DNA from: a phage | DNA: 64,000 bases | Sequence record: PZ445527.1 | Strand: one strand, 5' to 3' | Shown: positions 1 to 64,000 of the stretch, one piece after another | Layout: each line of letters begins with the position of its first letter | Position numbering within the stretch: the first letter of the stretch is position 1 | The notes under the pieces: model-generated | Database searches by the model: none | What the model was told of the DNA's origin: nothing | The model's input: only the letters and a program-made list of their open reading frames with translations | Translations under genes and position numbers: made by a program

Positions 1-37
1 TTCCTCGATTAATAATTCATTTACTTTCTCTCTCATA

Positions 38-241
38 TTAGATACTCTCACAACTAAGGTGGAAACATTCGTAAGCATCCCCAGTAAACTCTTTATCTTG
101 TAATAAACACTTAGCCTGGTCTTCCGGTACTCCAGCATCTAATAATTGTTGTTTACTTGGCTTTTCAGCAAATACCTTTACAAAATACTCGCCATCCTGA
201 TTATACTCATTTATATCTCTAGTAAGGACATATACTTGCAT
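38..241 (-). CDS. hypothetical protein (67 aa)
   Basis: ORF on the transcribed minus strand with an ATG start; no recognisable motif. Confidence 0.5.
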   Translation of the reverse strand: MQVYVLTRDINEYNQDGEYFVKVFAEKPSKQQLLDAGVPEDQAKCLLQDKEFTGDAYECFHLSCESI

Positions 242-258
242 TTAAAGTTCCTTGAAAA

Positions 259-290
259 CATAAAAGGCCAGAACAATTAAGTCCTGGCCT
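259..290 (-). terminator. rho-independent terminator
   Basis: Minus strand GGCCAG-12 nt-CTGGCC hairpin followed by TTTTAT, just after the stop of the 298.. ORF. Confidence 0.6.
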
Positions 291-297
291 CCTAAAA

Positions 298-669
298 TTA
301 ATGAAGTTGTTTACCACTTCTTAACATAGTGGCCGTTTCCATAAGACCTAGCGTAGCATCACGCTTATTGATCTGTTTACCAAGTTCATCAGTACGTTTA
401 CTGATGTAAGCATTAATAGCCATATTCATAGCTGTAGCGAGATCTTCTTTGGTTATCTCTTCATCGTCTAAAGCTAATTTAGCCAAAGAATCAAATGTGC
501 TAGAGAGTCCTATAAGATCTGAGGTTTCTCCAGCCAAAATAGGATTAATATTATCTACTGTTACTTCTAGCATGGAGTTGACAATATCTTCACCGTCTAT
601 TAGACCAGTTTCAATATTACTCTCCCACTCCTTCATCTGCTCCAATAATGGATTTTTCTTTTCTGTCAT
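298..669 (-). CDS. hypothetical protein (about 123 aa; the ORF is open to 735)
   Basis: Track ORF 298..735. The internal ATG at 669 (MTEKKNPLLEQ) reduces overlap with the upstream ORF. Acidic helical protein. Confidence 0.5.
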   Translation of the reverse strand: MTEKKNPLLEQMKEWESNIETGLIDGEDIVNSMLEVTVDNINPILAGETSDLIGLSSTFDSLAKLALDDEEITKEDLATAMNMAINAYISKRTDELGKQINKRDATLGLMETATMLRSGKQLH

Positions 670-1078
670 GGTAGAGGTTTCCTGTGTCAGTCGGTAAGAA
701 GGATGATTGCGTTTTAGGTGGATGTTGCTTAGCAATCCAGTTAAGAATCAGCACGCGACTAGGAACAATATCGGTGTTATACCAAAAATCGTGAACCCAT
801 TGACGAGCGTCTTCAAACTTACCAAATTTATATGCTTTCTTAAACAATTCAAATCCAAAACAATCTGGTGTAAAGTCTACTTCGCGATATTGAATTACTT
901 TAGAACCAGTTAGGTCTTGGATCGCTGCATTAATTTCTGTATGTGAGAATTTTGTTTCATGAAACTTATTAAAGAATCGGTAGTTGAAGCGTCCGTTCGT
1001 TTCGACAAACAACTGGATGAAAAGATCGTTAAATTGGTTATCAAACCAGTAATTCTGTAGTTGTTGTAGTGCTGTCAT
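617..1078 (-). CDS. hypothetical protein (153 aa)
   Basis: Minus-strand ORF with an ATGA-type junction to the upstream gene. The C-terminal tail overlaps the next ORF. Confidence 0.5.
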   Translation of the reverse strand: MTALQQLQNYWFDNQFNDLFIQLFVETNGRFNYRFFNKFHETKFSHTEINAAIQDLTGSKVIQYREVDFTPDCFGFELFKKAYKFGKFEDARQWVHDFWYNTDIVPSRVLILNWIAKQHPPKTQSSFLPTDTGNLYHDRKEKSIIGADEGVGE

Positions 1079-1275
1079 TTACGAACCCCGTTAATCGCCA
1101 TAATGATGCCTTCGTACATAAAAGGAAGTAGCCCAGAAGTATAGAATATACTTTCCGTTATTCCTAGATGTCGAAAAAGTACATTAAATAACGCTGTTAG
1201 AAATACAATCTGAGGCAATAATACAAAATACTCAGTTACAATCTTTGGTGCCTGATAAACAAGACGTTTTATCAT
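1075..1275 (-). CDS. small membrane protein (66 aa)
   Basis: Minus-strand ORF with two hydrophobic segments and AAGGAG upstream. Confidence 0.5.
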   Translation of the reverse strand: MIKRLVYQAPKIVTEYFVLLPQIVFLTALFNVLFRHLGITESIFYTSGLLPFMYEGIIMAINGVRK

Positions 1276-1378
1276 TGTTTTTAAGTCTCCTTATTACTTT
1301 GGCCTGCTCCACAATAATGAAAACTGCGAGCACTAATAGTGCTATTAGCCCCGCAGTAATTGGTACTAAATCAATCAT
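1232..1378 (-). CDS. possible small single-pass membrane protein (48 aa, not in the ORF track)
   Basis: ATGA overlap with the stop of ORF 1375..1719. Sequence MIDLVPITAGLIALLVLAVFIIVEQ is one TM helix. Confidence 0.3.
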   Translation of the reverse strand: MIDLVPITAGLIALLVLAVFIIVEQAKVIRRLKNNDKTSCLSGTKDCN

Positions 1379-1719
1379 GGGAGACGCCATACGTAATTAG
1401 CTGTCTGTAGGACCATAGGAGTACCATTATGGTGCATTACTACAGACGTTGGAGAGTAACTATTCGCCAGTTCTGTACGAACCATCTCACGTTCTTCTCC
1501 AGTTTCAATATTTTTAACAACCACCTTCATTTTGAGAGGTGTCAGTTCAGAGAGCGGTTTCCAAGAGTCCTCAATTTCAATTCCTACCTTTTTCTCAATT
1601 AACATGAGAACTTCTAGTGTATCATCTGGAATACTAATATTATTATTTACAAACTGTAACAGCTCATGCAAAGTATTTAATTCGTTGAAATTAAGTTTCA
1701 TCTTTAAGAATATCCTCAA
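1375..1719 (-). CDS. hypothetical protein (114 aa)
   Basis: Minus-strand ORF in a tightly packed gene chain. Confidence 0.55.
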   Translation of the reverse strand: MRIFLKMKLNFNELNTLHELLQFVNNNISIPDDTLEVLMLIEKKVGIEIEDSWKPLSELTPLKMKVVVKNIETGEEREMVRTELANSYSPTSVVMHHNGTPMVLQTANYVWRLP

Positions 1720-1936
1720 TCATATCACAGGACTGTTGCAATTCGTCAGCAATGCGCTTAACATCGGTCTTCGTCACTTTACCGATTAACATCACTAGTA
1801 GCATAGAAAATATAACAAGGGGAACTGGAATAACAAATAATGCTACCTTAACTACATTCTTTGGTGCCCATGTATGGTATTTAGTAACTAGAACTCCCAC
1901 CACGATTAGATAAAATGCTAGAATAAACATCATCAT
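1691..1936 (-). CDS. small membrane protein (81 aa)
   Basis: Minus-strand ORF with two predicted TM helices and an overlapping junction. Confidence 0.5.
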   Translation of the reverse strand: MMMFILAFYLIVVGVLVTKYHTWAPKNVVKVALFVIPVPLVIFSMLLVMLIGKVTKTDVKRIADELQQSCDMIEDILKDET

Positions 1937-2214
1937 TTTTTAATCTCCGTAATTATCTGTGCACGCATTACTTTATTAGGTAATTTTGTATTCCCAGCTA
2001 TTGCTTCAATATTATTTAGTTTTTCTTTAAGAATATCTGAGCGTCTTTGTGCTAATTCAATATCTTGCTCTTGCTCTAGTAACCGGTGGTGTAGCCCATC
2101 ATTAGTAATGAGCATACTTTCCATGTTTTTTCGTGCGTTTACAATCCCAATAACTCCACCAATCGCTACTAGCGTAGTAAGAACCAGTAACCCAATAAGA
2201 ATTTCAATCAACAT
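1933..2214 (-). CDS. membrane-anchored coiled-coil protein (93 aa)
   Basis: N-terminal TM helix (LIEILIGLLVLTTLVAIGGVIGI) followed by a helical domain. ATGA overlap with the downstream ORF. Confidence 0.55.
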   Translation of the reverse strand: MLIEILIGLLVLTTLVAIGGVIGIVNARKNMESMLITNDGLHHRLLEQEQDIELAQRRSDILKEKLNNIEAIAGNTKLPNKVMRAQIITEIKK

Positions 2215-2378
2215 TAAATGTCCTTACATTTTTCATTGTTTGGAACTAGTTTACACATCTCCACATTTAACTCGTGGATAGAATTGTCTAGTTCTTCTAA
2301 ACGTGTGTGAAGAAAAACTATACTATATATTAACACTCCTAAAAGGAGTGACAGCATAAAAATGGATAGTCTTTCCAT
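2214..2378 (-). CDS. small membrane protein (54 aa, not in the ORF track)
   Basis: TAATG junctions at both ends. Sequence MERLSIFMLSLLLGVLIYSIVFL is a TM helix. Confidence 0.4.
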   Translation of the reverse strand: MERLSIFMLSLLLGVLIYSIVFLHTRLEELDNSIHELNVEMCKLVPNNEKCKDI

Positions 2379-2656
2379 TATTTCTTACCTTTCAGTTGTT
2401 TAACTTCACGCTCAAAGCTAGCTGCACGGCGTTCTGCCACTGCTTGATGCTCCTTAGCAAAGCGTGCCTCTTGTTTTGCTAAGTTAAAGGCCATAGCGTT
2501 CTTGTTAAGAGAATCATACATCTTCTTCATCGCCGGAATAGACATTTTCATCAGTTGCCCCTCAAATCCTTGCATGTCGAGGAGAATTGCTAATACATTG
2601 GCCATTTCAGTCTTGGTAAGGTTAGAGGCGTCGAAGTCTTTAGTCATGTTTTCCAT
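2378..2656 (-). CDS. hypothetical protein (92 aa)
   Basis: Track ORF 2378..2674. The first ATG lies in the conserved promoter leader, so ATG 2656 after GAGAGAGGAAA is the likely start. Confidence 0.55.
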   Translation of the reverse strand: MENMTKDFDASNLTKTEMANVLAILLDMQGFEGQLMKMSIPAMKKMYDSLNKNAMAFNLAKQEARFAKEHQAVAERRAASFEREVKQLKGKK

Positions 2657-2688
2657 TAGAATTTCCTCTCTCATTAATTTATGAACTT

Positions 2689-2717
2689 ATTATACAGAAT
2701 TTTGAGGTTTAAAGCAA
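2689..2717 (-). promoter_or_regulatory. T5-type early sigma70 promoter (TTGCTT-17-TATAAT)
   Basis: Exact hexamers and 17-nt spacer read on the minus strand, followed by the conserved AT-rich leader and RBS. Confidence 0.75.
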
Positions 2718-2734
2718 CTGAATTTTTTAATTAC

Positions 2735-3166
2735 TTACCAATCGTTAACAACACCAGAGAACTCAGAAGCAAAAACTTTCTCAAATTTTTCTGCAATTTC
2801 AGGATGATCCTTACAGATCAACTCAATACATGCTTCTGGAGTCATTCCTTCGTCTTCAGGATCACCATAATACTTGTCCCAAAGATCGTCAGGGATGATG
2901 TGCTCTGCCAAATCTTGGAAAGAGATTAGCTGATAACGTTCTGCTTCCTCAGGGATAAGGATTTCACAAAGATCTTTATCTATATCACTACGGTAATCAG
3001 CAATTAGCAGGGCATTGCAAGCATGACACTCCCAAACCATCAAGCGTTCAGAAATAGAATTAGACTTATCCTGAATGTAGGACTGAAACAGGGTTCGAAA
3101 AGTAGCTTTAACTTGTTCAAACTTATCTGCTGCTGCAAAAACTAGAGCTTTATCAACTTTGTTCAT
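2735..3166 (-). CDS. hypothetical protein (143 aa)
   Basis: First ORF after promoter 3197..3225, with RBS GAGAAGGAAA. Confidence 0.6.
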   Translation of the reverse strand: MNKVDKALVFAAADKFEQVKATFRTLFQSYIQDKSNSISERLMVWECHACNALLIADYRSDIDKDLCEILIPEEAERYQLISFQDLAEHIIPDDLWDKYYGDPEDEGMTPEACIELICKDHPEIAEKFEKVFASEFSGVVNDW

Positions 3167-3196
3167 TTTGTTTCCTTCTCATCAATTTATAAAGTA

Positions 3197-3225
3197 ATTA
3201 TACAGAAACTTAGGCATTTTAGCAA
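3197..3225 (-). promoter_or_regulatory. T5-type early promoter (TTGCTA-17-TATAAT)
   Basis: Hexamers and spacer read directly; leader is TTATAAATTGATGAG. Confidence 0.75.
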
Positions 3226-3341
3226 ATAAAACTTTTAATTAAAATGCCTAATCCTGTACTAATAGCAATACAAATGATTATAAGTATTGCTACTGCTTGT
3301 ATGACTCGTTTAATGATAACCTCAGCTATATACTTAGACAT
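3219..3341 (-). CDS. possible small membrane protein (40 aa, not in the ORF track)
   Basis: MSKYIAEVIIKRVIQAVAILIIICIAISTGLGILIK has one TM helix. It overlaps the end of the phosphoesterase gene by 8 nt. Confidence 0.3.
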   Translation of the reverse strand: MSKYIAEVIIKRVIQAVAILIIICIAISTGLGILIKSFIC

Positions 3342-3855
3342 TTAACATCCAGCTAGTTTTATCATGGGAAGTATACTTACCACTCATGATGTCTTCCAGG
3401 CGTACTGGTGATTTTGCATACTCTACACAAACGTTAATATAACGAGGGTCTCCCATTAACTCAAAGTGAGTATGCCCATGTAAGTTCTTTTTACCCCTCA
3501 GCTCCTCTGGATGTACTGGAGCATGGGAAAGCCAAAAGTTTTTATACTTAACTAGGGATTGTACATTATCTACTACTCCTACTAAGTCTTTGAAAGATAA
3601 CCCTTCTCGTTCTAAGTCGTGGTTCCCCAAAACTAATATAGTTCTAACATTGCTAAAGAGTTTTTCGAACTTTTCCAAACCATTTCTAGATACAAATGCA
3701 TCTCCTAAAATATAAAATACTGTACGCTTATCTTTCATGGATGTAATAGTATCCATAATAAATTCATCATGCTCTTCCATAGTAGAGAAGATTGGTCTGA
3801 ATTTAGTAATATTTGCATGTCCTAAATGGAGATCACTCCAAAAGCAAACTTTCAT
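3334..3855 (-). CDS. calcineurin-like metallophosphoesterase (173 aa)
   Basis: Metallophosphatase motifs SDLHLGH, GDAF, GNHD and GHTH in the canonical order. Confidence 0.8.
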   Translation of the reverse strand: MKVCFWSDLHLGHANITKFRPIFSTMEEHDEFIMDTITSMKDKRTVFYILGDAFVSRNGLEKFEKLFSNVRTILVLGNHDLEREGLSFKDLVGVVDNVQSLVKYKNFWLSHAPVHPEELRGKKNLHGHTHFELMGDPRYINVCVEYAKSPVRLEDIMSGKYTSHDKTSWMLNV

Positions 3856-4730
3856 TAAAGGATCCTCTGTACACCACAGCTATTATTTTTGTCAGTGGTA
3901 AATGCTGTGATTTTGCCAGTTTCATCATTAACCTGCGCAACCGTCAACTGCCCGTTGAAAACACCGCCAGTATCAAGATAAACACGGTTTTTATAAAGAA
4001 GTGGGTAAGGTACTCCAGTATGCCCGTGAAACACGAAATCTATCCCTTTAACTTCTGGCACTTCCACCATATATTCTTCTTTAAATCCTGCATAACGCTG
4101 GAAATAGGGGTGTTCCTCAACATTTTTAGACAAGTGGAAGCCTATTTCTTGGATTACATCTCGATCCCATAAATATGGTTCAACATGGTATCCAGGAGGG
4201 TCATGTGGGTCTTCCTTAGCTGCTTCTACTTGTGCAATAAGGTTATCCCATACTGGGGTTTCAACTTCGTTACCACATTCTTTGTACATAAAAGGTACAC
4301 CACCATGAACAACACCATATTTCTTGCCACGATGTTTAACAGTTAGGAATACTGGCATTTTTTCAGCCATGTCTTCGGCAATATTTTTAATGGTATCTGC
4401 ATCTAGTTCATTCATAGCCCACATACCACCGTTATACATCCAGTTAGCCCAATCTCCTACAATCATAAACTGGTCATGATTTCCACGAACGCTACAGAAA
4501 CGTGGATTATACAGGAATTTGGCTAAAACTTGTAGGTTCTGCGTGCCTCGATCAATTAAATCTCCCACGCATACAACGCAATCTTTCTTGCCGTTATAGC
4601 CAGCTAATTGTAGTGCATCTTCTAGCAAATCGTTGCATCCATGAATATCACCAACAAAGAATAAGTTAACATCATCAGGTACTACTAGTGTTTTATGTAC
4701 ATTAAATTCTTTTTTCATAATTATTCCCAA
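3855..4730 (-). CDS. serine/threonine protein phosphatase (PPP / lambda-phosphatase family)
   Basis: Motifs GDIHG, GDLIDRG and GNHD. The start may be ATG 4718 rather than 4730. Confidence 0.8.
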   Translation of the reverse strand: MGIIMKKEFNVHKTLVVPDDVNLFFVGDIHGCNDLLEDALQLAGYNGKKDCVVCVGDLIDRGTQNLQVLAKFLYNPRFCSVRGNHDQFMIVGDWANWMYNGGMWAMNELDADTIKNIAEDMAEKMPVFLTVKHRGKKYGVVHGGVPFMYKECGNEVETPVWDNLIAQVEAAKEDPHDPPGYHVEPYLWDRDVIQEIGFHLSKNVEEHPYFQRYAGFKEEYMVEVPEVKGIDFVFHGHTGVPYPLLYKNRVYLDTGGVFNGQLTVAQVNDETGKITAFTTDKNNSCGVQRIL

Positions 4731-4966
4731 ATAACATTTAAAATAGTTGTACCATAGTTATTCGATAGTTTGAGAGTATAACCCTCTTTATTGAGGGCTT
4801 TTATAGCCTCATAACTAATTTCGTCACGATTAAGCTGTACAAAGGAACCTCCAATCTCGACAGAAGATACTATCCTCCGCTTAACCCATCTATACGTTTT
4901 CTTTCGGCTCTTAAGGAGTGCAGCTCTATTAACCCTAGCTAAATGTTTTGCTTGCTCTGCTAACAT
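4721..4966 (-). CDS. hypothetical protein (81 aa)
   Basis: First ORF after promoter 4994..5022, with RBS TAGGAGG. Confidence 0.6.
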   Translation of the reverse strand: MLAEQAKHLARVNRAALLKSRKKTYRWVKRRIVSSVEIGGSFVQLNRDEISYEAIKALNKEGYTLKLSNNYGTTILNVIWE

Positions 4967-4993
4967 TTAATCCTCCTATCAATCTATATAAAT

Positions 4994-5022
4994 ATTATAC
5001 CAAAATTTTTAGCAAAAAGCAA
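4994..5022 (-). promoter_or_regulatory. T5-type early promoter (TTGCTT-17-TATAAT)
   Basis: Hexamers and 17-nt spacer read directly. Confidence 0.7.
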
Positions 5023-5023
5023 G

Positions 5024-5057
5024 TAAAATAAAAGCCTGATCCGCTAAGATCAGGCTT
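5024..5057 (-). terminator. rho-independent terminator
   Basis: AAGCCTGATC-6 nt-GATCAGGCTT stem followed by TTTATTTT on the minus strand, after the thioredoxin-like gene. Confidence 0.75.
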
Positions 5058-5063
5058 GGTTTA

Positions 5064-5360
5064 TTAATCCTCTGGATTATCATCCAGGAAATTTTTAATA
5101 GCTTCGTGCATAGTTTCCTTACGAAGCTGACGTCCAATCAAAATATGGTTAGCTTCTACTCGACCATTAGGTAAGCGATCTGCCAGAACTACTACAGGTA
5201 CTTGACGTACACCAAATTTCTGCATTAATTCTGTATTATCAGTCTCTTTATGGACTTCCAAGTTATAGTCATTGACTACTTTATCAAATACTGGCTCGAA
5301 AAGAGCACAAGGACGACACGTGGAACCTTTTAATAAATAAATAATTTTGCTCATATACAC
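5064..5360 (-). CDS. thioredoxin/glutaredoxin-fold protein (98 aa)
   Basis: CxxC redox motif (CRPC) near the N-terminus, of thioredoxin-fold size. Confidence 0.6.
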   Translation of the reverse strand: MYMSKIIYLLKGSTCRPCALFEPVFDKVVNDYNLEVHKETDNTELMQKFGVRQVPVVVLADRLPNGRVEANHILIGRQLRKETMHEAIKNFLDDNPED

Positions 5361-5367
5361 TCCTATT

Positions 5368-5907
5368 TTACTTGTTAAGCTCTTCTAAATCTGGTATATA
5401 TCCAAGAAACTCCTCAATTAAAGCGTACTCCCCAGCAATCTCCTGTCTAGACTTATTCGCTAAGTCTACTGCCAGAGCTAAGTCTTCATAATTGAAGGTT
5501 CCTTTCATACGTTTTCGGCCTGTTTCATCCGTAATTTGAACTCTCCATTTCTGCCTATCTTTAGCCCACATAACATTTGCATATCCAGATTTGGACTTTC
5601 TATGCTTCTTATTACGACAATTTTGTGGTTTAGATGCAGAACGTAAGTTTTTCCATCGGTTATTTTGTGGATTTCTATCTATGTGATCCACAAATTCAGG
5701 TATATATCCTTCCATATATAGGAAGGCCCATCTATGGGCTCCCTGCCTCTCCCCTTCCACCATTATCATTATGTAATCATTGTTATATAGAGTTCCAGCT
5801 TCCATTCCCCTCTTTACATACTGATTATTACCATCTATCTTCCAGGTAAATATCCCGGTTTCTGGATTATATTCTAGTAATTCTTTTAGTCTTTCTTGAG
5901 TGATCAC
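5368..5907 (-). CDS. HNH homing endonuclease (MITQERLKEL family, copy 1)
   Basis: GTG start. HNH_3-like DHIDRNPQNNRWKNLR followed by an AP2-like DNA-binding half. Paralogous to 29152..29694 and 55085..55615. Confidence 0.8.
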   Translation of the reverse strand: MITQERLKELLEYNPETGIFTWKIDGNNQYVKRGMEAGTLYNNDYIMIMVEGERQGAHRWAFLYMEGYIPEFVDHIDRNPQNNRWKNLRSASKPQNCRNKKHRKSKSGYANVMWAKDRQKWRVQITDETGRKRMKGTFNYEDLALAVDLANKSRQEIAGEYALIEEFLGYIPDLEELNK

Positions 5908-6308
5908 AATTTATTAATGGCCTCTAAGAAGTTTTTCATGCACTTAACAGTTGCGGTGCTGAGGTCTAGAGTAGTTCCTAAACATTCTGTTAATGCTGCC
6001 TGGTAAGGCGCTTTTAAACGCCCTTCAGGGACTTCTACCTTTTTGTAGGTTTTATTCTTTACTTTATCTAGCATAGCTTCAAGAACATTGAGAGGCAACT
6101 TCGCACCCTCAATATTCACACCAAGCATTTCGGTCAGCATGTTATTAAGATCAATACGAGTAAGTTTCTTGCCTTTAGACATAGTAGTTCCTGCCTTCTT
6201 CTCAAGTTTTTTACGCTCTGGTGAATCGAGGTCACGTAATGCGATGTTCAACTCATATGGAGCCATGTTATAATGTTCCGCCATTTGAGTGTAGAAACGA
6301 TCAGACAT
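5904..6308 (-). CDS. hypothetical protein (134 aa)
   Basis: First ORF after promoter 6342..6370, with RBS AAGAGAGG. Confidence 0.6.
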   Translation of the reverse strand: MSDRFYTQMAEHYNMAPYELNIALRDLDSPERKKLEKKAGTTMSKGKKLTRIDLNNMLTEMLGVNIEGAKLPLNVLEAMLDKVKNKTYKKVEVPEGRLKAPYQAALTECLGTTLDLSTATVKCMKNFLEAINKL

Positions 6309-6341
6309 AGTATATACCTCTCTTAACTAATTTATGTATAT

Positions 6342-6370
6342 ATTATATAATAACTAGGGCTAAAAGTCAA
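6342..6370 (-). promoter_or_regulatory. T5-type early promoter (TTGACT-17-TATAAT)
   Basis: Hexamers and 17-nt spacer read directly. Confidence 0.7.
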
Positions 6371-6383
6371 CTACTTTTTTATC

Positions 6384-6800
6384 TTAATCTACTGCATGTA
6401 TAAATCTTTTCCTAACTAGATACATAGTTATTGGGTAAATTGAGTACATAAGTATAGGGGAGAAAAGGGTGAAATACGCTGTAACTCCCCCAGCTAACAT
6501 CAAAGGTATTAATGCTAGAGTAAGGGCCATAAGAATCATACCGAATGAAACAGCCAAAGCTATGGATATAGGATTCTCTAGTTCCATCCATAACCAACAA
6601 TATTTCGTATCTCTGTGGCAATTGCATTTACAAACGCCGAATAAACCCATAATTATATACTCTAGTCCGTGAATAACCTTTATTAATAAGCTATTTCGGG
6701 TAGTTAATGCAATGATAGTAAAGACTATCATTAAAACGAATACTACTAGACTTATTTTCCAAATACCTAGCAGCATCATAGTGAATAGTTCTGCAAACAT
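6384..6800 (-). CDS. multi-pass membrane protein (138 aa)
   Basis: Four hydrophobic segments. The competing overlapping ORFs are short and low in complexity. Confidence 0.55.
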   Translation of the reverse strand: MFAELFTMMLLGIWKISLVVFVLMIVFTIIALTTRNSLLIKVIHGLEYIIMGLFGVCKCNCHRDTKYCWLWMELENPISIALAVSFGMILMALTLALIPLMLAGGVTAYFTLFSPILMYSIYPITMYLVRKRFIHAVD

Positions 6801-6842
6801 GGCTTTCTCCTATCTTCAAAAGTTATTAAAGCCCCCTTTGCC

Positions 6843-6867
6843 TAAAAAGGCGGGAGTATTCCCGCCG
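6843..6867 (-). terminator. rho-independent terminator
   Basis: GGCGGGA-4 nt-TCCCGCC stem followed by TTTTT on the minus strand, after the endolysin gene. Confidence 0.8.
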
Positions 6868-6875
6868 TATCTTAC

Positions 6876-7289
6876 TTAAATCAATTCTATATGTGGGCCA
6901 TCAAAAGTACCACGTTGGATTTCATCCTTATAACTTCCGTTCTGGTTCCAATCACCACCCCATCTAATCTTTACCCCTAGCTCTTCTGCTGCCTTAAAGA
7001 AGGCATCTGCCACTAATTTGAATGATTCTAAATCATTCCAATCAATCTTCCCATTTTTAAGAGGAGCAAAGTCAACGGCCAGCCCTTGTACGTGTTTTGA
7101 CTTGCTCGGGTCTTTTAAAAACGAGGTTCCATTCTTAATATTTTGGGCGCTTTGTTCTAAGGAACGTAATCCTTCTGTAATTGTAAAATCATATGGGCTT
7201 AATTCTAAAGCTCTATGAGTTACTCTTACTAAATCTGGATGAACACCCTTTAATCTATCTAAACTTCTTTTACTAAATTTAAAACTCAT
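6876..7289 (-). CDS. lys: endolysin, L-alanyl-D-glutamate peptidase (M15 family; T5 Lys type)
   Basis: The 137-aa sequence MSFKFSKRSLDRLKGVHPDL...HVQGLAVDF...DGPHIELI is recognised as the T5 endolysin, with Zn ligands H..D..H. Confidence 0.92.
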   Translation of the reverse strand: MSFKFSKRSLDRLKGVHPDLVRVTHRALELSPYDFTITEGLRSLEQSAQNIKNGTSFLKDPSKSKHVQGLAVDFAPLKNGKIDWNDLESFKLVADAFFKAAEELGVKIRWGGDWNQNGSYKDEIQRGTFDGPHIELI

Positions 7290-7942
7290 ATTGACCTACC
7301 TAAAGACCTCTGTTGTGGGGAACAGAGCTTTGCTAAATATTCCTTGAACTGTTCAGAATCAGCTGTATCTACCGGATTATCTTTCCAAGCAATACCAATG
7401 TACCCAGCATAGATATTTTTTAGATTGAAGTATGGACAAGTGTATATGTAATTAAAAGTAATGTTTTTAAACGCAGGTATATTTAACCCCATATATTTAT
7501 TTACTCTTACACTTAAATCCGATGCGTAGTTAAAGCCCTCTAAATGACGTCTGTATAATTCAGACGTTTTATTTACCGCTTTATCGGCCAAGTCAGCCCT
7601 ATCTAATTGCGCATTACTTTCCCATGCAATAATATTGGAATAATCATTGATAGCATCTGGTTTATACTTGACTACAAAAACAGCATCTGCACCCGTCTGA
7701 GAGAAGAGAACCATGCTCTTTTCCCTCGCCACATTAGGGAAGTTATCTATCCTCTGGGTTTGTAAATCCTGTAAAACTGCAGACGTGGAAAAAGTCTTTA
7801 AGAATGACATCACTTCACTAGTATTACTAACGAATAAGAAAATAATGACAGCAACTAAGATAGTTAGCAGACGTTTAAGAAGCGATGCTGGGTCTTTCGC
7901 TTCTTGGAGCAGTACTGTTAATAATTGTAAGAACTTTTCCAA
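7286..7942 (-). CDS. hol: holin (218 aa from a TTG start)
   Basis: The track ORF runs to 7996 but would cover its own promoter. GGAGG plus 7 nt plus TTG at 7942 gives 218 aa with an N-terminal TM helix. ATGA overlap with lys. Confidence 0.75.
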   Translation of the reverse strand: MEKFLQLLTVLLQEAKDPASLLKRLLTILVAVIIFLFVSNTSEVMSFLKTFSTSAVLQDLQTQRIDNFPNVAREKSMVLFSQTGADAVFVVKYKPDAINDYSNIIAWESNAQLDRADLADKAVNKTSELYRRHLEGFNYASDLSVRVNKYMGLNIPAFKNITFNYIYTCPYFNLKNIYAGYIGIAWKDNPVDTADSEQFKEYLAKLCSPQQRSLGRSI

Positions 7943-7967
7943 TTTGTAACCTCCTCTAACCAGTACC

Positions 7968-7996
7968 ATTATACTAATTTTGGAGGAAAATTTCAA
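7968..7996 (-). promoter_or_regulatory. sigma70 promoter of the holin-endolysin operon (TTGAAA-17-TATAAT)
   Basis: Hexamers and 17-nt spacer read directly, immediately upstream of the GGAGG RBS. Confidence 0.7.
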
Positions 7997-8057
7997 TGGG
8001 TTTTTAAATGTTATACTTGGAGCACAAAATTATGTCGTTGTCAAGAAGAATTTTAGA

Positions 8058-8090
8058 TAAAAGAAAAGCCAGGGTACTTAACCCTGGCTT
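8058..8090 (-). terminator. rho-independent terminator
   Basis: AGCCAGGGT-5 nt-ACCCTGGCT stem followed by TTTTCTTTT on the minus strand. Confidence 0.8.
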
Positions 8091-8098
8091 AAAATTAC

Positions 8099-8698
8099 TT
8101 ACTCTTCGTTGCGCTCCTCGGATTGAGGTAACTGCGCTTTATTATATTGCTCAGATCGATATTTTGCCAAGATTTCAATACGTTTATGGATTTCCTTGCT
8201 ATCTAGATAGATATTTTTGTTGTCTTTTACCATCTCGTCGATTTCATCTATTGAGAAGAACGGATAGTAGACATCTAGCATCATATCTTCTACGAACTTG
8301 TTGTAAGATTCATAGGCTTTCTTGATTTCTTGACCTTTCTCACAGAACCCGCCAGAGAACGTGTGTCCCATTAGCGTAGCATGTGGATGTACTACCCATC
8401 CATGACAAGATAGGAAAATTGTGCAGTAAGCAGAAGCACTAGGACCAATCAGGTGTCCTATAACTGTTCCACGGCAATTAGCAATTAAGTTAGATAACTG
8501 TGCAGCGGTATCAACATAGCCACCAGGGCCATTAATCATCAGATTAATTTCATCGTCCTCATTTGCCTGCATAAGTACCATTGATAAATCACGGTATTCA
8601 TCCGGCGGACCAAGTTCTTCATCAAAGAAAAAGGTATACTCGTTAGATTGGCGAATAGAGTGGAACAGGTTAGTCTTTTCTTCTTTTTTATTAGTCAT
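8099..8698 (-). CDS. ClpP-like serine protease (199 aa)
   Basis: ClpP/crotonase-like block INLMINGPGGYVDTAAQLSNLI with downstream Ser and His segments. Confidence 0.6.
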   Translation of the reverse strand: MTNKKEEKTNLFHSIRQSNEYTFFFDEELGPPDEYRDLSMVLMQANEDDEINLMINGPGGYVDTAAQLSNLIANCRGTVIGHLIGPSASAYCTIFLSCHGWVVHPHATLMGHTFSGGFCEKGQEIKKAYESYNKFVEDMMLDVYYPFFSIDEIDEMVKDNKNIYLDSKEIHKRIEILAKYRSEQYNKAQLPQSEERNEE

Positions 8699-8710
8699 AG
8701 CGATCCTTGA

Positions 8711-9463
8711 TTATCCAACTAGTGGTTCTAGCTCTAAGTCACAGAAGTTATACACTTCTAGTTTAAGGTTATTGATACCATCGAATTTATTAACTAATTC
8801 ATGAGTAATATATTTTGCAGGAATACCACTTTCAGATGGATGATCTGATTTAATAGTGAACTTCTGCTCAGCGGGCACTACATTTACTAGTAAAGAATCC
8901 ATATCTAAATGGTTTGTTTCTCTGAGTAACTCTCCTTCATTGGGGAATCTCACATCTGTTATTACGGCGACATCTGGGTCGTCTTTAGCGATGGATTGCT
9001 CCAGAATTATGAGCCAAATGCGTTCATGTACTAGCTGCCTTCCTAGCTCTGTTCCTACGAGCTGTAACATTTTTCTCGGAGAAATAAATAAACTATAAAG
9101 TCCATCTTCTTTATTCTCTGAGATAAGTTGTTGAGGATTAAGATATTTTTCCTCAAAAATAGGCCAAACGTACGAGAAGTCCTCAAACTTATCGATACCA
9201 TATTTAAACCATACGTCTCTAGCTCGCTCCAATTGATATTGTGTGACCGTAAACCATTGGTCAATCTCTTTCCCCCTGCGCTCTCCTAGAAACTCTGGAG
9301 TTACCCCGAGGATTACGGATGCAAGCTCATAAACTGGTTTAGCAAAACTGTAACGACGTGGTAAACACGTTGGATACGTGTCATTACACCAATCGATAAT
9401 TAATTTTGCAACGGTATCTTTTCCTGCACCTGCCTCGCCATGTAAACCTACTAATACTGACAT
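8711..9463 (-). CDS. dnk: deoxynucleoside-5'-monophosphate kinase
   Basis: 250 aa with P-loop GEAGAGKDT. Size and position match the T5 dNMP kinase. Confidence 0.8.
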   Translation of the reverse strand: MSVLVGLHGEAGAGKDTVAKLIIDWCNDTYPTCLPRRYSFAKPVYELASVILGVTPEFLGERRGKEIDQWFTVTQYQLERARDVWFKYGIDKFEDFSYVWPIFEEKYLNPQQLISENKEDGLYSLFISPRKMLQLVGTELGRQLVHERIWLIILEQSIAKDDPDVAVITDVRFPNEGELLRETNHLDMDSLLVNVVPAEQKFTIKSDHPSESGIPAKYITHELVNKFDGINNLKLEVYNFCDLELEPLVG

Positions 9464-9816
9464 TAATCTTTCCTATTGTTAATGGGTGGATAGTAAATTA
9501 AGCAACGTTTTTCTTGTAAATCTTGGCGATAGAAGCAAACCATACTAGTCAATCGTGAGATATATGAATATTCTGCCTCCCGACATTTTGCTAACATATT
9601 CCAATCTTTATATGGTACAACAACTACTACACCATCTTCGCCATTTGTAGCTAATTTCTTTTCGAATTTGAAATCAAAGCTACAAGGCTGAAGTCCTTTA
9701 GGCCAATCTACATGAGCTGTTGGTAGCTCATGTGTAGGTTCTGGCTTTACTTCTTGTGCACAGCCTGTGATTGTGATTGCGGCTGTGAGCAGTATTCCAC
9801 ACTTCCAGTTAAACAT
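9463..9816 (-). CDS. outer-membrane lipoprotein, candidate o-spanin (117 aa)
   Basis: Signal peptide plus lipobox LLTAAITITG|C. The start is embedded in the 3' end of the upstream TM/coiled-coil ORF. Confidence 0.5.
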   Translation of the reverse strand: MFNWKCGILLTAAITITGCAQEVKPEPTHELPTAHVDWPKGLQPCSFDFKFEKKLATNGEDGVVVVVPYKDWNMLAKCREAEYSYISRLTSMVCFYRQDLQEKRCLIYYPPINNRKD

Positions 9817-10190
9817 GCTAATCTTTCCTCGAACTCCTTACTCTGCTTTTTAGCAATTAATGTAACCAATCCAGGCTTTGCAGCTATAATATCTTGACGA
9901 CTAAGTGCTTTATCAAGCTGGGAGATCTTCTTATCAAGATCTTGTTGGGAAATATTATGGAAAGTGAAATATTGATTCATACGTGTTTCACGTTGTTCAC
10001 TTTCAACTTTAATCTTGTTTAAGGAAGTTTCTAGAGTAGAGATCTTTTTAGTAGCTACTGCAAGATCACCTGATAGAGTCTCAACCTTATTAACTAAGTG
10101 ATAAGCACCGAATCCGATGCCTATCGCTAGACCTGCTCCCAGGATATACCATTTACCTTGCCATAGAGAACTAATAAAGTTTTTTATCAT
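9747..10190 (-). CDS. type II membrane coiled-coil protein, candidate i-spanin (147 aa)
   Basis: N-terminal TM helix (WYILGAGLAIGIGFGAYHLV) followed by a heptad-rich periplasmic domain. It overlaps the lipoprotein ORF by 70 nt. Confidence 0.5.
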   Translation of the reverse strand: MIKNFISSLWQGKWYILGAGLAIGIGFGAYHLVNKVETLSGDLAVATKKISTLETSLNKIKVESEQRETRMNQYFTFHNISQQDLDKKISQLDKALSRQDIIAAKPGLVTLIAKKQSKEFEERLACLTGSVEYCSQPQSQSQAVHKK

Positions 10191-10867
10191 CTTTTCATAT
10201 TCCTGAATGACGTAACCGTATCAAATCCATGTGCTGCTAGGCGGTCTTTATCAGAAGTGGTAATAATATCTGGTTCTCCTGTTCCAAGTACACCCCAAAT
10301 ATACTGCTCGATTCTTTGGTGCAGCCGATATAGGTTAGGTTCCACACTCTGCCACGGAATACCTGATAGGTGTAGACGCGGATTAGTTATAACCTTGAAG
10401 TATTTATTGTTATCTTTATCATTTGGAACTAATGAATCTAGAACTGCTAACGGTACTCTTAACTCAGTTAAGGCTTCTTCAGCTTTGGGGGTAACTTCTT
10501 CTTGCCATGCTAAGATAGACTCTTTTGGCTTCCCCCTATTTATGTCTAGCAAAGAAAACCCTGTTGACCATCCCTTCTCCTCCAAAATTTCTAACGCCTC
10601 GTCCAAACTGAAGGTTTTTACTTGGGTATCCAGTACATCAATGTGGTATAACCAGTAAATCTCCCCAGCTAGGAAGAAAGGCAAAATTTTAAAGTAGCCA
10701 ATCTTTCCCTCAATACGAGCAATCCTACGTTCTTGCATGATCATATAGTTGTCATCATCTGGGGCTTTTATTGTTAGCTCTTCAGTTTTACGTTCCCAAA
10801 CGCGATCGGGGTCGAACAAACTGTTCTGCAAATCATACACATCTACGAATTTAGAGATGATTCTCAT
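10187..10867 (-). CDS. hypothetical protein (226 aa)
   Basis: First ORF after promoter 10899..10927, with RBS AAGAGGA. Confidence 0.6.
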   Translation of the reverse strand: MRIISKFVDVYDLQNSLFDPDRVWERKTEELTIKAPDDDNYMIMQERRIARIEGKIGYFKILPFFLAGEIYWLYHIDVLDTQVKTFSLDEALEILEEKGWSTGFSLLDINRGKPKESILAWQEEVTPKAEEALTELRVPLAVLDSLVPNDKDNNKYFKVITNPRLHLSGIPWQSVEPNLYRLHQRIEQYIWGVLGTGEPDIITTSDKDRLAAHGFDTVTSFRNMKR

Positions 10868-10898
10868 ATTTAATCCTCTTGCCTCAATCTATGAATAT

Positions 10899-10927
10899 AT
10901 TATACAAAAGTTTGGGCATCTATGCAA
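10899..10927 (-). promoter_or_regulatory. T5-type early promoter (TTGCAT-17-TATAAT)
   Basis: Hexamers and 17-nt spacer read directly. Confidence 0.7.
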
Positions 10928-10941
10928 CTAAAATTTTATTA

Positions 10942-10978
10942 CAAAAATAGCCCAGTCGCAAAAGTGCAGGCTGGGCTT
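10942..10978 (-). terminator. rho-independent terminator
   Basis: AGCCCAG-15 nt-CTGGGCT stem followed by ATTTTTG on the minus strand. Confidence 0.65.
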
Positions 10979-11021
10979 TGTCATTATTTGCTTTTGCTAG
11001 TAAGTTGACTTAGTGTCAATC

Positions 11022-11366
11022 TTATGTAATATTAGTTTCTCTAGCTTTGCGTAGTACCCCTGCATTTCTCCATAACTTAATATCGTCTACTGTTTCTTTA
11101 TAAGGAGCTATGGTAAAACCTAGTGGGCCAGCACTAAATAATCCTAAGAATCCTATTGCACGCATATAGAATAAACATTCTTCGCCTGTCATTTCTTCAA
11201 CTGCTTTTCTTTGTTTTTCGTTTTCAAACTCGTGATCCTTGTTGTCTATACGAAGGTGTTTAATGAACCATTCAGCAGAATATTCATCTAAGTGTCTAAG
11301 TATGGCTACTGCATACCCAGCACCAATTAAAAACCAAGTGGTAACAAGAATTAATACTATAGTCAT
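11022..11366 (-). CDS. membrane protein (114 aa from ATG 11366; the ORF is open to 11402)
   Basis: GGAG plus 5 nt plus ATG at 11366. N-terminal TM helix IVLILVTTWFLIGAGYAVAIL. Confidence 0.55.
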   Translation of the reverse strand: MTIVLILVTTWFLIGAGYAVAILRHLDEYSAEWFIKHLRIDNKDHEFENEKQRKAVEEMTGEECLFYMRAIGFLGLFSAGPLGFTIAPYKETVDDIKLWRNAGVLRKARETNIT

Positions 11367-11476
11367 ATCATCTCCAGTTAAGGTCAGCGACCAACTCACC
11401 ACTTACCGCACTAAGGGGCACGACTCCCTTATCCGTAACAGTTGCAGGTGACGCAACTCGGTCCTACGCGAGTTCT

Positions 11477-11761
11477 TTAAGTATTCTGCATTTCTGCTTT
11501 AAATTTTCTCATATTACGGGTTTTTCGGTAATAGAAAAATACAGATGTTGGGCCTAAAAGAATGTCTATAATAAATATTGCAGATCTAGCACACCTGAGC
11601 AACGTTTTATCATCAAGAGGTGCTAGGTCTGATGGACGTGTTTTATGTACAACATATAAGATCACATCTTTATTCTTGGAGATGAATAAATCATCTATTA
11701 GACTATAAATAGCAACCACAGAGCCGATGACGAACCAAAGAGCAAATGGAGAAACAATCAT
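11477..11761 (-). CDS. membrane protein (94 aa)
   Basis: Two hydrophobic helices; ATGA overlap with the upstream ORF. Confidence 0.55.
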   Translation of the reverse strand: MIVSPFALWFVIGSVVAIYSLIDDLFISKNKDVILYVVHKTRPSDLAPLDDKTLLRCARSAIFIIDILLGPTSVFFYYRKTRNMRKFKAEMQNT

Positions 11762-12054
11762 TTCAGATCCTTTTCATTAATTAAAATATTTGTAAATAAT
11801 GGAGTATTTCCTAAACTCATAGTAGGTCCAAATGTTTTCATAGCTACCCATAACTGCATAGTAATCATGCCATCTTTAATTTCTGGATCTTTATACTCCT
11901 CGATACGTTTTTTAGCAAAGGCAACTACATCTGGAGTGCTGCCATTCTTTATAACATGATCATGCCAAAATTGTGCATCCTCACTACGCAGGAATGTTAA
12001 GATGTCCTTAGTTGCTGGAATCTGCACTGTGCTATTGATGTTTAGCTTTTTCAC
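11758..12054 (-). CDS. hypothetical protein (98 aa)
   Basis: Minus-strand ORF in an overlapping chain. Confidence 0.55.
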   Translation of the reverse strand: MKKLNINSTVQIPATKDILTFLRSEDAQFWHDHVIKNGSTPDVVAFAKKRIEEYKDPEIKDGMITMQLWVAMKTFGPTMSLGNTPLFTNILINEKDLK

Positions 12055-12451
12055 GTTCTTCTCTCCGACGTTTGCATTCTTTCATCATATGAGCTGCTAC
12101 TACTTCATGGTAGTAGTCATTAATGTTATCTTCTGGCAAGAAATGCTTAATAGTCTCTAGCTGACAAATAACTCGATGAAGATGATTATTTGGTAGACAC
12201 AATTTCATACCTGCAACAAATCCAGAGAAGCCTGGAACACTGAACATGGGTTGGGCTTCTACTCTACCTTCAGAGTTGATATTAAGCTCAATTGAGATAC
12301 CCATTTTCATGCTATAAAGCTGGCAGTATTCCCCATTACCAGATCTTGACCAAATAGTGAAGTCTTCATCAATTTGATCTTGGATTTCTGTAATTGCAAA
12401 TTTAATTCTAGGATCTAAATTATTCATCTTCACCTTCAAAGTCGCAATCAT
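12032..12451 (-). CDS. hypothetical protein (139 aa)
   Basis: Minus-strand ORF in an overlapping chain. Confidence 0.55.
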   Translation of the reverse strand: MIATLKVKMNNLDPRIKFAITEIQDQIDEDFTIWSRSGNGEYCQLYSMKMGISIELNINSEGRVEAQPMFSVPGFSGFVAGMKLCLPNNHLHRVICQLETIKHFLPEDNINDYYHEVVAAHMMKECKRRREEREKAKHQ

Positions 12452-12722
12452 AACGACAAGTAAAAGAACTAGAGCTATTAGTACGTTGAGTAGTTATCTC
12501 ACCGCGTTTGCTAATGGTAATAGCTGGTGTAGAGAAATTTTTGTTAGTGTATACCTCTACTTTACCATTACGTTCCCTAACATCACGAACTTTACCATAC
12601 TCGGTAATAATACCATTCTGTTGTACCCTAACATTCCCATTTTTCATAAAAACTTTGGTAGATGCTAGAGAACCGAAACTAACTGCTGAAACCATCAGTG
12701 CAATAATAAACTTATTCATCAT
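12420..12722 (-). CDS. secreted protein with signal peptide (about 100 aa)
   Basis: The track ORF extends to 12830 across the upstream gene. ATG 12722 gives MMNKFIIALMVSAVSFGSLAS, a signal peptide. Confidence 0.5.
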   Translation of the reverse strand: MMNKFIIALMVSAVSFGSLASTKVFMKNGNVRVQQNGIITEYGKVRDVRERNGKVEVYTNKNFSTPAITISKRGEITTQRTNSSSSFTCRYDCDFEGEDE

Positions 12723-12993
12723 GGTCTTCCTCATTGCAGTCACGGCATACATCATAATCATTGAAGGAATGTTCGTGGGCTTCACACCACCAAGAACAAG
12801 AATCACAGAGGAATATTTCGGTTTTCTCAAGTGCTTGGCCTAAAAGATCATCAGCTTCCTCAGCAGTAATCTTCAATCCACATACATCTGCCACACGTTC
12901 TTTAATTAAGCGACCTGCCTCATGGTAAGACATACAGGTTCCAACAACACTATGCTCGACAACGTGAATAGCACAGTCTAGACGAGTTTTCAT
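12712..12993 (-). CDS. Cys-rich putative zinc-binding protein (93 aa)
   Basis: First ORF after promoter 13024..13052. Cysteine pairs CDSCSWWC and CRDC. Confidence 0.55.
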   Translation of the reverse strand: MKTRLDCAIHVVEHSVVGTCMSYHEAGRLIKERVADVCGLKITAEEADDLLGQALEKTEIFLCDSCSWWCEAHEHSFNDYDVCRDCNEEDHDE

Positions 12994-13023
12994 TTCAAAC
13001 CTCTCTCATCAATTTATAAATAT

Positions 13024-13052
13024 ATTATAACAAGAAAAGAGAGGTTTAGCAA
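13024..13052 (-). promoter_or_regulatory. T5-type early promoter (TTGCTA-17-TATAAT)
   Basis: Hexamers and spacer read directly; leader ATATTTATAAATTGATGAGAGAGG. Confidence 0.8.
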
Positions 13053-13069
13053 ATGAATTATTTCAGAAA

Positions 13070-13417
13070 TTAGTCGTAGCACCACCATAACCCACGCTTA
13101 CGCATGTCATGATCGCGATTATAGTCGTAATTTTCTGGATCTTTCATCACGCGGTGGAGTTCTTGACGATTCCCTTGACGAACCATTTTATTAGAATGCC
13201 ACTTAACATTCTTACTAATGGAATTCCAGTTATAACCATCCTTTTTCTCATTACGAATGGTTGCTTCCTTCATTTCTTTTTTGATGTCGTCCCAGGATTT
13301 AGCATAAGTAACACGAATCCAGTAGCCATTTTCTTTTAGGAAAGAATATTCTTGAGAGAATTGTTCTTTAGACTTCCACCACTGATCACCAGATTGTTTA
13401 CGATAAGTACGGCTCAT
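13070..13417 (-). CDS. hypothetical basic protein (115 aa)
   Basis: Minus-strand ORF with RBS GGAGGT 6 nt upstream of the ATG. Confidence 0.55.
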   Translation of the reverse strand: MSRTYRKQSGDQWWKSKEQFSQEYSFLKENGYWIRVTYAKSWDDIKKEMKEATIRNEKKDGYNWNSISKNVKWHSNKMVRQGNRQELHRVMKDPENYDYNRDHDMRKRGLWWCYD

Positions 13418-13493
13418 ATTACCTCCATTAAGTCTTTTAAACTAACCTAATGTGGATGAATTTTGTTATACATATATTATGTACCTTTATACA

Positions 13494-13528
13494 GAAAAAC
13501 CCCAGACTACTTATTCAATAGCTGGGGT
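13494..13528 (-). terminator. rho-independent terminator
   Basis: CCCCAG-16 nt-CTGGGG stem followed by TTTTTC on the minus strand. Confidence 0.7.
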
Positions 13529-13538
13529 TTGTTATTAA

Positions 13539-13850
13539 TCACAGATCGGGGCGCTTATCTTCTAAACAGTCCGAGCTAATATCTTCTCCGAATCCTACGA
13601 AGCCATCAAATTCATTTGAAATATCCGTAATCATTGCTTCCATTTTCCTAATCTCCGAGGTTTTCATCCCTGCTTTACTATTCTTAAAGTGTTTGCGAGG
13701 ATTCCCGCACATCCAACAAGAACAGATACAAGGAGTAGTAGTGATAATACCTAACCGTTTAGGGCTTTCTTCATGCGGGAAGACTGTCCAATATTTCTTG
13801 CGGTTGTTCTTCACACGTTGCCGGTGATGACGTCTTAATGCTCGATCCAC
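13539..13850 (-). CDS. hypothetical basic Cys-rich protein (103 aa, GTG start)
   Basis: AGGAG plus 6 nt plus GTG. Arg/Lys-rich N-terminus with a CICSCWMC cluster. Confidence 0.5.
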   Translation of the reverse strand: MDRALRRHHRQRVKNNRKKYWTVFPHEESPKRLGIITTTPCICSCWMCGNPRKHFKNSKAGMKTSEIRKMEAMITDISNEFDGFVGFGEDISSDCLEDKRPDL

Positions 13851-13931
13851 ACATTTCTCCTAAAACTTGGGAGATAAATGGAGTTTGCTCGACTACCTTA
13901 CGTAGTTCGTAGAAACCGTATCCAAGCCCCA

Positions 13932-14300
13932 TTACATCGCCTGAGTAAATGTACGACTAATAACGTCGTTCTGCTGTTCACGCGTCAGTGCGTTAAAACG
14001 CACAGCATAACCAGAAACACGAATGGTTAGCTGAGGATATTTTTCAGGATGTTTCTGAGCATCCAAAAGCTGGTCACGACTTAACACATTGACATTTAGG
14101 TGTTGACCCCCTTCAATTTGAGGGGCGACTTCCACCTTGACTTCACGAAAGGATTCGGGGTCAAAGTGAGGTGTGATACCTTCTAGATCCTCAACTAGAA
14201 CTTTTTGTTTAAGTTCACCATCTTTAGAGTATAATTGAATAATCTGATTATTATGAACAATATTAATTACGCCAGATTTAAGATTTTGATATGCTTTCAT
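13932..14300 (-). CDS. grcA: autonomous glycyl-radical cofactor, GrcA/YfiD-like (122 aa)
   Basis: The C-terminal 60 aa ([57 protein letters not shown]) is near-identical to E. coli GrcA as recalled, including the RVSGYAV glycyl-radical motif. Confidence 0.85.
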
Positions 14301-14665
14301 TAGATCTCCCTGATGTTAGAATTTGGCTCAGCTTTTTGTTAACCCAGAAGCAAGATAAAAACTGGAAGGCAGGCTTGCTTTTCTCTTAACCACTAGGCTA
14401 CTTTTGGGTGCTAGCATTCCGGTGAGATTGATGGTCTCGGTTAAGAAGAAAAACACGGGACTTCTGTTTTAACGTCGTGCTCCCGGATTGATGCGACTAC
14501 GTGATTGCTCGCGCTAAGACAATGGCTATCTAAAGTCTTAGCTTCTACATTTATACTCCTGGATAGCATGGAGTTGCAGTCTACTTCCTGCTGTCACGCC
14601 CGGTCATTTATAGAATGTGGACTCTCTTCTCAGCAAGTTCTGGCACTATGGCCTGATCTTCTGTT

Positions 14666-14740
14666 TGGTAGTTAGTAGTGGAATCGAACCAGGTTCCACG
14701 GTTTACAAGACCGTTGCATCGCCAGCAATGCTTTAAGAGC
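14666..14740 (-). tRNA. aberrant tRNA-Thr(UGU)-like gene (probable chimera or pseudogene)
   Basis: Good D arm (GCAT/ATGC), anticodon arm (ACGGT-CTTGTAA-ACCGT) and GGTTCGATTCC box. The 3' T-stem and acceptor strands do not pair with the 5' half. Confidence 0.35.
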
Positions 14741-15132
14741 TATCGTTGTCTTGTTGAAACTCTATTTCTGGCCCTATGCGTAGAGGTCATAGAGTGGCAG
14801 TTAGGGCAGAGAATCTTTAGATTTTCTGGAGAACAGTTAGTTGCATCTCCATCTATATGATCTACCTCAGTTAAAACTGCTCCGTCAATTGGATGTTTCC
14901 CATCCCAACCACATACTTCACAAGCAGTACCACGAGTATCCCACAGCCACTTCCTAACAAAAGGTTTTAATTGTGCAGCTTTACCAGTATAACCAGGTTC
15001 TTCACCTGCCAGCCACTTTAATACTTTTTGCTTTGTCTGGTACTCCTGCTGACAAGCAGGACCACAATACTTACCTGCGGAACCTCTACTTTTAGGTTTT
15101 GTGATTCCGCAATTTAAACAAGTAAACTCCAT
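14740..15132 (-). CDS. HNH endonuclease (130 aa)
   Basis: C-terminal HNH motif VDHIDGDATNCSPENLKILCPNCH plus N-terminal Cys4 pairs. The stop codon abuts the tRNA-like gene. Confidence 0.8.
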   Translation of the reverse strand: MEFTCLNCGITKPKSRGSAGKYCGPACQQEYQTKQKVLKWLAGEEPGYTGKAAQLKPFVRKWLWDTRGTACEVCGWDGKHPIDGAVLTEVDHIDGDATNCSPENLKILCPNCHSMTSTHRARNRVSTRQR

Positions 15133-15145
15133 GTTGCTTCCTATT

Positions 15146-15304
15146 TCAACGGGATTTCTTTTTCAATAACAAGGGCTTATCAGTCATAACTGTCATTGCC
15201 ATTTGTTGTAGAAATTCAAAGGTGAAGGCTACACGTTCTTCACCAATCTCTACTTCTACACGTTTCTTTTGTTTGTCAACCTTTAATTTTAGGCTATCAG
15301 CCAT
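15146..15304 (-). CDS. hypothetical small protein (52 aa, not in the ORF track)
   Basis: ATGGCTGA overlap with the upstream stop. The frame is open down to the RBS of the HNH gene. Confidence 0.4.
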   Translation of the reverse strand: MADSLKLKVDKQKKRVEVEIGEERVAFTFEFLQQMAMTVMTDKPLLLKKKSR

Positions 15305-15518
15305 CTTCGGATTCTCGTTGCTCGGCTACTGCTAGCCAGTCTGGTAAAAGAAACTTAGTACGAAACTCTTCATACGTTTCTTCTGGATAAAAGCTAAAAC
15401 CCCCTTTCTCATCATTCAAGATAACAGAGCCGTCAGTTTGTTCATATGCTCGATATGTTTCTCCAATAATGATAACTCGCTTATCAGTACTTTTATTACG
15501 AAACTCAAAAACGTGCAT
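15297..15518 (-). CDS. hypothetical protein (73 aa)
   Basis: Minus-strand ORF directly downstream of tRNA-Gly. Confidence 0.5.
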   Translation of the reverse strand: MHVFEFRNKSTDKRVIIIGETYRAYEQTDGSVILNDEKGGFSFYPEETYEEFRTKFLLPDWLAVAEQRESEDG

Positions 15519-15534
15519 AACGTTTCCTTAAAGT

Positions 15535-15610
15535 TGGAGCGGCTAGAGGGAATCGAACCCTACTCAGCGAGGCTTGGAAGGCCTGCGACACAACCCGTGT
15601 GCTTAACCGC
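15535..15610 (-). tRNA. tRNA-Gly(UCC)
   Basis: Manual cloverleaf: acceptor GCGGTTA/TAGCCGC, anticodon loop CTTCCAA, T loop TTCGATT, encoded CCA. One T-stem mismatch and a short D loop. Confidence 0.7.
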
Positions 15611-15618
15611 TTATTGTT

Positions 15619-15692
15619 TGGCAGGGGATATTGGATTTGAACCAATGATCTCGACTTCAAAGGCCGTTGTGCTAACCGTTACACTACTCTCC
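15619..15692 (-). tRNA. tRNA-Gln(UUG)
   Basis: T arm CATTGG-TTCAAAT-CCAAT, anticodon loop CTTTGAA, encoded CCA. The acceptor stem has two A:C mismatches. Confidence 0.55.
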
Positions 15693-15699
15693 AATTGTT

Positions 15700-15775
15700 T
15701 GGCTGGAGTGCCTGATTCAATCCCAGGCACCTTCGGAGTCAGAGGCCGACGACTTGACAATTGATCTACACCTCA
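15700..15775 (-). tRNA. tRNA-Gln(CUG)-like
   Basis: 76 nt fits standard numbering: acceptor TGAGGTG/CACTCCA, anticodon loop CTCTGAC, encoded CCA. The T loop GATTGAA is atypical. Confidence 0.5.
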
Positions 15776-15784
15776 AGAATACTA

Positions 15785-16021
15785 TTAACTAGATGCTGGT
15801 TCTGCTGGCTGAGATACAGCAGGCTGTTCTAATGTATCTGGTGCTGATACAGAGAAAAGAGCTTGTAATGCTGCAATATCACGCTCGTAAGTTTCAATAC
15901 GAGTAGTAAGAGTATCTACCATCTGTTTATGATAGGCTAAGTTATTCTGAGATTCATCTCGAAGGGTTTGCAGTTCTGCAAGACGTGTTAACATAATTTC
16001 ACTAATTAAAGCATTACTCAT
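15785..16021 (-). CDS. hypothetical coiled-coil protein (78 aa)
   Basis: Minus-strand ORF overlapping the upstream ORF by 8 nt. Confidence 0.5.
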   Translation of the reverse strand: MSNALISEIMLTRLAELQTLRDESQNNLAYHKQMVDTLTTRIETYERDIAALQALFSVSAPDTLEQPAVSQPAEPASS

Positions 16022-16211
16022 TTGTTTCTCCTAAATTTTCCGGTTCTTCTAAACGTTTGCCTTCATGATCTACTCGAATAACTCCGCATCCTTCGCAAAT
16101 CACAACTGCACCATAACCTTCTTTGACTTCAGCTTCTGTAATCAAACCAGAAAGATCACCAGTATCTCTGCCCCACATATCAATGGAGCATTGTTTGCAG
16201 AAATCAGCCAT
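16014..16211 (-). CDS. zinc-ribbon protein (65 aa)
   Basis: CxxC...CxxC pairs (CKQC, CEGC). Confidence 0.5.
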   Translation of the reverse strand: MADFCKQCSIDMWGRDTGDLSGLITEAEVKEGYGAVVICEGCGVIRVDHEGKRLEEPENLGETNE

Positions 16212-16236
16212 ATTTTATTTCCTATTTAAGTTAATT

Positions 16237-16313
16237 TGGGGTGGCTAGTGGAACTCGAATCCACATAGGCCTGATTCACAATCAGGATCATTAACCAATT
16301 ATGATATAGCCAC
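16237..16313 (-). tRNA. tRNA-His(GUG)
   Basis: Clean cloverleaf: GTGGCTA/TAGCCAC, D stem TCAT/ATGA, CCTGA-TTGTGAA-TCAGG, GTGGA-TTCGAGT-TCCAC, encoded CCA. Confidence 0.9.
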
Positions 16314-16424
16314 AATTGAAAACTCGCAGGGTTAGCGAAACCATCCTCAATTAGCATGTTCTAGAATACTAATCAAGTTATCTCCTATTGCACGCAGCTC
16401 AAGACGAGTACGAATTTTCAATTG

Positions 16425-16531
16425 TGGCGGCTCTCAGAAACTCTTCTATTCTAGCCTCAGAAGCTTACCCCCGAACGCATGTCGGGAAAGTCTTTCCAAG
16501 CGCATCAAATAGCACCGTTACACTTTGAGCC
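16425..16531 (-). ncRNA. 107-nt structured RNA with a tRNA-like GGCTC/GAGCC terminal stem and encoded CCA
   Basis: No cloverleaf can be drawn. Internal hairpins GGAAA-GAC-TTTCC and CTTCT-11 nt-AGAAG. It sits in tRNA-gene spacing between tRNA-His and tRNA-Ser. Confidence 0.4.
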
Positions 16532-16679
16532 ATTGATGTATCAAGGAATAGAAGGACTTGAACCTTCATGAGTTAGACCATTTAACTCAACCGCTTTTTA
16601 GGGTATATTTCTAGGAGTGGATGTTCCTAGTAAACCTATTCGGCAGTCCCGTCTACCAATTCCGGCATATTCCAAGATT

Positions 16680-16774
16680 TGGAGGTAGGTAAGGGGATCG
16701 AACCATTACACCGTATCACTACGGTCAACCGATTTCAAGTCGGAGTCCATCGCCAGCCGTTGGATTGACCTACC
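16680..16774 (-). tRNA. tRNA-Ser(UGA), class II
   Basis: Acceptor GGTAGGT/ACCTACC, anticodon loop CTTGAAA, variable arm ACCGTA-GTGA-TACGGT, T loop TTCGATC, encoded CCA. Confidence 0.85.
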
Positions 16775-16786
16775 TTATAAATTGTT

Positions 16787-16871
16787 TGGTGGGTTAGGAG
16801 AGACTCGAACTCTCACGCACTTAAGCAAGGGCTTCTAAGACCCTCGTGGCTACCAATTACACCACTAACCC
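16787..16871 (-). tRNA. tRNA-Leu(UAG), class II
   Basis: Acceptor GGGTTAG/CTAACCC, 3-bp D stem, AGGGT-CTTAGAA-GCCCT, GAGAG-TTCGAGT-CTCTC, encoded CCA. Confidence 0.9.
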
Positions 16872-16877
16872 CTAATT

Positions 16878-16952
16878 TGGTGGACAGTAGGAGAGTCGAA
16901 CTCCTCACTCCTGAGTGCAAGTCAGGTATTTTCCCAGATAAACTAACCGCCC
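16878..16952 (-). tRNA. tRNA-Ala(UGC)
   Basis: Acceptor GGGCGGT/ACTGTCC (with G:U pairs), CCTGA-CTTGCAC-TCAGG, AGGAG-TTCGACT-CTCCT, encoded CCA. Confidence 0.9.
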
Positions 16953-17191
16953 AAATTCTTTAATTTACTAAGGCTATTAGCTCGGCGTAACTACAGCACC
17001 TTCGCTTCAAGCGGAAGGAACCGCGTCATCTCGCAAACCCAATACACTATTCAGTTGCCGCTGAATCTAGTGGACTAATCTAGAACTTCTCCCGAGTCGT
17101 AGGGATCGTGCTTTTTGGCAGCCAGTCCTAGGTCGAGCTAATACCTTAGTGAATTATGATGAGGATTTCTCCCATATCAATTTATATAAAT

Positions 17192-17220
17192 ATTATAACA
17201 AGAAATTAATCATCAAGCAA
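17192..17220 (-). promoter_or_regulatory. T5-type early promoter (TTGCTT-17-TATAAT) driving a leader RNA and the Ala-Leu-Ser tRNA cluster
   Basis: Hexamers and spacer read directly. No long ORF lies downstream, only a 9-codon mini-ORF and structured RNA. Confidence 0.75.
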
Positions 17221-17238
17221 TTGAGTTTTTCTTGAAAT

Positions 17239-17314
17239 TGGTAGCGGGTTCCAGTACTGCCCTGGACTTACTTAGCTTATGAGACTAAGAAGAACTCTAT
17301 GCCTTCCACCCGCA
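17239..17314 (-). tRNA. tRNA-Met/Ile2(CAU)
   Basis: 76 nt: acceptor (T)GCGGGT/ACCCGC(T), TTAGT-CTCATAA-GCTAA, T stem TCCAG/CTGGA with a non-canonical loop GGCAGTA, encoded CCA. Confidence 0.6.
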
Positions 17315-17320
17315 ATTGTT

Positions 17321-17445
17321 TGGTTATTCTAGACAGGATTCGAACCTGTTATCACTTGTGCGGACTTACGAGAACCATTCTTTCACTCGAATCGAACGAG
17401 CTTCTGCCCTAGCCAAGCTGGTTTCCCCATCAACCACGCTAGAAT
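17321..17445 (-). ncRNA. oversized (about 121-125 nt) tRNA-like gene with a nested extra T-arm
   Basis: Perfect acceptor ATTCTAG/CTAGAAT, D arm TGGT-10 nt-ACCA and T arm ACAGG-TTCGAAT-CCTGT enclose about 67 nt, including a second CTCG-TTCGATT-CGAG hairpin. Confidence 0.35.
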
Positions 17446-17567
17446 GTTTGATTGTTTTCAGTGCAAGAGTCCGAGTCTTGGACACGACCGTTTCGCAAGT
17501 ACATAGGCAGCTTATCATGAGTCAGCACTTCCGAATTGCTAGCCCCGTGTTCTGCACTGAAATTTTA

Positions 17568-17915
17568 TTAGTTTAACCGTAAAGTATTATCTAATTCACC
17601 ATTAATTGTTCGGCATTCCTCTGGAATTGCTGGTGTGGCCTTGTATTCCCACCACTCAGCACCATCATATTCCCCACGTTCTAGCCAAGTTCCGTCGGCA
17701 AACCATACATTACCATAAAGTAATTGTCCACCGTATCCAGAATCATACTCAAAGTCTAGGTTATCAAGAAAATCCTCAATATCTTCTTCTGTATAGCCTA
17801 AAGGTAATACCCAAACTTTTTTATCCCCATAATACCCGAATTCTATTTTAATACACTTAATTTTAGAATTGGTATTTTTTAAGGCAAGTAACAACTCTTC
17901 TTTAGCATTACGCAT
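17568..17915 (-). CDS. hypothetical protein (115 aa)
   Basis: Minus-strand ORF between tRNA genes; acidic and Trp/Tyr-rich. Confidence 0.55.
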   Translation of the reverse strand: MRNAKEELLLALKNTNSKIKCIKIEFGYYGDKKVWVLPLGYTEEDIEDFLDNLDFEYDSGYGGQLLYGNVWFADGTWLERGEYDGAEWWEYKATPAIPEECRTINGELDNTLRLN

Positions 17916-17940
17916 AGTATATTCTCATACTGAATTAATT

Positions 17941-18017
17941 TGGCGCGACTGATGGGATTTGAACCCACATTCCCTCCCGTGATAGGGGAGTACCATTACC
18001 AAGCCAGCCACGGTCGC
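17941..18017 (-). tRNA. tRNA-Asp-type with anticodon AUC (A34)
   Basis: Acceptor GCGACCG/CAGTCGC, CTCCC-CTATCAC-GGGAG, GTGGG-TTCAAAT-CCCAT, encoded CCA. The loop differs from the Asp CTGTCAC loop only at position 34. Confidence 0.7.
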
Positions 18018-18026
18018 ATAATTTAT

Positions 18027-18212
18027 TTACTCAGCTTTGAGTTTTTCAATAGCTGCATTAAGTTCTTTAAGAAACTCTTTTCGTACATTAAGACGATTGA
18101 GACTTACTAGTATATCATGTTTAAGTTCTTCGATGTATTTCTTCTCAACTTCAATATTGTTGATAGTGCTATCACGATGAACTTCTAGCTGCGCAATCAC
18201 ATTCTTGGACAT
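18027..18212 (-). CDS. hypothetical coiled-coil protein (61 aa)
   Basis: Minus-strand ORF between tRNA genes. Confidence 0.45.
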   Translation of the reverse strand: MSKNVIAQLEVHRDSTINNIEVEKKYIEELKHDILVSLNRLNVRKEFLKELNAAIEKLKAE

Positions 18213-18314
18213 GCTTGTTTCCTCAGTTATTAATGAAAATGGTATCTGTGGCTGAATTAGATGTCAGCAATGATAGCTGGTTGGCTACCGGTTTACTTAA
18301 CTCTACACAGAATT

Positions 18315-18397
18315 TGGCGGGCCGTGTAGGATTCGAACCTACGTTGTCTTTCGACACGGATTAACAATCCGCCGCCAAACCGCTTGGCTAACGACCC
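18315..18397 (-). tRNA. tRNA-Asn(GUU) with a long variable region (83 nt)
   Basis: Acceptor GGGTCGT/ACGGCCC, D arm GCCA-AGCGGTT-TGGC, GCGGA-TTGTTAA-TCCGT, 13-nt variable region GTCGAAAGACAAC, GTAGG-TTCGAAT-CCTAC, encoded CCA. Confidence 0.75.
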
Positions 18398-18552
18398 TAA
18401 AAAATTTATATTGCTGACTAGGGTTTTCACCTAGACGGAGTTAGCACCGTAGCGTGTAGCGGCATACCTCTCCAAACCGTGCCTCATCTTTCAATTACGG
18501 AGACAGTGTTCCTACGCGTGCCTGAATTGATTTAACAATTCTTTCAGCAAAT

Positions 18553-18628
18553 TGGACGACCGCATGAGGATTGAACTCACATAAAAAGGATTTGCAATCC
18601 TTCGCCTAAGCCATTCAGCCAACGGTCG
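18553..18628 (-). tRNA. tRNA-Cys(GCA)
   Basis: Acceptor CGACCGT/GCGGTCG, AAGGA-TTGCAAA-TCCTT, GTGAG-TTCAATC-CTCAT, encoded CCA. The 5' 14 nt overlap the end of ORF 18615..18806. Confidence 0.85.
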
Positions 18629-18806
18629 ATTTATCTTGTTTTTCGAGATCTTCAAACTCTAAATCATTGAAGTTCCCTAGAGTACGGGTATAGAACCCAT
18701 CCCCTGCGTCATAGCCTGATTTACCACAATCACACATTTTAAATTCGCGCAGGTGTGTGAAAACATGTTCAGAACCACAACACTTAAATCTAACTAATCG
18801 TTTCAT
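18615..18806 (-). CDS. zinc-finger protein (63 aa)
   Basis: First ORF after promoter 18835..18863, with CC...CDC cysteine pairs. The stop lies inside tRNA-Cys. Confidence 0.55.
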   Translation of the reverse strand: MKRLVRFKCCGSEHVFTHLREFKMCDCGKSGYDAGDGFYTRTLGNFNDLEFEDLEKQDKSTVG

Positions 18807-18834
18807 TAGCTTCTCCAGTTCAATTTATGTAATT

Positions 18835-18863
18835 ATTATATAGAACTTTTGGGAACTAAGCAA
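18835..18863 (-). promoter_or_regulatory. T5-type early promoter (TTGCTT-17-TATAAT)
   Basis: Hexamers and 17-nt spacer read directly. Confidence 0.75.
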
Positions 18864-19128
18864 CTACATTTTTTAAGAATTTGATGCCTTTCTTTTTCTT
18901 CTTATATTTCCACGTTAATGGATTCTGTCGATTATGAACGCTTGAGATCTTTGTCTCGTCAAAGTTCTTCAATATCATGTAATCACAAGATAATTGTTCT
19001 AGTGGAATGTGATCACCGTCAAAAGCGTATACATAAGGCTGTTGACTAGCACGATAATGATAGACTTTGTTAATTCTACGTTTCAGCGACTTATCCGCGC
19101 AGTAAATAAAGAAGTTTTAAGGGTGCAT
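18856..19128 (-). pseudogene. ORF interrupted by an in-frame TAA after codon 3
   Basis: AAGGAG-ATGCTG-ATG CAC CCT TAA, then 86 further sense codons open in the same frame (NFFIYCADKSLKRRINKVYHYRASQQPYVYAFDGDH...) before the terminal TAG. No alternative start follows the stop. Confidence 0.5.
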
Positions 19129-19145
19129 CAGCATCTCCTTCAATT

Positions 19146-19229
19146 TGGTGCATCGTGCTGGATTTGAACCACCAACCCCGAAGGGCACGGATTTACAGAC
19201 CGCTGCAATAGCCATTCTGCCAACGATGC
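19146..19229 (-). tRNA. tRNA-Tyr(GUA), class II
   Basis: Perfect acceptor GCATCGT/ACGATGC, anticodon loop CTGTAAA, variable arm CCC-TTCG-GGG, T loop TTCAAAT, encoded CCA. Confidence 0.85.
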
Positions 19230-19292
19230 ACATTTAAAAGTATTCAAATACTAGTTTAAACACTTTTAAATATGTTTCCAAATTAGATAACT

Positions 19293-19321
19293 ATTATACC
19301 AAGTTTTAAGGCACTGAGCAA
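19293..19321 (-). promoter_or_regulatory. T5-type early promoter (TTGCTC-17-TATAAT) upstream of tRNA-Tyr
   Basis: Hexamers and spacer read directly. The -35 box is embedded in the 3' arm of a 12-bp hairpin (GCACTGAGCAAG...). Confidence 0.65.
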
Positions 19322-19357
19322 GTCAGATTTTGAAGAACTTGCTCAGTGCTGTATTAG

Positions 19358-19642
19358 TTAGTCGAACTTAGGAGTGACAGATAAGGAGAACGGAAGTTCA
19401 AAAACTTCTTCACCCTCATTACTAACGGTAACTACACGACCTTTAAGTTCAGACATTAAAATATCAATATCAGCTTTTGCATCTGGAGCCATGCCAGCTT
19501 CAATACATTTAGCTTTAACTTCCGGTAAAAGCTCTACGTTATAGAGATAGAGCCACTCAATCTCACCTTCCCAGTCTTCCCAGTCTTCCCAGGATTTGCA
19601 GATTGCACTTTCAATACCAGTTGCTACAACACGATTTTGCAT
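19358..19642 (-). CDS. hypothetical acidic protein (94 aa)
   Basis: First ORF after promoter 19673..19702, with RBS GAAGGAG. Confidence 0.6.
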   Translation of the reverse strand: MQNRVVATGIESAICKSWEDWEDWEGEIEWLYLYNVELLPEVKAKCIEAGMAPDAKADIDILMSELKGRVVTVSNEGEEVFELPFSLSVTPKFD

Positions 19643-19672
19643 TCGTTAACTCCTTCATCAATTTATATAACT

Positions 19673-19702
19673 ATTATACCAGAAATTTAAAGCAAAAGGC
19701 AA
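19673..19702 (-). promoter_or_regulatory. T5-type early promoter (TTGCCT-18-TATAAT)
   Basis: Hexamers read directly; 18-nt spacer. Confidence 0.65.
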
Positions 19703-19732
19703 GTACATTTTTAAAAATTCTGTTTGGAGGAG

Positions 19733-19939
19733 CTAAACTCCAGATTCTTCTGCCAAGTCTAGACTAATAAGAGTTATAGCCATAATTGCTGCACCGTGTT
19801 CTTTTTCTCCGGTGTTTTTAGCAGAGTCTATAATATCCTTAATCTGTTCGTAATAACTTTTTACTTCTTGTTCAATGCCTGCCTCGGCTATCATGCCTTT
19901 AGTCATGAGTCGTTGCATGGTAATTTCAGTATTAGCCAT
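19733..19939 (-). CDS. hypothetical protein (68 aa)
   Basis: Minus-strand ORF with an ATGGCTAA overlap with the upstream small ORF. Confidence 0.5.
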   Translation of the reverse strand: MANTEITMQRLMTKGMIAEAGIEQEVKSYYEQIKDIIDSAKNTGEKEHGAAIMAITLISLDLAEESGV

Positions 19940-20099
19940 GTTGTTTCTCCAGTTTCATTTTTAATAGTTTACAAATGAAATCAACGTCTTCATCCGTGCC
20001 TAGATCTCTATCTTCAAGGGTTGCCTTGAAATTTTTTGTTAGTTCCATAAGAATAACTTCCCTGGAACGACGTGTTGGCGGGGGTGGATGTCTATACAT
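19932..20099 (-). CDS. hypothetical small protein (55 aa, not in the ORF track)
   Basis: AAGGAAATAAG-ATG directly downstream of tRNA-Met. The frame is open to the overlap with the next gene. Confidence 0.4.
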   Translation of the reverse strand: MYRHPPPPTRRSREVILMELTKNFKATLEDRDLGTDEDVDFICKLLKMKLEKQHG

Positions 20100-20114
20100 C
20101 TTATTTCCTTAATT

Positions 20115-20189
20115 TGGTGGGTCGGAGGAGAATCTAACTCCTACTCGTTAGCTTATGAGGCCACCGCTTTAACTTTAAGCTACCGACCC
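20115..20189 (-). tRNA. tRNA-Met(CAU)
   Basis: Acceptor GGGTCGG/CCGACCC, D arm GCTT/AAGC, anticodon loop CTCATAA, AGGAG-TTAGATT-CTCCT, encoded CCA. Confidence 0.75.
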
Positions 20190-20195
20190 TATGTT

Positions 20196-20284
20196 TGGCG
20201 GAAGAAGTGGGAATCGAACCCACAAGGCTATATTTCAAACCGACAGATTAGCAATCTGCTGCAATACCGTTATGCTATTCTTCC
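20196..20284 (-). tRNA. tRNA-Ser(GCU), class II
   Basis: Perfect acceptor GGAAGAA/TTCTTCC, GCAGA-TTGCTAA-TCTGT, long variable arm, GTGGG-TTCGATT-CCCAC, encoded CCA. Confidence 0.85.
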
Positions 20285-20298
20285 GAATTTATAAATAT

Positions 20299-20327
20299 AT
20301 TATATTAGAAATTTAGCTTCATAGCAA
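20299..20327 (-). promoter_or_regulatory. T5-type early promoter (TTGCTA-17-TATAAT) for the Ser/Met tRNA pair
   Basis: Hexamers read directly. The -35 box and part of the spacer lie inside the last codons of ORF 20305..20823. Confidence 0.7.
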
Positions 20328-20823
20328 GAAAATTTTTCAAGTTTTCGGTAGACATCTCATCCACATCTACAGGAGAAACAAATCCATTTAATTGTCTAGC
20401 AAATTTTTTACCAGCAGGATCATTATCCCCAACAGCTACCAATTTAAAAGGTAGTAATTTCAATTGCTTTAATAGCGCTTTTCCTGGAGAAGAACCCAAC
20501 ATTGCCAAGGCTGGATAACCAGCGTTATGTAACGCAACTGCCTTAAATACAGATTCAGCAATCAATACCACTTTTTCATCTCCATTGAGAGTTTCTAGTC
20601 CCCATACACACTGTGTAGTAGAATAAGTAAAATATCTAGCTTCAAAGGGGCACTTACCATGACCTTTTGGAGCAGAAGGATTATAAGTCTGATAGCCTCT
20701 CAACATCCCAGAGAAGTCATACAATGGGACTGTTAGCCATCCTTCCGGGCTTAACCAGCAATGATATTTATCTGTATCAAACCCTCTAGATAAGAGATGT
20801 TCTGTTAGTTCATCAACAGTCAT
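20305..20823 (-). CDS. Toprim-domain protein (172 aa)
   Basis: Toprim-like signature: conserved Glu (LIAESVFKA) and DxD (AVGDNDPAGKKFA). Confidence 0.6.
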   Translation of the reverse strand: MTVDELTEHLLSRGFDTDKYHCWLSPEGWLTVPLYDFSGMLRGYQTYNPSAPKGHGKCPFEARYFTYSTTQCVWGLETLNGDEKVVLIAESVFKAVALHNAGYPALAMLGSSPGKALLKQLKLLPFKLVAVGDNDPAGKKFARQLNGFVSPVDVDEMSTENLKNFLAMKLNF

Positions 20824-20859
20824 ATTTGATCCCCTAGTTAGTTGTATAAATACATTATA

Positions 20860-20896
20860 CAGAAAAGCCCTGCGCTCTCCAGTGAACGCAGGGCTT
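20860..20896 (-). terminator. rho-independent terminator
   Basis: AGCCCTGCG-12 nt-CGCAGGGCT stem followed by TTTTCTG, then a TATAAT -10 box. Confidence 0.8.
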
Positions 20897-20919
20897 ACTT
20901 CGAATATTACGTGTGGGTA

Positions 20920-21867
20920 TTACTTGTTACGCATATCCATAATCATTTGGCCATCGTAACCAGTGCCAACCACAGTCTGCGGTACACCACCTTGATACTT
21001 CTGAGCACGAATCATTTCAACTTCTAGTTGCTTCCAGCGAATCATCTCAGGAGTAATGGTACGTTGCAGAGCGGCGTTAGCTTCAGCTTCTTTCTTAGCT
21101 GCGTACAGTTTAGCATCTGCATCACGTTCGTTTGCAATAGCTTGGTTGTTACGAGCTTCACGATCTGCTTCTGCTTGTTTAACCTTCTGCTGTGCTTCTT
21201 GTTCAACACGAGCCAACTCAGCTTTCGCAGCATTAACTTGTTCTTCACGAACTTTGGTATTCTGTACCTGTTCCATGATTACAGGCGGCAAAGTAATATC
21301 CTGAAGGAACACTTGCTTAACTGTGTAACCATAAGGGCGTGCATACTCTTCAACTTCCTGTTGAATTGCAGTTTGCAATTGAGCCTGAATTTTAGCATCA
21401 AACAAATCTTGTGCTTTAGGTACAGACTTACCAAACTCACGAATAGTAGACAGTAATTTTTCAGTTACATACTTGTCTAGTGCCTGATCCTGAGTACCTG
21501 CATTAATACGGTTAATCGGTGCCTTAGAACCATCAAACTGCAACATAACAGTCAGGTCAACAGTGGATTTAAACTTATCCTGACTAGGAACCTGAAGTTT
21601 ATCTAATTTTACAGCAATATCTTTTGTACTGAAAGTATCGAAAGATGCAAACGGGTTTACAATATGGAAACCAGGTAATACTGGATTAGGGTCTACTTTA
21701 CCAAGAAATGTTTGGGTTTTAACCGTACCATCAGAAACAATAGTATATGAATTAAAAGCTAGGATTAAACCTGCTAAACCAACTACAGCACCAATACCCC
21801 AACGTTTAATAGTACGGATTACTTTCTGCTCAGAAGTCAGTTCTTTCATATTTTTAGTAGCAAACAT
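20920..21867 (-). CDS. SPFH/band-7 (prohibitin/HflC-like) membrane protein (315 aa)
   Basis: N-terminal TM helix, an SPFH-like core and a long Ala/Glu/Gln coiled coil. Strong E. coli-type codon bias. Confidence 0.7.
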   Translation of the reverse strand: MFATKNMKELTSEQKVIRTIKRWGIGAVVGLAGLILAFNSYTIVSDGTVKTQTFLGKVDPNPVLPGFHIVNPFASFDTFSTKDIAVKLDKLQVPSQDKFKSTVDLTVMLQFDGSKAPINRINAGTQDQALDKYVTEKLLSTIREFGKSVPKAQDLFDAKIQAQLQTAIQQEVEEYARPYGYTVKQVFLQDITLPPVIMEQVQNTKVREEQVNAAKAELARVEQEAQQKVKQAEADREARNNQAIANERDADAKLYAAKKEAEANAALQRTITPEMIRWKQLEVEMIRAQKYQGGVPQTVVGTGYDGQMIMDMRNK

Positions 21868-21901
21868 ATATTTCCTTTGTTTTAGTTACAGTTAATAAAA
21901 T

Positions 21902-21976
21902 TGGCCGAGGTGACAGGATTCGAACCTGCATAAAGGAATTTAGAAGACTCCTGCCTCTCCCTTAGACTACACCCCG
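21902..21976 (-). tRNA. tRNA-Arg(UCU)
   Basis: Acceptor CGGGGTG/CACCTCG, GGAGT-CTTCTAA-ATTCC, GCAGG-TTCGAAT-CCTGT, encoded CCA. Confidence 0.85.
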
Positions 21977-22626
21977 TTTAAGTATTTTTAAGAACTCTCG
22001 TAAAAACTCTTAAAAATACAGACGATACCGGGAGAGTCATAAGTCTCACTCATTAAGTATTTCAAGACAAAATACAGTAACGTCTATTATTTTCCAGTTT
22101 AAGTCAGGGTGACTTAGTGGTTATGTCCTGCGGTATATTGAGGACTCGGTTAGGCTTGGGGTCATGACTTCCCGCCTTTTGCTGCTACTCAACAGGAGTT
22201 ATCGCGAATTACCTGTGCTATTGTGCACCATTAGTGACATCTCTCATGCCAGCATTTCCCACTTTGTGGATAGCTTGAAAAACTACTCCGATACGGAGAA
22301 AGAACTTCACTATCCTAGAATACCTTCTAAAGTTCTTCTTTAGCCTGGACATAGTTAAATCGTAATAAAACTATTCAGCAGACCGGTTGGTTAGTCTGGA
22401 ACCAACTACCGCGTGGTTTAGGCAGTGCGCAACTAACCTCGGAAGCTTTTACGTTAAAAGCACCAGTTATCCAGTTCTTACCGACCGTAGGATTCGAACC
22501 TACATCTTCCACCAGTTACGGCTTGATAATACCAATTATACTAGGACGGCAGTGTTACTACATAAGTGATTTCCACACCCCACTATTTATAAATTAGAAA
22601 AGAATTACTCTCTAATTTATGAATAT

Positions 22627-22655
22627 ATTATACAGAATTTATAAGCATTTAGCAA
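22627..22655 (-). promoter_or_regulatory. T5-type early promoter (TTGCTA-17-TATAAT) driving a 640-nt non-coding transcript and tRNA-Arg
   Basis: Hexamers read directly. The leader has GAGAG but no ORF follows. Confidence 0.75.
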
Positions 22656-22663
22656 ATGAATTT

Positions 22664-23098
22664 TTAGAAAAACTCGCTAGCAATCAAGGCGGCTGTTTTA
22701 CCATCATAACGCCCTGTAAACTCTGCCTTAATAGTTTTCATTAAGAGAGCTTTGGTAATACCTGGGTTTAGCTTAACCAATTCTGCAAAGTATTTACGAA
22801 TTTCAGTTTCAGTTAACTGTTGCAGTGCATAATCATGCTCTAAACGCGCTAAAAGATCTAAGTATTCAGCATCAGGGGTATAGTCAACATTCGATTTTTC
22901 AGCAGCAATCCGTGTATTCTCAATTGCTTTGAATTGTGATTTCAACCAGTTAGTAAACTCCAGCTCAGTTACGCAATCTTTATCAATACGTTGCAGGTCT
23001 CCTAGAACCGTACTTAGATGCTTAACTGATACAGCGTCACCACTTTTGCGAGCAGCTTCAATCAACTCTCGCAGTACATAAAGCATATTCATGCCCAT
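22664..23098 (-). CDS. hypothetical protein (144 aa)
   Basis: TAATG junction with the upstream small ORF. Confidence 0.55.
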   Translation of the reverse strand: MGMNMLYVLRELIEAARKSGDAVSVKHLSTVLGDLQRIDKDCVTELEFTNWLKSQFKAIENTRIAAEKSNVDYTPDAEYLDLLARLEHDYALQQLTETEIRKYFAELVKLNPGITKALLMKTIKAEFTGRYDGKTAALIASEFF

Positions 23099-23268
23099 TA
23101 TTTCATCCCCAATGCTTGGTTGAAAGATTGTTCCGTCATAACTGCTGAGACTTTGGCGAAATCAAACTTTTTAGGGTTAGTAGTGATCTCAGCAACGTTG
23201 GAAGTTTTAACAGTTTTCGTAGTACGAATACCGCGAGTGTTAACACCAATGACGATCAAGTTTTTCAT
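23098..23268 (-). CDS. hypothetical small protein (56 aa, not in the ORF track)
   Basis: First ATG after promoter 23300..23328 and RBS GAGAGGAAG (MKNLIVIGVNTRGIRTT...). The plus-strand ORF 23120..23332 is its shadow. Confidence 0.55.
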   Translation of the reverse strand: MKNLIVIGVNTRGIRTTKTVKTSNVAEITTNPKKFDFAKVSAVMTEQSFNQALGMK

Positions 23269-23299
23269 ATTTCGCTTCCTCTCATTAATTTATGAAAGT

Positions 23300-23328
23300 A
23301 TTATACAGAAGTTTAAGTATTTAAGCAA
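23300..23328 (-). promoter_or_regulatory. T5-type early promoter (TTGCTT-17-TATAAT)
   Basis: Hexamers and spacer read directly. Confidence 0.75.
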
Positions 23329-23336
23329 ATAAATTT

Positions 23337-23786
23337 TTAAGTTTTAGTGACAACAGGCTTATAAAATGTATGTCCCTTAATCTTAGTTGTTTTCTTAAAC
23401 TTCTTTGTCCAGTACGGTTTATCTTTACCACTATGGAAGTATAAAGCTCCATGTGTAGGATCTTGTGGTAAATCAACGTAGTATATCACTCTAGCTAAAT
23501 TCTTGGCGGTTTTCCAAGCCTCATCGGTTTTATCAACTTTTGGTCTCTTAGATACCCAAGAGAACTGGTTAGACTGATATACTACTTTACAGTAGGAATC
23601 TGGGAATTTACCGGAGTTTACACGGTTTTTAGTAACATGTGCAATCGCCGTCATTCCCTTTATGCCCTCACCACGACTTTCGAAATAGATATTTTTAGCA
23701 ATGCAATCTATTTCTTTTGCATCGTGCGATGCCTGACTACTAAAGCTGAAGGTAAGGGCAGCTACTAAAAGCAAAGCTGCCTTCAT
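23337..23786 (-). CDS. SleB/CwlJ-type cell-wall hydrolase with signal peptide (149 aa)
   Basis: Signal peptide MKAALLLVAALTFSFSSQA, then a Hydrolase_2-like block CIAKNIYFESRGE...AIAHVTKNRV...VVYQSNQFSW. Confidence 0.75.
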   Translation of the reverse strand: MKAALLLVAALTFSFSSQASHDAKEIDCIAKNIYFESRGEGIKGMTAIAHVTKNRVNSGKFPDSYCKVVYQSNQFSWVSKRPKVDKTDEAWKTAKNLARVIYYVDLPQDPTHGALYFHSGKDKPYWTKKFKKTTKIKGHTFYKPVVTKT

Positions 23787-23798
23787 TCTTTTTACTCC

Positions 23799-24620
23799 TT
23801 AAAATAGATCATATTCTAATCTATTGGGATTTTCTCGGTATCCATAAGACGTAAGAGTACCCCTCATATACTCTGCGTCAACAGGATTAGATGTTACTAG
23901 AACCACTTTTAGTGGTCTTTGACCTAAAAATAGTATATGATCTAATAAGTCTTTTCCTTGTACCTCTGGATCTCCTAAATCTGAGTCCATAAATAAATAG
24001 GATCCTGTGAAACTAAATATATCTGATAGTTCCAGCGCACCTATAACTGTACGACAAATAATGGACATTTCAGGTAGATCTCTAACATCGTCTATTAGAA
24101 TATTGGTCTGCTTCCCAATTTCTGCATTACATAAACCATTTACTAGTTTTTCTCTTTCCCCTTTAGCTTGTTCGAAAGTGGTGAAGCCAGGAGATACGAA
24201 AAACTTTCCACCTAATGTAATGCTATACACAAAACCCTCTGGGAGTAGTTCTACACCTACGGTTTTATTAGTATTAATCCTATTTAACTTAAAATTTGTC
24301 TCTCTTAGATTAATAATTCTGTTATCCCACGGTATAGTATTTATATGGTCGATCATATAAGGCGGCTCTTCACCATAATGGAGCAACCACGCTATTCGGT
24401 GTCCATAAATAATTGTGGGTTTATTATCTAAGAGCAAACTAACTCTGATGTACCCATCAGAGTTCTTACTACATATTTCTCTCCCAGCATATAGGGTGTG
24501 CCAAGTTTTATTCTTGTATTTATTAGGCTTATAAAATAATTTACCGGTATAAGGATTATACTCTATAATTTCTCGAATATAATCTATATATGGTAGTATT
24601 TGTTTTTGTAATTTACCCAT
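23799..24620 (-). CDS. HNH homing endonuclease fused to a receiver-like C-terminal domain (273 aa)
   Basis: The N-terminal half has an HNH_3-type motif (IDHINTIPWDNRIINLR). The C-terminal 90 aa has a DxDLG-type block (LFMDSDLGDPEVQGKDLL). Confidence 0.65.
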   Translation of the reverse strand: MGKLQKQILPYIDYIREIIEYNPYTGKLFYKPNKYKNKTWHTLYAGREICSKNSDGYIRVSLLLDNKPTIIYGHRIAWLLHYGEEPPYMIDHINTIPWDNRIINLRETNFKLNRINTNKTVGVELLPEGFVYSITLGGKFFVSPGFTTFEQAKGEREKLVNGLCNAEIGKQTNILIDDVRDLPEMSIICRTVIGALELSDIFSFTGSYLFMDSDLGDPEVQGKDLLDHILFLGQRPLKVVLVTSNPVDAEYMRGTLTSYGYRENPNRLEYDLF

Positions 24621-24650
24621 AATAGCCTCGTTTCATCAATTTAAAAATAT

Positions 24651-24679
24651 ATTATACAGATAACTTAGTAAATTAGCAA
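24651..24679 (-). promoter_or_regulatory. T5-type early promoter (TTGCTA-17-TATAAT)
   Basis: Hexamers and spacer read directly. Confidence 0.75.
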
Positions 24680-25062
24680 ATACATTTTTAAATTGTGAAA
24701 CTAGTAAACCGATAAACAGCCTAGAGGCGCCACAGGCCATATCTTACGAGCCATGTACCTTTGATCTAGGGTTTGAATCATCAACGAATACTTTGCATCT
24801 TTTAGCTTTAGAAGTTTAGAAGTTTGAGTTCTTTAAACTTTTCAGCTTTCATACTTAAATGTTGATCTTTGAAGTTGTGTCGGTAATATCAACGACGCTT
24901 TGTTTTTACGTGTCAGATTAAGTGTCTGATGTAATAAACATAATCTCCAATAGATTATACTTTATAGTATGGTCAGCGGTCTTATTTAACCTCGTATTTC
25001 AACCGCTGCTGCGAGGTAAGATGCTTGGGCTTTCGTCTACCGATTTACTAGCTTTTAAATTA

Positions 25063-25701
25063 TTACTCTACTTCAATGAAGGTAGAGGCGTTAGACTCGG
25101 ACAGAACAAAGTCAACATTTGTTGCAAAGTCCTGATATTCCTCGTCATGCTGTTTAATCAGCTTCTCCAGCTCCAGCGGATCAATCAAGAATGGAGTATT
25201 CTTGAGTTCCAACAGGTTGAGCTGCATTTTAACTTCATCTTCGGAAGTTTTCTTATCGCGGGTAGCCATGCTATCCTGCAAACGCTCATATTTAGCATCA
25301 AACTGTGCTTTCTGCGTATTAAACTTAACTGTAGCGGCATGGAACTGCTTACGCATGTTAGCCAGCAGCTGAGCTTTAAGCTCCATAGAACGCTTAGCTT
25401 CAATTGCTTCCGCAACAGTCATCTTACGAGAGCCAATCTCAACGATTGTTTCCGCATTGCTTTTAATCAGAGCAGCTTTGATACGATCACGCTGGGACAT
25501 CATATCCAGCAGAGACTGGAAATCAGTCTTAATACGGGTAGACAGATCAGCTACTTCGATTGCAGCGCCAACTACAACCTGGTTTTTATCCTTACCTTCA
25601 CCAACAGCGATCAGAAGCTGTTGTTCAGTAGCTTTACGGATTTTAGCTTCCAGAGATTTGATGGTTGCCAGAGCACGAGTTTTAGAAATACGAGTAGTCA
25701 T
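25063..25701 (-). CDS. hypothetical coiled-coil protein (212 aa), codon-optimised
   Basis: The minus-strand ORF is preferred over the 270-aa plus-strand shadow ORF because its composition is protein-like and its codon use is biased. Confidence 0.65.
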   Translation of the reverse strand: MTTRISKTRALATIKSLEAKIRKATEQQLLIAVGEGKDKNQVVVGAAIEVADLSTRIKTDFQSLLDMMSQRDRIKAALIKSNAETIVEIGSRKMTVAEAIEAKRSMELKAQLLANMRKQFHAATVKFNTQKAQFDAKYERLQDSMATRDKKTSEDEVKMQLNLLELKNTPFLIDPLELEKLIKQHDEEYQDFATNVDFVLSESNASTFIEVE

Positions 25702-25754
25702 TATTTGCTTCCTTATATGAAGTTTGAGATTTGAATTTGTTTAAAGTTGGTCTA

Positions 25755-25937
25755 TTACAGACCAATTGCCAGCAGAGTGCGTAGAACAGTATCGTTACTG
25801 TTATCAATTTTAGGATTAGCACGATTTAGCAGATCAAAGATCTTCTGGACACCTGATTGACGTTCAGCCATACGACGGCTACCCAGATTACGAGTAGCTT
25901 TCTTACCATTTTTACGAACATTTTTAGATACTGGCAT
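25755..25937 (-). CDS. small basic protein (60 aa)
   Basis: First ORF after promoter 25978..26007, with RBS AAAGGAAAA. Confidence 0.55.
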   Translation of the reverse strand: MPVSKNVRKNGKKATRNLGSRRMAERQSGVQKIFDLLNRANPKIDNSNDTVLRTLLAIGL

Positions 25938-25977
25938 ATTTGTTTTCCTTTTATTGTTCTCTCAAATTTATGAATAT

Positions 25978-26007
25978 ATTATACAGAATTTTGGGGGCCG
26001 GAAGCAA
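25978..26007 (-). promoter_or_regulatory. T5-type early promoter (TTGCTT-18-TATAAT)
   Basis: Hexamers read directly; 18-nt spacer. Confidence 0.7.
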
Positions 26008-26008
26008 A

Positions 26009-26710
26009 TCAAATTTTCATTTTTTCGATCATAGCTGCAACACAATAGCTCTCAACTAAGGCATCGAATGCTGGGTCATGTTTAACTGGGTAGATCCCAT
26101 AACGAATGGTGTCCATCTTCTCCATTTTAGCTTTTGCCCAGCTAATCCCCTCTGCTTCTAGGTCTTTGTAGTTATAACCAGCCTGCATCCAGAGATTGCG
26201 GAGAGATCGAACATTACCCAAGTTCCAGAATTTCCACGGAACTATTTCTTCATTGGTTCCAGCATGGAAAGTGTTTGCAGAGTAGATAGTCATATCAAAC
26301 TCTGGGCCGTTGCCATAATACAAAGCATTCTCTCCTAGAGCCAACTCCATAATATTTTGAGCCATAGAGTAAGCAGCATAGTTAGAGCCGAGTTTATTAG
26401 TACAATGATGTTTACCGTTTTGGAATGCAATCAGCTTTGGATTACGTTCGTTCATAGCTTCCATAATGTGGAGAGCAGACGGACTATTTTTAGCTTGATC
26501 CATCCAGAATGCTAGAGTAGATGCTGTAACTTTAGCACCAGAATTAAACTGATCTTGCACATCCAAAGTAACAAATACTAGATCAGGATCTTTATCAATT
26601 CCGTGCATAGCCACAAAAGCGAAAGAAGGCATTGCGATATGAGTAGTACCACAATCTCCTGGAGTTCCTAGAGATTCAATATCTAGCATACCAAATGGTT
26701 TTACTTTCAT
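26009..26710 (-). CDS. DEDDh-type 3'-5' exonuclease (233 aa)
   Basis: Exo I motif MLDIESLG and a C-terminal H-x4-D (KHDPAFDAL), consistent with the DnaQ-like fold. Confidence 0.6.
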   Translation of the reverse strand: MKVKPFGMLDIESLGTPGDCGTTHIAMPSFAFVAMHGIDKDPDLVFVTLDVQDQFNSGAKVTASTLAFWMDQAKNSPSALHIMEAMNERNPKLIAFQNGKHHCTNKLGSNYAAYSMAQNIMELALGENALYYGNGPEFDMTIYSANTFHAGTNEEIVPWKFWNLGNVRSLRNLWMQAGYNYKDLEAEGISWAKAKMEKMDTIRYGIYPVKHDPAFDALVESYCVAAMIEKMKI

Positions 26711-26738
26711 AACTTATCCTTTATTGTGTAGAAAACTA

Positions 26739-26960
26739 TTAAAGAGCTGTCTCTTTAATAGACTCCCACTTCTTGGGGTCTTTAAAACCAGGAAGCATAC
26801 CCTCACTGACATCCCAGTTCTCCTCCACATAGAGGTCCTCTAAGTCTAACTCATCTACTGCTAGATCCATTACCTCATGACTAGAAAGTCGTGTATAATC
26901 CCTAGCTGACTTATGGGTACTAGCACGGTTAAAATCATTCTTTGCTACAAAATTACGCAT
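26739..26960 (-). CDS. hypothetical acidic protein (73 aa)
   Basis: Minus-strand ORF after terminator 26970..26993. Confidence 0.5.
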   Translation of the reverse strand: MRNFVAKNDFNRASTHKSARDYTRLSSHEVMDLAVDELDLEDLYVEENWDVSEGMLPGFKDPKKWESIKETAL

Positions 26961-26969
26961 AGTTTCTCC

Positions 26970-26993
26970 AAATAAGAGGGGCTTTCGCCCCCT
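26970..26993 (-). terminator. rho-independent terminator
   Basis: AGGGGC-GAAA-GCCCCT stem followed by CTTATTTGG on the minus strand. Confidence 0.6.
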
Positions 26994-27001
26994 GATTTAA
27001 A

Positions 27002-27217
27002 TCACTTGCCCAGCAGTTTAAGGATATTTTCCATAATAGTTTGGGCAGATTTTTCACTCTTGTTGGTTTCAGCCAACTTTAAAGCGAGTTCTTCCTGCTG
27101 TTTCTGAATATCCGCAGCAATTTTTTGATCAGCCTCAATACGAGCTTGAAGCTCATCAGTGATAGTGGTAAAGGAAGCAACGATTTCAGTAACAGAACGT
27201 GGTTTCTTAGAGAACAT
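27002..27217 (-). CDS. hypothetical coiled-coil protein (71 aa)
   Basis: Minus-strand ORF with helical heptad composition. Confidence 0.5.
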   Translation of the reverse strand: MFSKKPRSVTEIVASFTTITDELQARIEADQKIAADIQKQQEELALKLAETNKSEKSAQTIMENILKLLGK

Positions 27218-27280
27218 AAAAATATCCTTGATTAGTTAGAGAATTAGTAGATTCTAGGGGCAGAAGCCCCTATTTATCTA

Positions 27281-27796
27281 TTACTTCGCTTTACGTTTAC
27301 GAGCTGGTTTAGCAGATTTACGAGCAGAATCACCCGTGAACTTAATGCCTACACCGTAACACAGAGCACGAACATTATCTTTACTATACTCTACGCCAAA
27401 GATATTTGGCTTAACAGAACCAAACTGTCCACGAGTATCACGCAATACATCTGCCGTTGGTTTGCGTTTCTGGTTAACTGCTTTCTCGTAATCTTTCATG
27501 GCCATGCCATTACGAGGGAACAATTCTGCTCCAGCATTGAAACTCAGTGCTACGGGAACAGATTTGTGACCGTAACCCTGTACATAGGTCACAAGGCGGG
27601 TTACAGAACGAGTAGCATTCTTAGCCTTCGGCTTTTGACGAATCGGAGCCGGACGATTCAGTGCCTGTGCAGCTTGAGCATCAGTAGGGTGCTTGCGCAG
27701 GTGGCGTTCCAGACGAGCTTTGCGGTTAGCCTCAGTCTGAGGGAAAGTTTTAACTGTAGTAGCTGCTTGAGTTTTTGCGTTTTTCTGCTTAGCCAT
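27281..27796 (-). CDS. highly basic putative nucleic-acid-binding protein (171 aa)
   Basis: First ORF after promoter 27835..27863. Lys/Arg-rich termini and optimised codon use. Confidence 0.6.
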   Translation of the reverse strand: MAKQKNAKTQAATTVKTFPQTEANRKARLERHLRKHPTDAQAAQALNRPAPIRQKPKAKNATRSVTRLVTYVQGYGHKSVPVALSFNAGAELFPRNGMAMKDYEKAVNQKRKPTADVLRDTRGQFGSVKPNIFGVEYSKDNVRALCYGVGIKFTGDSARKSAKPARKRKAK

Positions 27797-27834
27797 TATT
27801 TGTTTTCCTTTTTGTTTATCAATTTATGAAGTAT

Positions 27835-27863
27835 ATTATACGGTAATTTGAAGCGTTTAGCAA
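27835..27863 (-). promoter_or_regulatory. T5-type early promoter (TTGCTA-17-TATAAT)
   Basis: Hexamers and spacer read directly. Confidence 0.75.
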
Positions 27864-27871
27864 ATGAATTT

Positions 27872-28321
27872 TTAATTTATTAACTGTAAGCTTCTTTTAA
27901 TTTCAGACCTTACCTGCATCAAAAGAACTCCTAAAGTATTGTCCCCGATGCCTCGGCAAACACCCCAATATGTATCTCCCCAGGTATTTCCTTCGATCAA
28001 AGTTGCATTTTTTGTTGCTAACAGTTTGTCCCTCAAATCAGGGATTGCAAACTTTAACCGTAAAAGCTCTAGCATTACGTCATCTTTTACCTTATCCCAG
28101 TCAGAGCGCAGAGTTAATTTACGTCCCCTACGTTTGGCAACTCCTGCATTTAGGGAGCGCAGTACATGAGCTACATCATCTTTTTGGTCGGATTTCATAG
28201 CCTGAAAAGCATGTTCTACAGTATCAGCATGCCATATCTCATTTAGATATTCGAAAGTAATTGGTGATAAATAAAAGTTAGATAAAAAACTATAAGTACC
28301 TTTAAATTCAGTAATCTTCAT
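27872..28321 (-). CDS. NADAR (YbiA/DUF1768) domain protein (149 aa)
   Basis: Family hallmarks YSFLSNFYLSP...VEHAFQAMK...GNTWGDTYWGV. Confidence 0.75.
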   Translation of the reverse strand: MKITEFKGTYSFLSNFYLSPITFEYLNEIWHADTVEHAFQAMKSDQKDDVAHVLRSLNAGVAKRRGRKLTLRSDWDKVKDDVMLELLRLKFAIPDLRDKLLATKNATLIEGNTWGDTYWGVCRGIGDNTLGVLLMQVRSEIKRSLQLIN

Positions 28322-28602
28322 TTTTTACGCCCCGCATCTTTAGCCTCCTCGGCTGTATAGATATACTGATAAGCCCCTTTGGAGTAGGCTGGAGCAGTAC
28401 ACATTTTCTTACGCTCAATCTCTTCTTGAGCTTTTCTTTCGCGTTCAGCTAATTCTTCATCCAGATAAACTAAACGTTGTTCTGGAGGAGGTGGAAGACG
28501 TGTTTCTGGCTCACCAATATTAGCCTTTCTTATTTGACGAGGTGATTGTGCACGTTTTCTCAACGGTTTAAATCCTAATGAATTTGAGTTATAAATTCGC
28601 AT
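28318..28602 (-). CDS. hypothetical basic protein (94 aa)
   Basis: First ORF after promoter 28630..28658, with RBS GAGGAGGG. Confidence 0.55.
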   Translation of the reverse strand: MRIYNSNSLGFKPLRKRAQSPRQIRKANIGEPETRLPPPPEQRLVYLDEELAERERKAQEEIERKKMCTAPAYSKGAYQYIYTAEEAKDAGRKK

Positions 28603-28629
28603 AAAGCCCTCCTCACTTTCAATACGAAT

Positions 28630-28658
28630 ATTATACTAAATTAGAGGGCTTTAAGCAA
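28630..28658 (-). promoter_or_regulatory. T5-type early promoter (TTGCTT-17-TATAAT)
   Basis: Hexamers and spacer read directly. Confidence 0.75.
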
Positions 28659-28678
28659 GAAGATTTTTAATTTATTTA

Positions 28679-29155
28679 TCACATCTCGGCAAGTTCTTGC
28701 TCAGTAATAACAGTATTACATAATGCGTCAACTTCTTCATTACCTCTAATACCTGAGTGCCCTTTAACCTTAATAAAGGTAGGGTTAGTATTATGAAAAT
28801 TAATATACTGTTGGGTTAGTTTAAATGCTTCTTGCCATAGTTCTAAATTGAGAGGAGCTTCACCATCTCCCTTCTTCCAGCCTTTCTTCTGCCAAGACCA
28901 CATCCAGCTTTCCATACCATTTTTACAGTATGCAGAATCAGTGTAGATTATAACTGGACGTTTATCATTCTTAGTAGCCCAGCGCAGAACTTCAACAATA
29001 GCTGTAAGTTCCATTTCATTGTTTGTGGTTTTTGGACTGAAACCCGACTTAGAACCCAAACGTTCGTCATTAGGATCATAAACTACGAAACCCCAAGCAC
29101 CTAAACCAGGATTACCTTTACAAGCCCCATCTGTATATATATGAAATGTACTCAT
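28679..29155 (-). CDS. rnh: ribonuclease H (RNase HI type, 158 aa)
   Basis: RNase HI motifs IYTDGACKGNPGLGAWG, NNEMEL, YTDS and a C-terminal GN..D. Confidence 0.85.
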   Translation of the reverse strand: MSTFHIYTDGACKGNPGLGAWGFVVYDPNDERLGSKSGFSPKTTNNEMELTAIVEVLRWATKNDKRPVIIYTDSAYCKNGMESWMWSWQKKGWKKGDGEAPLNLELWQEAFKLTQQYINFHNTNPTFIKVKGHSGIRGNEEVDALCNTVITEQELAEM

Positions 29156-29694
29156 TTATTAAGTTCCTCTAAAATAGGGGGTGGTTTTGTGGAATCAAAA
29201 GTTTCTATAACAGCGTTTTTACCGTGTAACTGTAGACGAAGTTCATTGGCACATTGAATGGCGGATTCTAGGTCTTTGTACTCAAAATAACCACCATATA
29301 CTGACTTTTTATCGGAGTCTCTAACATGTACTTGCCATTTCTGATTTTGCCTATTCCAGCTAATTCCTAGATAACCAGATTTACTTCTAGTGGTTTTATT
29401 TCTCTGATTCTCTTGGTAATTAGATTTCCTGAGATTAATCCATCTATTATCATCTCGTATGCGGTTTATGTGGTCTACCATTTCCGGTAGATAGCCTTCC
29501 ATATAGAGAAATGCTAGCTGATGCGCATAATATGGATTTTTATCCACGGATATAGTTATATATCCGTCTTTTCTTAGATGACCAGCAATACTTCCTATTT
29601 TTCCGTTTCTACCCCTGACTCCCGTCCTTCTAGTAAATATTCCGGTATCGGGGTTATAATCGAATAGTTCTTTTAATCTTTCTTGTGTGATCAT
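29152..29694 (-). CDS. HNH homing endonuclease (MITQERLKEL family, copy 2)
   Basis: Same N-terminus, HNH motif (VDHINRIRDDNRWINLR) and C-terminal ...EELNK as copies 1 and 3. ATGA overlaps on both sides. Confidence 0.8.
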   Translation of the reverse strand: MITQERLKELFDYNPDTGIFTRRTGVRGRNGKIGSIAGHLRKDGYITISVDKNPYYAHQLAFLYMEGYLPEMVDHINRIRDDNRWINLRKSNYQENQRNKTTRSKSGYLGISWNRQNQKWQVHVRDSDKKSVYGGYFEYKDLESAIQCANELRLQLHGKNAVIETFDSTKPPPILEELNK

Positions 29695-30074
29695 TCATCT
29701 AACCATCCTATGTCTATACTAAGTAATGCTTTTATTCCTGTAATACCTGTACCATAGGTATTATATCGAATAGCACTTCTGCTCTTTACTTCAAGTATAT
29801 TTTCATACTCTGTATTTTCTAGAATTTCTGTAGATATACCTAAATATCCTGATTGATCTTCCTCGTCCCAACCCATATCTTCTAGAAGATTTAGACGTAA
29901 TTCTACCTTCTCATCTCCATTGCCTACAGAGTAGTAGTCTTCTAAAGTCCTGAATTTAGAAGTGATAGAGTCTAGTATTAATAATATCTGTTCCTTAGTA
30001 ATAGTTTCTTTATCACCCTGTAAGTAATTGGAGTAATTCAGAAGGGCTTGTTCTAATTCAATTTCTTTACTCAT
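29691..30074 (-). CDS. hypothetical acidic protein (127 aa)
   Basis: First ORF after promoter 30116..30145. Confidence 0.55.
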   Translation of the reverse strand: MSKEIELEQALLNYSNYLQGDKETITKEQILLILDSITSKFRTLEDYYSVGNGDEKVELRLNLLEDMGWDEEDQSGYLGISTEILENTEYENILEVKSRSAIRYNTYGTGITGIKALLSIDIGWLDE

Positions 30075-30115
30075 TTTATTATCCTTTTGTACTTATTGAG
30101 TATATTATATTTAAA

Positions 30116-30145
30116 ATTATACCTAATAAGCAGGTACAATTTCAA
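30116..30145 (-). promoter_or_regulatory. sigma70 promoter (TTGAAA-18-TATAAT)
   Basis: Hexamers read directly; 18-nt spacer. Confidence 0.55.
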
Positions 30146-30149
30146 ATAT

Positions 30150-30170
30150 AATAGCCCCGAAAGGGCTATT
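30150..30170 (-). terminator. rho-independent terminator after thyA
   Basis: TAGCCC-TTTC-GGGGCTA stem followed by TTATATTT on the minus strand. Confidence 0.6.
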
Positions 30171-30174
30171 TGAG

Positions 30175-31014
30175 TTAAGAAGACATCTTAGCTTTAAGAG
30201 CTGGGTGAGGATCATACCCCTCCAAATGGAATGACCAAGCTGCCGTATTATTTTCTAGTAAGTCGTAAAGATCTACAAATTCTGGCATTACTAGAGTCGG
30301 TAAAGGACGAGGTTTACGTTTTACCTGTTCTTCTACCTGTTCCATGTGGTCATTATAGATATGAGTATCGCCGCCACTAAAGATAAGGTAGCGAGGTTTT
30401 AATCCTGTCAGTTTTGCTAATATATGCGTTAATAAAGCATAACTAGCAATGTTGAAAGGTAAACCGAGGAAACAATCCACAGAACGTTGTGTCCATTTAA
30501 GATCTAGGTATCCATCGTTACTTACATAGCACTGGAAGCCGTAGTGACAGGGTGGTAATGCCATTTTATCAAGTTCAGCTACGTTCCATGCAGATACTAG
30601 GTGTCTGCGACCATGTGGGTTATTTTTGAGTCCCTCAATAAGTTCTATAATCTGATCTCGTCCACCAAAGTTGCGCCATTGTTTACCATATACTGGCCCT
30701 AGATTACCTTTGTCATAACCCATACTTATGGCTTGGTCTTCGTAGTTTGGAGTCCATATAGTCCATTGCCCCTCATCACACCCAAAAGTGAATACACGTA
30801 GATCATGAAGATTTGTGGAACCAGACAAGAACCATAAAAGTTCTCCTACTACTGATTTCCAGGCCAGGCGTTTAGTAGTTACAGCCGGGAACCCTTCACG
30901 TAGATCGAACTTAGCATAGGAATCAAAAATTGAAACTGTGCCTGTTCCTGTACGGTCATTACGGGGTTCACCTAGTAAAATTACATCTGTCAAAATTTTT
31001 AAGTATTGTTGCAT
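30175..31014 (-). CDS. thyA: thymidylate synthase (279 aa)
   Basis: MQQYL...RNDRTGTGT...LPPCHYGFQCYV (catalytic Cys)...DTHIY motifs. Confidence 0.92.
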   Translation of the reverse strand: MQQYLKILTDVILLGEPRNDRTGTGTVSIFDSYAKFDLREGFPAVTTKRLAWKSVVGELLWFLSGSTNLHDLRVFTFGCDEGQWTIWTPNYEDQAISMGYDKGNLGPVYGKQWRNFGGRDQIIELIEGLKNNPHGRRHLVSAWNVAELDKMALPPCHYGFQCYVSNDGYLDLKWTQRSVDCFLGLPFNIASYALLTHILAKLTGLKPRYLIFSGGDTHIYNDHMEQVEEQVKRKPRPLPTLVMPEFVDLYDLLENNTAAWSFHLEGYDPHPALKAKMSS

Positions 31015-31547
31015 TAATAAGTAACCAATTCCTGTACAAATCGCAGGCTGTTATCACTGTTTGCGCCAACTGCATAGACTAATCGAGTGGATTCATAGTT
31101 ATAATCCAGTATCATACTATCTAGGTGTGTATCTGCCTCTAGCTTCTGTTCGCTAAAGATTGTAGATACAAAAGCACTTTCAATATGCCCATGTTGGTAC
31201 ATTTCTAGAAGAAGACTAGCTCCACCTAGAACTACTGTTTGCTGATCTTTTAGAAAGGTAGGTAATGTATCACCTATCATTGATATGGGAGTGTAAATAT
31301 CGTGTGTAATATCGTCTGGCAGTGGACGATCAGCACGAATAAATAGGTCAGAAGCTCCAATCATACGTTCCCTAACGGTATATGGAAGAGCTAAATAAGT
31401 ACCCGCACCAATGATGATATTATCGGGATTCAACACGTCCAGTTGGGAATAGAAAGCATTCAGCTCTTCCTTGAAGGAGCCCCAAGGAAGCTTACCCCGG
31501 AGGCCGAACTCCCCATTCGGCCCAACTGCATACATTGCTGTAATCAT
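31014..31547 (-). CDS. frd: dihydrofolate reductase (177 aa)
   Basis: N-terminal DHFR signature with GKLPW; sits between nrdB and thyA with overlapping junctions. Confidence 0.8.
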   Translation of the reverse strand: MITAMYAVGPNGEFGLRGKLPWGSFKEELNAFYSQLDVLNPDNIIIGAGTYLALPYTVRERMIGASDLFIRADRPLPDDITHDIYTPISMIGDTLPTFLKDQQTVVLGGASLLLEMYQHGHIESAFVSTIFSEQKLEADTHLDSMILDYNYESTRLVYAVGANSDNSLRFVQELVTY

Positions 31548-32689
31548 AGGAAATCTCCAAATTCATTACCCAAATCTTTCAGGGTATCCATAGACGTTTC
31601 TGTGACTTGACCTACACGGTAGGCTGCACCAATCTGGATTTCTTGTGGAGCAGGCTGTAGAGAGGTAGTATCCAACCAGTTCATGATCCACGGAATAGGG
31701 TTTTTGGTGATTACTGGTAAGTGACTAGGCCATTCTACACCAATGTGCATAAATGCATTACGCCCCACAAAGTACAGATATTCTTCTAGAAGTTCTGCAT
31801 TCAAACCAATCAGACTACGACCTTTGAAGATGAAATGACCCCATTCAATTTCAGTTTTCAGAGTTTTCAGGAGCTGTGCTGGTGCTTTAGCCACTGCTTC
31901 ATCTACCAGATCTTTGTCAAACTGCTGGAACATAATCTGGATGATTGTTTTAGACATCTGCGTGTGAAGGGCCTCATCCTTAGCAATCAACTGCAGATTT
32001 TTAGCAATACCTTGCAGAATATCGTTCTCTGCTAACGCAAAGGTACATGCAAAGGATGCGTAGAACTGCATTGCTTCCAGACCGTAGATTGCAAAATAAG
32101 CATCTAACAGTTTAGCCTGAGTTTCACGCTTAACTTCAGGGAACTCAGTTTCTGGGTATGTATTGTCACCACGATGATCACGTACTGCGATGAAATACTG
32201 ACCTAACTGGTACAGTTCATCAAATAGTTCAACAGAATCTGCGATACGTGCAAATGCTTCTTGGTTTTTAGTTACAGAATCAATAAATTCTGCCGGATCA
32301 GTCAACACATTACGAATAATATTGCTATAGGCACGACTATGCAGGTCTTCAAAGTAGCTCCACTGTTTTAGCATTCCTTCCAGTTCAGGGCGGCTTACAA
32401 GCGGCATAATAGCTGCTTCAGGTGCGCGACTAATGAAAGAATCTGTTTGGGTCTGCCATGCTAAGTTCAGGAGTGTAATTTCCTGAATTTCACGAGGGAG
32501 GTTAGGCCATTGTTTCTTATCAGCCTCTAAACTGATTTCTGTCTCAGTCCAAAATTGAGAGCGTTGCAGAAGTGCCAGACGCTCTAATTCTGGATGTGCT
32601 ACGCGTACATAATCTGCGATACCTAGAGAATCGCCCAGGAAAAGATCAGCGTTAGTATGATCCCAATTCAGGTTTAGTAAAGTAGTCAT
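31544..32689 (-). CDS. nrdB: ribonucleotide reductase class Ia beta subunit (381 aa)
   Basis: Di-iron ligand pattern (E..H in FEDLHSRAY and KDEALH) and an acidic C-terminal alpha-binding tail. Confidence 0.9.
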   Translation of the reverse strand: MTTLLNLNWDHTNADLFLGDSLGIADYVRVAHPELERLALLQRSQFWTETEISLEADKKQWPNLPREIQEITLLNLAWQTQTDSFISRAPEAAIMPLVSRPELEGMLKQWSYFEDLHSRAYSNIIRNVLTDPAEFIDSVTKNQEAFARIADSVELFDELYQLGQYFIAVRDHRGDNTYPETEFPEVKRETQAKLLDAYFAIYGLEAMQFYASFACTFALAENDILQGIAKNLQLIAKDEALHTQMSKTIIQIMFQQFDKDLVDEAVAKAPAQLLKTLKTEIEWGHFIFKGRSLIGLNAELLEEYLYFVGRNAFMHIGVEWPSHLPVITKNPIPWIMNWLDTTSLQPAPQEIQIGAAYRVGQVTETSMDTLKDLGNEFGDFL

Positions 32690-32720
32690 TGATTTTCCTC
32701 TTTCTCACTATTTCAGGAAT

Positions 32721-32749
32721 ATTATAGCAAATCAGATAGCGATTAGCAA
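32721..32749 (-). promoter_or_regulatory. T5-type early promoter (TTGCTA-17-TATAAT) for nrdB-frd-thyA
   Basis: Hexamers and spacer read directly. Confidence 0.75.
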
Positions 32750-32755
32750 GTAAAA

Positions 32756-33247
32756 TTATAAACTATCAAGCTCCAATAGTTTAGCATCACGCCATTCTAT
32801 AGCATCCTCTAATTCTTTAAATGTTTTTGTATATTTTACGCCTTTACGAGCTATCTGGACTTGATATGATCCACTAGCTTTTTGATGAATATTTTTAATA
32901 CCTAGCTTATTGTCTTTATGCGCCCCGACATTCTTTCCGTTACTGAATCTATCAGAAGCTACTAGGTTAATAGCTCTATTATCATGTCGTATTCTATTAT
33001 CGTGGTCTACTTCAGGTGGCAGATACCCATGAATTTTAGCAAAGATTACCCTATGGGCTAAGTAGGGGTATCCTTTAATATTTAATACTATATATCCTGT
33101 AGATTTATCTAAGGAGCCTGCTGGTTTTCCGGCATATTTGGTATTAAATGTTTTATTATCTCTAGGTCTATGAGTCAATATTCCAGTATATGGATCATAA
33201 TCAAATAATTTAGCTACCTCTAGATGATCTTCTAATGTTTTTGACAT
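32756..33247 (-). CDS. HNH homing endonuclease between nrdA and nrdB (about 163 aa)
   Basis: HNH_3 motif VDHDNRIRHDNRAINL plus an AP2-like C-terminal half. The track ORF starts at 33262, but MSKTLEDH at 33247 is more likely. Confidence 0.8.
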   Translation of the reverse strand: MSKTLEDHLEVAKLFDYDPYTGILTHRPRDNKTFNTKYAGKPAGSLDKSTGYIVLNIKGYPYLAHRVIFAKIHGYLPPEVDHDNRIRHDNRAINLVASDRFSNGKNVGAHKDNKLGIKNIHQKASGSYQVQIARKGVKYTKTFKELEDAIEWRDAKLLELDSL

Positions 33248-33311
33248 AATTATAATTTCCAACCAATTAGTATAAAAATAAGAGGGTTATAATTAACCCT
33301 CTTTACTAGTT

Positions 33312-36300
33312 TTATAAGGTGCAGCCACCTGAAGAACATCCTGTAGTTTCTCCAGCTCCTCCACCATTCGCAGTGTTAAAGTTAGCATAATACCAGGTTT
33401 TTATACCATACTTAACCGCAGTCATAAAGTCACGAACTACTACTGGGCCAGGGATGATTTCATTCTCGAATTTAGAGTAATCATAATACATCTGGAAACT
33501 TGATGACTGACTCAAGAATTTTTGGTAAACGGCGTTCCACTTGATCCACTCAATACGATCTACATCATAGGCCAGTTTATAGCTCATGAGAGTATCCCAA
33601 TCAGTTGCACCTGGGGCAATTGCAATTACTTTATTCACTGCACTACCCTTGATAGATACAATCTTACGAGGTGGTTCAATAGAGTTAGTAACGCCTAACA
33701 GAACAGAGGAACTTTCTCCCGGCATCTGCGCAGTCAGAACAGAGTTACGCATACCGTATTTCAGAATGTCTGCACGCAGAGATTCCCAATCCATTTCTAG
33801 ACCTACGGATACCAGCTCATCAACAGTTTTCTTATACGTGTCGATTACCAGAATTCCTTTGGATGGTTTAGTACGATTAAACCATTCACATGCACCTTGT
33901 TCTTTAGCCAGACGTACAGAGGCTTTATGTAGGAAGTAAGACAGTTTTTCAGCTTCACGATGAATCCAGTTACGTGCTTCAACGCCTTCATAAGCCAAAC
34001 CTTCCGCCGCCATTGCACCTGCTGCGTTCATCAGACCAATACCAACATTACGACGTTTCTTAGCCGTATATTCCATAGTTGGGAACGGATAATCCTGAAT
34101 TTCAATGATGGTATCAACGAATTTCAGGAGGATGTAGCAAGTTTTCTCCCACTCAGCCAGAGATTCCATGCGTCCTAGTACAACACCACCTAAGTTACAC
34201 AGAGATACTTCACCAATATCCTCTGGCTTCATTTGATCAAGCTGCTCTTTTGTCTTATACAGCTCTGTGATATGATGGAACGGGCGTGTAGGCTGAGTAA
34301 TTTCTACACAGTTACCCGCTAAAATGCCATTAAATACACCTAAGTTTAATTTAGGTTCTGTAAAGCAATAAGTATCACTAATACGACCAGTAAACTCAAC
34401 GTTAGTTACAGTTACAAAACGGGTTGCGTCTCTATTGGGGCGTGTTAGGTTTAAGAGTTTCTCTTTATCCAAAGAGAGTCCTAAATCTTTAAGTTTCCAG
34501 AAGCCACTACTCCCCACAATAAGCCTACTAGTCTCCTTGCAGTGGTATAGTTTACTAGTACCAGTACCATCTGGTAACTCGTGGTCACCTTCTTTGCGTC
34601 CTAAAATAATCTTGCTAGTAACCCCCAATTCTAGTAACAAATCCTTCACTTTACTTAGAAAATCAGGCTCTGCCGAAGCAACCACAATACTAGGAGTTGT
34701 GCCATTTTTCTGTATGCAGCCATCTGCATCTAAATATCCCTCTAACCATTTGATACGGCTATCAATAGTATACTCTGGGCCAGGTACAAAATACTTCGGC
34801 ATTAAATCAGACTTAACAATATAGCTCAGTCTACCTGTGCTGTCCAGTAATCCACTTCCCTGAATTTCTGCGTCAATTTTATCCACTAATGGTAGTTTGC
34901 CACCTTTTTCATAGAAGTACAGCTTAGGTTCTCCATGTCTTCCATAAGTTCCATCTCCAGTGAAGAAACCGTTAGTATAAGGAGATTTTAGTACCATATT
35001 TCCATGATCTACAATAGGATTACTAAATTTAGGCATTTTCATACCTACTTGCAAGTCTACTGCTCGTACCTCTTCTAGCCCCTGTTTGAAAGAGGTACGA
35101 CGATCCTCTCTGACATATTTGGGCTGGTGGTAGAACTTATGATAAAGAGTAGATTCAATAGTAGATCCATCAGAGAATGTGATTTTTATCAACTCCTGAG
35201 CTTCCCCAGTTTTAGTAGGGATAACTGTTGACCATTCTTGTCCGTTCCAAATCTCTACTTCTTTACCAACTAAATCAATAATCTCTATGTTACCATTTTT
35301 GGTTAAAATTTTTGTTTCTGGAGCTACACAAAGGTTTGTCATACGGATTGGATCAAGGAAGTTACCGTGACGATTAGATTCCCCGATGTGGTGCGCATAC
35401 ATACGTCCTGTTTCCATTCGGATACGTAGCCAAGTATCTAGGATTTCTTTTGCAGAGACTTTAGGAGCTGCTGGAACTGTTTTTCCTTCGTGGTCGATCT
35501 TTGTAAGAGATGCCACACGTTTCTCCGCTGCCACGTAGATTTCTTCAAATTTAGCCTCGTCATCACTATAAAACGCTTCATGAACTTCTGGAGCATAGAA
35601 GTATGACATTAGCGTAATATCTTCATTTTTCAGATAACGTTTTAACAAAAGATTGTTGAAGCTCAGAGAATAATCCATCTTATCAATTTTATTCTCGTCT
35701 GTAGCACGTTGTTGCTTAACCTGCATCAACTGAATGATTTCAGGGTCAAAGTATGGATAAGACACTGTAGCAGAACCACCACGAGTTTGCTGAGTATTGG
35801 CCTTTACTGAGCGATCAATGTGTCGATAATATGGCAGTTTTCCGGAATGCGGGAATGCCCCATTTCGCACCGGATCAGCAATTGATCTGCTTTCAAGATG
35901 ATACCCGATTCCCGCTCTGGCTGCAACCATTTTGAAGACGATGTGCTCGGCGGTGTCGATTGAATCCAACGTGTCAGTGGAATCCACGAGGCAGCAACTA
36001 GCAAATCCACGGTCACTAGAGCGCAGACCAACCAGTGGCGGCGTAGGAACGTTGATTTTGTGGAGCGACATTGCGTTGTAGAGGTCGATTGCATCTAGAA
36101 TTGTCCAGTTAGGTTGAGATAACATCGCCATTGCCATACCCATGTAGGCAAACTGCGGAGTTTCATAAATTTCACCAGTGGCTATGTTGCGGCGGGAATA
36201 CTTATCAAAGAACTGCTTCAGTCCACCACTAGTAAAAAGACGGTCACGATCATGGTCGATAACCTGATTCAGAGCTTCAAATTGCTCATCGGTAATCCAT

Positions 36301-36659
36301 GCACTCATGTCTTCCCATGCACCTACGCTAACCATGTGGTCATGGAAGAAGCGCAGAGAAGGTGGTTCGAAGGAATCATAAAGGCGTTTACGCATTTGCG
36401 CAAGACGTAATTCCTTTGCTGGCACATCGTATGCTGGGTTATCTTTGATAAGGCTTTCAGCAGCCTTAATTAATGCGTCCATCAGAGTGTCGGAATCTAC
36501 AACCCCTTTAGGCAGAGTTTTTTGAGCAGCCATAGTAATGGCTGACCAACTTACATCAACTGTTTTGCAACCATACTCTGCCCAACCATTGAGTTTTTCA
36601 GGAGCAAAGTCTTCTACAGTACCGTCACGTTTAATTACTTTTTCAATGCGATGGCTCAT
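33312..36659 (-). CDS. nrdA: ribonucleotide reductase class Ia alpha subunit precursor containing an intein (1115 aa; about 775 aa after splicing)
   Basis: ATP-cone (VIKRDGTVEDF), RNR barrel motifs and a C-terminal CSSGGC redox pair. Start at ATG 36659 after AAGGAAAA; the track ORF extends to 36764 across the promoter. Confidence 0.9.
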   Translation of the reverse strand: MSHRIEKVIKRDGTVEDFAPEKLNGWAEYGCKTVDVSWSAITMAAQKTLPKGVVDSDTLMDALIKAAESLIKDNPAYDVPAKELRLAQMRKRLYDSFEPPSLRFFHDHMVSVGAWEDMSAWITDEQFEALNQVIDHDRDRLFTSGGLKQFFDKYSRRNIATGEIYETPQFAYMGMAMAMLSQPNWTILDAIDLYNAMSLHKINVPTPPLVGLRSSDRGFASCCLVDSTDTLDSIDTAEHIVFKMVAARAGIGYHLESRSIADPVRNGAFPHSGKLPYYRHIDRSVKANTQQTRGGSATVSYPYFDPEIIQLMQVKQQRATDENKIDKMDYSLSFNNLLLKRYLKNEDITLMSYFYAPEVHEAFYSDDEAKFEEIYVAAEKRVASLTKIDHEGKTVPAAPKVSAKEILDTWLRIRMETGRMYAHHIGESNRHGNFLDPIRMTNLCVAPETKILTKNGNIEIIDLVGKEVEIWNGQEWSTVIPTKTGEAQELIKITFSDGSTIESTLYHKFYHQPKYVREDRRTSFKQGLEEVRAVDLQVGMKMPKFSNPIVDHGNMVLKSPYTNGFFTGDGTYGRHGEPKLYFYEKGGKLPLVDKIDAEIQGSGLLDSTGRLSYIVKSDLMPKYFVPGPEYTIDSRIKWLEGYLDADGCIQKNGTTPSIVVASAEPDFLSKVKDLLLELGVTSKIILGRKEGDHELPDGTGTSKLYHCKETSRLIVGSSGFWKLKDLGLSLDKEKLLNLTRPNRDATRFVTVTNVEFTGRISDTYCFTEPKLNLGVFNGILAGNCVEITQPTRPFHHITELYKTKEQLDQMKPEDIGEVSLCNLGGVVLGRMESLAEWEKTCYILLKFVDTIIEIQDYPFPTMEYTAKKRRNVGIGLMNAAGAMAAEGLAYEGVEARNWIHREAEKLSYFLHKASVRLAKEQGACEWFNRTKPSKGILVIDTYKKTVDELVSVGLEMDWESLRADILKYGMRNSVLTAQMPGESSSVLLGVTNSIEPPRKIVSIKGSAVNKVIAIAPGATDWDTLMSYKLAYDVDRIEWIKWNAVYQKFLSQSSSFQMYYDYSKFENEIIPGPVVVRDFMTAVKYGIKTWYYANFNTANGGGAGETTGCSSGGCTL
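34311..35330 (-). mobile_element. intein (340 aa) with a LAGLIDADG homing-endonuclease domain, inserted in the NrdA catalytic N-L-C-x-E loop
   Basis: N-terminus MTNL|CVAPETKILT, C-terminus GILAGN|CVEITQPT. Dodecapeptide motifs NGFFTGDGTYG and LEGYLDADGCIQ. Confidence 0.85.
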
Positions 36660-36697
36660 TTGGTTTTCCTTTTTATAGTTATCAGGATTTAAGGAAT

Positions 36698-36726
36698 ATT
36701 CTACATTATTATTGGTCATTAGGCAA
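36698..36726 (-). promoter_or_regulatory. sigma70 promoter of nrdA (TTGCCT-17-TAGAAT)
   Basis: Hexamers and spacer read directly, between the terminator and the nrdA RBS. Confidence 0.6.
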
Positions 36727-36742
36727 ATAAAATTTTCTGATA

Positions 36743-36774
36743 GAAAAGGCCCGAGTATTTTCATACCCAGGCCC
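36743..36774 (-). terminator. rho-independent terminator
   Basis: A 10-bp stem GGCCTGGGTA/TACTCGGGCC (two G:U pairs), loop TGAAAA, followed by TTTTCT. Confidence 0.7.
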
Positions 36775-36803
36775 TCTGTGTTGTCAGTCTAGTTTTTGGC
36801 CAC

Positions 36804-37001
36804 TTAAGTTCTCAGCAGAATATCTATCGAGGTACTTAGTTCACTATAATTGAAGGGCCGATTTGGATTTGAGGTTACAATTTTCCACGCTAGGGTAGTC
36901 TTAGGACTTTCTTCCCCTTCCTTACGTGTAATCATATTAGCAGCGCTCAGTGAAGTACGATGTATTTTAGTTTTTCGGTGTAGATGTACAACGTCTCCCA
37001 T
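36804..37001 (-). CDS. hypothetical small protein (65 aa)
   Basis: ATG 37001 lies 2 nt after the phoH stop, with AAGGTG as RBS. The track's 88-aa version overlaps phoH. Confidence 0.45.
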   Translation of the reverse strand: MGDVVHLHRKTKIHRTSLSAANMITRKEGEESPKTTLAWKIVTSNPNRPFNYSELSTSIDILLRT

Positions 37002-37002
37002 A

Positions 37003-37755
37003 TTACACCTTCCCCATGTCTTTAAAAATATCGTAGAATGCTTTAGACTCAGCAGAACGAACGTTATCAATTAATTCGATCATTGAGAATGGAGCATTTT
37101 CATATTTCTCATAAACTTCCATAAGAAGTGCTAGACCTGAGTCACCTTTAATGTCTTTCTGAGCTATATCCCCGCAGATAATCAAACGGCAGTCTTGTCC
37201 TACACGAGTTAGGAGACAAACCATTGCCTCAACGGAAATATTCTGAGCTTCATCGACAATTACATAGGAGTTGTTGAAAGTTCTGCCACGAGCATGTTCT
37301 ATAGCCAAAAATTTAATTTTCTGACGTTCGACATATCCCTTATAGGCATGATCACCGATGGCCCATTTCATACCATCAGCTATTGGCTCCAACCAAGGCT
37401 CTAGCTTTTCGGCTAGATCACCAGGAAGCATACCAAGAGACTTACCTAGAGGTTCATTAGGACGTACGAGAATCACTTGCTCAATATCTGAGTGAATGTC
37501 TACGAGTTCCTGAGCTGCAAGAACGGACGGAATAAAGGTTTTACCAGTACCTGGCTCACCGATACCCACAGTCACTGTGTTGTTCTTGATCATATTGATA
37601 TATGATTTTTGCTCGCGGTTTTTACCTACTAGGGATTTAGCAACTGGGTTAGCGTAATCATTAGAAAAATCAGCCTGAATTACGTTATTCTCATATTTGT
37701 TGCCACGCTTTCTTGAACCATTGCGGTTCTCTCTTTTTTGACGTGCTTTTCCCAT
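37003..37755 (-). CDS. phoH: PhoH-like ATPase (250 aa)
   Basis: Walker A GEPGTGKTF and Walker B VIVDEAQN. ATG 37755 is 8 nt after TAGGAG, whereas the GTG at 37764 abuts the RBS. Confidence 0.85.
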   Translation of the reverse strand: MGKARQKRENRNGSRKRGNKYENNVIQADFSNDYANPVAKSLVGKNREQKSYINMIKNNTVTVGIGEPGTGKTFIPSVLAAQELVDIHSDIEQVILVRPNEPLGKSLGMLPGDLAEKLEPWLEPIADGMKWAIGDHAYKGYVERQKIKFLAIEHARGRTFNNSYVIVDEAQNISVEAMVCLLTRVGQDCRLIICGDIAQKDIKGDSGLALLMEVYEKYENAPFSMIELIDNVRSAESKAFYDIFKDMGKV

Positions 37756-37830
37756 AAATAACACTCCTATAGTGTACTTCGCTTCTAACAGAGGATCAAC
37801 AAAAGATCTTGTTTATCAACTTACAAATAT

Positions 37831-37859
37831 ATTATACCAGTATATACAGTAAAAAGCAA
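37831..37859 (-). promoter_or_regulatory. T5-type early promoter (TTGCTT-17-TATAAT) for phoH, leftward arm of the divergent region
   Basis: Hexamers read directly; about 70-nt 5' UTR. Confidence 0.7.
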
Positions 37860-37904
37860 CTACAATTTTAAATAAGCCTATGATATTGCATTTAAATAAA
37901 AAAT

Positions 37905-37933
37905 TTGCTTGCTTATAGAGGTAGAAATATGAT
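37905..37933 (+). promoter_or_regulatory. sigma70 promoter (TTGCTT-17-TATGAT), rightward
   Basis: Hexamers and spacer read directly in the AT-rich divergent region. Confidence 0.5.
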
Positions 37934-38030
37934 ACTAGATAATCATTTATTTATATGTAAAAATACTATGCTGTATAGCATCAATAAAAATTGATAAAAA
38001 TCAAAAGTCAAATAGTATTAGAAAAATGTA

Positions 38031-38059
38031 GTTGACGTATGGGGTGGAATTATGTATAA
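38031..38059 (+). promoter_or_regulatory. sigma70 promoter (TTGACG-17-TATAAT), rightward
   Basis: Hexamers read directly, 22 nt upstream of the AAGGAG RBS of ORF 38082. Confidence 0.7.
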
Positions 38060-38081
38060 TATGTGAATTAAGGAGAATTTA

Positions 38082-38747
38082 ATGGTAAGAAAGAAAATAA
38101 CTACAGAAGATGTGAACTTAGCACTTGCTCCCAGAGGAATAATTATGCTAAGCACGTATATATCAGCTAAATCCAATGCTATATTTAAGTGCTCTAATGG
38201 GCATAGTTGGGAGGCTAGAGTAGATAATGTAAAAGGTGGGAGAGGTTGCCCTTATTGTGCTAGTCGTACTTTAGATCTTAAAGAGGTAAATGAATCCTTA
38301 GCTGCTCGTGGAATAAAGATGGAAGGTAAATACATCAATTCTAAGAGTAAAATTATGTTCAGCTGTGAGAATGATCATAGGTGGGAGTCTACCCTTGATA
38401 GTGTTAGAAATCATAATTCTGGTTGTCCTATATGTTTATTAGAGAAGGATAATTATCCTACTAACGTATATATTTTAGTAAGTAGTATGGGAACCAAAAT
38501 AGGGATGTCTAGCAGAACTAAAGATAGACTCAGAGATATTAAAACTTCTTCTAACATACATGATTTAAAAATATTTAAGGAATATAGCTTTTCAGATAGA
38601 TCAAAAGCTGTGCGTATTGAAAGAGAAGCCCATTTACAGTTTAAGGAATATAATTGTCAGTACAAAGATTTTGATGGTGCTACAGAATTTTTTAGTATTG
38701 AGCCAGAAGTAGTAGCAAGGTTTATTGAGGAAATAATTAATGAATAA
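38082..38747 (+). CDS. T5orf172 (GIY-YIG-related) domain protein with two N-terminal zinc ribbons (221 aa)
   Basis: Duplicated C..H...C..C modules (CSNGHSWE...CPYC, CENDHRWE...CPIC), then VYILVSSMGTKIGMS...RLRDI...GATEFF. Confidence 0.7.
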   Translation: MVRKKITTEDVNLALAPRGIIMLSTYISAKSNAIFKCSNGHSWEARVDNVKGGRGCPYCASRTLDLKEVNESLAARGIKMEGKYINSKSKIMFSCENDHRWESTLDSVRNHNSGCPICLLEKDNYPTNVYILVSSMGTKIGMSSRTKDRLRDIKTSSNIHDLKIFKEYSFSDRSKAVRIEREAHLQFKEYNCQYKDFDGATEFFSIEPEVVARFIEEIINE

Positions 38748-40587
38748 AGATGAATTGATTAGAAACTGCAAAGAAATTATTGAGGGTTCTGCTGATGAAG
38801 AGCTTCTCTTTAATAATGCGAATAAACCCTCTGAGCGTTTCCCTACACAAAGGGATATGCTTGCAGGGGAATTGAGTAAATATCTGATTCTAGAAGAAAT
38901 GCCAATTCAGATTCGAAATGCTCATATGATTGGAGATATTCATTTCCATGATGCTGACTATGCTGCATTAGGCATGACTAACTGTTGCCTAGTAGCCCTG
39001 GAAGATATGTTGAAAAATGGTATGAAAGTTGGTAATGCTGAAATTAGTACACCAAATTCTATTACTACTGCGGCGGCTATTACTGCTCAGATTATCACTC
39101 AGGTTAGCTCCCATCAGTATGGTGGTACTTCTGTAGATCGCCTTGATGAAGTATTAGCCCCTTATGTTCGTAAGTCCTATGATAAAAATCATGCGTTTGC
39201 AAAACGTTGGACTAAGGATGAAGCTAAAGCATCTGTAATGGCTACGGAGATGACTGAAAAAGAAGTCTATGACGCTTGCCAGGGTTTAGAATATGAAATC
39301 AATACCATGTTCAACTCTAACGGTCAGAGTCCATTTATTACCTTTGGTTTTGGTCTAGGAACTTCTTGGGAAGCACGTCTAGTACAGAAAGCAATACTGA
39401 AAGTACGCATGGATGGTTTAGGTATCAATAAACGTACAGCTATCTTCCCGAAACTGGTATTTGTACTTCGTGATGGCGTAAATATGAAACCAGGGGATGT
39501 TAATTATGACATCAAGAAGTTAGCTATGAAATGTACTGCTGAACGTATGTATCCAGATTATATCAGCTATGATAAGGTTGTGGAAGTTACTGGAGACTAT
39601 AAAGTTTCTATGGGCTGCCGTTCATTCCTAGCTGCTGCAGAAGATGGTGAAACTGCCGGTCGTAATAACTTAGGTGTTGTTTCTGTAAACTTGCCTAGAA
39701 TTGCTATCGAAGCTGAAGGAAATATTGACCTATTCTTTGATTTGCTTGAGCTACGTGTAGATACAGCATTAAAAGCGTTGGAGTGGAGAGTTGATCGCTT
39801 AAAATACATTCAAGCTAAAGCTGCACCCATCCTCTATATGTCAGGAGCCTTTGGATTACGCTTAGGGCCTGATGAATATGTATTCGATCATTTCTATAAC
39901 CGTGCTTCTGTATCTCTAGGGTATATTGGTTGCCATGAAATGCTACAGTTCATGTTTGGCAAAGATGTAGACACAATGTCCGAGACCTGCATCAAGTTTG
40001 TTCAGCGTGTATTGCAGTACATGCGGGATAGAGTCGATCAGAAGAAGGAAGAAACTAAGTTAGGTTATAGCCTGTATGCTACACCATCAGAGTCCCTATG
40101 TGATCGCTTTTGTCGTCTAGACCGTGAATATTTCCCGGAGCATGAAGATATTCTGTCCAAAGGATACTACACTAACTCTCACCACCTTGATGTGGAACGT
40201 AAAGTTGCCCCTAACGTGAAATTTGATTATGAATCTAACTTTACTCCGATTGCTTCTGGTGGGTGTATCTCTTATGTAGAACTACCAGATATGAAACGAT
40301 TCCCGGATGCACTGGAATGGGTTATTAATTATGCTGCTAGTAAGGTTCATTACTTCGGTATTAATACTCCAGTGGATTCCTGTGGTAAATGTGGATTCTT
40401 AGGTGAAACAGTAGCATCCGAAGATGGATTCAAGTGCCCTATCTGTGGTAATCATGACCCTGAAACTCTTGAAGTAACTCGTCGAGTTTGTGGGTATCTT
40501 GGAAATCCAGGTGCTCGTCCGTTTAACCCAGGAAAACAACATGAGGTTATGGGCAGGGTGAAACATCAGGATATTCGAGCTAAATAA
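38740..40587 (+). CDS. nrdD: anaerobic ribonucleoside-triphosphate reductase (class III, 615 aa)
   Basis: C-terminal Zn site CGKCG...CPICG and glycyl-radical motif RRVCGYLG. Confidence 0.9.
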   Translation: MNKDELIRNCKEIIEGSADEELLFNNANKPSERFPTQRDMLAGELSKYLILEEMPIQIRNAHMIGDIHFHDADYAALGMTNCCLVALEDMLKNGMKVGNAEISTPNSITTAAAITAQIITQVSSHQYGGTSVDRLDEVLAPYVRKSYDKNHAFAKRWTKDEAKASVMATEMTEKEVYDACQGLEYEINTMFNSNGQSPFITFGFGLGTSWEARLVQKAILKVRMDGLGINKRTAIFPKLVFVLRDGVNMKPGDVNYDIKKLAMKCTAERMYPDYISYDKVVEVTGDYKVSMGCRSFLAAAEDGETAGRNNLGVVSVNLPRIAIEAEGNIDLFFDLLELRVDTALKALEWRVDRLKYIQAKAAPILYMSGAFGLRLGPDEYVFDHFYNRASVSLGYIGCHEMLQFMFGKDVDTMSETCIKFVQRVLQYMRDRVDQKKEETKLGYSLYATPSESLCDRFCRLDREYFPEHEDILSKGYYTNSHHLDVERKVAPNVKFDYESNFTPIASGGCISYVELPDMKRFPDALEWVINYAASKVHYFGINTPVDSCGKCGFLGETVASEDGFKCPICGNHDPETLEVTRRVCGYLGNPGARPFNPGKQHEVMGRVKHQDIRAK

Positions 40588-40594
40588 GCTAATC

Positions 40595-40628
40595 AGCCAG
40601 GTTGCTAGTCGACCTGGCTTTTATTTTA
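40595..40628 (+). terminator. rho-independent terminator after nrdD
   Basis: AGCCAGGT-9 nt-ACCTGGCT stem followed by TTTTATTTTATTT. Confidence 0.8.
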
Positions 40629-40629
40629 T

Positions 40630-40658
40630 TTGCTTTCAGCTAAAAATATATGTATAAT
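40630..40658 (+). promoter_or_regulatory. T5-type early promoter (TTGCTT-17-TATAAT)
   Basis: Hexamers read directly; leader AGATTTATAAATTTGAGAGGAG. Confidence 0.8.
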
Positions 40659-40686
40659 AGATTTATAAATTTGAGAGGAGAAGACT

Positions 40687-41067
40687 ATGAAAGTAAAACC
40701 CTATATAGTTGAGTCTACGTGCGGGAGTTTCCATCTAGGAGTGGATGATATTGCAGAAGCTATCTTTGCTGCTACAGGTGATTACTCCCATATAGGGGGT
40801 GCTGCATACCCCACCGTTATTGGTGATTGGGCGGAAACAAATCTAGATGTATCACCATATAGCTCACATTGCTTGTTTGATGAAGACAGAGATGAGGTAA
40901 AATGTAATCTTGAATTTGTATACAATAGAGTACTAAAAGTCTATCAACACAGTGTTGAGGGATATGAAGATATTACTGGAAGTATTAAACAATATCTTAA
41001 AGATGTATACTCTAATTTTTCTGATGAAGACCTGGAAACAGTTGCAGTGGAGTTTAATAATGACTAA
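40687..41067 (+). CDS. hypothetical acidic protein (126 aa)
   Basis: First ORF after promoter 40630..40658. Confidence 0.6.
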   Translation: MKVKPYIVESTCGSFHLGVDDIAEAIFAATGDYSHIGGAAYPTVIGDWAETNLDVSPYSSHCLFDEDRDEVKCNLEFVYNRVLKVYQHSVEGYEDITGSIKQYLKDVYSNFSDEDLETVAVEFNND

Positions 41068-41293
41068 GAATGTGAAACACCTTAAATATCGCTTAATCTA
41101 TAACGGACGTATGGAAACTGAAGAGCTAGCTCAATTAGCTATTAACTCTAGTGAGGTTATGGTGCGTGCGCTAGCAATTGAAAAGTTGCGTGCTTCTTAT
41201 GAAAGCCGTATTATGCAACTGGAGGAAACCCTTTATGGGCTTCTTGAATCAGAAGCTAAAAGCAACCCAGAGGATAGACCTACTAAGCAATAA
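41060..41293 (+). CDS. hypothetical protein (77 aa)
   Basis: ATG 41060 overlaps the upstream stop (AATGACTAA). The track's 113-aa version overlaps the previous gene. Confidence 0.5.
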   Translation: MTKNVKHLKYRLIYNGRMETEELAQLAINSSEVMVRALAIEKLRASYESRIMQLEETLYGLLESEAKSNPEDRPTKQ

Positions 41294-41347
41294 AAGGTAT
41301 GCATATTATGGAATAATTTTACCCCAAAACATTATCGAAGGATTTAA

Positions 41348-42187
41348 GTGAGGAACTGTACAGTGCGTAGATTAATTATTATTAGCGGTGCAGGTTTGAG
41401 CGTTGAAAGTGGTGTACGAGCCTTCCGTACTGATACTGCTAGTGGTAAAGCATTGTGGGATGATTATGACTTAGAAGAGGTATGTAATATTCATGCCTTT
41501 CGTGGTAATTTTTATCATAAAACCCATATGTTTTACAACAAGCGTCGTGAAGAGCTAAAAACTATTGAACCCAATCTTGCGCATCTTCGTATTGGTGAGT
41601 GGTATAAACAATACCCAGGTCAAGTAGTAAACTTGACTACTAACGTCGATGACCTTATTGAGCGTGCTGGCGTTCCGCATAGTGACATTCTACATATTCA
41701 TGGGTATTTAAAAGAGGTTGTTGTAGCTGACAGCTACAATAGCAGTAATAAACGAGTTATTGATGTTGGGTATAGCTCTATTGACCCAGATGATTATAAA
41801 TGGGTTAAACCTAATGTAATCTTCTTTGGTGAGCATGCTCCAGCGTACGCAGAAATGTACAATATTTTTGATGGTATTACCAGTCAAGATATGATCGTTG
41901 TAGTTGGTTGCTCTAACCAAGTAATTAACTTCTACTGGGAATTATTCCCTGTTCTTAATTTGACTGCTGCCAAATTAATGGTAGTTAACTACTATGATAG
42001 TGCCCTAGCGACAGAGCCAGGCTATCAAGGTATGACTCGTAGTGAGATGTACCAGCTGGAAGAACGCGGTATCCCTTACTGGAGTAAAGGGGCTGTAGAT
42101 GCCTTCAGTGACCCTGATTTTATTACTCGTGTAGAAGCTCATCTAGAGGGTAGACCTTATATGCCGGGGAAACAAATATGTCCATAA
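41348..42187 (+). CDS. Sir2-family NAD-dependent deacylase / ADP-ribosyltransferase-like protein (279 aa)
   Basis: Sirtuin motifs ISGAGLSVESGVRAFR, TTNVDDL and a catalytic His in LHIHGYL. Start is GTG 41348 or GTG 41363. Confidence 0.75.
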   Translation: MRNCTVRRLIIISGAGLSVESGVRAFRTDTASGKALWDDYDLEEVCNIHAFRGNFYHKTHMFYNKRREELKTIEPNLAHLRIGEWYKQYPGQVVNLTTNVDDLIERAGVPHSDILHIHGYLKEVVVADSYNSSNKRVIDVGYSSIDPDDYKWVKPNVIFFGEHAPAYAEMYNIFDGITSQDMIVVVGCSNQVINFYWELFPVLNLTAAKLMVVNYYDSALATEPGYQGMTRSEMYQLEERGIPYWSKGAVDAFSDPDFITRVEAHLEGRPYMPGKQICP

Positions 42188-42360
42188 TTAAATCTGTGTA
42201 TACACACCCTGATGATATATTTGTATGGGCGGATGGTAGTTGGTGCTATCGCTGTGAGCTGTGGGAAATGGACTATAAATCCGATGACTATGGTGTCATA
42301 TATGTTGATACGGTTGAGTATGATACGTTCTTAGAAAGGGACAAAAGTGGAAATAAGTAA
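42178..42360 (+). CDS. hypothetical protein (60 aa)
   Basis: Overlapping junctions with both neighbours. Confidence 0.45.
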   Translation: MSIIKSVYTHPDDIFVWADGSWCYRCELWEMDYKSDDYGVIYVDTVEYDTFLERDKSGNK

Positions 42361-42854
42361 TACTCCGATTATTTTTCTAGACATTGATGGGGTGCTCAAT
42401 TCGAGCATCTCCCACCATCATGCACCTGATGATGAAAAGATTTTCTTTGGAAGTGACTGGGTTTTCAAACCGCTTCTCAAGGCTTTTCAGGACTTTATTC
42501 GTCCTTCTCCGATAATGATTGTTGGAGTATCCTCATGGTTCTCTGTCAGGAATGAGGTGGAGAACGTTCACATTATGACCGGATTAGGTCTTATCGATCG
42601 TTTTCTAGGTACAACGGATTTTACAGGGGGGTGGATTATCTAGGGGTAATTCTGTTCTTCGTTTCGTTGAAAAGCATAAGCTCAAACATTGGTGTGTGCT
42701 GGATGATGCTGGTGCTATGATGTATCAGTATCCAACAGTTATAGTCAATGGTAGGACTGGGATAAATCTTCAAGATTTAAAAGCTGTTAGCTATATGCTA
42801 GAATTTAGCCCAGATCTTGAAATGTGTAAATCCTTACAACAATTTAAGGTGTAA
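42347..42854 (+). pseudogene. HAD-superfamily phosphatase-like gene disrupted by a +1 frameshift in a G6 run
   Basis: Frame A (IIFLDIDGVLNS, HAD motif I) stops at 42641..42643. The next frame continues GGLSRGNSVLRFVEKHKLKHWCVLDDAG to 42854. Deleting one G at 42626..42631 restores one ORF. Confidence 0.7.
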
Positions 42855-42856
42855 AT

Positions 42857-43285
42857 ATGTTCAATAATGTATTCTCTAAAGAAGCTAACCCAATTTTGGT
42901 TAACTTTTGGCGTACTCTTCCAGCCAACCTATACAATGAGGCTATTAATGCTCTGAAAATATGGTGTGAGAATAATGAAATCTCCTTTGCTTTTAAAGGT
43001 GAGATTGAAGAGGCTCCGTGTATTGGTTTAATTGTGCAGGTGGAGGATGGTCTTGAAGAGATTGTCGGCTGGAAAGAGTTAGATGAAATGGGCTTGGTTT
43101 TTGCATTAAACTATAAGCTGTTTATGCCTAATAAACACCGTATTGTTGTTAATTATAAAACCAGTGAATCTCCTGGTTTTCAAGTTAATGAACGGTATGG
43201 TTGGTCTTACTCACCAGAAGAGGTAAATGATGGTATCCAAAAACTTCGCCGTTTTGGTTATCAAATTCCGGGTTTAACTGCCTAA
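42857..43285 (+). CDS. hypothetical protein (142 aa), paralog A
   Basis: Shares PCIG...W.EL..MGL..ALN..LF.P...Y.P......L.R.G...PGL with the next ORF. Confidence 0.6.
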   Translation: MFNNVFSKEANPILVNFWRTLPANLYNEAINALKIWCENNEISFAFKGEIEEAPCIGLIVQVEDGLEEIVGWKELDEMGLVFALNYKLFMPNKHRIVVNYKTSESPGFQVNERYGWSYSPEEVNDGIQKLRRFGYQIPGLTA

Positions 43286-43294
43286 GGAGGCACA

Positions 43295-43681
43295 ATGGAA
43301 CAAGTATATTGGCGTCAGATTGATCCTAGTTTAGTGAAGCGTGCAGAGAAGCTGCTACAACGTTGGTTGGGGGTAAGACAAGCCTCCTTCACTTTTCCGG
43401 AGCAGCAAACGGATGATCCCTGTATTGGTGTTTTCCTATCAGGCTACGCTAGGGAATTGGATTGGAATGAGTTGTCTGCTATGGGTTTAATTGTTGCACT
43501 AAATTTCTTTTTGTTCCATCCACGTGGTTTGGCCATATGTCGTGTGCCTGATGACGGTTGTTCGCCCCATCTTTTACAGGTGAAAGATGATACTTGGGAG
43601 TACACTCCAGATATTCTCAAAGAAGCCAAAGAACAATTGAATCGTGTTGGAATCTATGTTCCAGGCCTGAATGATGAATGA
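43295..43681 (+). CDS. hypothetical protein (128 aa), paralog B
   Basis: RBS AAGGAGG. Collinear similarity to ORF 42857..43285. Confidence 0.6.
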   Translation: MEQVYWRQIDPSLVKRAEKLLQRWLGVRQASFTFPEQQTDDPCIGVFLSGYARELDWNELSAMGLIVALNFFLFHPRGLAICRVPDDGCSPHLLQVKDDTWEYTPDILKEAKEQLNRVGIYVPGLNDE

Positions 43682-43704
43682 TTTTTATTAGCTGAACTCT
43701 AATT

Positions 43705-43732
43705 GCCGAGTCATTTTGGCTCGGTTTTCTCT
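43705..43732 (+). terminator. rho-independent terminator
   Basis: GCCGAG-9 nt-CTCGGT stem followed by TTTCTC. Confidence 0.6.
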
Positions 43733-43772
43733 ATGCTCAAAGACACTGGTAGCAGCCCCTGGAAAAATCTAC

Positions 43773-43801
43773 TTGCATGATGCTCAAAATCTTGATATAA
43801 T
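43773..43801 (+). promoter_or_regulatory. T5-type early promoter (TTGCAT-17-TATAAT)
   Basis: Hexamers read directly. The leader has GAGAGA but no ORF for about 600 nt. Confidence 0.75.
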
Positions 43802-44395
43802 ATTTATATTGAATTGAGAGACATTAGTAAAAATTGATTTTGCTAATTTTTCTTAGTGAAGCTGACAAGGGATTTACGGCGAGAGGAATCGATGACCCGT
43901 AAATAGCTGCATAAGGTACGTTGCTAGAGCTTTACGAAAAAGTTTTTTCTTGTTTACAATCCGCGATACGGAACAGTTAGGCTGCCCCATTAAGGGTTGT
44001 TTTAACTATTACTAGTGTTTATATTGCATTAGTTAATCTTCAATTAAGTGATCTGTGTACCCTGAATTCGGAAAGGTAAATCCAAACCGTGCATATTTAG
44101 CTCGTTATATAGGCAGAGTTTTATATGGGGGTGCGAACGAAAAGAGCAGCGAATGGCGGCACGTACAGTAGTCACCTACCAATAGGATAGTGAGGACAAA
44201 TAGAATCGGCTTAGCGGCCAATGACCTAGGTTCTATTCTGTATATGAGCGAAGAGAGCACAGCACTGAGATATGATAACTTATTCATATTGTTTGATGAT
44301 AATTGATGTTTACGTAAATAGTAGTAATAGTTGTTCTATTCTTTCTGAATAGTCCTAAAGAAAAGATTTCGATTAACCAACACAGGAGTATTATT
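43802..44395 (+). other. about 600-nt non-coding, repeat- and palindrome-rich region (long 5' UTR, ncRNA or candidate origin)
   Basis: No credible ORF on either strand. Contains the hairpin ATTTACGG/CCGTAAAT, CGTAAATAG twice, the palindrome TTTACGTAAA and TTCTATTCT-type repeats. Confidence 0.5.
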
Positions 44396-47185
44396 GTGTT
44401 TTCTATCCTCCAAGGTCACGCCGGGTTTTCTCGTGATTTAGCAACAGGTATTTGGCGAGAAATCAAAGCGGAAGATTATACCTTTGCCAAGCGATTCTCG
44501 AAAGAGCATCCAGAAGGTAAACCAGCTTCTATGCCCTTCAAATTTGATGTAATAGAAGAGCACGACCCACAAAGCCTTGCAGAAATGTTACCACTTATGA
44601 GACGTTTAACGTCTGACCCTCATATCGTTGCGGTACGAGGTCGATGTCTTGCACCTAAAAATAATGTGCGACGTAAGAAAGATAACTTTAATGTATCTAA
44701 TCCTAGTAATATTATTGCTATGGACGTGGATGGTATCCTAGATACCGGTGGGTACGACAAATTTAACCTTGTTGGTATGGCCCGCCACATTATTAAGATG
44801 TTGAATAGTATTAGTGAGGATATGTTTCCTCTTGATGCAGGCTTTATAGCTCATGCATCGTCTTCGGCTGGGCTAAAACCAGGTATCCGAATGCACTTAA
44901 TGCTAGAATCTAACGTCAAGGTAACTCAGGGTCAGCTAAAGTTCTTATTTACATCTATCAATGATAGTAGTAAGCAAAAATTTGGTTTTGATATTGCCGA
45001 CCTAGCTTATTATTCATCTGTCCAGCTCCACTATTTTGCCAACCCCTTATTTAGCGATGGTATTGTTGATCCGTTTAAAGCGGAGAGTAAGCCACGTCTG
45101 GTGTATGTTAAAGGTTCGAAAGTAAATTTGCCCAATAATCTGGTTGACTATGAAACAACTAGAGGGGAGTTTAAAGAGGAATTCTACTCTTTACTCGATC
45201 AAATTAAAGGCAAAAAGATTGCTTCCGATAAAGTAGAAGAAACCATTAGCGAGTTAGAAGAGGCTGATGATGGAGTGTACTTGCGTATTATCCCCAAACT
45301 ATACCATAGAGCATTAGAGGATGGTGTTGATTTTGAATGGCTAGAACGTGAGATTAAACCAGCTTTATCTGAATATATTGCAACTAAAGATAACAGCCGT
45401 AATATTCAAGATTACTTTAATAACGGTCGTAAGCAGGCTCTCAAAGCGTTTGTTAATAATTCTAAACGTGAGATTCCATTAAATCTGAAAGGTGTTCCAC
45501 TTAAGAAATTAGAAGTGGATTCTCCACCAGAAGTTCCATACCTGAAGATTAACATTGTGCCCCCAAAAGGCCATATAACATTTGTTAAGGCAAGTCTTGG
45601 TACTGGTAAAACTACGGCAGTAACTAAATGGCTGGACGCAGGTGTTCTTCCGGGCAACTTTTTAGCAGTTACAAATACTAGAGCACTGGTATCTTCAAAT
45701 GCTAAGAAATTTAGTGCAGGACAATATGATAAGTCTGTAGATATGCTTAATTTTAAACGTGGAGCTATTGATCGTATGTCCACAACTATTCACTCTTTAC
45801 ATAAGTTCAAAAGTTTTATTGGGCAAATAGACACCATTTTTATTGATGAATGTGACGCTGTAATGAATGACCTATTATTCGCCCCAGTTGTTAAGCAACG
45901 TCGCGAGTGTATTCAAGTTCTACGTGACATCCTCATGACAGCTAAGACTGTAATCTTATCCGATGGTGATATTAGTGCGGAAACAATTGAAGCATATGGT
46001 TCTTTGATTGAGTTCGATAAACCAGTTGCATTCTATAATCATCACCGTAAGATGCTGTCAAAAGCTCATGCTTATGAGTTCCCTGATGAATCTAGTATTT
46101 GGGTTGCACTTCAGACCTCTCTAGAGATGGGTGAGAAATCTATTCTGGTATCTGATTGTGGGCCGGATGAACTGAATGAGAAGGGCATGGCGTTGCGTCG
46201 TAATACGGGTGCGTTAGTTAAGGAAATCCACTCAAACTCTACGTCTGATGTAGATATTCGACGTATTCTGGATTACACAACTAATGAGTTAATTGACCAA
46301 CAAATTGATTGCTTATTATGTAGTCCATCCGTAACGAGTGGTGTTGACTTCAACTATTTTGATAACGTATTCGTTATTACTAGAACCTCAAACCAAGCGC
46401 CAAACATGCGTTTTCAAGCAATCAGGCGCGACCGTGGTGCTCAGAATATCTATTATTTTATTGATAAATCCACTAGTGGGTTCTCTGCAGGTTCTGAACA
46501 ATATAATATTGATGAAGGTTGGCTGGAGTTAGCACAGCAATTATACGCACGTCGCAGAGAGCTGGAATCTAGGAACTATACTAGTACTTTACGTTATTAT
46601 TTGCTTGATCAGGGTGCAACTATTGATATTTTCAGCGAAAGCTGGGGAACTATTGAAGGTGCTGGTAAAGAGTACACAGAAGAGCGAATCAAAGCTATTC
46701 TGCACTCAACTCCTGATTATTGTGCTCCACGTCATGCGGATGCGTATGAAGCTAAACTACTTCTTGTCCGCTATTATCATCTTGAGTCTATTAAAGATGT
46801 AACAGTTGAGCATGTTGAACAATATATCAAAGATAAGCCGAATGATCGAGCTGCATTCTTCCATAAGATGCACGAGATGTTCTGGGAAGATATTAAGAAG
46901 TGTTCAAATGTGACCATTAAACCATTCATAGAAGCTCTGAAGGGTAAGAAGAAGGACTTCTTCCTTAAAACAGGTCAGAGTGCTAACCCAAAATATGCTA
47001 GAATGTATCTTGGTATGATGGGTATTGGTAAGGATATGAACACTGAAAATATTGTAGACTGGTACAGAACCTATTGTAAAATCGAGTGTATGCCAATTCC
47101 TTTCAAATTCATGACAGAGGAAGAGAAGGCTATGGCAGAAGAAGTAATGTCAGAGCTAGGTGCTAGAAATGACAGTGAAGAATAA
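44396..47185 (+). CDS. large P-loop helicase, putative replication-initiation / origin-binding protein (929 aa, GTG start)
   Basis: AGGAG plus 7 nt plus GTG. Walker A ASLGTGKTT and Walker B IFIDECDA, with an N-terminal domain of unknown fold. Confidence 0.7.
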   Translation: MFSILQGHAGFSRDLATGIWREIKAEDYTFAKRFSKEHPEGKPASMPFKFDVIEEHDPQSLAEMLPLMRRLTSDPHIVAVRGRCLAPKNNVRRKKDNFNVSNPSNIIAMDVDGILDTGGYDKFNLVGMARHIIKMLNSISEDMFPLDAGFIAHASSSAGLKPGIRMHLMLESNVKVTQGQLKFLFTSINDSSKQKFGFDIADLAYYSSVQLHYFANPLFSDGIVDPFKAESKPRLVYVKGSKVNLPNNLVDYETTRGEFKEEFYSLLDQIKGKKIASDKVEETISELEEADDGVYLRIIPKLYHRALEDGVDFEWLEREIKPALSEYIATKDNSRNIQDYFNNGRKQALKAFVNNSKREIPLNLKGVPLKKLEVDSPPEVPYLKINIVPPKGHITFVKASLGTGKTTAVTKWLDAGVLPGNFLAVTNTRALVSSNAKKFSAGQYDKSVDMLNFKRGAIDRMSTTIHSLHKFKSFIGQIDTIFIDECDAVMNDLLFAPVVKQRRECIQVLRDILMTAKTVILSDGDISAETIEAYGSLIEFDKPVAFYNHHRKMLSKAHAYEFPDESSIWVALQTSLEMGEKSILVSDCGPDELNEKGMALRRNTGALVKEIHSNSTSDVDIRRILDYTTNELIDQQIDCLLCSPSVTSGVDFNYFDNVFVITRTSNQAPNMRFQAIRRDRGAQNIYYFIDKSTSGFSAGSEQYNIDEGWLELAQQLYARRRELESRNYTSTLRYYLLDQGATIDIFSESWGTIEGAGKEYTEERIKAILHSTPDYCAPRHADAYEAKLLLVRYYHLESIKDVTVEHVEQYIKDKPNDRAAFFHKMHEMFWEDIKKCSNVTIKPFIEALKGKKKDFFLKTGQSANPKYARMYLGMMGIGKDMNTENIVDWYRTYCKIECMPIPFKFMTEEEKAMAEEVMSELGARNDSEE

Positions 47186-47402
47186 AAAATGGGAAACAAG
47201 GAAGCTTCCAGTAAAAGAACGTAAAGTTCCTGTTTATGATACTTCGGAAAAGCTATGTAGGGTGGTTCCTGCTAGACTAGCTGGCATCCCTAACATATCC
47301 GAGTGGTTACTTAAACAACGGAGGACTAACGTATCTCTTCGCATAGGGTTTGAGTTAGATAAAGTATATGCTGAACTTTCTTCTTTGCTCAAGGAACAAT
47401 AA
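47169..47402 (+). CDS. hypothetical protein (77 aa)
   Basis: ATG overlapping the helicase 3' end; TAATG junction to the next gene. Confidence 0.45.
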   Translation: MTVKNKKWETRKLPVKERKVPVYDTSEKLCRVVPARLAGIPNISEWLLKQRRTNVSLRIGFELDKVYAELSSLLKEQ

Positions 47403-47974
47403 TGTTTATAAGAATTCCTAAATTTCCTGACTATGCAGTGAATGAAAATGGAGAGGTGTATTCTTTTCTCTCCTACAAGTTTCTTACTCCAGGTCAAAAT
47501 ACTGCTGGGTACTTACAAGTTAATTTAATGAAGGACGGTCCCCCTATAAATATGAGGGTGCATAGGTTAGTAGCCTATTGTTTTGGACTACTTCCTGGGT
47601 TAGAATCAGAATTGGTAGTAGACCATATAAATGATGATAAGTTAGATCCTAGACTATCTAACTTGCAGGTATTAACCTACAGAGCTAATGCAATAAAATT
47701 TCATAATAAAAATTGGAGAGAACATCCAGATTTCCTAGTAGAAATTAAGAAATTAGAAAGTATGGGCATAACTAAAGCAGCTGCATCCTATAGGCGCAAG
47801 GCTATGCTTAAATACATTGTGGCTGTTCCCTCTAGTGATACTCTAACCTTAGAATTAATAGAATCTACATATCAGAAAACCAATTCTTGGAGAAAAACTG
47901 CTAGAGTGCTTGGATTTAAAAGCGCCCCAGCTATTCTTTATAGATATAACAAGCTGAAAGCAGCTTCTTTATAA
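47402..47974 (+). CDS. HNH homing endonuclease (NUMOD4 plus HNH_3 type, 190 aa)
   Basis: N-terminal IPKFPDYAVNENGEVYS and HNH motif VDHINDDKLDPRLSNLQVLTYRANA. Confidence 0.8.
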   Translation: MFIRIPKFPDYAVNENGEVYSFLSYKFLTPGQNTAGYLQVNLMKDGPPINMRVHRLVAYCFGLLPGLESELVVDHINDDKLDPRLSNLQVLTYRANAIKFHNKNWREHPDFLVEIKKLESMGITKAAASYRRKAMLKYIVAVPSSDTLTLELIESTYQKTNSWRKTARVLGFKSAPAILYRYNKLKAASL

Positions 47975-47980
47975 ATTTAT

Positions 47981-48009
47981 TTGCATAGTTCAAAAAATTT
48001 CTGTATAAT
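47981..48009 (+). promoter_or_regulatory. T5-type early promoter (TTGCAT-17-TATAAT)
   Basis: Hexamers read directly; conserved leader and GAGAGAGGAG RBS. Confidence 0.8.
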
Positions 48010-48040
48010 AGATTCATAAATTTGAGAGAGGAGTTTAAAT

Positions 48041-48745
48041 ATGGCCGGTTCTCGCAGAAAGAAACATATCCATGAAATCCCGGATGAAGTCTTTAAAAAA
48101 GTTATAGAGCATCTGGAGAACGGTGGTACTAAGAAAGCAGCATGTGAAATGCTCGGCGTATCATCCAATCCGACTATGGAAAGGATGATAGAAGAGTGGC
48201 AAGATCGCCAAATTCAAGTTGCCGAGATGAAGAAAAAGAAACGTGGTACACTCATTGAAGGTATTGAGTTGGCCAACGTTATTGAACAGTATCTATCTGG
48301 TGATTCTTTTGAAGAGATTGCCGATCGTAATTACCGCTCTGTAGCAATGGTTAAATCCGTTCTGGAACGCTATGGTGCTCTGCTTCGTTTGAACGATATT
48401 GTAGATCCATTGAATCCACCAATTATTCCTGATGATGCTGTAGCAGAAGAATTTGAGGTAGGTGAGCTTGTTTGGGTTCCTGGATACCAGTGTATCGGTG
48501 AAATCAAAAAAGCAATGGATAACCCTGTTGGTTGTTACCGTGTATGGCTTCTATCAGAAGGCAAACAACAGAACGTTCATTATATGAATTATGAATTAGC
48601 TTCTGTAAAGCATTTGGAAAAGCTAGGGGTAGACGTAAAATCTCTGGGGTATAAATGGTCCCGGGAAGAAGTTATCACACTGATTAACGAAGCTGTTAAG
48701 GCCGCCTTGAAACTTGATAAAGAAAAAGGAAAACGCCGTGAGTAG
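48041..48745 (+). CDS. putative DNA-binding protein with N-terminal HTH (234 aa)
   Basis: HTH-like block GGTKKAACEMLGVSSNPTMERMIEEW. First ORF after the promoter. Confidence 0.55.
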   Translation: MAGSRRKKHIHEIPDEVFKKVIEHLENGGTKKAACEMLGVSSNPTMERMIEEWQDRQIQVAEMKKKKRGTLIEGIELANVIEQYLSGDSFEEIADRNYRSVAMVKSVLERYGALLRLNDIVDPLNPPIIPDDAVAEEFEVGELVWVPGYQCIGEIKKAMDNPVGCYRVWLLSEGKQQNVHYMNYELASVKHLEKLGVDVKSLGYKWSREEVITLINEAVKAALKLDKEKGKRRE

Positions 48746-48974
48746 ACTAACTGATTTACTTAAAGATGGAGATGTAAAATATCTCCAACGGGATAGCTGG
48801 GAAAATAATAAAGAGTATACTGTACTATTGAAGTTTGACGTAGACAGTAATACTGTACGCCAATACGTGTGGATGCCTTCAGACACTACTCTGCTGCCTA
48901 GTGATGAAGAGGTTGAATTAACACTAGATGAAGCTCTAGCGGATGATTGGGAGATTGTTGAGCTAGATGTGTAG
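48738..48974 (+). CDS. hypothetical acidic protein (78 aa, GTG start)
   Basis: GTGAGTAG overlap with the upstream stop and AAGGAAAA RBS. The track's ATG 48714 lies further inside the upstream gene. Confidence 0.5.
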   Translation: MSRLTDLLKDGDVKYLQRDSWENNKEYTVLLKFDVDSNTVRQYVWMPSDTTLLPSDEEVELTLDEALADDWEIVELDV

Positions 48975-48993
48975 CAATTACCGAAAAATTTCA

Positions 48994-49022
48994 GTTGCTT
49001 AATCCTACAATTCTTGATATAA
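48994..49022 (+). promoter_or_regulatory. T5-type early promoter (TTGCTT-17-TATAAT)
   Basis: Hexamers and spacer read directly. Confidence 0.75.
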
Positions 49023-49080
49023 TATTCTCATAGTTTGAAAGAACTATTCTGTTTAATTCTTAATTAAGGAAATATAAAAT

Positions 49081-49491
49081 ATGACTACTCCAACTCAGTG
49101 GACTGATGAACTGTTCGAAAAAATGTCTTCCGAATATGTTGCTCGTATGGAGCAATTCCCAGAGGATGAACGTCCGAGTGTTAGCATGGAAATTGTTAGC
49201 GAAATTGCCCAGGAAAATGGTGTAACTCCGAACGGTTTTCGTATGAAGCTGACTAAAGCAGGTTTGTATATCAAGAAAGCTGCTGGTTCTACTTCTAAAT
49301 CTAGCGCATCTACTGGAGAAAAAGCTTCCGGTGGTTCTCGTACCTCCAAAGCCCAGGCCCATGCCGACCTTCGTTCAGCATTCTCTGACGCTGGCTTAGC
49401 ACCAGATTTTCTGGATGACGCAATTATCGACAAACTGACCGGTAAAGCGGCCGCTCATCTGGCAGAAGCAATCCGAGCTATCACTAAGTAA
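49081..49491 (+). CDS. codon-optimised putative DNA-binding protein (136 aa)
   Basis: One copy of the W-T-D/E-E...helix motif also repeated in ORF 52766..53533, plus a Ser/Lys linker. The antisense ORFs are shadows. Confidence 0.6.
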   Translation: MTTPTQWTDELFEKMSSEYVARMEQFPEDERPSVSMEIVSEIAQENGVTPNGFRMKLTKAGLYIKKAAGSTSKSSASTGEKASGGSRTSKAQAHADLRSAFSDAGLAPDFLDDAIIDKLTGKAAAHLAEAIRAITK

Positions 49492-49505
49492 TAGGGAGAT
49501 TATAC

Positions 49506-49793
49506 ATGAACAAACAAGAAATTATCTCCGCATGTGAAGCCTATAATGAATTCTATCTCCATTATGAGAAACTACGCCAAAAAGGTACTACGTATCTTCA
49601 GGGTACTATGGATTTTTCTGATAAGTACCTAAGTAAACGTTTTGCCCAGGAGCGTATCCGTCAACCAAAAGATGACGAAATTCTAGTGTTTAGTCGCACT
49701 AATGACAGCTTCCGTTTTATTCCTGTAGCGAAAGTTCGTCGTGTGACTAGCCTCCAATCAGAGTTAGATCGTGCTTCTCCAGTAGGCCGATAA
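49506..49793 (+). CDS. hypothetical protein (95 aa)
   Basis: RBS GGGAGA 6 nt upstream of the ATG; followed by a terminator. Confidence 0.55.
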   Translation: MNKQEIISACEAYNEFYLHYEKLRQKGTTYLQGTMDFSDKYLSKRFAQERIRQPKDDEILVFSRTNDSFRFIPVAKVRRVTSLQSELDRASPVGR

Positions 49794-49803
49794 GAAAACA
49801 ATT

Positions 49804-49826
49804 AGCCCCTATATGGGGCTTTTTGT
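49804..49826 (+). terminator. rho-independent terminator
   Basis: AGCCCC-TATAT-GGGGCT stem followed by TTTTGTG. Confidence 0.8.
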
Positions 49827-49843
49827 GTATTTGGGATATGTAA

Positions 49844-50152
49844 ATGAGCGAACAGGTAAATCAAAACTATGAGGGACACGTTGATGACCAGTCCATCATA
49901 CTTTGGGAGAAGGAGGGGGAACAAGTAAGATTAACAGTATCTGAATTTCGTGGGAATCTATACATGGGTATTCGTTACTGGCTTCTTGATATTAATGATG
50001 AGTGGTTTCCAACGAAATCTGGCTTCTCTTTTCCTTACACCCTAGAAACAACATCACAGCTTTTCTATGCGTTTACACAGATTCTTAGCGAATCTGAGGT
50101 TTTACATGAAGTACAGAAACGAGCTGAAGAACTCAAAGCCAAGAATGCCTAG
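49844..50152 (+). CDS. PC4-like ssDNA-binding protein (102 aa)
   Basis: PC4/YdbC-type core VRLTVSEFRGNLYMGIRYW...WFPTKSGFSF. A PC4-like protein is known in T5. Confidence 0.7.
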   Translation: MSEQVNQNYEGHVDDQSIILWEKEGEQVRLTVSEFRGNLYMGIRYWLLDINDEWFPTKSGFSFPYTLETTSQLFYAFTQILSESEVLHEVQKRAEELKAKNA

Positions 50153-50168
50153 TTCTTGGCTTTTTCTT
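50137..50168 (+). terminator. rho-independent terminator overlapping the stop codon
   Basis: AGCCAAGAA-7 nt-TTCTTGGCT stem followed by TTTTCTTT. Confidence 0.8.
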
Positions 50169-50179
50169 TATAAATGTAT

Positions 50180-50208
50180 TTGCTTTCAACTCAGTTTTGT
50201 TATATAAT
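50180..50208 (+). promoter_or_regulatory. T5-type early promoter (TTGCTT-17-TATAAT)
   Basis: Hexamers and spacer read directly. Confidence 0.8.
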
Positions 50209-50239
50209 ATTTATATAAATTAATGAGAGATATAAATAA

Positions 50240-51211
50240 ATGACTAATGTAAAAGAATTTATTAAACGCTGTCAAGAAGCATATTATCAAGGCATGTCTT
50301 TAATCTCTGATGAAGAATATGATCGTCTGGTAAAACGCTTCCCGTTAGAGGAAGAGATCGGGCCTAAGGGTGATATTCCACACCTATATCGTATGTATTC
50401 TTTACAGAAAGTTTATTATAATCGTGGGGATAAACCACCATTCAATCCTTTAGGTCAGGTGGAAACCGATAAGTTAGATGGTTGTGCAATTTCTCTGCTA
50501 TATATTAACGGTGAATTTGTTCAAGCATTAACCCGTGGTAACGGTATTCTGGGGAATGATGTCACAAGCAACGTAAGATTGCTGAACATCCCTAAAAAGA
50601 TTTCCCAAAAAGTACCTACCCAAATCACTGGTGAAGTTCTAATTACAAAGGAAGTAGAAAATAAACGTAACTTTGCCTCTGGTGCTATTAACCTCAAAGA
50701 TAGCAATGATTTTGTACAACGCATTGGAGAAGGCGGTTTAATTTTTGTTGCTTATGGTATCCAATGTTCTGCTGAATCTGTAGGTATTACAGAAGCATAC
50801 TTAAAAGATATGCTTTGGCTAGAGAATGAGAACTTCTTAACAGTTGTTAATGTACGTTCCTTCTTTAAATGGATTCCAACCGACGGTAAAGTTGTTCGTA
50901 TTAATGATAATAATAAATTCTTCCGCGAAGGGTGGACTAATAAATTCCCTCGTGGAGCATTCGCTATTAAAGAGGATGAAGAAGGCGAGATTACAACTCT
51001 TACTAAAGTTGAATGGGCGACAGGAGCGTCTGGTAAAGTAACTCCAGTTGGTTATTTCGAACCGGTAATTATTGATGATGCAGTTATTACAAAAGCCACC
51101 CTTAATAATGTAGATTATATTAAATCACTAGATTTAGAGATCGGATGTCAGATTAGAGTAGTACGTGCAGGCGGTGTGATACCAAAGATTGTGGAAAGAG
51201 TTTATGAATAG
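50240..51211 (+). CDS. ligA: NAD-dependent DNA ligase, N-terminal part (adenylation plus OB fold, 323 aa)
   Basis: Ia-domain start, KxDG adenylation motif (ETDKLDGCAISLLY) and OB-fold end VRAGGVIPKI. Stops before the Zn finger. Confidence 0.85.
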   Translation: MTNVKEFIKRCQEAYYQGMSLISDEEYDRLVKRFPLEEEIGPKGDIPHLYRMYSLQKVYYNRGDKPPFNPLGQVETDKLDGCAISLLYINGEFVQALTRGNGILGNDVTSNVRLLNIPKKISQKVPTQITGEVLITKEVENKRNFASGAINLKDSNDFVQRIGEGGLIFVAYGIQCSAESVGITEAYLKDMLWLENENFLTVVNVRSFFKWIPTDGKVVRINDNNKFFREGWTNKFPRGAFAIKEDEEGEITTLTKVEWATGASGKVTPVGYFEPVIIDDAVITKATLNNVDYIKSLDLEIGCQIRVVRAGGVIPKIVERVYE

Positions 51212-51845
51212 CGGAGTTTATCCACTGATAGTAAAAGGATATAAATATGTTGGCTATTCCAGAAATATTGATAGAAGGTTTAAGGAGCATACATATACTT
51301 ATGTTACTAATCTAGGTCATATAGACTCCCATATCCCGAGAAACTTACTAGGTGTACAGGTACAGAAGTCAGATATAAGCATAGAAATTCTAGAGTATAT
51401 TTCTCCGGAAGAGAGTACTGATGTATTTTTAAGGGCAGAAGATTTGTGGATACAGAGGATTTGTCCAGAGCTAAATACAAACGTTCCTTTATCTAACTTA
51501 GTCGAAGCAGTAGAATATTGTATTTCAAACCCATCTGAAACGTATAAATCAGCGGCCTCAAAGTTCAACATTACACCTAAAATGTTAGAGCATGTTGCCT
51601 CTGGAGGATATAACTCCTTAGGATGCATTTTATCAAGAAGTACTTTAGAACTATTTCGTAGTAAGAAATATAAAGAACTAATATTAGTACACGAAAATGG
51701 GGCTAGGTTTGTAGCGACGTCTTACCTTGAATTACATAGATTATCTGGGCTAGATAGGCATAGAATATCTGACCTACATAAAGGCAAGTACCCCACCTTT
51801 AAAGGGTGGACCCTTTTAACCCCATCTACCATATCGGAATTATAA
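51204..51845 (+). CDS. GIY-YIG homing endonuclease inserted between the ligase halves (about 213 aa)
   Basis: GIY-YIG core GVYPLIV..YKYVGYSRNIDRRFKEH. ATGAATAG overlap with the ligase-A stop. Confidence 0.8.
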   Translation: MNSGVYPLIVKGYKYVGYSRNIDRRFKEHTYTYVTNLGHIDSHIPRNLLGVQVQKSDISIEILEYISPEESTDVFLRAEDLWIQRICPELNTNVPLSNLVEAVEYCISNPSETYKSAASKFNITPKMLEHVASGGYNSLGCILSRSTLELFRSKKYKELILVHENGARFVATSYLELHRLSGLDRHRISDLHKGKYPTFKGWTLLTPSTISEL

Positions 51846-51853
51846 AGTGGTTA

Positions 51854-51882
51854 TTGACATTTTCGCCGCTTAGGTATATACT
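51854..51882 (+). promoter_or_regulatory. sigma70 promoter (TTGACA-17-TATACT)
   Basis: Consensus -35 box and 17-nt spacer. Followed by an RBS and an 8-codon mini-ORF (MARVSKVN). Confidence 0.65.
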
Positions 51883-51946
51883 ATTATCATTCAGTTGAGG
51901 GATAGAAAGTTATGGCGAGGGTAAGCAAAGTTAATTAAAATTGTAG

Positions 51947-51975
51947 TTGCTAAATGCTTAAATACTTGCTATAAT
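51947..51975 (+). promoter_or_regulatory. T5-type early promoter (TTGCTA-17-TATAAT) for the ligase C-terminal part
   Basis: Hexamers read directly; conserved leader and AAGGAAG RBS. Confidence 0.8.
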
Positions 51976-52005
51976 ATTTATATAAATTGATAAGGAAGAA
52001 ATTTG

Positions 52006-52773
52006 ATGAAAATCGAAATTCCAACACAATGTCCCTCTTGTGGTTCTAAGCTAGATCTTGTCAACGGACAATTATTCTGTCGTAATAAGTCCAACTGTCC
52101 AGCGCAATCAAGTAAGTTAATTGAGAACTTCTGTACAAAAATGAAGTTAAAGGGCTTTGGCCCAAAAACTATTGAGAAGCTGGAGCTGACGAAGATTTCA
52201 GAACTATTTTACCTAACCGAAGAAGATTTGGTTAGAGCCGTGGGTAGCAAGGTTGCCGCTAAGTTAATTAGCGAATTAAATACTAAAGTTCGCGGAGACA
52301 TTGACTTTGGTTCAGTTCTCGGTTCTTTAGGAATCCCTCTGATTGGAGAGGTTGCAGCAAAGAAATTATCCCAAAATTGCACTAGCTTCCACGATGTGAA
52401 GGCTGACGGCAAGGCTGGAGAAAACTATAAAGCCTGGCTAAATTCCCCACAAGGCAAGGATGTAATCGAATTACCGTGGAAATTCTCAAAGGGTGTTAAA
52501 GCTGACATCATTACTGATGGTCTAGTAGCTCAACCAAATGGAATCGCGGTATGTATTACCGGATCTTTGCAAGATTTTGCAAATAGAACGGATGCAACAA
52601 ACTATTTAGAAAGTCTAGGGTATACGGTTAAGAAATCCGTTACTAAAGACGTCAAATACCTAATCTGTGAGGATGAATCAAAACGTTCTTCCTCATCTTA
52701 TAAGAAAGCCGAAACGAATGGGATAGAAATCCTGTCGATTAAAGAACTATTGGAGAAAAATAATAATGTCTAA
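52006..52773 (+). CDS. ligB: NAD-dependent DNA ligase, C-terminal part (Zn finger, HhH, BRCT; 255 aa)
   Basis: CPSCGSKL...CRNKSNCPAQ zinc finger, HhH-like GFGPKTIEKL/GIPLIGEVAAKKL and a BRCT-like ICITGSL...KYLI. Confidence 0.85.
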   Translation: MKIEIPTQCPSCGSKLDLVNGQLFCRNKSNCPAQSSKLIENFCTKMKLKGFGPKTIEKLELTKISELFYLTEEDLVRAVGSKVAAKLISELNTKVRGDIDFGSVLGSLGIPLIGEVAAKKLSQNCTSFHDVKADGKAGENYKAWLNSPQGKDVIELPWKFSKGVKADIITDGLVAQPNGIAVCITGSLQDFANRTDATNYLESLGYTVKKSVTKDVKYLICEDESKRSSSSYKKAETNGIEILSIKELLEKNNNV

Positions 52774-53533
52774 ACTGAACTGGAACGTAGAAGGTGTAAC
52801 CGAGTCTCTGAAAGCAAAAGCCACTGCTCTGGGTGTTGCTGTAATCTCTCAAGAACAAGTAGCTGCTATCGCTGCTGAACTGGCCGCTGAAACTGGTAAA
52901 GATGTTACCGCTCGCTCTGTTGGCTCTAAACTGCGTAAAGAAGGTTTTGAAGTACAAAAAGCTAACGAAGTACAGAAATCCCCGTGGACTCCTGAGCAGG
53001 AAGCTGAACTGGTTGATTTCCTGAACGCTCATGCTGGTCAGTATACCTATGCTGAAATCGCTGCTGCTGTAGCTGGTGGTCAGTTCGGTGCTAAGCAGGT
53101 ACAGGGTAAGATTCTGAGTCTGGAAATGACCGCTTCTGTTAAACCAACCGAAAAAGCTGCTGCTGTTCGTTCCTTCACTCCGGATGAAGAAACTGATTTT
53201 GTTAATCAGGTTGTTGCTGGTGCTACTATTGAAGCTATCGCTGCTCACTTCGGTCGTAATATCAAGCAGATCCGTGGTAAAGCTCTGAGCCTGCTTCGTG
53301 AAGGTCGTATCGCTGCTATGCCGGTACAGGAAACCTCAAGTGCTAAAACTCGTGAAGATCTGTTAGAAGGTCTGGATCTGGTTAACATGACTGTTGCTGA
53401 GATCGCTGAGAAAACTGGTAAGTCTGAGCGTGGTGTTAAATCTATGCTGTCTCGTCGTGGTCTGGTTGCTAAGGACTATGATGGTGCCGCTAAGCGTGCT
53501 AAACTGGATGCAAAAGCTGCGGCTGCTGAATAA
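52766..53533 (+). CDS. abundant Ala-rich DNA-binding protein with four helix-turn-helix-like repeats (255 aa; possibly the T5 D5 equivalent)
   Basis: Four internal repeats ending VGSKLRKEGF, VQGKILSLEM, IRGKALSLLREGRI and VKSMLSRRGLV. Extreme gct/ctg/ggt/cgt codon bias. Confidence 0.65.
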   Translation: MSKLNWNVEGVTESLKAKATALGVAVISQEQVAAIAAELAAETGKDVTARSVGSKLRKEGFEVQKANEVQKSPWTPEQEAELVDFLNAHAGQYTYAEIAAAVAGGQFGAKQVQGKILSLEMTASVKPTEKAAAVRSFTPDEETDFVNQVVAGATIEAIAAHFGRNIKQIRGKALSLLREGRIAAMPVQETSSAKTREDLLEGLDLVNMTVAEIAEKTGKSERGVKSMLSRRGLVAKDYDGAAKRAKLDAKAAAAE

Positions 53534-53551
53534 TCTGGTAAATTAAACCTA

Positions 53552-53585
53552 AGGGGTGGGGGCTATGCCTCTACCCCTTTTTGCA
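53552..53585 (+). terminator. rho-independent terminator
   Basis: An 11-bp stem AGGGGTGGGGG/CCTCTACCCCT followed by TTTTTG. It lies inside the N-terminal extension of track ORF 53556. Confidence 0.8.
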
Positions 53586-53615
53586 TTTAGAAGGCACGAA
53601 AGCGTGCAAAGGAGA

Positions 53616-55088
53616 ATGACCTTGTTTAACGTGCAAGCTGTAGTGTTGAAGATGCTTCTAGCTTCCGAACAGAAGCAAATAGCATTGGAAACATTCTCAA
53701 AACTGCATAAAGATCATTTTAATGACGCTTTCTCCTCAATTTACCAAGCCGTCCAGAATTATTATAAAAAATATAACGCAATGCCGTCCATTGACGCACT
53801 TATGCTTGAGGCCAATAGGAACGCCCGCCTTTCTCAAGCTCTAGTCGTCTTAGCTAACACTCAAATTCCAGAAGTTAGCATGGAACAGGCACTTGAAGTC
53901 CTAGAGGCCGAGTATACACAGGATTTATTCCTGAAGCTTCTAGAAACAGACGTGCTTCAAGATTTAACAATGCTGGATCAGGGAGAAATTCTTAACCGAG
54001 TTGCCTCCCTTCACTTAAAATTAGAAGAGAAAGTAACGAATACTGGAAAAGTATTCAACGCAGATAACATGCGTATTTTCCAGAGAGAAGAAGATACCAA
54101 ACTGAACTTAATCGCTCTTGGTATTTGTAATGAGTTCGACGCTCAAATTGGTTTAGCTCGCACAGAAACGTTACTGCTTGGTGGTTGGCGTGGTACTGGT
54201 AAATCCATTATCTGTTCAAACATACAGGTTCAGCAATATTTGAATGGAGATATTGCTCCATACTTCTCAATTGAGATGAAAGAACATGAAGTATTTAGAC
54301 GTAATCTAGCCATGTTAGCTGGTGTATCAGCACTAGCAATGCGTAATAATACTCTAGAAGGCGCAGCTCTGTTGAGATTAGCCAGAACTAGAGCTAGGAT
54401 GTTTAATGGTGGTGAAGAGCTTTTCGATAACTTCGTTAAACAGTACACAATGGCTAAGATGAGTGATTTCTACGATATGGAAAGTAAGCTAATAGAAGGA
54501 TATGAGCTACATACTCCTATGATTATTGTTTATGATCCTGAGCTGTCTATTACAACAGTTGACGTAGAATTAAATAAATTAGTTGCTAGATATGGGGATA
54601 AAGTTACAGTAGCTTTACTGGACTATATTAACCAAACCCGACTTCCAGACTCTAAAACCATTGATATGTATGACTGGAAAGAACAGATGGTTGTTAGCTC
54701 GTCTTTCAAATCTATCTGCCAGAAACATAACGTGGCTGGTGTAGCCCCTTACCAGATTGATCAAGATGGTAGAACACGTATGTCAAAGGGGATTCTTGAT
54801 TCCGCAGACATGGCTGCTAATCTTAATGCTGCAAAAGCTGATAATGGTCAAGGTGCTATTATGTTTGACTTCGTTAAGACTCGTTCTTCTGATAGCGTGA
54901 AGTTTATGCCTAAAATGAACTGGGAAACCCTACGGATGGATAACACTACCAACCTAGCAATGGAAGATATATCTCAAATGGAAGCTGAGTTCGTTATCCC
55001 TATTGAGAAGGATAAGCCGGCTCAATCTAAACGTGCTAAGAAAGACAAAGCTGAAAATTCAACAGGTGAACAGGCCAGCGATATATGA
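53616..55088 (+). CDS. DnaB-like replicative DNA helicase (about 490 aa)
   Basis: Walker A GGWRGTGKS and a RecA-like core. The start is after the terminator: ATG 53616 or in-frame TTG 53622, 7 nt after GGAG. Confidence 0.75.
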   Translation: MTLFNVQAVVLKMLLASEQKQIALETFSKLHKDHFNDAFSSIYQAVQNYYKKYNAMPSIDALMLEANRNARLSQALVVLANTQIPEVSMEQALEVLEAEYTQDLFLKLLETDVLQDLTMLDQGEILNRVASLHLKLEEKVTNTGKVFNADNMRIFQREEDTKLNLIALGICNEFDAQIGLARTETLLLGGWRGTGKSIICSNIQVQQYLNGDIAPYFSIEMKEHEVFRRNLAMLAGVSALAMRNNTLEGAALLRLARTRARMFNGGEELFDNFVKQYTMAKMSDFYDMESKLIEGYELHTPMIIVYDPELSITTVDVELNKLVARYGDKVTVALLDYINQTRLPDSKTIDMYDWKEQMVVSSSFKSICQKHNVAGVAPYQIDQDGRTRMSKGILDSADMAANLNAAKADNGQGAIMFDFVKTRSSDSVKFMPKMNWETLRMDNTTNLAMEDISQMEAEFVIPIEKDKPAQSKRAKKDKAENSTGEQASDI

Positions 55089-55615
55089 TAACACAGGAAC
55101 GACTAAAAGAACTGTTTGACTACTCCCCAGAGACTGGGGAGTTTACTAGAAAAGTATCTAGAGGCAATCAGAAAGCTGGTAGTATTGCGGGTACTCTAGA
55201 TAGTGGATACATACGGATAAGGGTAGATAGAAAATTATACTTTGCACACCAACTAGCCTTCCTATACATGGAAGGATATATGCCAGAGGAAGTAGACCAT
55301 ATTAATCGAATTACTTGGGATAATAGATGGATTAATATTAGGCCATCCACCCGGCAAGAAAATAGCAGAAATAAAACAGCTAGAAGTAAATCTGGATACT
55401 TGGGAGTTTTCTGGTTTAAGCGGGATCACAAATGGCATGTAAGAGTAGTAAATTCTATGGGAGAAAAAGTTCACGGTGGGCTCTTTAATTACGCAGATCT
55501 AAAGCTTGCAGTCACTAAAGCCAATGAACTACGTCTACAATTACATGGAGAAAATGCTGTTCAAGAGATCTTTGATCCAACTAAGTATCCTTCACTGGAG
55601 GAGTTAAATTCATGA
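55085..55615 (+). CDS. HNH homing endonuclease (MITQERLKEL family, copy 3) between helicase and primase
   Basis: Same architecture as copies 1 and 2 (VDHINRITWDNRWINIR ...EELNS). ATGA overlaps on both sides. Confidence 0.8.
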   Translation: MITQERLKELFDYSPETGEFTRKVSRGNQKAGSIAGTLDSGYIRIRVDRKLYFAHQLAFLYMEGYMPEEVDHINRITWDNRWINIRPSTRQENSRNKTARSKSGYLGVFWFKRDHKWHVRVVNSMGEKVHGGLFNYADLKLAVTKANELRLQLHGENAVQEIFDPTKYPSLEELNS

Positions 55616-56502
55616 GTAGAATAACAGAATTACTTGATCTTAAGGGAATTGAGTATAAAGATACTGGTGGAGATATTTTAATCTGTTGCTTAAATCCAGA
55701 TCATGACGATAAACACCCAAGTTTGCGTATTGACCCTGAAACAGGTATTATGCACTGCTTGAGTTGTGGCTTCGGTAAAGGTATACCGAGCATTTACCAT
55801 TATTTTAATGAGACTCAGTACCGACAGTCCCCAAGACTATCGCAAGTACGTAAAAAGATTTCAGAGATTAGGAATGGATCAACGAATCTTGCAATTCCTG
55901 AATCTGCTTACCTTTTCGAAGGTGATTTCCGAGGTATAAGTTCTAAGACCTTGAAGAAATATTTTGCTTTCCAACACCAAGCAGACTGGGAAGGCAGAAT
56001 TGTATTCCCAATCACAGATGCTGTTGGACGCAATATCCTATTTTTGGGTCGTTCTATAAACAGTTCTGCCCCTCCTAAATACTTAGTAAAACCAAAACAA
56101 GTTTCACCCCCAATTTTTCCTGTACGATATAATACTCCAGTTCTTATTCTAGTTGAAGGCATCTTTGATATGCTGAACCTAGAGGATAATGGTATAGACT
56201 ATGCTTCTTGCTGCTTTGGTACACATCAGTTTACTTCGGATAACATTGCAGATAAGTTCAGTCCTTATATTATTGCCGGTGTAAAAGTTGTTGTTATCTT
56301 ACTAGATAATGATGCTTCTGGTAATAAAGCCGCACAAGCATTGGCCAAGCTAATTCGTACAAAAACACGTTTAACACCTGTAGTTGCTAACTTCTTACTT
56401 CCAGAGGGTAAGGATCCTGGTGATTTAAATAAAGAAGAAGTCGATACGTTAGCAAAACGTATTGAAATTTTAGTTGCTGAATCGCTTAAAGATTTGGTAT
56501 AA
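55612..56502 (+). CDS. DNA primase (DnaG-like; CHC2 zinc finger plus Toprim, 296 aa)
   Basis: Zn finger CCLNPDHDDKHPSL...HCLSCG. Toprim residues VEGIFDML and LLDNDASGNKAA. Confidence 0.85.
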   Translation: MSRITELLDLKGIEYKDTGGDILICCLNPDHDDKHPSLRIDPETGIMHCLSCGFGKGIPSIYHYFNETQYRQSPRLSQVRKKISEIRNGSTNLAIPESAYLFEGDFRGISSKTLKKYFAFQHQADWEGRIVFPITDAVGRNILFLGRSINSSAPPKYLVKPKQVSPPIFPVRYNTPVLILVEGIFDMLNLEDNGIDYASCCFGTHQFTSDNIADKFSPYIIAGVKVVVILLDNDASGNKAAQALAKLIRTKTRLTPVVANFLLPEGKDPGDLNKEEVDTLAKRIEILVAESLKDLV

Positions 56503-56503
56503 T
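56474..56503 (+). promoter_or_regulatory. sigma70 promoter (TTGCTG-18-TATAAT) inside the primase 3' end
   Basis: Hexamers read directly. The -10 box overlaps the primase stop codon. Confidence 0.55.
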
Positions 56504-56564
56504 ATATTGGTAAGTTAGAGAAGAAACATTGAAGTTATACTTACTTACCAAGAGGAGATTAAAT

Positions 56565-59132
56565 TTGAAAATCGCAGTAGTTGATAAAGCTCTAAACAAC
56601 ACTCGTTATGATAAACATTTCCAGCTATACGGCGAGGAAGTTGATGTATTCCATATGTGTAATGAGAAGTTGTCCGGTCGTTTGCTCAAAAAGCATATTA
56701 CTATCGGGACTCCAGAAAACCCATTTGACCCGAATGATTATGATTTTGTTATACTGGTAGGTGCCGAACCTTTTCTGTACTTTGCAGGTAAGAAAGGTAT
56801 TGGTGATTATACCGGTAAACGTGTAGAGTATAATGGATATGCTAACTGGATTGCTAGTATCAGCCCAGCCCAGTTACACTTTAAACCTGAAATGAAACCA
56901 GTTTTTGATGCAACAGTAGAGAATATCCACGATATTATCAATGGTCGTGAGAAGATTGCAAAAGCTGGTGATTACCGTCCTATTACTGGTCCTGACGAGG
57001 CAGAAGAATATATCAAGATGGTATATAATATGGTTATCGGACCTGTCGCATTCGACTCCGAAACCTCAGCACTATACTGTCGAGATGGTTATCTGCTTGG
57101 TGTTTCTATATCTCACCAAGAGTATCAGGGTGTATATATTGATTCTGATTGTCTCACAGAGGTTGCAGTATATTATCTCCAGAAAATTCTGGATAGTGAA
57201 AACCACACTATTGTTTTTCACAACTTGAAGTTTGATATGCACTTTTATAAGTACCACCTGGGACTTACTTTTGATAAAGCACATAAAGAACGCAGGCTCC
57301 ATGATACCATGTTGCAGCACTATGTTCTAGATGAACGTCGTGGTACTCATGGCTTGAAATCTCTAGCAATGAAGTATACCGATATGGGTGACTATGACTT
57401 CGAACTAGATAAGTTCAAAGATGATTACTGCAAAGCACATAAAATCAAGAAAGAAGATTTCACCTATGATTTAATTCCGTTTGATATTATGTGGCCTTAC
57501 GCTGCGAAAGATACAGATGCCACCATACGTTTGCACAACTTCTTCTTACCAAAGATTGAGAAGAATGAAAAACTTTGCAGTCTGTATTACGATGTTTTGA
57601 TGCCTGGTTGCGTATTCTTGCAGCGTGTTGAAGATCGTGGTGTACCTATTTCTATCGATCGTTTAAAAGAAGCTCAGTATCAGTTAACCCATAATCTGAA
57701 TAAAGCCCGTGAGAAACTGTACACTTATCCGGAAGTTAAACAGCTAGAACAAGATCAGAATGAAGCGTTTAACCCGAACTCTGTTAAGCAACTTCGTGTT
57801 CTTCTGTTCGATTATGTTGGTTTGACTCCAACTGGTAAGTTAACAGATACTGGGGCAGATTCTACGGATGCAGAAGCTCTGAATGAACTGGCTACGCAGC
57901 ATCCAATTGCTAAAACTCTACTAGAGATTCGTAAGCTGACTAAGCTGATCTCTACTTATGTTGAGAAGATTCTACTGAGTATTGATGCAGATGGTTGCAT
58001 TCGTACTGGTTTCCATGAACATATGACTACTTCTGGTCGTCTGAGTTCTTCTGGTAAACTGAACCTGCAACAGTTGCCCCGCGATGAATCTATTATCAAG
58101 GGTTGTGTAGTAGCTCCTCCAGGATATCGTGTAATCGCATGGGACTTAACAACTGCGGAAGTTTATTATGCTGCTGTTCTATCTGGGGATAGAAATATGC
58201 AACAGGTATTTATCAACATGAGAAATGAACCTGATAAATACCCAGACTTCCACTCTAACATCGCACACATGGTATTTAAGCTCCAATGCGAACCTCGTGA
58301 TGTTAAAAAGTTATTTCCAGCTCTGCGTCAAGCAGCTAAAGCAATCACCTTTGGTATTCTGTATGGTTCTGGCCCAGCTAAAGTAGCTCATTCTGTTAAC
58401 GAAGCTCTTCTGGAGCAGGCTGCTAAGACAGGCGAACCGTTTGTAGAGTGTACTGTTGCAGATGCTAAAGAGTACATTGAAACTTACTTCGGTCAGTTCC
58501 CGCAGCTTAAGCGTTGGATTGATAAGTGCCACGATCAGATAAAGAATCATGGATTTATCTACAGTCACTTTGGTCGTAAACGTCGTCTGCATAATATCCA
58601 CTCCGAAGACCGTGGTGTTCAGGGTGAAGAAATCCGTTCTGGATTTAACGCAATCATTCAGTCTGCTTCTTCTGATAGTCTCCTTTTAGGTGCTGTAGAT
58701 GCAGATAATGAGATCATTTCTCTTGGCCTAGAACAAGAGATGAAGATTGTTATGCTGGTTCATGACTCCGTAGTTGCTATTGTTCGTGAAGACTTGATCG
58801 ACCAATACAATGAAATCCTGATTCGTAATATTCAGAAAGACCGTGGTATCAGTATTCCTGGCTGTCCGATTGGTATTGATTCAGATTCTGAAGCTGGAGG
58901 TTCTCGTGACTACTCTTGTGGTAAGATGAAGAAACAGCACCCATCAATCGCTTGTATTGATGATGATGAATATACTCGTTATGTCAAGGGTGTATTACTT
59001 GATGCAGAGTTCGAGTATAAGAAACTAGCTGCAATGGATAAAGAGCATCCAGATCATAGCAAGTACAAGGATGATAAGTTTATTGCTGTATGTAAAGATT
59101 TGGATAACGTGAAAAGGATTCTCGGTGCTTAA
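56565..59132 (+). CDS. DNA polymerase, family A with 3'-5' exonuclease (855 aa, TTG start)
   Basis: AGGAG plus 7 nt plus TTG gives MKIAVVDKALNNTRYDKHF, recognised as the T5 polymerase N-terminus with 855 aa. Exo motif FDSET and Pol A motifs are present. Confidence 0.92.
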   Translation: MKIAVVDKALNNTRYDKHFQLYGEEVDVFHMCNEKLSGRLLKKHITIGTPENPFDPNDYDFVILVGAEPFLYFAGKKGIGDYTGKRVEYNGYANWIASISPAQLHFKPEMKPVFDATVENIHDIINGREKIAKAGDYRPITGPDEAEEYIKMVYNMVIGPVAFDSETSALYCRDGYLLGVSISHQEYQGVYIDSDCLTEVAVYYLQKILDSENHTIVFHNLKFDMHFYKYHLGLTFDKAHKERRLHDTMLQHYVLDERRGTHGLKSLAMKYTDMGDYDFELDKFKDDYCKAHKIKKEDFTYDLIPFDIMWPYAAKDTDATIRLHNFFLPKIEKNEKLCSLYYDVLMPGCVFLQRVEDRGVPISIDRLKEAQYQLTHNLNKAREKLYTYPEVKQLEQDQNEAFNPNSVKQLRVLLFDYVGLTPTGKLTDTGADSTDAEALNELATQHPIAKTLLEIRKLTKLISTYVEKILLSIDADGCIRTGFHEHMTTSGRLSSSGKLNLQQLPRDESIIKGCVVAPPGYRVIAWDLTTAEVYYAAVLSGDRNMQQVFINMRNEPDKYPDFHSNIAHMVFKLQCEPRDVKKLFPALRQAAKAITFGILYGSGPAKVAHSVNEALLEQAAKTGEPFVECTVADAKEYIETYFGQFPQLKRWIDKCHDQIKNHGFIYSHFGRKRRLHNIHSEDRGVQGEEIRSGFNAIIQSASSDSLLLGAVDADNEIISLGLEQEMKIVMLVHDSVVAIVREDLIDQYNEILIRNIQKDRGISIPGCPIGIDSDSEAGGSRDYSCGKMKKQHPSIACIDDDEYTRYVKGVLLDAEFEYKKLAAMDKEHPDHSKYKDDKFIAVCKDLDNVKRILGA

Positions 59133-59622
59133 TTTCAAATTGCCCGTCTATGCGTTACGGGCATTTGTATCAATTGAGCAAGAAGGTGATTATTCCGTAA
59201 TTACAACAAGATATAATAAATATGTCCTAGATAACAGGAAGTTGCCTGGCACTTTTTCTCAACGTAGACTTATTCTATTTGAGAAACGGAAAGAATTACC
59301 ATACAAGCTCTATCCTATTAGAGGTAGAATATCAATGTTGTCTCAATTAGTTGGGTCAAAGCGTAACCAATTTATAGATTCTGATGGAAATCTTATTAAT
59401 TGGAAGAAAACTACGTTCTACGATGTTGTCACCTCTAAAGTTTTGCATTCAGCTAGAATTTATAATGGAAAATACCAATGCTATGTGGCTAAAGTCCCTT
59501 ATCCATTTGTATTATCCTATGTTCCAGCTTATATAAGCTATATTCTGGTAAATAATAGCCCTGTTATTTATCAAGTCCATCAAGAGGAGCCTGAAATTCC
59601 TAGACTTAGAATAAAATTATGA
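59125..59622 (+). CDS. hypothetical protein (165 aa, GTG start)
   Basis: GTG overlapping the polymerase stop, with AAGGA RBS. ATGA overlap to the helicase gene. Confidence 0.5.
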   Translation: MLNFKLPVYALRAFVSIEQEGDYSVITTRYNKYVLDNRKLPGTFSQRRLILFEKRKELPYKLYPIRGRISMLSQLVGSKRNQFIDSDGNLINWKKTTFYDVVTSKVLHSARIYNGKYQCYVAKVPYPFVLSYVPAYISYILVNNSPVIYQVHQEEPEIPRLRIKL

Positions 59623-60971
59623 AGGTTGTTATATCTAATAAAGCCTATTTCAAGCCCGATGATGAACTTTGGGATTATTGTAGTAAGCAAACCACTTATC
59701 ACATAGAGACAATGACTAGTAAATACCCTATTATGTATAAGAATAGTGGTGTTGTTGCCAAAGAGATTAAGTGGATTCCTATTACGCGTCTGGACTTATT
59801 AGATGCTAAAGGAATAAAATACGAATTAGTCGATAAACGCACATTAGCTCCGGTAGATATACCAAAACCGTCGTTTAAACTGCGTGAAGAAGATCAGCTT
59901 CCAATATACGAAGAATGCGATGATACCTGTATTATTAATGGTAAGCCTGGGTTTGGTAAAACTATCCTAGCACTTGCACTTGCGTATAAATTTAGTCAGA
60001 AAACTTTGGTAATCTGTACAAATACATCCATTCGTGAAATGTGGGCGGCAGAAGTTCGTAAATGGTTTGGGTTTGAACCAGGCATCATAGGTTCTGGAAA
60101 GTACAATATTGATCCACCCATTGTGGTTAGTAATATTCAAACAGTGAATAAACATGCGAATAATCTTTCTAAAGTATTCGGTACTGTTATAGTTGATGAA
60201 GTTCACCATTGTGTGGCTACAACTTTCACTAACTTCCTAGAAATATCATGTGCTCGCTATAAAATTGGACTATCCGGTACACTAAAACGAAAAGATGGTC
60301 TACAAGTTATGTTCAAAGATTTCTTTGGATATAAGATATTTAGCCCACCGGTTAATAATACTGTTGCACCTACAATCCATAGGTACTCCGTGCCTGTTGA
60401 GCTATCAGGAAACCAAAACGTACCGTGGGCATTACGTGCTAACGATGTGTATAACCATCCTGAATACCGAGAGACTATTATAAACCTAGCACATCTATAT
60501 GTGAATATGGGGCATAAAGTACTCATTGTAAGTGATAGAACAGAGTTAATCCAAACAGTACTAGAAGCACTATCTCAGCGAGGCGTCACAACCTATGAGA
60601 TTATTGGCGCAACCCCCCTTGATGATCGATTAAAAATTCAGGAAGATATAGCAAAAGGTGGCCCTTGTGTACTTGCAGCAGCTCAAAGTATCTTCTCTGA
60701 AGGTATTTCCCTTAATGAGCTATCTTGTTTAATAATGGGAAGCCTCATTAATAATGAATCTCTCATTGAACAGCTTGCAGGCCGTGTTCAACGTATTGTC
60801 GATGGTAAACTCGACCCTATTGTTGTAGATCTAATTATGAAAGGTGGCACTGGACTAAGACAGGCTTCTGGGCGTATGGCAGTATATCGTAACAACGGGT
60901 GGAAAACTATTACTATGACTCCGGAGAAAGCAGTTCAATTAGCTAAAATTGCATTTGGCAACAGCTTATAA
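59619..60971 (+). CDS. D10: SF2 DNA helicase, T5 D10 type (450 aa)
   Basis: Motif I GKPGFGKT, motif II VIVDEVHH and motif VI QLAGRVQR. Confidence 0.8.
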   Translation: MKVVISNKAYFKPDDELWDYCSKQTTYHIETMTSKYPIMYKNSGVVAKEIKWIPITRLDLLDAKGIKYELVDKRTLAPVDIPKPSFKLREEDQLPIYEECDDTCIINGKPGFGKTILALALAYKFSQKTLVICTNTSIREMWAAEVRKWFGFEPGIIGSGKYNIDPPIVVSNIQTVNKHANNLSKVFGTVIVDEVHHCVATTFTNFLEISCARYKIGLSGTLKRKDGLQVMFKDFFGYKIFSPPVNNTVAPTIHRYSVPVELSGNQNVPWALRANDVYNHPEYRETIINLAHLYVNMGHKVLIVSDRTELIQTVLEALSQRGVTTYEIIGATPLDDRLKIQEDIAKGGPCVLAAAQSIFSEGISLNELSCLIMGSLINNESLIEQLAGRVQRIVDGKLDPIVVDLIMKGGTGLRQASGRMAVYRNNGWKTITMTPEKAVQLAKIAFGNSL

Positions 60972-60983
60972 ATGATGTATAAT
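60955..60983 (+). promoter_or_regulatory. sigma70 promoter (TTGGCA-17-TATAAT) with an orphan leader
   Basis: Hexamers read directly. The conserved leader and GAGAGAGAAAG are followed only by the hairpin TTCGGA-12 nt-TCCGAA, with no ORF. Confidence 0.6.
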
Positions 60984-61054
60984 ATATACATAAATTTGAG
61001 AGAGAAAGTTTCGGATTGATAAGAAAGTCCGAAGCAGAAAAATAAAAATTTTAG

Positions 61055-61084
61055 TTGCTAAATTCTCTCGAAATCTAGTATAAT
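61055..61084 (+). promoter_or_regulatory. T5-type early promoter (TTGCTA-18-TATAAT)
   Basis: Hexamers read directly; leader ATATACATAAATTCGAGGAG. Confidence 0.7.
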
Positions 61085-61191
61085 ATATACATAAATTCGA
61101 GGAGAAAACAAAAATTAAATTCTTCGATTATGAAAAGCTATACTTACTAGCTAGAGGAAATTCCGACTTAATTATTAGGCTATTCAAAAGA

Positions 61192-61476
61192 ATGCTTACA
61201 GAGCCTGATGCTCACCAATTATTGGTCGGTTCCTCATTCATTTTGAATGAATCAACAATAGTTGATAATCCAAATAAATTGTCTAATAGACAACTGGCAG
61301 AATATCTAGGAATTTTAAGTCTACGAAATTATGCCGAATACAAGTTTACAAACGATCCTAGTTTGGACATACAATATGTTCCAGTATGGATACCACGTTT
61401 AGTAATCGACACTAACCCACTAATCGCAATTAACAAATCGAAATTAATCTTTAAAGAGGAAATAAAATATGGCTAA
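61192..61476 (+). CDS. hypothetical protein (94 aa from ATG; the frame is open upstream to an ATT at 61114)
   Basis: The track ORF starts at ATG 61192. The same frame is open from the GAGGAG RBS and contains only an ATT (61114) at RBS distance. Confidence 0.5.
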   Translation: MLTEPDAHQLLVGSSFILNESTIVDNPNKLSNRQLAEYLGILSLRNYAEYKFTNDPSLDIQYVPVWIPRLVIDTNPLIAINKSKLIFKEEIKYG

Positions 61477-62242
61477 GTCTTGGGGCGAAACTACTGGCGG
61501 TTCTAACGATAAAATCGAATTCCTGAAGTTCAACAACGGTATCACTCGTGTTCGTATCGTTTCTGGTGTTCTTCCACGTTATGTCTACTGGCTGACTAAT
61601 AAAGAAGGTAGCGTAGCTCCTTTTGAATGTCTCCGTTTTAACCGCGACAAAGAGAGCTTTGTTCGTGGTAAAGCTGATCCAGTTCATGAGATGGGCTTCT
61701 TTGAGAAAGAGCTGGATAAAGATGGTAATCGAGTTCCGCTGAAACCGAAGAAAAACTATATCGCTTTTGTTATCGACCGTTCTGATAACAAACTGAAAGT
61801 AATGGAAGTCAAAGCTACTATTCTGAAAGGCATCCAGTCTATCATGAAGCAGTTGAATCTGGCAACTCCGTTTGATATTGATATTTCTATCGAGAAAAAA
61901 GGCAAAGGTTTCGATACTGAGTATGATGTACAGCAGATTGCTGCTATGCAGTTCCAGATTAAGCTGCAAGATCCTAACAGTGCAGAGTCTAAGCAATATG
62001 CTGCGGATGTAGATCTGATCGGTGAAGCTATGTGTGATGAAGATGGCGACATCATTAAGTTCGAGAAAGTTCCTTCTCTGGAACAAACCTATCCGGTCCC
62101 TACCTATGAAGAGCAGAAAGAAGCAATTCAAGCCTTCATGGAAGGTCGTGAGAATAAAGATGATGATGCCAAATCTGGTAACAGCAATGCTGGTTCCCAG
62201 AAAGGTATTGACCAAGAAGCTGCAAGCGATCTGGATGACTAA
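61469..62242 (+). CDS. putative ssDNA-binding protein with an acidic C-terminal tail (257 aa), codon-optimised
   Basis: Position between the D10-type and D12-type genes, acidic tail ...EAASDLDD, strong codon bias. The 275-aa antisense ORF is a shadow. Confidence 0.55.
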   Translation: MAKSWGETTGGSNDKIEFLKFNNGITRVRIVSGVLPRYVYWLTNKEGSVAPFECLRFNRDKESFVRGKADPVHEMGFFEKELDKDGNRVPLKPKKNYIAFVIDRSDNKLKVMEVKATILKGIQSIMKQLNLATPFDIDISIEKKGKGFDTEYDVQQIAAMQFQIKLQDPNSAESKQYAADVDLIGEAMCDEDGDIIKFEKVPSLEQTYPVPTYEEQKEAIQAFMEGRENKDDDAKSGNSNAGSQKGIDQEAASDLDD

Positions 62243-62249
62243 TAAATAG

Positions 62250-62273
62250 AGGGGCTTCGGCCCCTTTCTTTTT
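62250..62273 (+). terminator. rho-independent terminator
   Basis: AGGGGC-TTCG-GCCCCT stem followed by TTCTTTTT. Confidence 0.85.
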
Positions 62274-62278
62274 AACAT

Positions 62279-63256
62279 ATGAGAATATTATTTAGTGCTG
62301 ATCATCATATTAAGCTGGGCCAAGATAAGATACCCAAAGAATGGCAGAAGCGTCGCTTCCTGATGCTAGGAGAACGGTTAAATGATATATTCCATAATCA
62401 TAACTGTGATCTTCATATTATTGGTGGTGATTTATTTGATCATTCCGACCCGTCGTCGGAAGAAGTAGAACTTCTAGAAAAATTTATGTCTAGGCTAGAT
62501 CATATAGGAATGGTATTTACAGGTAATCATGAATTAATAACTAAAACTATTTCATGTCTGTACCATTATGCGGGAGTTATTAATAAAGTAACTAGTGGGA
62601 AGTGGGAAGTAATTACCAAACCATATCGTTCCCTTGAATTTGATATTGTCCCATATGATGAGATTCATAAACCCAAGTGGAAACCTGCTGAATCAAAACT
62701 ATGTTTCACGCATGTTCGTGGTGAAATCCCTCCACATGTAAAACCAGAAATTGATCTAACTAAGTACAACTGTTATGATACTGTAATTGCTGGAGATTTA
62801 CATTCTTATACTAATAGCCAGACTATCGGATCTACTAGACTTCTCTACCCAGGGTCTCCATTAACTACATCGTTCCATAGAGAACGCACAAAAGGTACAA
62901 ATGGTTGCTTTATCATTGATACCGATACATTAAAAGTAGAATGGATTGAACTAGGTGATTTACCACAACTGATTCGTAAAACAATCGGAGCAGGTGAAGA
63001 AATGGAACCTAGTGATTATGATCGTGTAGTCTACGAAGTTACTGGTGACGTTGTTCAATTAAAGTCTATCAAAGACTCTGATTTATTAGATAAGAAGATT
63101 AACCATCGAGTTACTAAAGACGCTAAGTTAAATCTTGTTGATCTTGATATGTTGGGCGAACTTGAACTTTACTTCCGTGAAGTCGAGAAGCTATCTCAAG
63201 GCGACATTGATAGAATCTTGGCTAGAGCTGCGAAATATGTCAAAGATTACAATTAA
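62279..63256 (+). CDS. D12: SbcD/Mre11-like nuclease subunit (T5 D12 type, 325 aa)
   Basis: Metallophosphoesterase motifs SADHH, GGDLFD, TGNHE and GDLH. Confidence 0.75.
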   Translation: MRILFSADHHIKLGQDKIPKEWQKRRFLMLGERLNDIFHNHNCDLHIIGGDLFDHSDPSSEEVELLEKFMSRLDHIGMVFTGNHELITKTISCLYHYAGVINKVTSGKWEVITKPYRSLEFDIVPYDEIHKPKWKPAESKLCFTHVRGEIPPHVKPEIDLTKYNCYDTVIAGDLHSYTNSQTIGSTRLLYPGSPLTTSFHRERTKGTNGCFIIDTDTLKVEWIELGDLPQLIRKTIGAGEEMEPSDYDRVVYEVTGDVVQLKSIKDSDLLDKKINHRVTKDAKLNLVDLDMLGELELYFREVEKLSQGDIDRILARAAKYVKDYN

Positions 63257-64000
63257 GACACTAAAATTTAGTAACGTTATGTCTTACGGTAAGGACATCG
63301 TAATTCATTTCGATAAGAATCCAGTTACTCAACTAATTGGTGGCAATGGGCTAGGGAAATCCACCATCGCTACTGTTATCGAGGAATTGTTTTATAACAA
63401 GAACTCTCGAGGTATCAAGAAGGATGCTCTATTCTCTTGGAATGCCCCTAAGAAAGAATATGATATGCACGCTTATTTCTCGAAAGATGATGATGAGTAT
63501 GAATTGCATAAAGTAGTTAAATCAACTGCTAAGGTTACACTCATTAAGAATGGAGAAGATATTAGTGGGCATACGGCAACCCAAACATATAAGATGATTG
63601 AAGAAATTATGGGTGGTGACTTTCAAACGTTCACCAAACTGATTTATCAATCAGTGGGTTCCAACCTAGATTTTCTAAAAGCAACAGATGCAACACGTAA
63701 GGCTTTTCTTGTCAACTTGTTTAATCAAGAACAATACAAAGAAATGTCGGAAACTATTAAGGCTGACCGTAAAGAAATAGCAAATACCTTAAATAATTTG
63801 CAGGGCCAAATGGCTGTAATTACGAAAATCCTTAATGGAAAAAATAATCTAGGAACTTTGCAGGAACCTGTAGAAGTACCGGAGTTTGATGAAGAGCCAT
63901 TAGCACAAGAACTTACTGAATCGAAAATTAAGGCGGCATTAGCCAAGTCTCAAGAGGCTAATATTACTAAGTTGCGTAATTTGGACAAAGCTGTACAAGT
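63237..64000 (+). CDS. D13: SbcC/Rad50-like ATPase (T5 D13 type), 5' partial, runs off the window
   Basis: ATG 63237 overlaps the D12-type 3' end. P-loop GGNGLGKST. The frame is open to position 64000. Absent from the ORF track because it has no stop. Confidence 0.75.
   Translation, partial: MSKITIKTLKFSNVMSYGKDIVIHFDKNPVTQLIGGNGLGKSTIATVIEELFYNKNSRGIKKDALFSWNAPKKEYDMHAYFSKDDDEYELHKVVKSTAKVTLIKNGEDISGHTATQTYKMIEEIMGGDFQTFTKLIYQSVGSNLDFLKATDATRKAFLVNLFNQEQYKEMSETIKADRKEIANTLNNLQGQMAVITKILNGKNNLGTLQEPVEVPEFDEEPLAQELTESKIKAALAKSQEANITKLRNLDKAVQ

Follow-up and report, generated by a model that had tools for sequence, protein, structure and literature searches.

Three free-standing HNH_3 endonuclease genes at exact gene junctions of a T5-like phage

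The reading frame at positions 5368 to 5907 of the phage sequence record PZ445527.1 lies in a window of 64,000 nucleotides, the whole stretch of DNA analyzed here, and shares this window with two similar reading frames at distant positions. A sequence-only reading had described the three frames as dispersed copies of one family of HNH/AP2 homing endonucleases, each placed between the genes of an operon. This raises the question of what the three proteins are, whether they descend from one another within this genome, and how each is accommodated between its neighbors. We refer to the frames as c1, c2, and c3 (Table 1). The evidence presented here makes it highly probable that they are free-standing homing endonuclease genes (HEGs) that were acquired separately and spread by predicted cleavage of empty alleles.

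Table 1. Coordinates and main properties of the features discussed in the text
Feature	Coordinates	Strand	Description
c1	5368..5907	-	179 aa, GTG start; probable free-standing HEG, HNH_3 and AP2-like, between the T5.038 homolog and thioredoxin
c2	29152..29694	-	180 aa; family of c1 and c3, between the rnh promoter and RNase H
c3	55085..55615	+	176 aa; family of c1 and c2, at the ATGA junction of helicase stop and primase start
Distant relative of c1-c3	32756..33262	-	between nrdB and nrdA; phmmer E 1e-15 to 1e-22 against c1-c3; HNH_3 E = 8e-9
HNH/HNH_3 genes	starts 5368, 14740, 23799, 29152, 32756, 47402, 55085		Pfam census
GIY-YIG gene	51189..51845	+	Pfam 22.6 bits, exactly the gathering score; E = 1.3e-4; weakest of the ten calls
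T5orf172/MUG113 gene	38082		Pfam census
Ribonucleotide reductase large subunit with intein	33312..36764	-	1150 aa; LAGLIDADG_3 at residues 672-758
ORF127	29691..30074	-	phrog_26840 match; passenger gene beside c2
HEG-linked substitution tract	55630..55693	+	first primase codons, +18..+81 from the ATG; almost entirely silent
Thioredoxin codons 2-7	5336..5349	-	changes specific to c1-type genomes; some non-synonymous (L4 to I/V, V5 to I)

Family relationship and fold

All three frames are present at full length and align end to end with 84 invariant columns. The invariant stretches comprise MITQERLKEL at the N-terminus, AFLYMEGY.PE.VDHI.R, NRW.N.R, SKSGY, and KW in the body of the protein, and LEELN at the C-terminus; residues vary within the VDHI(D/N)R core, in NRW.N(L/I)R, and in the C-terminal LEELN(K/S). 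The proposal of a single family defined by a common N-terminus, HNH core, KSGY block, and EELN end is borne out by this alignment, and pairwise comparison places the likeness well beyond the generic HNH motif. Amino acid identity is 49% between c1 and c2, 53% between c1 and c3, and 67% between c2 and c3, with a codon-aligned nucleotide identity of 54-65%. In a phmmer scan of the 225 window ORFs of at least 50 aa, the three frames find one another with E values of 1e-47 to 1e-71, so their likeness reaches far past the HNH motif and past chance. The same scan returned two more distant relatives, 32756..33262 and 23799..24620, the first of which occupies the nrdB/nrdA position where T5 has hegH.

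The nuclease core is identified by profile. Pfam HNH_3 scores for c1, c2, and c3 are 51.1, 44.4, and 46.2 bits and thus well above the cut-off of 24.8 (E of 1e-11 to 1e-13, the latter for c1), and PHROG 99, "HNH endonuclease", is matched at E of 1e-57 to 1e-62 (2e-57 for c1). All three proteins have the catalytic residues D74-H75, N87, and N96 (c2 numbering). Of these, D74 is conserved in at least 90% of 50 homologs, and the other three residues in all of them. When a profile of c1-c3 was compared with solved structures, the sole meaningful relative was I-HmuI (1u3e), to which the VDH...NLR...N core aligns.

The C-terminal part is less readily assigned by profile. A search of a large protein collection yielded 503 relatives at E ≤ 1e-5, many of which combine PF00847 (AP2) with PF13392. 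No AP2 match (PF00847) at the gathering score was obtained for the window proteins: c2 gives E = 0.1 and 13.4 bits against 33.3, and c1 and c3 give no match. We modeled the structure of c2 with AlphaFold2 from a 50-sequence alignment (pLDDT 93.9). The modeled fold resembles I-HmuI, and the nuclease core is followed by three strands and a long helix. These form a C-terminal three-stranded antiparallel sheet on one long helix that superposes on solved AP2/ERF (plant AP2) domains. Of the earlier HNH/AP2 assignment, the nuclease half stands, now as HNH_3 by profile, and the AP2 half comes from the structure model and is sub-threshold in Pfam. The combination of HNH_3 and AP2 is known from group 2 of the His-Me finger superfamily (PMC5714182). 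On the basis of the profiles and the model, c1-c3 are members of the I-HmuI-like HNH_3 class, with a predicted N-terminal β-sheet region for DNA contacts, a ββα-metal core, and a C-terminal AP2-type domain.

Occupied and empty sites in T5-like phages

The window belongs to a T5-like phage (Demerecviridae), and its flanks match about 445 Tequintavirus and Epseptimavirus records with 85-98% nucleotide identity. We queried each gene together with 400-nt flanks, a design in which a query coverage of at least 80% requires the insert. Inserts were found in about 17 of 537 matched records at the thioredoxin site (locus 1), about 36 of 558 at the RNase H site (locus 2), and about 72 of 549 at the helicase/primase site (locus 3), which corresponds to about 17, 36, and 72 of the roughly 445 T5-like records, counts that are inflated by GenBank/RefSeq duplicates. 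Independent IMG/VR samples give occupied fractions of 9/28, 7/27, and 9/27 for loci 1, 2, and 3.

In most other T5-like records the two flanks abut: the 800 nt of query flank span about 790-810 nt of the record at locus 1, and at locus 3 the span is exactly 804 nt. The empty locus 3, where the stop codon of helicase overlaps the start of primase, reads ...GCGATAT-ATGA-GTAGAATA, and the occupied locus contains an insert of 527 nt (530 nt in the T5-type allele) with ATGA on both sides. The empty locus 1 reads ...GAGGCCATTAATAA-CTATGAGTAA, and all endonuclease types enter directly after ATTAATAA. At locus 2, ORF127 and c2 stand in place of about 60 nt of the rnh leader, downstream of the promoter. 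In T5 (AY543070), no endonuclease is found at the thioredoxin junction (T5.038/T5.037) or between thy and rnh, and the D6 helicase/primase junction is occupied by hegJ. The three genes are, therefore, not fixed at their loci: most T5-like genomes have precise empty sites, and T5 lacks an insert at two of the loci. Beyond the T5-like phages, the family extends to Felixounaviruses, Jersey-like Salmonella phages, and others, with 540 records and 814 places at E ≤ 1e-20.

This distribution bears on the possibility that c1-c3 are domesticated or decaying, having been kept as AP2 DNA-binding or regulatory proteins or persisting as inert, nuclease-less passengers. The AP2 domain is a DNA-binding module that became a plant transcription factor domain (PMC5714182), and the frameshifted hegJ in the T5 record AY587007 indicates that decay occurs in the family. 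However, this frameshift is absent from AY543070 and may be a sequencing error, the catalytic D-H...N...N residues of c1-c3 are intact in full-length reading frames, and the sporadic distribution speaks against a function needed by the phage. We consider domestication or decay unlikely, and retain the reading as mobile HEGs.

Each of the window genes has a close counterpart in another phage, with 95-99% identity: c1 in VAH1 and SHSML-45, c2 in NR01, and c3 in T5_ev219 and Tennessee. At the protein level, c1 shares 98% identity with the gene that VAH1 carries at this site, and c3 is 99% identical to the T5_ev219 gene; the Tennessee copy of c3 (99% identical) is also located at the helicase/primase junction. 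Since these values contrast with 49-67% among the window genes themselves, c1-c3 are separate acquisitions, and intragenomic duplication was rejected as their origin on the same comparison. The earlier description of the copies as old rather than recent duplicates was right but understated, as it stopped short of independent acquisition.

Several lineages occupy the same sites. In the IMG/VR sample, the thioredoxin junction holds c1-type, YZU-L1-type, and hegF-like endonucleases (two each), together with a c2-like type and an SH9-type, so that at least five lineages are found at an identical junction. At the primase junction, three alleles (c3-type, T5 hegJ-type, and NR01-type) share 68-72% nucleotide identity. 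Alleles of one locus are no closer to one another than to alleles of other loci, an awkward result if protein sequence alone sets the target.

Two further observations concern the surroundings of c1. Over its last 200 nt (5908..6107, minus strand), the gene upstream of c1 is only 75-79% identical to almost all relatives, including HdH2 and SHSML-45, though the c1-type endonucleases of these two phages are 98-99% identical; VAH1 matches the whole region with 96.5% identity. This pattern suggests a recombination boundary beside c1. In addition, empty genomes have a T5.038 homolog whose C-terminal end (LEAINNYE*, TTAGAGGCCATTAATAACTATGAGTAA; 5904..5925 region, junctions of L007 and L008) resembles that of an endonuclease: of the final 27 nt of the endonuclease gene in KookSpook (LEEINNYE*), 25 are matched. 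Imperfect direct repeats of at least about 14 nt thus lie on either side of the insert and could reflect target duplication, microhomology-mediated insertion, or an old excision scar.

The window had been estimated to contain at least ten homing-endonuclease-type genes, and a profile census upholds the count of ten (Table 1). The intein-bearing ribonucleotide reductase large subunit differs from T5 nrdA, which measures 2436 nt (about 811 aa) and has no intein. ORF127, which gave no Pfam match, is present in 7/7 occupied and 0/20 empty RNase H loci, and for this reason behaves as the cargo of a two-gene cassette with the c2/Lindwurm-type endonuclease. It is absent from T5, DT57C, and SHSML-45, and vB_Sen_I1 has a different endonuclease allele without ORF127.

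The frame at 23799..24620 (minus strand, 273 aa) consists of an HNH_3 endonuclease (residues ~1-165, PHROG 99) joined in frame to a T5.084 homolog, and the two parts are not separated by a stop or restart codon. The second part (residues 173-271) is 50% identical to stand-alone T5.084 and matches Pfam cREC_REC (PF20274). The gene looks like a homing endonuclease fused to its downstream gene.

Junctions and flanking sequences

Each of c1-c3 is a separate ORF between the stop and start codons of intact neighbors, not within an intron or intein, and the placement inside operons with thioredoxin, RNase H, and helicase-primase contexts is as originally proposed. The start of c1 overlaps the upstream stop as GTGA at 5907..5904, within AAATTGTGATC. 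For c2, ATGA overlaps are found at both ends (29694..29691 and 29155..29152), and the same holds for c3 (55085..55088 and 55612..55615). The end of c1 reads AAGTAAAATAGGAGTGTATATGAGC: between its TAA and the ATG of thioredoxin at 5354 lies a spacer of 13 nt that includes AGGAG. Relatives do not start thioredoxin at the GTG (5360) that the ORF tool lists. The overlaps formerly assigned to both ends of every copy are, consequently, 4-nt overlaps at five of the six junctions, the exception being the 3′ end of c1.

In every examined allele that overlaps the downstream start, a GAGG or GGAG motif is located about 10-15 nt before that start and is encoded by the C-terminal EEL or GEL codons of the endonuclease. 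These tails, which resemble ribosome-binding sites, read TTAGAGGAACTTAATAAATGA in c2 and CTGGAGGAGTTAAATTCATGA in c3 and T5 hegJ, and the motif is likewise found in YZU-L1, KookSpook, Lindwurm, and vB_Sen_I1. The c1 tail reads GAAGAG, and c1 has its own AGGAG in the spacer instead. We infer that the C-terminal tail of the endonuclease supplies the ribosome-binding site of the downstream gene. This would explain why the insertions are tolerated. Each inserted gene begins at the position of the downstream start codon, its A/GTGA overlapping the stop of the gene before it, and its 3′ end would restore downstream translation through a second ATGA overlap with GAGG/GGAG in the EEL codons. In c1, downstream translation would depend on the separate AGGAG.

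The conserved 5′ and 3′ gene ends were also considered as recombination handles at the nucleotide level and rejected, with a probability of an identical codon given an identical amino acid of 0.55 and 0.54 at the two ends against 0.41-0.63 elsewhere. Synonymous positions at the ends are not unusually conserved, and the terminal conservation is therefore at the protein level.

A further and rather unlikely reading is one in which ATGA-type junctions of T5-like phages act as shared landing pads and the family carries a portable translational adaptor. This adaptor would consist of a start codon at the downstream start position and an EEL(N) tail with GAGG/GGAG and a new ATGA. Many lineages of differing DNA specificity would colonize such junctions and replace one another there, some of them dragging cargo such as ORF127.

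For locus 3 we compared the 600 nt flanking the junction on either side, using 10 occupied and 17 empty genomes; an eleventh occupied genome (T5_ev219) enters only the substitution table. Each of the 11 occupied genomes carries 6-17 substitutions at primase +17..+96, mostly within the tract listed in Table 1, and positions +50, +65, and +68 are invariably changed, by the silent substitutions C>T, C>T, and C>A, respectively. All 17 empty genomes are nearly invariant over +1..+105. Despite these substitutions, the primase peptide MSRITELLDLKGIEYKDTGGDILICCLNPDHDDKH is unchanged in 8/11 occupied genomes, the exceptions being E14D (L020) and D30E/D32E (L039, L040). All seven occupancy-associated sites with a Fisher p < 1e-4 fall in primase +18..+68, p-values that overstate independence, given the relatedness of the genomes and the inflation of counts by GenBank/RefSeq duplicates. 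Divergence between occupied and empty genomes is 0.128 and 0.114 in the first two 60-nt primase bins, compared with 0.02-0.04 on the helicase side. It is in this same part of primase that diversity within the empty genomes reaches its minimum (0.009-0.011) and diversity within the occupied ones its maximum (about 0.10). The HEG-linked divergence runs about 300 nt into primase, on this side only.

Such a pattern of silent changes is as expected if the enzyme recognizes a conserved sequence at the 5′ end of primase and occupied genomes are protected from it. Primase +18..+81 is accordingly our candidate for the recognition or cleavage region, which in occupied genomes would be immunized by silent substitutions.

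The thioredoxin changes listed in Table 1 are common to the window, L094, and L121 and occur in no empty-site genome. An upstream variant at locus 1, GTTAAGTGC, is found in several occupied genomes and in none of the sampled empty Tequintavirus-type genomes (L095-L114). On the rnh side of locus 2, the only change is in the Ser2 codon, from TCR to AGY, and is accounted for by the ATGA or GTGA overlap, which requires AGY. As this sole change is explained by the overlap and the insert has replaced the rnh leader, the flanks yield no candidate target at the RNase H site.

The predicted cleavage activity of c1-c3, the presumed position of their targets, and their putative gene drive can be combined into a homing cycle, as judged from sequence comparison. 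In a mixed infection with a HEG-less relative, the enzyme would nick or cut a conserved sequence in the neighboring essential gene; in the case of c3, this sequence most likely lies in the first ~80 nt of primase. Repair by recombination, with the occupied genome as template, would then copy the HEG and its flanks into the recipient, and the occupied genome would itself be protected by the silent substitutions in the cut sequence.

The one-sided divergence over some 300 nt of primase also fits co-conversion or marker exclusion, as would be expected if c1-c3 were chiefly weapons between phages or recombination boundaries that cut co-infecting relatives, with their own spread a by-product. Nuclease genes at boundaries of genetic exchange have been discussed for other phages (Barth et al. 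2023, as cited in PMC10644984 and PMC12639943). However, this reading shares its mechanism with homing, as the steps of cleavage and repair on which it depends are identical, and sequence cannot separate a benefit to the phage from selfish spread. As a primary role for c1-c3 we judge it very unlikely.

An involvement in housekeeping DNA processing is harder still to sustain. The enzymes could in principle introduce the single-strand nicks of T5 DNA, or, like HNH proteins of some cos phages, assist terminase. Nicking is the activity of I-HmuI-type enzymes, and site-specific nicks are present in the virion DNA of T5-like phages (PMC10644984; T5 annotation). Yet the nicks are common to T5 and BF23, and each of c1-c3 is missing from most relatives. 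Furthermore, none of the three genes is near packaging genes, and the target proposed in primase has no match to the annotated nick consensus Pu-pGCGC. We regard a housekeeping role as extremely improbable; T5 genomic nicking and packaging were dismissed as functions of c1-c3 on the sporadic distribution together with the lack of the GCGC consensus in the proposed target. Homing remains the preferred interpretation.

Comparison with known homing endonucleases

The closest named genes in T5 are hegJ (T5.120, "putative H-N-H-endonuclease P-TflX") and hegE (T5.051, "H-N-H-endonuclease F-TflV"), which belong to the c1-c3 subfamily, have the same length, and begin with the same MITQERLKEL sequence; hegJ also ends in LEELNS. 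Amino acid identity of c1-c3 is 49-66% to hegJ and 51-65% to hegE. T5 hegJ occupies the same helicase/primase ATGA junction as c3, to which it is 66% identical in amino acids and about 68% in nucleotides overall, with near-identical ends, and c3 is a divergent allele of it. In contrast, hegE is located at a T5 locus different from the c1-c3 sites, and hegA, hegC, and hegD (F-TflIV, I, and II) are far from c1-c3. The "F-" and "P-" labels of hegE and hegJ come from GenBank annotation alone. Our literature search, in which unrelated matches dominated, found no published characterization or target of hegE/F-TflV or hegJ/P-TflX.

The two T5 records differ in hegJ. In that of T5 ATCC 11303-B5 (AY587007, L001, 69700-70230), a frameshift some 50 codons into hegJ splits the gene, and the annotation lists only a 74-aa "ORF111", while AY543070 (L014, 69614-70147) contains an intact hegJ of 177 aa. 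The frameshift is either real decay in one stock or a sequencing error.

I-HmuI (PDB 1u3e) is an intron-encoded HNH nicking homing endonuclease of the Bacillus phage SPO1, with about 20% sequence identity to the window genes. It lies inside a group I intron and has C-terminal modules of the helix-turn-helix/NUMOD type, whereas c1-c3 are free-standing and have an AP2-type domain. F-TflI, F-TflII, and SegB are, like c1-c3, free-standing phage HEGs between genes, and their site-specific cleavage has been shown experimentally, together with preferential inheritance in the case of SegB (PMC2330249). F-TflI and F-TflII represent another subfamily, with HNH and NUMOD-type regions, located in the tRNA cluster and alignable to c1-c3 over little beyond the core; SegB is a GIY-YIG enzyme, unlike the HNH_3 proteins c1-c3. 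F-TflI, II, and IV of T5 have been characterized as site-specific endonucleases (Akulenko 2004, as cited in PMC2330249).

HEGs such as the T5 F-Tfl enzymes were named in the BF23 genome paper as the main contributor to differences between T5-like genomes (PMC10644984), and mobile HNH genes were again noted in a 2025 Tequintavirus paper that describes phage Tennessee (PMC12639943). Near-identical copies of all three window genes are annotated as HNH homing endonucleases, so the finding is in this respect already known: c1-c3 are an ordinary, well-documented, and already annotated feature of T5-like phages. What the present analysis adds is a map of the empty sites and a specific prediction of the target recognized by the enzymes of the primase junction. 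For the hegJ/P-TflX group, this prediction (primase +18..+81) is testable, and the natural pairs of occupied and empty alleles provide a clean set for cleavage assays. For annotators, the analysis is a reminder that the three "paralogs" of this window are separate acquisitions and not duplications.

Follow-up and report, generated by a model that had tools for sequence, protein, structure and literature searches.

What does a T5-like phage gain from a small gene whose product ends in the radical domain of a fermentation enzyme of its host? The question is raised by an open reading frame (ORF) at positions 13932-14300 of the phage sequence record PZ445527.1, of which a stretch of 64,000 nts, hereafter the window, was analysed. 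A preliminary description of this locus had read the product as a phage-encoded spare part of the GrcA/YfiD kind, i.e., a stand-alone glycyl-radical protein rescuing pyruvate formate-lyase (PFL) that has been cleaved by oxygen. The ORF, its length of 122 aa and the C-terminal letters quoted there are all correct, with a single ORF on the minus strand, and the identification is backed by all the sequence and fold tests reported below as well as by a homologue in phage T4, Y06I.

The window belongs to a T5-like (Tequintavirus) genome. By megablast, the GrcA-like locus matched 445 T5-like (Demerecviridae) records and the first 25 kb of the window matched 569 Demerecviridae records, the best matches being Tequintavirus phages, e.g., HdH2, Kenya-K45, SHSML-45 and Shivani, while tblastn with the GrcA-like protein retrieved 1584 phage records. 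The gene is widely conserved: its product is 100% identical at the protein level to T5.056 of phage T5, and its length is constant across Tequintavirus and Epseptimavirus. The features of the gene, together with the ribonucleotide reductase (RNR) gene discussed further below, are as follows.

13932-14300, minus strand: GrcA-like coding sequence, 122 aa plus stop codon, the sole ORF there, with an ATG start; orthologue of T5.056
14121-14300, minus strand: divergent N-terminal half, codons 1-60, with an MKAYQ start like that of T4 Y06I
13935-14120, minus strand: PFL-type glycyl-radical domain, codons 61-122, comprising a docking strand, a helix, the RVSGYAV loop and a C-terminal helix
14010-14012, minus strand: GGT codon of Gly97, the radical glycine predicted from the sequence and alignments
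14306-14311, minus strand: Shine-Dalgarno sequence AGGGAG, 5 nts 5′ of the ATG
38740-40587, plus strand: phage nrdD, encoding a class III RNR of the formate-dependent type, 615 aa (Pfam NRDD, E 5e-172)

The context of the Shine-Dalgarno sequence, AGGAGATCTAATG, is common to T5 and HdH2. A promoter and terminator scan around the gene was uninformative, as it returned 3 promoter-like sites, where 4.2 would be expected, and not a single terminator. On its downstream side, the gene adjoins a homologue of T5.055 (13539-13850, minus strand), which encodes a basic protein of 103 aa with the motif PCICSCWMCGNPRK and no Pfam match.

On the upstream side, the gene of T5 and HdH2 is directly preceded by tRNA-Thr, T5.058, tRNA-Ile, T5.057 and tRNA-Met. 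The tRNA-Met and tRNA-Ile of this T5 order are not present in the window upstream of the GrcA-like gene, and the place of the upstream tRNAs of T5 is taken by a chimeric tRNA-like sequence (14670-14740, minus strand), in which the 5′ three-quarters of tRNA-Thr(UGU) are fused, at a junction within the T-loop, to the 3′ end of tRNA-Met. The acceptor stem of this chimera is non-complementary, its Rfam score is 24.5 bits (gathering score 29) and it was not called by ARAGORN. The chimera is followed by ~345 nts (within 14314-14668) that are missing from T5 and present in 257 other T5-like records. Elsewhere in the window, the tRNA-Asp at 17941-18017 (minus strand) has the anticodon AUC, compared with GUC in T5 and in MET_P1_100_107 (G34A). 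It also carries G8T as well as G67A, the latter giving a C-A mismatch in the acceptor stem, and this tRNA may be degenerating or recoded. A position next to tRNA genes is also found in the T4-like Aeromonas phage avDM5 (L016, 3663-4222), in which the GrcA-like gene directly follows the tRNA-Met that closes a tRNA cluster, a setting that is shared with T5.

The C-terminal half of the protein is a glycyl-radical domain of the PFL type. The Pfam model Gly_radical (PF01228) matches residues 62-103 with 66.5 bits against a cutoff of 22.2 (E 3.6e-18), and the top NCBIfam model is that of GrcA (TIGR04365, E 2.5e-35), followed by GrcA3, GrcA2 and then the PFL model. In a search of the PDB, E. coli YfiD/GrcA (6owr) was matched with E 1.6e-30 and residues 698-759 of E. 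coli PFL (1h16) with E 4.8e-27, all the remaining glycyl-radical enzymes being far weaker. The preliminary description had proposed BLASTP and HMM comparison with the C-termini of GrcA and PflB as a check, and at these values the similarity is significant and far beyond chance. PHROG 1209, a family whose function is listed as unknown, is matched from end to end (E 5.8e-48; residues 1-122 onto profile positions 1-121 of 121). An AlphaFold model of the protein (mean pLDDT 77) retrieved 6owr by Foldseek (E 7.7e-6; TM 0.75, target-normalised) and also matched the PFL C-terminus.

When the protein was aligned with E. coli GrcA, the C-terminus of PflB, T4 vs.6/Y06I and further GrcAs of phages and bacteria, 44 columns were found to be invariant, all of them in residues 63-119 and including the docking strand and the radical loop. 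Gly97 aligns with Gly102 of E. coli GrcA and with Gly734 of PflB, and the RVSGYAV loop and the docking strand before it are identical in E. coli GrcA, PflB and T4 Y06I. The context of the radical glycine, loss of which would have spoken against the preliminary description, is kept, and by alignment the radical loop is intact, with Gly97 as the predicted radical residue. Like GrcA, YfiD and Y06I, the product is a small stand-alone protein without the catalytic barrel of glycyl-radical enzymes, and judged by its sequence and modelled fold, it has the defining features of this kind.

Two cutoffs help to place the protein more exactly. With TIGR04365, the T5-type protein scores 121.5 bits and does not reach the equivalog cutoff of 170 bits. 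Because the validated T4 Y06I (151.1 bits) fails it too, E. coli GrcA scoring 234, this cutoff parts bacterial from phage members and does not separate functions. With the PFL model TIGR01255 (~750 aa), the score is 86.1 bits against a cutoff of 994, the match covering profile positions 683-744 only, i.e., the last 62 residues of the protein. A pyruvate formate-lyase, or formate C-acetyltransferase, is ruled out by this score and by the lack of a catalytic barrel.

These results bear directly on the names in use. The 2004 annotation of T5.056 reads 'putative acetyltransferase-related protein', via InterPro IPR001150, and the orthologues in T5-like records are named glycyl radical cofactor, pyruvate formate-lyase, 2-ketobutyrate formate-lyase, ribonucleotide reductase subunit or hypothetical protein. 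All of these names other than glycyl radical cofactor and hypothetical protein are misnomers, those of the PFL type because the catalytic barrel and Cys418/Cys419 are absent and the score of 86 bits stands against the 994-bit cutoff of TIGR01255. The value of the identification thus lies mainly in annotation, as it concerns hundreds of GenBank records, whose product should correctly be called autonomous glycyl radical cofactor (GrcA/Y06I-like). The identification is correct but already known, the kind dating from 2001 and the annotation of the T5 gene from 2004, and some relatives already carry the label 'glycyl radical cofactor'. A literature search for experimental work on the T5 protein found no paper.

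T4 Y06I, the product of vs.6, and YfiD are the only two spare parts validated experimentally (PMC8683613). Both are reported, in that study and in the work of Wagner et al. (2001) as cited there, to be activated by the PFL-activating enzyme (PFL-AE) and to restore PFL cleaved by O2. By analogy, the T5 protein would act on PFL as they do. We consider it highly probable that it is the T5-family member of the GrcA/YfiD/Y06I spare parts, which, once activated by PflA, rescues the PFL of the host and sustains the supply of ATP and formate. In the proposed mechanism, the protein would be produced from the tRNA/early region at an early stage of infection, and the host PFL-activating enzyme PflA would install the radical on Gly97. 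The trigger would be host PflB that has been cleaved by oxygen at Gly734 or is radical-less. The C-terminal domain of the phage protein would then slot into the active site of PFL, substituting for the damaged domain, and the radical would be handed to Cys419, restoring the formation of acetyl-CoA and formate from pyruvate. By this route, ATP (via acetyl-phosphate) and formate would stay available at a stage when the host could make no new PflB or GrcA after phage shut-off, and the formate would probably also feed the NrdD of the phage itself.

Selection on the gene was estimated from Nei-Gojobori counts between the window and seven T5-like alleles. The window and T5 differ by 17 synonymous and 0 non-synonymous changes, and with the more distant alleles (dS 0.5-0.8), dN/dS lies between 0 and 0.04 for codons 61-122 and is about 0.08-0.10 for codons 1-60. 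The N-terminal half reaches a dN/dS of 0.2-0.3 in pairs with Salmonella phage 5, where the higher values are due to a short segment, probably frameshifted, of this old record. The gene is maintained, and both halves are under strong purifying selection.

A dN/dS close to 0 is hard to reconcile with the idea that the protein is a decoy, which by mimicking the radical domain of PFL would titrate PflA or occupy PflB and so shut down or redirect pyruvate fermentation. Early proteins of phages are often inhibitors of host enzymes, and an N-terminal half unlike that of host GrcA could give the protein a different binding behaviour; binding to PflA is moreover required, as a phage activase is absent. 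A decoy would nevertheless have no need of an abstractable Gly, whereas all the residues that are invariant in functional GrcA/PFL domains are kept, among them the radical Gly and the PFL-docking strand, and the T4 homologue restores PFL activity (PMC8683613). Hence we consider a decoy to be unlikely and retain the rescue of host PFL as the preferred reading.

The preliminary description had also proposed that the gene was captured from an enterobacterial host, as its C-terminal half was said to match E. coli GrcA almost residue for residue. The similarity is real and the wording overstated, the identity being 74% over 74 aa, with 48 of the last 60 residues identical. As a recent event, the capture is not borne out. 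The last 60 codons are 73% identical to E. coli grcA at the nucleotide level and 80% at the protein level, the corresponding figures for the 3′ end of pflB being 74% and 80%, and in both comparisons only about 50% of the conserved residues have identical codons. Since E. coli grcA and pflB resemble each other to a similar degree (78% of nts and 80% of the protein identical), the T5-type gene, grcA and pflB are roughly equidistant. The GC content of the gene (0.39, with a GC3 of 0.29) is that of the window (0.387).

Origin was judged by ranking identities, along with the nucleotide and codon comparisons, because the alignable part amounts to only 60 residues, with 44 invariant columns. In this ranking, the closest C-terminal domains outside of the T5 group are those of phages, i.e., Vibrio phage D479 and the Asteriusvirus type (52/60), bacterial GrcAs having 47-51/60 residues identical to the T5 type. 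A phage-specific Gln in 'DAQ' is common to the T5-type, Vibrio phage D479 and Asteriusvirus-type domains. These comparisons give no sign of a recent capture from an enterobacterial host, and the similarity of the C-terminal protein sequence reflects functional constraint, namely the fit to the PFL active site.

The same figures weigh on a more radical version of the proposal, in which the gene would be a recently captured fragment of grcA or of the 3′ end of pflB, a passive passenger amid homing endonucleases and tRNA genes, devoid of an adaptive role. The tRNA/HNH region is indeed mosaic, with rearrangements, and T4 vs.6 shares with E. coli grcA a block of 97.8% nucleotide identity, but an identity to E. 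coli grcA and pflB of only 73-74%, the GC content of a phage, strong purifying selection in both halves and the same gene length in both T5-like genera make such a passenger extremely improbable. A spare part kept for its action on PFL remains our reading of the gene.

In the course of these comparisons, many database 'GrcA' entries were found to join a GrcA N-terminus to a PflB-type C-terminus (…NVMNREMLLDAME.PEKYPQ… or …SLTKEQQQDVITRTFTQSM), as in P0078, P0097, P0099, P0106, P0113, P0116 and P0118. These entries probably represent either assembly chimeras over the near-identical stretch of grcA and pflB or real gene conversion. In a further database protein, P0109, a motif of 10 residues is duplicated.

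The N-terminal half of the phage protein, the first 60 aa of which had been described as unrelated to GrcA, calls for a more nuanced view. The description holds in pairwise comparison with E. coli GrcA, for which the BLASTP alignment begins at residue 51 and the N-terminal half has no pairwise similarity. An HMM of bacterial GrcA N-termini likewise misses the T5 N-terminus (E 0.13), and hhalign between the T5 N-termini and a profile of bacterial GrcA N-termini gives E 0.55. It does not hold for T4 Y06I, with which the N-terminal half aligns collinearly at ~30% identity, nor for a mixed profile of GrcA-like N-termini built from sequences of the T4-like and jumbo-phage types together with some atypical ones from bacteria, onto which the T5-type N-terminal profile aligns collinearly with a score of 26.3 (E 1.2e-5). 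In 200 column shuffles, the score was 8.5 +/- 2.0, or 17.4 +/- 2.3 with the MKAYQ start fixed, and none attained 26.3. Against a strictly phage-type profile, the match of the T5 N-terminal profile is weak (E 0.024), while that phage-type profile matches the bacterial GrcA N-termini with E 6e-5.

In the AlphaFold model, four beta-strands are predicted in residues 2-36 (mean pLDDT of 81-90 in blocks of 10 residues), and a similar run of strands is predicted in the N-terminal half of a Vibrio GrcA. A Foldseek search with the predicted N-terminal beta-domain returned no significant match. We tentatively regard the N-terminal half as a fast-evolving, selected counterpart of the N-terminal region of GrcA and not as an unrelated fusion. 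The 'radical cofactor' of Providencia phage PR1 (Demerecviridae; L011, 1198-1689), a protein of 163 aa scoring 130.5 bits with TIGR04365, has the same C-terminal domain preceded by an N-terminal extension that is both longer and different, and the N-terminal part is therefore a variable module within Demerecviridae.

YfiD's N-terminal half is disordered in solution, as seen by NMR, and is needed for the binding of cleaved PFL and for efficient activation (PMC8683613). The N-terminal half of the T5 protein may similarly help to bind cleaved PFL. It is also here that a point against the spare-part reading is found, as the very half that is relevant to binding in YfiD has diverged so far from E. 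coli GrcA that a pairwise comparison no longer recognises it.

The presence of nrdD elsewhere in the window, to which the preliminary description had drawn a parallel, is confirmed. It is flanked by genes encoding a T5orf172/MUG113 (GIY-YIG-like) protein (38082-38747, plus strand), a PhoH-like ATPase (37003-37764, minus strand) and a Sir2-family protein (41348-42187, plus strand). As the window also carries nrdA with a LAGLIDADG insert, nrdB and thyA, the phage has the means to make dNTPs both in the presence and in the absence of oxygen. NrdA (33312-36764, minus strand) is the large subunit of a class I RNR, 1150 aa in length, with LAGLIDADG_3 at residues 672-758, which is probably an intein or a homing-endonuclease insertion. 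In two jumbo phages of the genus Asteriusvirus, Salmonella phage 7t3 (L015, 3123-5770) and Escherichia phage ph0011 (L019, 1594-4556), the gene order is nrdD-grcA-(DUF4326)-nrdG.

A tblastn search with E. coli PflA and a scan for CxxxCxxC, run on the window and on the whole genome of Kenya-K45, a close relative, revealed no PflA/NrdG-like activase. The sole CxxxCxxC match, in the T5.055 homologue, was rejected as an activase, as 103 aa are too few for a radical-SAM enzyme and the protein has no Pfam match. Given that the phage encodes no activase, host enzymes must activate both NrdD and the GrcA-like protein, the latter as a proposed substrate for PflA.

The co-existence of two glycyl-radical genes in one window raises the possibility that the small protein serves NrdD, as a spare part or radical carrier, or NrdG, as a substrate, instead of serving host PFL. 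NrdD too is cleaved by O2 at its glycyl radical, and the Asteriusvirus homologue sits between nrdD and nrdG. T5-like phages, however, are devoid of nrdG, and BLASTP of the GrcA-like protein against the window NrdD detects no similarity (E 5.1), the glycyl loop of NrdD being RRVCGYLG, next to a Zn-ribbon. The domain is instead 80% identical to the C-terminus of PflB, and T4 Y06I works on PFL (PMC8683613), leaving very little probability for a role on NrdD or NrdG. As a spare part for NrdD, the protein is rejected on its sequence, given the absence of similarity.

Action on PFL could nonetheless reach NrdD through formate, of which PFL is the source. In class III RNRs of the E. coli/T4 type, formate acts as the reductant (PMC4493059). 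A coupling of formate to NrdD is plausible in T5, by analogy with a neighbourhood that belongs to another phage genus, the two T5 genes lying 24 kb apart. It is possible, if rather doubtful, that phage GrcA-like proteins and class III RNRs form a functional pair, in which host PFL would be kept alive past host shut-off and through oxygen pulses, formate would be secured for NrdD and the N-terminal half would serve as an adaptor. Such a pairing agrees with the Asteriusvirus operon, nrdD-grcA-nrdG, and with the fact that T4-like and T5-like phages carry both nrdD and grcA. If it were true, the anaerobic dNTP supply for phage replication would depend on GrcA-like proteins, and the phage-specific N-terminal half would target either the damaged PFL or the activase of the host.

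Cultivation of T5 is usually aerobic, a condition in which PFL is inactive. The benefit of the gene must therefore be conditional. Under the spare-part reading, T5-like phages, like T4, would carry a repair part for a fermentation enzyme of the host, i.e., an auxiliary metabolic gene directed at infections in a gut with fluctuating oxygen. What novelty is left concerns a possible coupling from PFL through formate to NrdD and the function of the divergent N-terminal half.

Of the closest known systems, PflB has a C-terminus (residues 698-759) that aligns with the T5 protein ungapped, with 80% identity over the last 60 residues and 79% over the 62 aligned, but the T5 protein has neither the catalytic barrel nor Cys418/Cys419. 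E. coli GrcA/YfiD (TIGR04365, IPR011140; NMR structure 6OWR) is, like the T5 protein, small and stand-alone, and shares with it the radical Gly, the docking strand and the predicted fold, with 80% identity in the C-terminal 60 aa (74% over 74 aa by BLASTP). It differs in its N-terminal ~50 residues, which are not alignable pairwise, and in the C-terminal domain, where the T5 type has PflB-like positions (LLDA, TFTQ.M) in addition to the Gln of DAQ.

The Asteriusvirus phages 7t3, ph0011 and K64-1 encode homologues of 120 aa that share up to 52/60 residues of the C-terminal domain and the 'DAQ' signature. Their gene lies inside the nrdD-grcA-nrdG operon, whereas that of the T5 type lies beside tRNA genes, 24 kb from nrdD. 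T4 Y06I is likewise phage-encoded, with ~120 aa, the MKAYQ start, a PFL-type C-terminal domain with the RVSGYAV loop and membership of PHROG 1209, and it aligns with the T5 protein by BLASTP over residues 1-122, at 53% identity over the full length. T4 Y06I has been tested experimentally, while T5.056 is known from sequence, and T4 encodes NrdG, while T5-like phages encode no activase. The two genes also differ in their relation to the host. The last 185 nts of T4 vs.6 (L003, 5058-5420) are 97.8% identical to E. coli grcA (L006, 2067-2450), with 97% of the codons identical in a block that ends at the stop codon, and the N-terminal half of vs.6 has no nucleotide similarity to grcA. Hence, T4 vs.6 appears to have arisen recently as a mosaic, or through gene conversion, with host grcA, in contrast to the T5 gene, which is 73-76% identical to grcA at the nucleotide level and fully phage-like in composition.

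Follow-up and report, generated by a model that had tools for sequence, protein, structure and literature searches.

A tRNA-Thr/tRNA-Met hybrid pseudogene beside an HNH endonuclease gene as a probable scar of T-loop-mediated deletion in a T5-like phage

Older examples of hybrid tRNA pseudogenes exist in plastids and bacteria, and classical heat-stable deletion mutants exist for bacteriophage T5. In plastids, such hybrids have been found at the endpoints of recombination between tRNA genes during genome rearrangements (reviewed in PMC12371153). The early region of T5-like phages is variable in its tRNA content, with BF23 lacking 5 of the 24 tRNA genes of T5, and a 4-kb deletion flanked by nuclease genes has been described in the same region (PMC10644984). 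Furthermore, phage tRNA genes can directly follow genes for nucleases. The passages of PMC2330249 that deal with this arrangement discuss comparable cases for T4 segB/tRNA-Arg and the T5 F-Tfl genes, and for segB they consider a cut, made as tRNA-Arg matures, that would separate the last codon from the stop codon; a 2004 study of the arrangement is drawn on here as it is cited in PMC2330249 and PMC3326045. The tRNAs of the T5 family also have a role in the contest with the host, as tRNA-Tyr counters Retron-Eco7 (PMC11555353) and tRNA-Lys counters PARIS (PMC11464382).

The locus described here lies in a window of 64,000 nt, which is the whole stretch of DNA that was analysed, and belongs to a T5-like phage (Demerecviridae, Markadamsvirinae). 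The nearest records, for example HildyBeyeler, are approximately 94% identical over 20 kb, and in this 20-kb comparison all of them differ from the source phage. At 14666-14740 on the minus strand there are 75 nt that read as a chimeric tRNA-Thr(UGU)/tRNA-Met(CAU) pseudogene, as judged from an eight-way alignment with both parents, ARAGORN, Rfam and base pairing. As in the plastid hybrids, a short conserved tRNA sequence would have recombined, the two halves cannot pair with each other and the DNA between the parents has been rearranged. Here, however, the hybrid sits in the tRNA array of a lytic phage, and the event would be a simple deletion between direct repeats instead of an inversion. 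The principle of the hybrid tRNA is not new and is known from other systems; a literature search for phage chimeric tRNA genes gave no directly comparable phage example of a T-loop-mediated hybrid.

With the early-region deletions of T5-like phages the locus shares the same dispensable region, the lower number of tRNA genes and the homing endonuclease genes nearby. Those deletions are known as presence or absence of genes, whereas the breakpoint here lies inside two tRNA genes, and because of this the mechanism can be read from the scar. In addition, the present deletion is small (approximately 0.5 kb) and the phage is not T5 itself, given its identity of approximately 94% to the nearest record. 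The preliminary description had linked the junction to the deletion derivatives of T5. Deletions in the tRNA region of T5-like phages are indeed known (PMC10644984), but this is a different T5-like phage and the link holds by analogy only.

Read on the minus strand from 14740 down to 14666, the hybrid begins with GCTCTTA and AA, continues with the D arm GCAT TGCTGGCG ATGC, a single A, the anticodon arm ACGGT CTTGTAA ACCGT, GGAA, CCTGG and the T loop TTCGATT, and ends with CCACT, ACTAACT, A and CCA. Nucleotides 1-49 (14692-14740, minus strand), which comprise the acceptor 5' strand, the D arm, the anticodon arm, the variable loop and the first two bases of the T stem, are derived from tRNA-Thr; in the eight-way alignment they are 100% identical to nucleotides 1-49 of the HNH-linked tRNA-Thr of HdH2 (HdH2 3460-3508). 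The block formed by the HNH gene and this 5' part of tRNA-Thr is 98.9% identical to HdH2, and 97.5-98.9% identical over the four HNH-carrying relatives. Nucleotides 50-75 (TGGTTCGATTCCACTACTAACTACCA) match exactly, in the same alignment, nucleotides 51-76 of the tRNA-Met(CAU) of an S124-like contig and of TrudiGerster, which reads AGTTAGT...AGTGG TTCGATT CCACT ACTAACT A CCA. Within this tail, nucleotides 62-75 (14666-14679, minus strand; T-stem ACT, acceptor 3' strand ACTAACT, discriminator A and CCA) come from tRNA-Met only and match the 3' end of tRNA-Met(CAU) in all relatives examined. The similarity runs on beyond the gene, and 14500-14680 (181 nt, from the Met-derived part into the spacer) is 94.5-95.6% identical to three relatives.

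Homology to named genes of relatives, which extends over hundreds of bases in each half and its flank, rules out a chance origin. By these alignments, 14666-14740 on the minus strand is a hybrid of a tRNA-Thr front and a tRNA-Met tail, with both parents identified. The preliminary description had noted an intact T-loop box and a 3' piece that would fit a different tRNA (T stem AGTGG/CCACT, acceptor AGTTAGT/ACTAACT), and had suggested alignment with the tRNA regions of T5-like phages as a way to find the parents. The box, GGTTCGATTCC, was found at 14680-14690, the different tRNA turned out to be the tRNA-Met(CAU) of the S124-like contig and TrudiGerster by exact match, and the alignment recovered the two parental tRNAs as well as the segment deleted between them.

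The organisation of this segment is known from the HNH-carrying relatives HdH2, PMBT27, MET_P1_137_112 and the LM 4-14-1 contig, and from the HNH-less S124-like IMG/VR contig, TrudiGerster and HildyBeyeler, in all of which the two parents are neighbours in the same orientation. The HNH carriers show an ancestral-type order of HNH, tRNA-Thr(UGU), a spacer of approximately 70 nt, a 96-aa ORF, tRNA-Ile(GAU) and tRNA-Met(CAU), and the succession of Thr, ORF, Ile and Met is kept in the HNH-less S124-like contig, TrudiGerster and HildyBeyeler. In relatives an early promoter lies between tRNA-Thr and the 96-aa ORF, all genes of the block are on one strand, and tRNA-Met(CAU) is found 0.5-0.8 kb downstream of tRNA-Thr in every relative examined. 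Two records that carry the labels 'Listeria phage LM 4-14-1' (OR848450.1) and 'Campylobacter phage A148' (MG065642.1) hold typical T5-like (enterobacterial) sequence at this locus; either their host labels are wrong or the records are contaminant contigs, probably.

Between the ends of the Thr and Met boxes, the source phage lacks 527-532 bp in comparison with PMBT27, LM 4-14-1 and the S124-like contig, which are the most similar relatives, and 628-824 bp in comparison with other relatives. The lost DNA comprises the 3' strand of tRNA-Thr, the promoter, the 96-aa ORF, tRNA-Ile(GAU) and the 5' two-thirds of tRNA-Met. The 96-aa ORF belongs to phrog_4760 (function not assigned) and has no Pfam match. 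The lost promoter has, in relatives, an A/T-rich upstream region and the form AAATTTAAAAATTCA-TTGCTT-17 nt-TATAATA-...TAAATT, and when matched by eye it fits the promoter consensus reported for T5-like phages (PMC3326045); a generic sigma-70 scan did not flag it, because its -35 element TTGCTT matches TTGACA at only 3 of 6 positions. Synteny in relatives places a glycyl-radical (GrcA/YfiD-like) ORF downstream of this now-deleted promoter. In the source phage this 122-aa ORF (13932-14300, minus strand; Pfam Gly_radical PF01228, 66.5 bits) is the next gene downstream of the hybrid, and the deletion would be expected to affect expression.

It had been proposed in the preliminary description that two tRNA genes were joined through the T-loop box with loss of what lay between them, and the intervening DNA is absent both at the locus and elsewhere in the window. 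A search of the window for a relocated ORF, tRNA-Ile or 5' half of tRNA-Met found none of them, and only a promoter-like repeat recurs. Similarly, ARAGORN called no second tRNA-Thr or tRNA-Ile in the window, with one CAU tRNA left at 20115-20189. As far as can be read from the window, the phage has lost tRNA-Thr, tRNA-Ile(GAU), a second CAU tRNA, the 96-aa ORF and one early promoter.

The megablast match to HdH2 runs as far as 14680, where the last C of GGTTCGATTCC lies, and the blastn match to the tRNA-Met of HildyBeyeler begins at exactly 14691; the crossover therefore falls within 14680-14691 (minus strand), an interval that consists of T50 followed by the T-loop box. The 11-nt box at 14680-14690 has three copies in the window, compared to 0.01 expected by chance, and is common to tRNA-Thr and to tRNA-Met of the S124/TrudiGerster type. 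Among relatives, the T loop of tRNA-Met is TTCAAAT or TTCAACT in HdH2, LM 4-14-1 and PMBT27, whereas it is TTCGATT in the S124-like contig and TrudiGerster. The type of the right-hand parent is defined by the spacer of approximately 365 nt downstream of the tRNA-Met 3' end (14301-14665, minus strand). Its first 40 nt show 1-2 differences from the S124-like contig and TrudiGerster and 6 from the LM 4-14-1 type and, because they are closest to phages with a TTCGATT tRNA-Met, the right-hand parent probably carried TTCGATT as well, which would have given it 11 nt of identity with the Thr T loop. With a tRNA-Met parent of the TTCAAAT type, the sequence shared at the junction would be TCC only, and one extra substitution would be needed. 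T50 (14691) is of the Met type (AGTGG) and lies one base 5' of the 11-nt identity, where a clean microhomology crossover predicts G. A survey of T5-like Thr genes, drawn from IMG/VR and from phage records, showed no Thr allele with a CCTGG T stem, and hence none with a parental T50. T50 may stem from mismatch or heteroduplex resolution in an annealed intermediate, from a later G-to-T change in the dead gene or from an unsampled parental allele.

A 241-nt megablast against 50,697 phage records gave no match that spans the junction, with two-piece matches only over approximately 750 bp, and exact-pattern scans of IMG/VR, JGI metagenome contigs and GTDB genomes did not find the hybrid junction. 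An identical sequence in relatives, which according to the preliminary description would speak against a decayed gene if it served there as a functional, aminoacylated tRNA, was thus found in none of these collections. The event appears to be recent, because the Thr-derived half has no substitution compared to HdH2.

The D arm of the hybrid retains 4 of 4 pairs and the anticodon arm 5 of 5 (loop CTTGTAA), in line with the canonical 5' part and the anticodon UGU that had been described before, and the T loop TTCGATT agrees with the consensus. The T stem has 3 of 5 pairs and the acceptor stem 2 of 7, one of the two being G-U, which bears out the earlier remark that the 3' piece does not pair with its own 5' strands. 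The canonical cloverleaf has an energy of +1.1 kcal/mol in the hybrid compared to -22.3 kcal/mol in the intact tRNA-Thr of HdH2, and the unconstrained minimum free energy is no better than that of shuffled sequence (z = -0.39). A covariance model and a gene finder, both suggested at the outset as checks on the fold, agree with this picture. Against the Rfam tRNA family (RF00005) the hybrid scores 24.5 bits (E = 0.16), below the gathering score of 29, and offers no match that would contradict decay, whereas the intact parents reach 51.7 bits (Thr) and 51.5 bits (Met) and are both called by ARAGORN. Over the window ARAGORN called 12 tRNAs, and the hybrid at 14666-14740 is not among them. Its structure suggests that the hybrid is a dead tRNA gene, which would be neither a good substrate for RNase P nor capable of being aminoacylated, and which would give no stable product.

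Very probably, the locus arose by deletion between direct T-loop repeats, through microhomology-mediated recombination or replication slippage, which left a dead hybrid gene. The ancestor would have carried HNH, tRNA-Thr(UGU), the early promoter, the 96-aa ORF, tRNA-Ile(GAU) and tRNA-Met(CAU) on one strand. Recombination or replication slippage would then have taken place between the T-loop boxes of Thr and Met, which would share all 11 nt (GGTTCGATTCC) given a Met gene of the S124/TrudiGerster type, so that Thr nucleotides 1-49 became joined to Met nucleotides 51-76 and the approximately 530 bp between them were removed. Such a product would keep the Thr D and anticodon arms, with the acceptor stem gone and the T stem crippled. 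The absence of the segment, the interval of the breakpoint and the lost cloverleaf pairing are shown directly, and so is the identity of both parents.

The gene next to the hybrid encodes a 130-aa HNH endonuclease (14740-15132, minus strand; assigned from the ORF, Pfam and PHROG) and ends in TAG, the G of which is base 1 of the tRNA. This shared base had been pointed out in the preliminary description and is equally present in HdH2 (CDS 3068-3460, tRNA 3460-3534). Since the overlap is found in all HNH-carrying relatives, it appears to be ancestral and not produced by the rearrangement. The protein matches Pfam HNH (PF01844) with 24.5 bits (cutoff 21.4) and HNH_3 with 24.9 bits (cutoff 24.8), and PHROG HNH families down to E = 6e-18. 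At an identity of at least 95% the gene occurs in 9 of 50,697 phage records, T5-like genomes numbering hundreds; homologues are found with 73% identity in a Klebsiella T5-like phage and with 58-69% in unrelated large (jumbo) phages. Together, HNH and tRNA-Thr (14692-15132) are 97-99% identical among carriers, compared to 75-94% for the left flank and approximately 85% for the right flank. The HNH gene sits exactly between a DUF7293 ORF and tRNA-Thr, and in HNH-less alleles tRNA-Thr directly follows the DUF7293 ORF. Of the 75 positions of tRNA-Thr, 10 distinguish the HNH-linked from the HNH-less allele; 9 of these are in the anticodon stem and variable loop, the strands of the anticodon stem being ACGGT/ACCGT in the former and GTTGC/GCATC in the latter.

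On this comparative evidence HNH and tRNA-Thr behave as a mobile cassette, and the pattern has the appearance of the signature of a freestanding homing endonuclease gene with a co-converted and possibly cleavage-resistant tRNA allele. The target of the enzyme may lie in the anticodon stem and variable loop region of tRNA-Thr. In relatives, cleavage by RNase P at tRNA position 1 would cut within the HNH stop codon; in the present phage this cut is probably lost, because the hybrid destroys the RNase P substrate. As far as segB and the F-Tfl genes are treated in the passages cited above, the likeness extends to the nuclease ORF directly upstream of a tRNA, whose 5' processing would cut the end of the ORF, and to the sporadic distribution and the co-inheritance of the flanking tRNA allele with the nuclease gene. 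SegB is a GIY-YIG enzyme, whereas the protein here is a small HNH protein.

With these features in mind, the deletion could be seen as a by-product of homing by the adjacent HNH enzyme, a tentative and less likely possibility that would refine the cause within the best explanation and not replace it. A double-strand break in the resident tRNA-Thr of an HNH-less genome, or close to it, would have let in the HNH and Thr cassette; the right end would have been resected past tRNA-Ile, and repair would have been ectopic via the T-loop box of tRNA-Met, not via the Thr T arm. The sporadic occurrence of HNH (9 records at 95% or more), its distant copies in unrelated jumbo phages and its precise insertion between the DUF7293 ORF and tRNA-Thr are consistent with this course of events, as is the boundary of the cassette (97-99%, against 75-94% on the left and approximately 85% on the right), which normally lies at the 3' end of tRNA-Thr and so adjoins the breakpoint. 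The differences between the Thr alleles are also placed as they would be for a target site, and the junction has HdH2 as the closest match of its left side and S124/TrudiGerster as that of its right side. However, the whole region is mosaic, so that little weight attaches to the change of closest relative across the junction, and a plain intramolecular deletion in an ancestor like PMBT27 or LM 4-14-1 would give the same product. The literature speaks for a part of the nuclease: nuclease genes are tied to rearrangement boundaries in T5-like and other phages (PMC10644984; PMC10448857), and a SegB-driven microhomology rearrangement is known from the tRNA region of T-even phages (PMC13096335), although in that escape from Septu a tRNA gene is amplified and here tRNA genes are lost. 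On the other side, homing does not usually delete, because the succession of Thr, ORF, Ile and Met is intact in all five other distinct HNH carriers. The HNH enzyme might have caused the deletion. The wider reading, in which the mobile cassette of HNH and its own Thr allele targets the tRNA-Thr of HNH-less T5-like phages and the hybrid is the relic of homing that went astray and was mended by way of T-loop microhomology, is unlikely.

It is highly improbable that the junction is an artefact of assembly, cloning or a chimeric read. Its uniqueness among all collections searched and its position within a short repeated motif could give rise to such a suspicion, but a repeat of 11-12 nt is far below assembler k-mers and read lengths, so no assembly collapse is expected, and, as would be expected of a simple deletion, the two sides share their orientation and are collinear. 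Several other clean tRNA losses compared to HildyBeyeler in the same genome likewise point to a truly reduced tRNA region. Least credible is a functional non-canonical RNA, be it an odd tRNA-Thr, an anticodon-nuclease decoy with the Thr anticodon arm or a processing signal for the HNH mRNA: the D and anticodon arms are intact, nucleotides 1-49 carry no substitution compared to HdH2 and tRNAs of the T5 family do act against tRNA-targeting host defences (PMC11555353; PMC11464382), but an acceptor stem with 2 of 7 pairs makes aminoacylation and RNase P recognition implausible, the sequence occurs in no other genome searched and thus gives no sign of conservation or selection, the lack of substitutions is equally explained by a recent deletion, and a functional odd tRNA is rejected in view of the missing ARAGORN call, the sub-threshold Rfam score, the unpaired acceptor and a fold as stable as that of shuffled sequence (z -0.39).

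Deletion between the T-loop repeats of tRNA-Thr and tRNA-Met would make this scar a record, at base resolution, of one route of tRNA gene loss in the hypervariable tRNA region of T5-like phages. Gain and loss in the tRNA array bear on host range, because T5-family tRNAs counter tRNA-cleaving host defences; a text search of the PARIS paper (PMC11464382) gave no relevant mention of tRNA-Thr. For annotation, the locus is to be entered as a pseudogene and not as tRNA-Thr, and the phage is to be described as one without its own tRNA-Thr and tRNA-Ile; a tRNA-Lys gene was likewise not found in the window. If the deletion was indeed a by-product of homing, homing endonucleases would be active in cutting back phage tRNA arrays, and elsewhere in enlarging them, and these arrays are anti-defence loci. 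The event is a single and unique one in one genome, and its value lies mainly in the clean mechanistic scar that it has left in an anti-defence locus (PMC11555353; PMC11464382).

There are also several minor observations on the surrounding region. The tRNA genes and tRNA-like sequences are found at 14.6-22.6 kb on the minus strand, and the set is strongly reduced, with the 12 tRNAs called by ARAGORN and one Rfam match at 22479-22550 compared to 23 annotated tRNAs in HildyBeyeler. Absent in comparison with that phage are Leu(UAA), Glu, Trp, Phe, Lys, Ser(GGA), Thr, Ile and the second Met. Several breakpoints of the alignment with HildyBeyeler coincide with the 3' ends of tRNAs. A search for further hybrids in the window found none there, since the tRNAs for Tyr, Met (at 20115) and Asp are alleles that are intact, divergent or mutated. 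The tRNA-Asp at 17941-18017 (minus strand) has the anticodon AUC, a G34A change compared to GUC in HildyBeyeler, and a C6-A67 mismatch in the acceptor stem; it is a gene in decay or, alternatively, an unusual tRNA with A34.

Two further stretches on the minus strand, 15703-15775 and 15538-15611, correspond to a tRNA-Gln(CUG) homologue and to the position of tRNA-Gly(UCC). In the tRNA-Gln(CUG) homologue the T arm has been replaced by a non-canonical one (GCCTGGGATTGAATCAGGC), and the sequence scores 20 bits in Rfam, with no call by ARAGORN. At the position of tRNA-Gly(UCC) there is an allele of quite another kind, whose acceptor stem is paired and which ARAGORN does not call either; its best Rfam match is tRNA-Sec with 30.9 bits, which is below the gathering score of 47. 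Moreover, a sub-threshold tRNA-like match (Rfam tRNA, 22.2 bits) with a good T arm (GAAGGTTCAAGTCCTTC) and a poor 5' half lies at 16543-16612 (minus strand) and may be another tRNA remnant.

The spacer at 14301-14665 also varies among relatives, with lengths of 13, 23, 183, 274-281 or 365-370 nt. It is bracketed by short repeats of the AGATC type, and where HdH2 has AACAGGAGATCTAATG, this phage has AACAGAAGATCA...GGGAGATCTAATG. The spacer has no Rfam match and folds better than 100 of 100 shuffles (z = -2.37), and a 42-aa ORF inside it (14441-14569) has the position of bas27_0139 of TrudiGerster. It could be a small mobile insert, an ncRNA or a micro-ORF.

Finally, the window holds more than 15 promoter-like repeats of 60-80 nt that are 72-82% identical to the lost promoter. 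They include those at 13003-13063, 17176-17242, 19651-19719, 22605-22666 and 23276-23349 on the minus strand and those at 50172-50229, 51965-51994 and 60978-61113 on the plus strand, among others. The repeats have the layout of T5 early promoters, with an A/T-rich upstream part followed by TTGCTT, 17 nt, TATAAT and TAAATT (consensus from PMC3326045).
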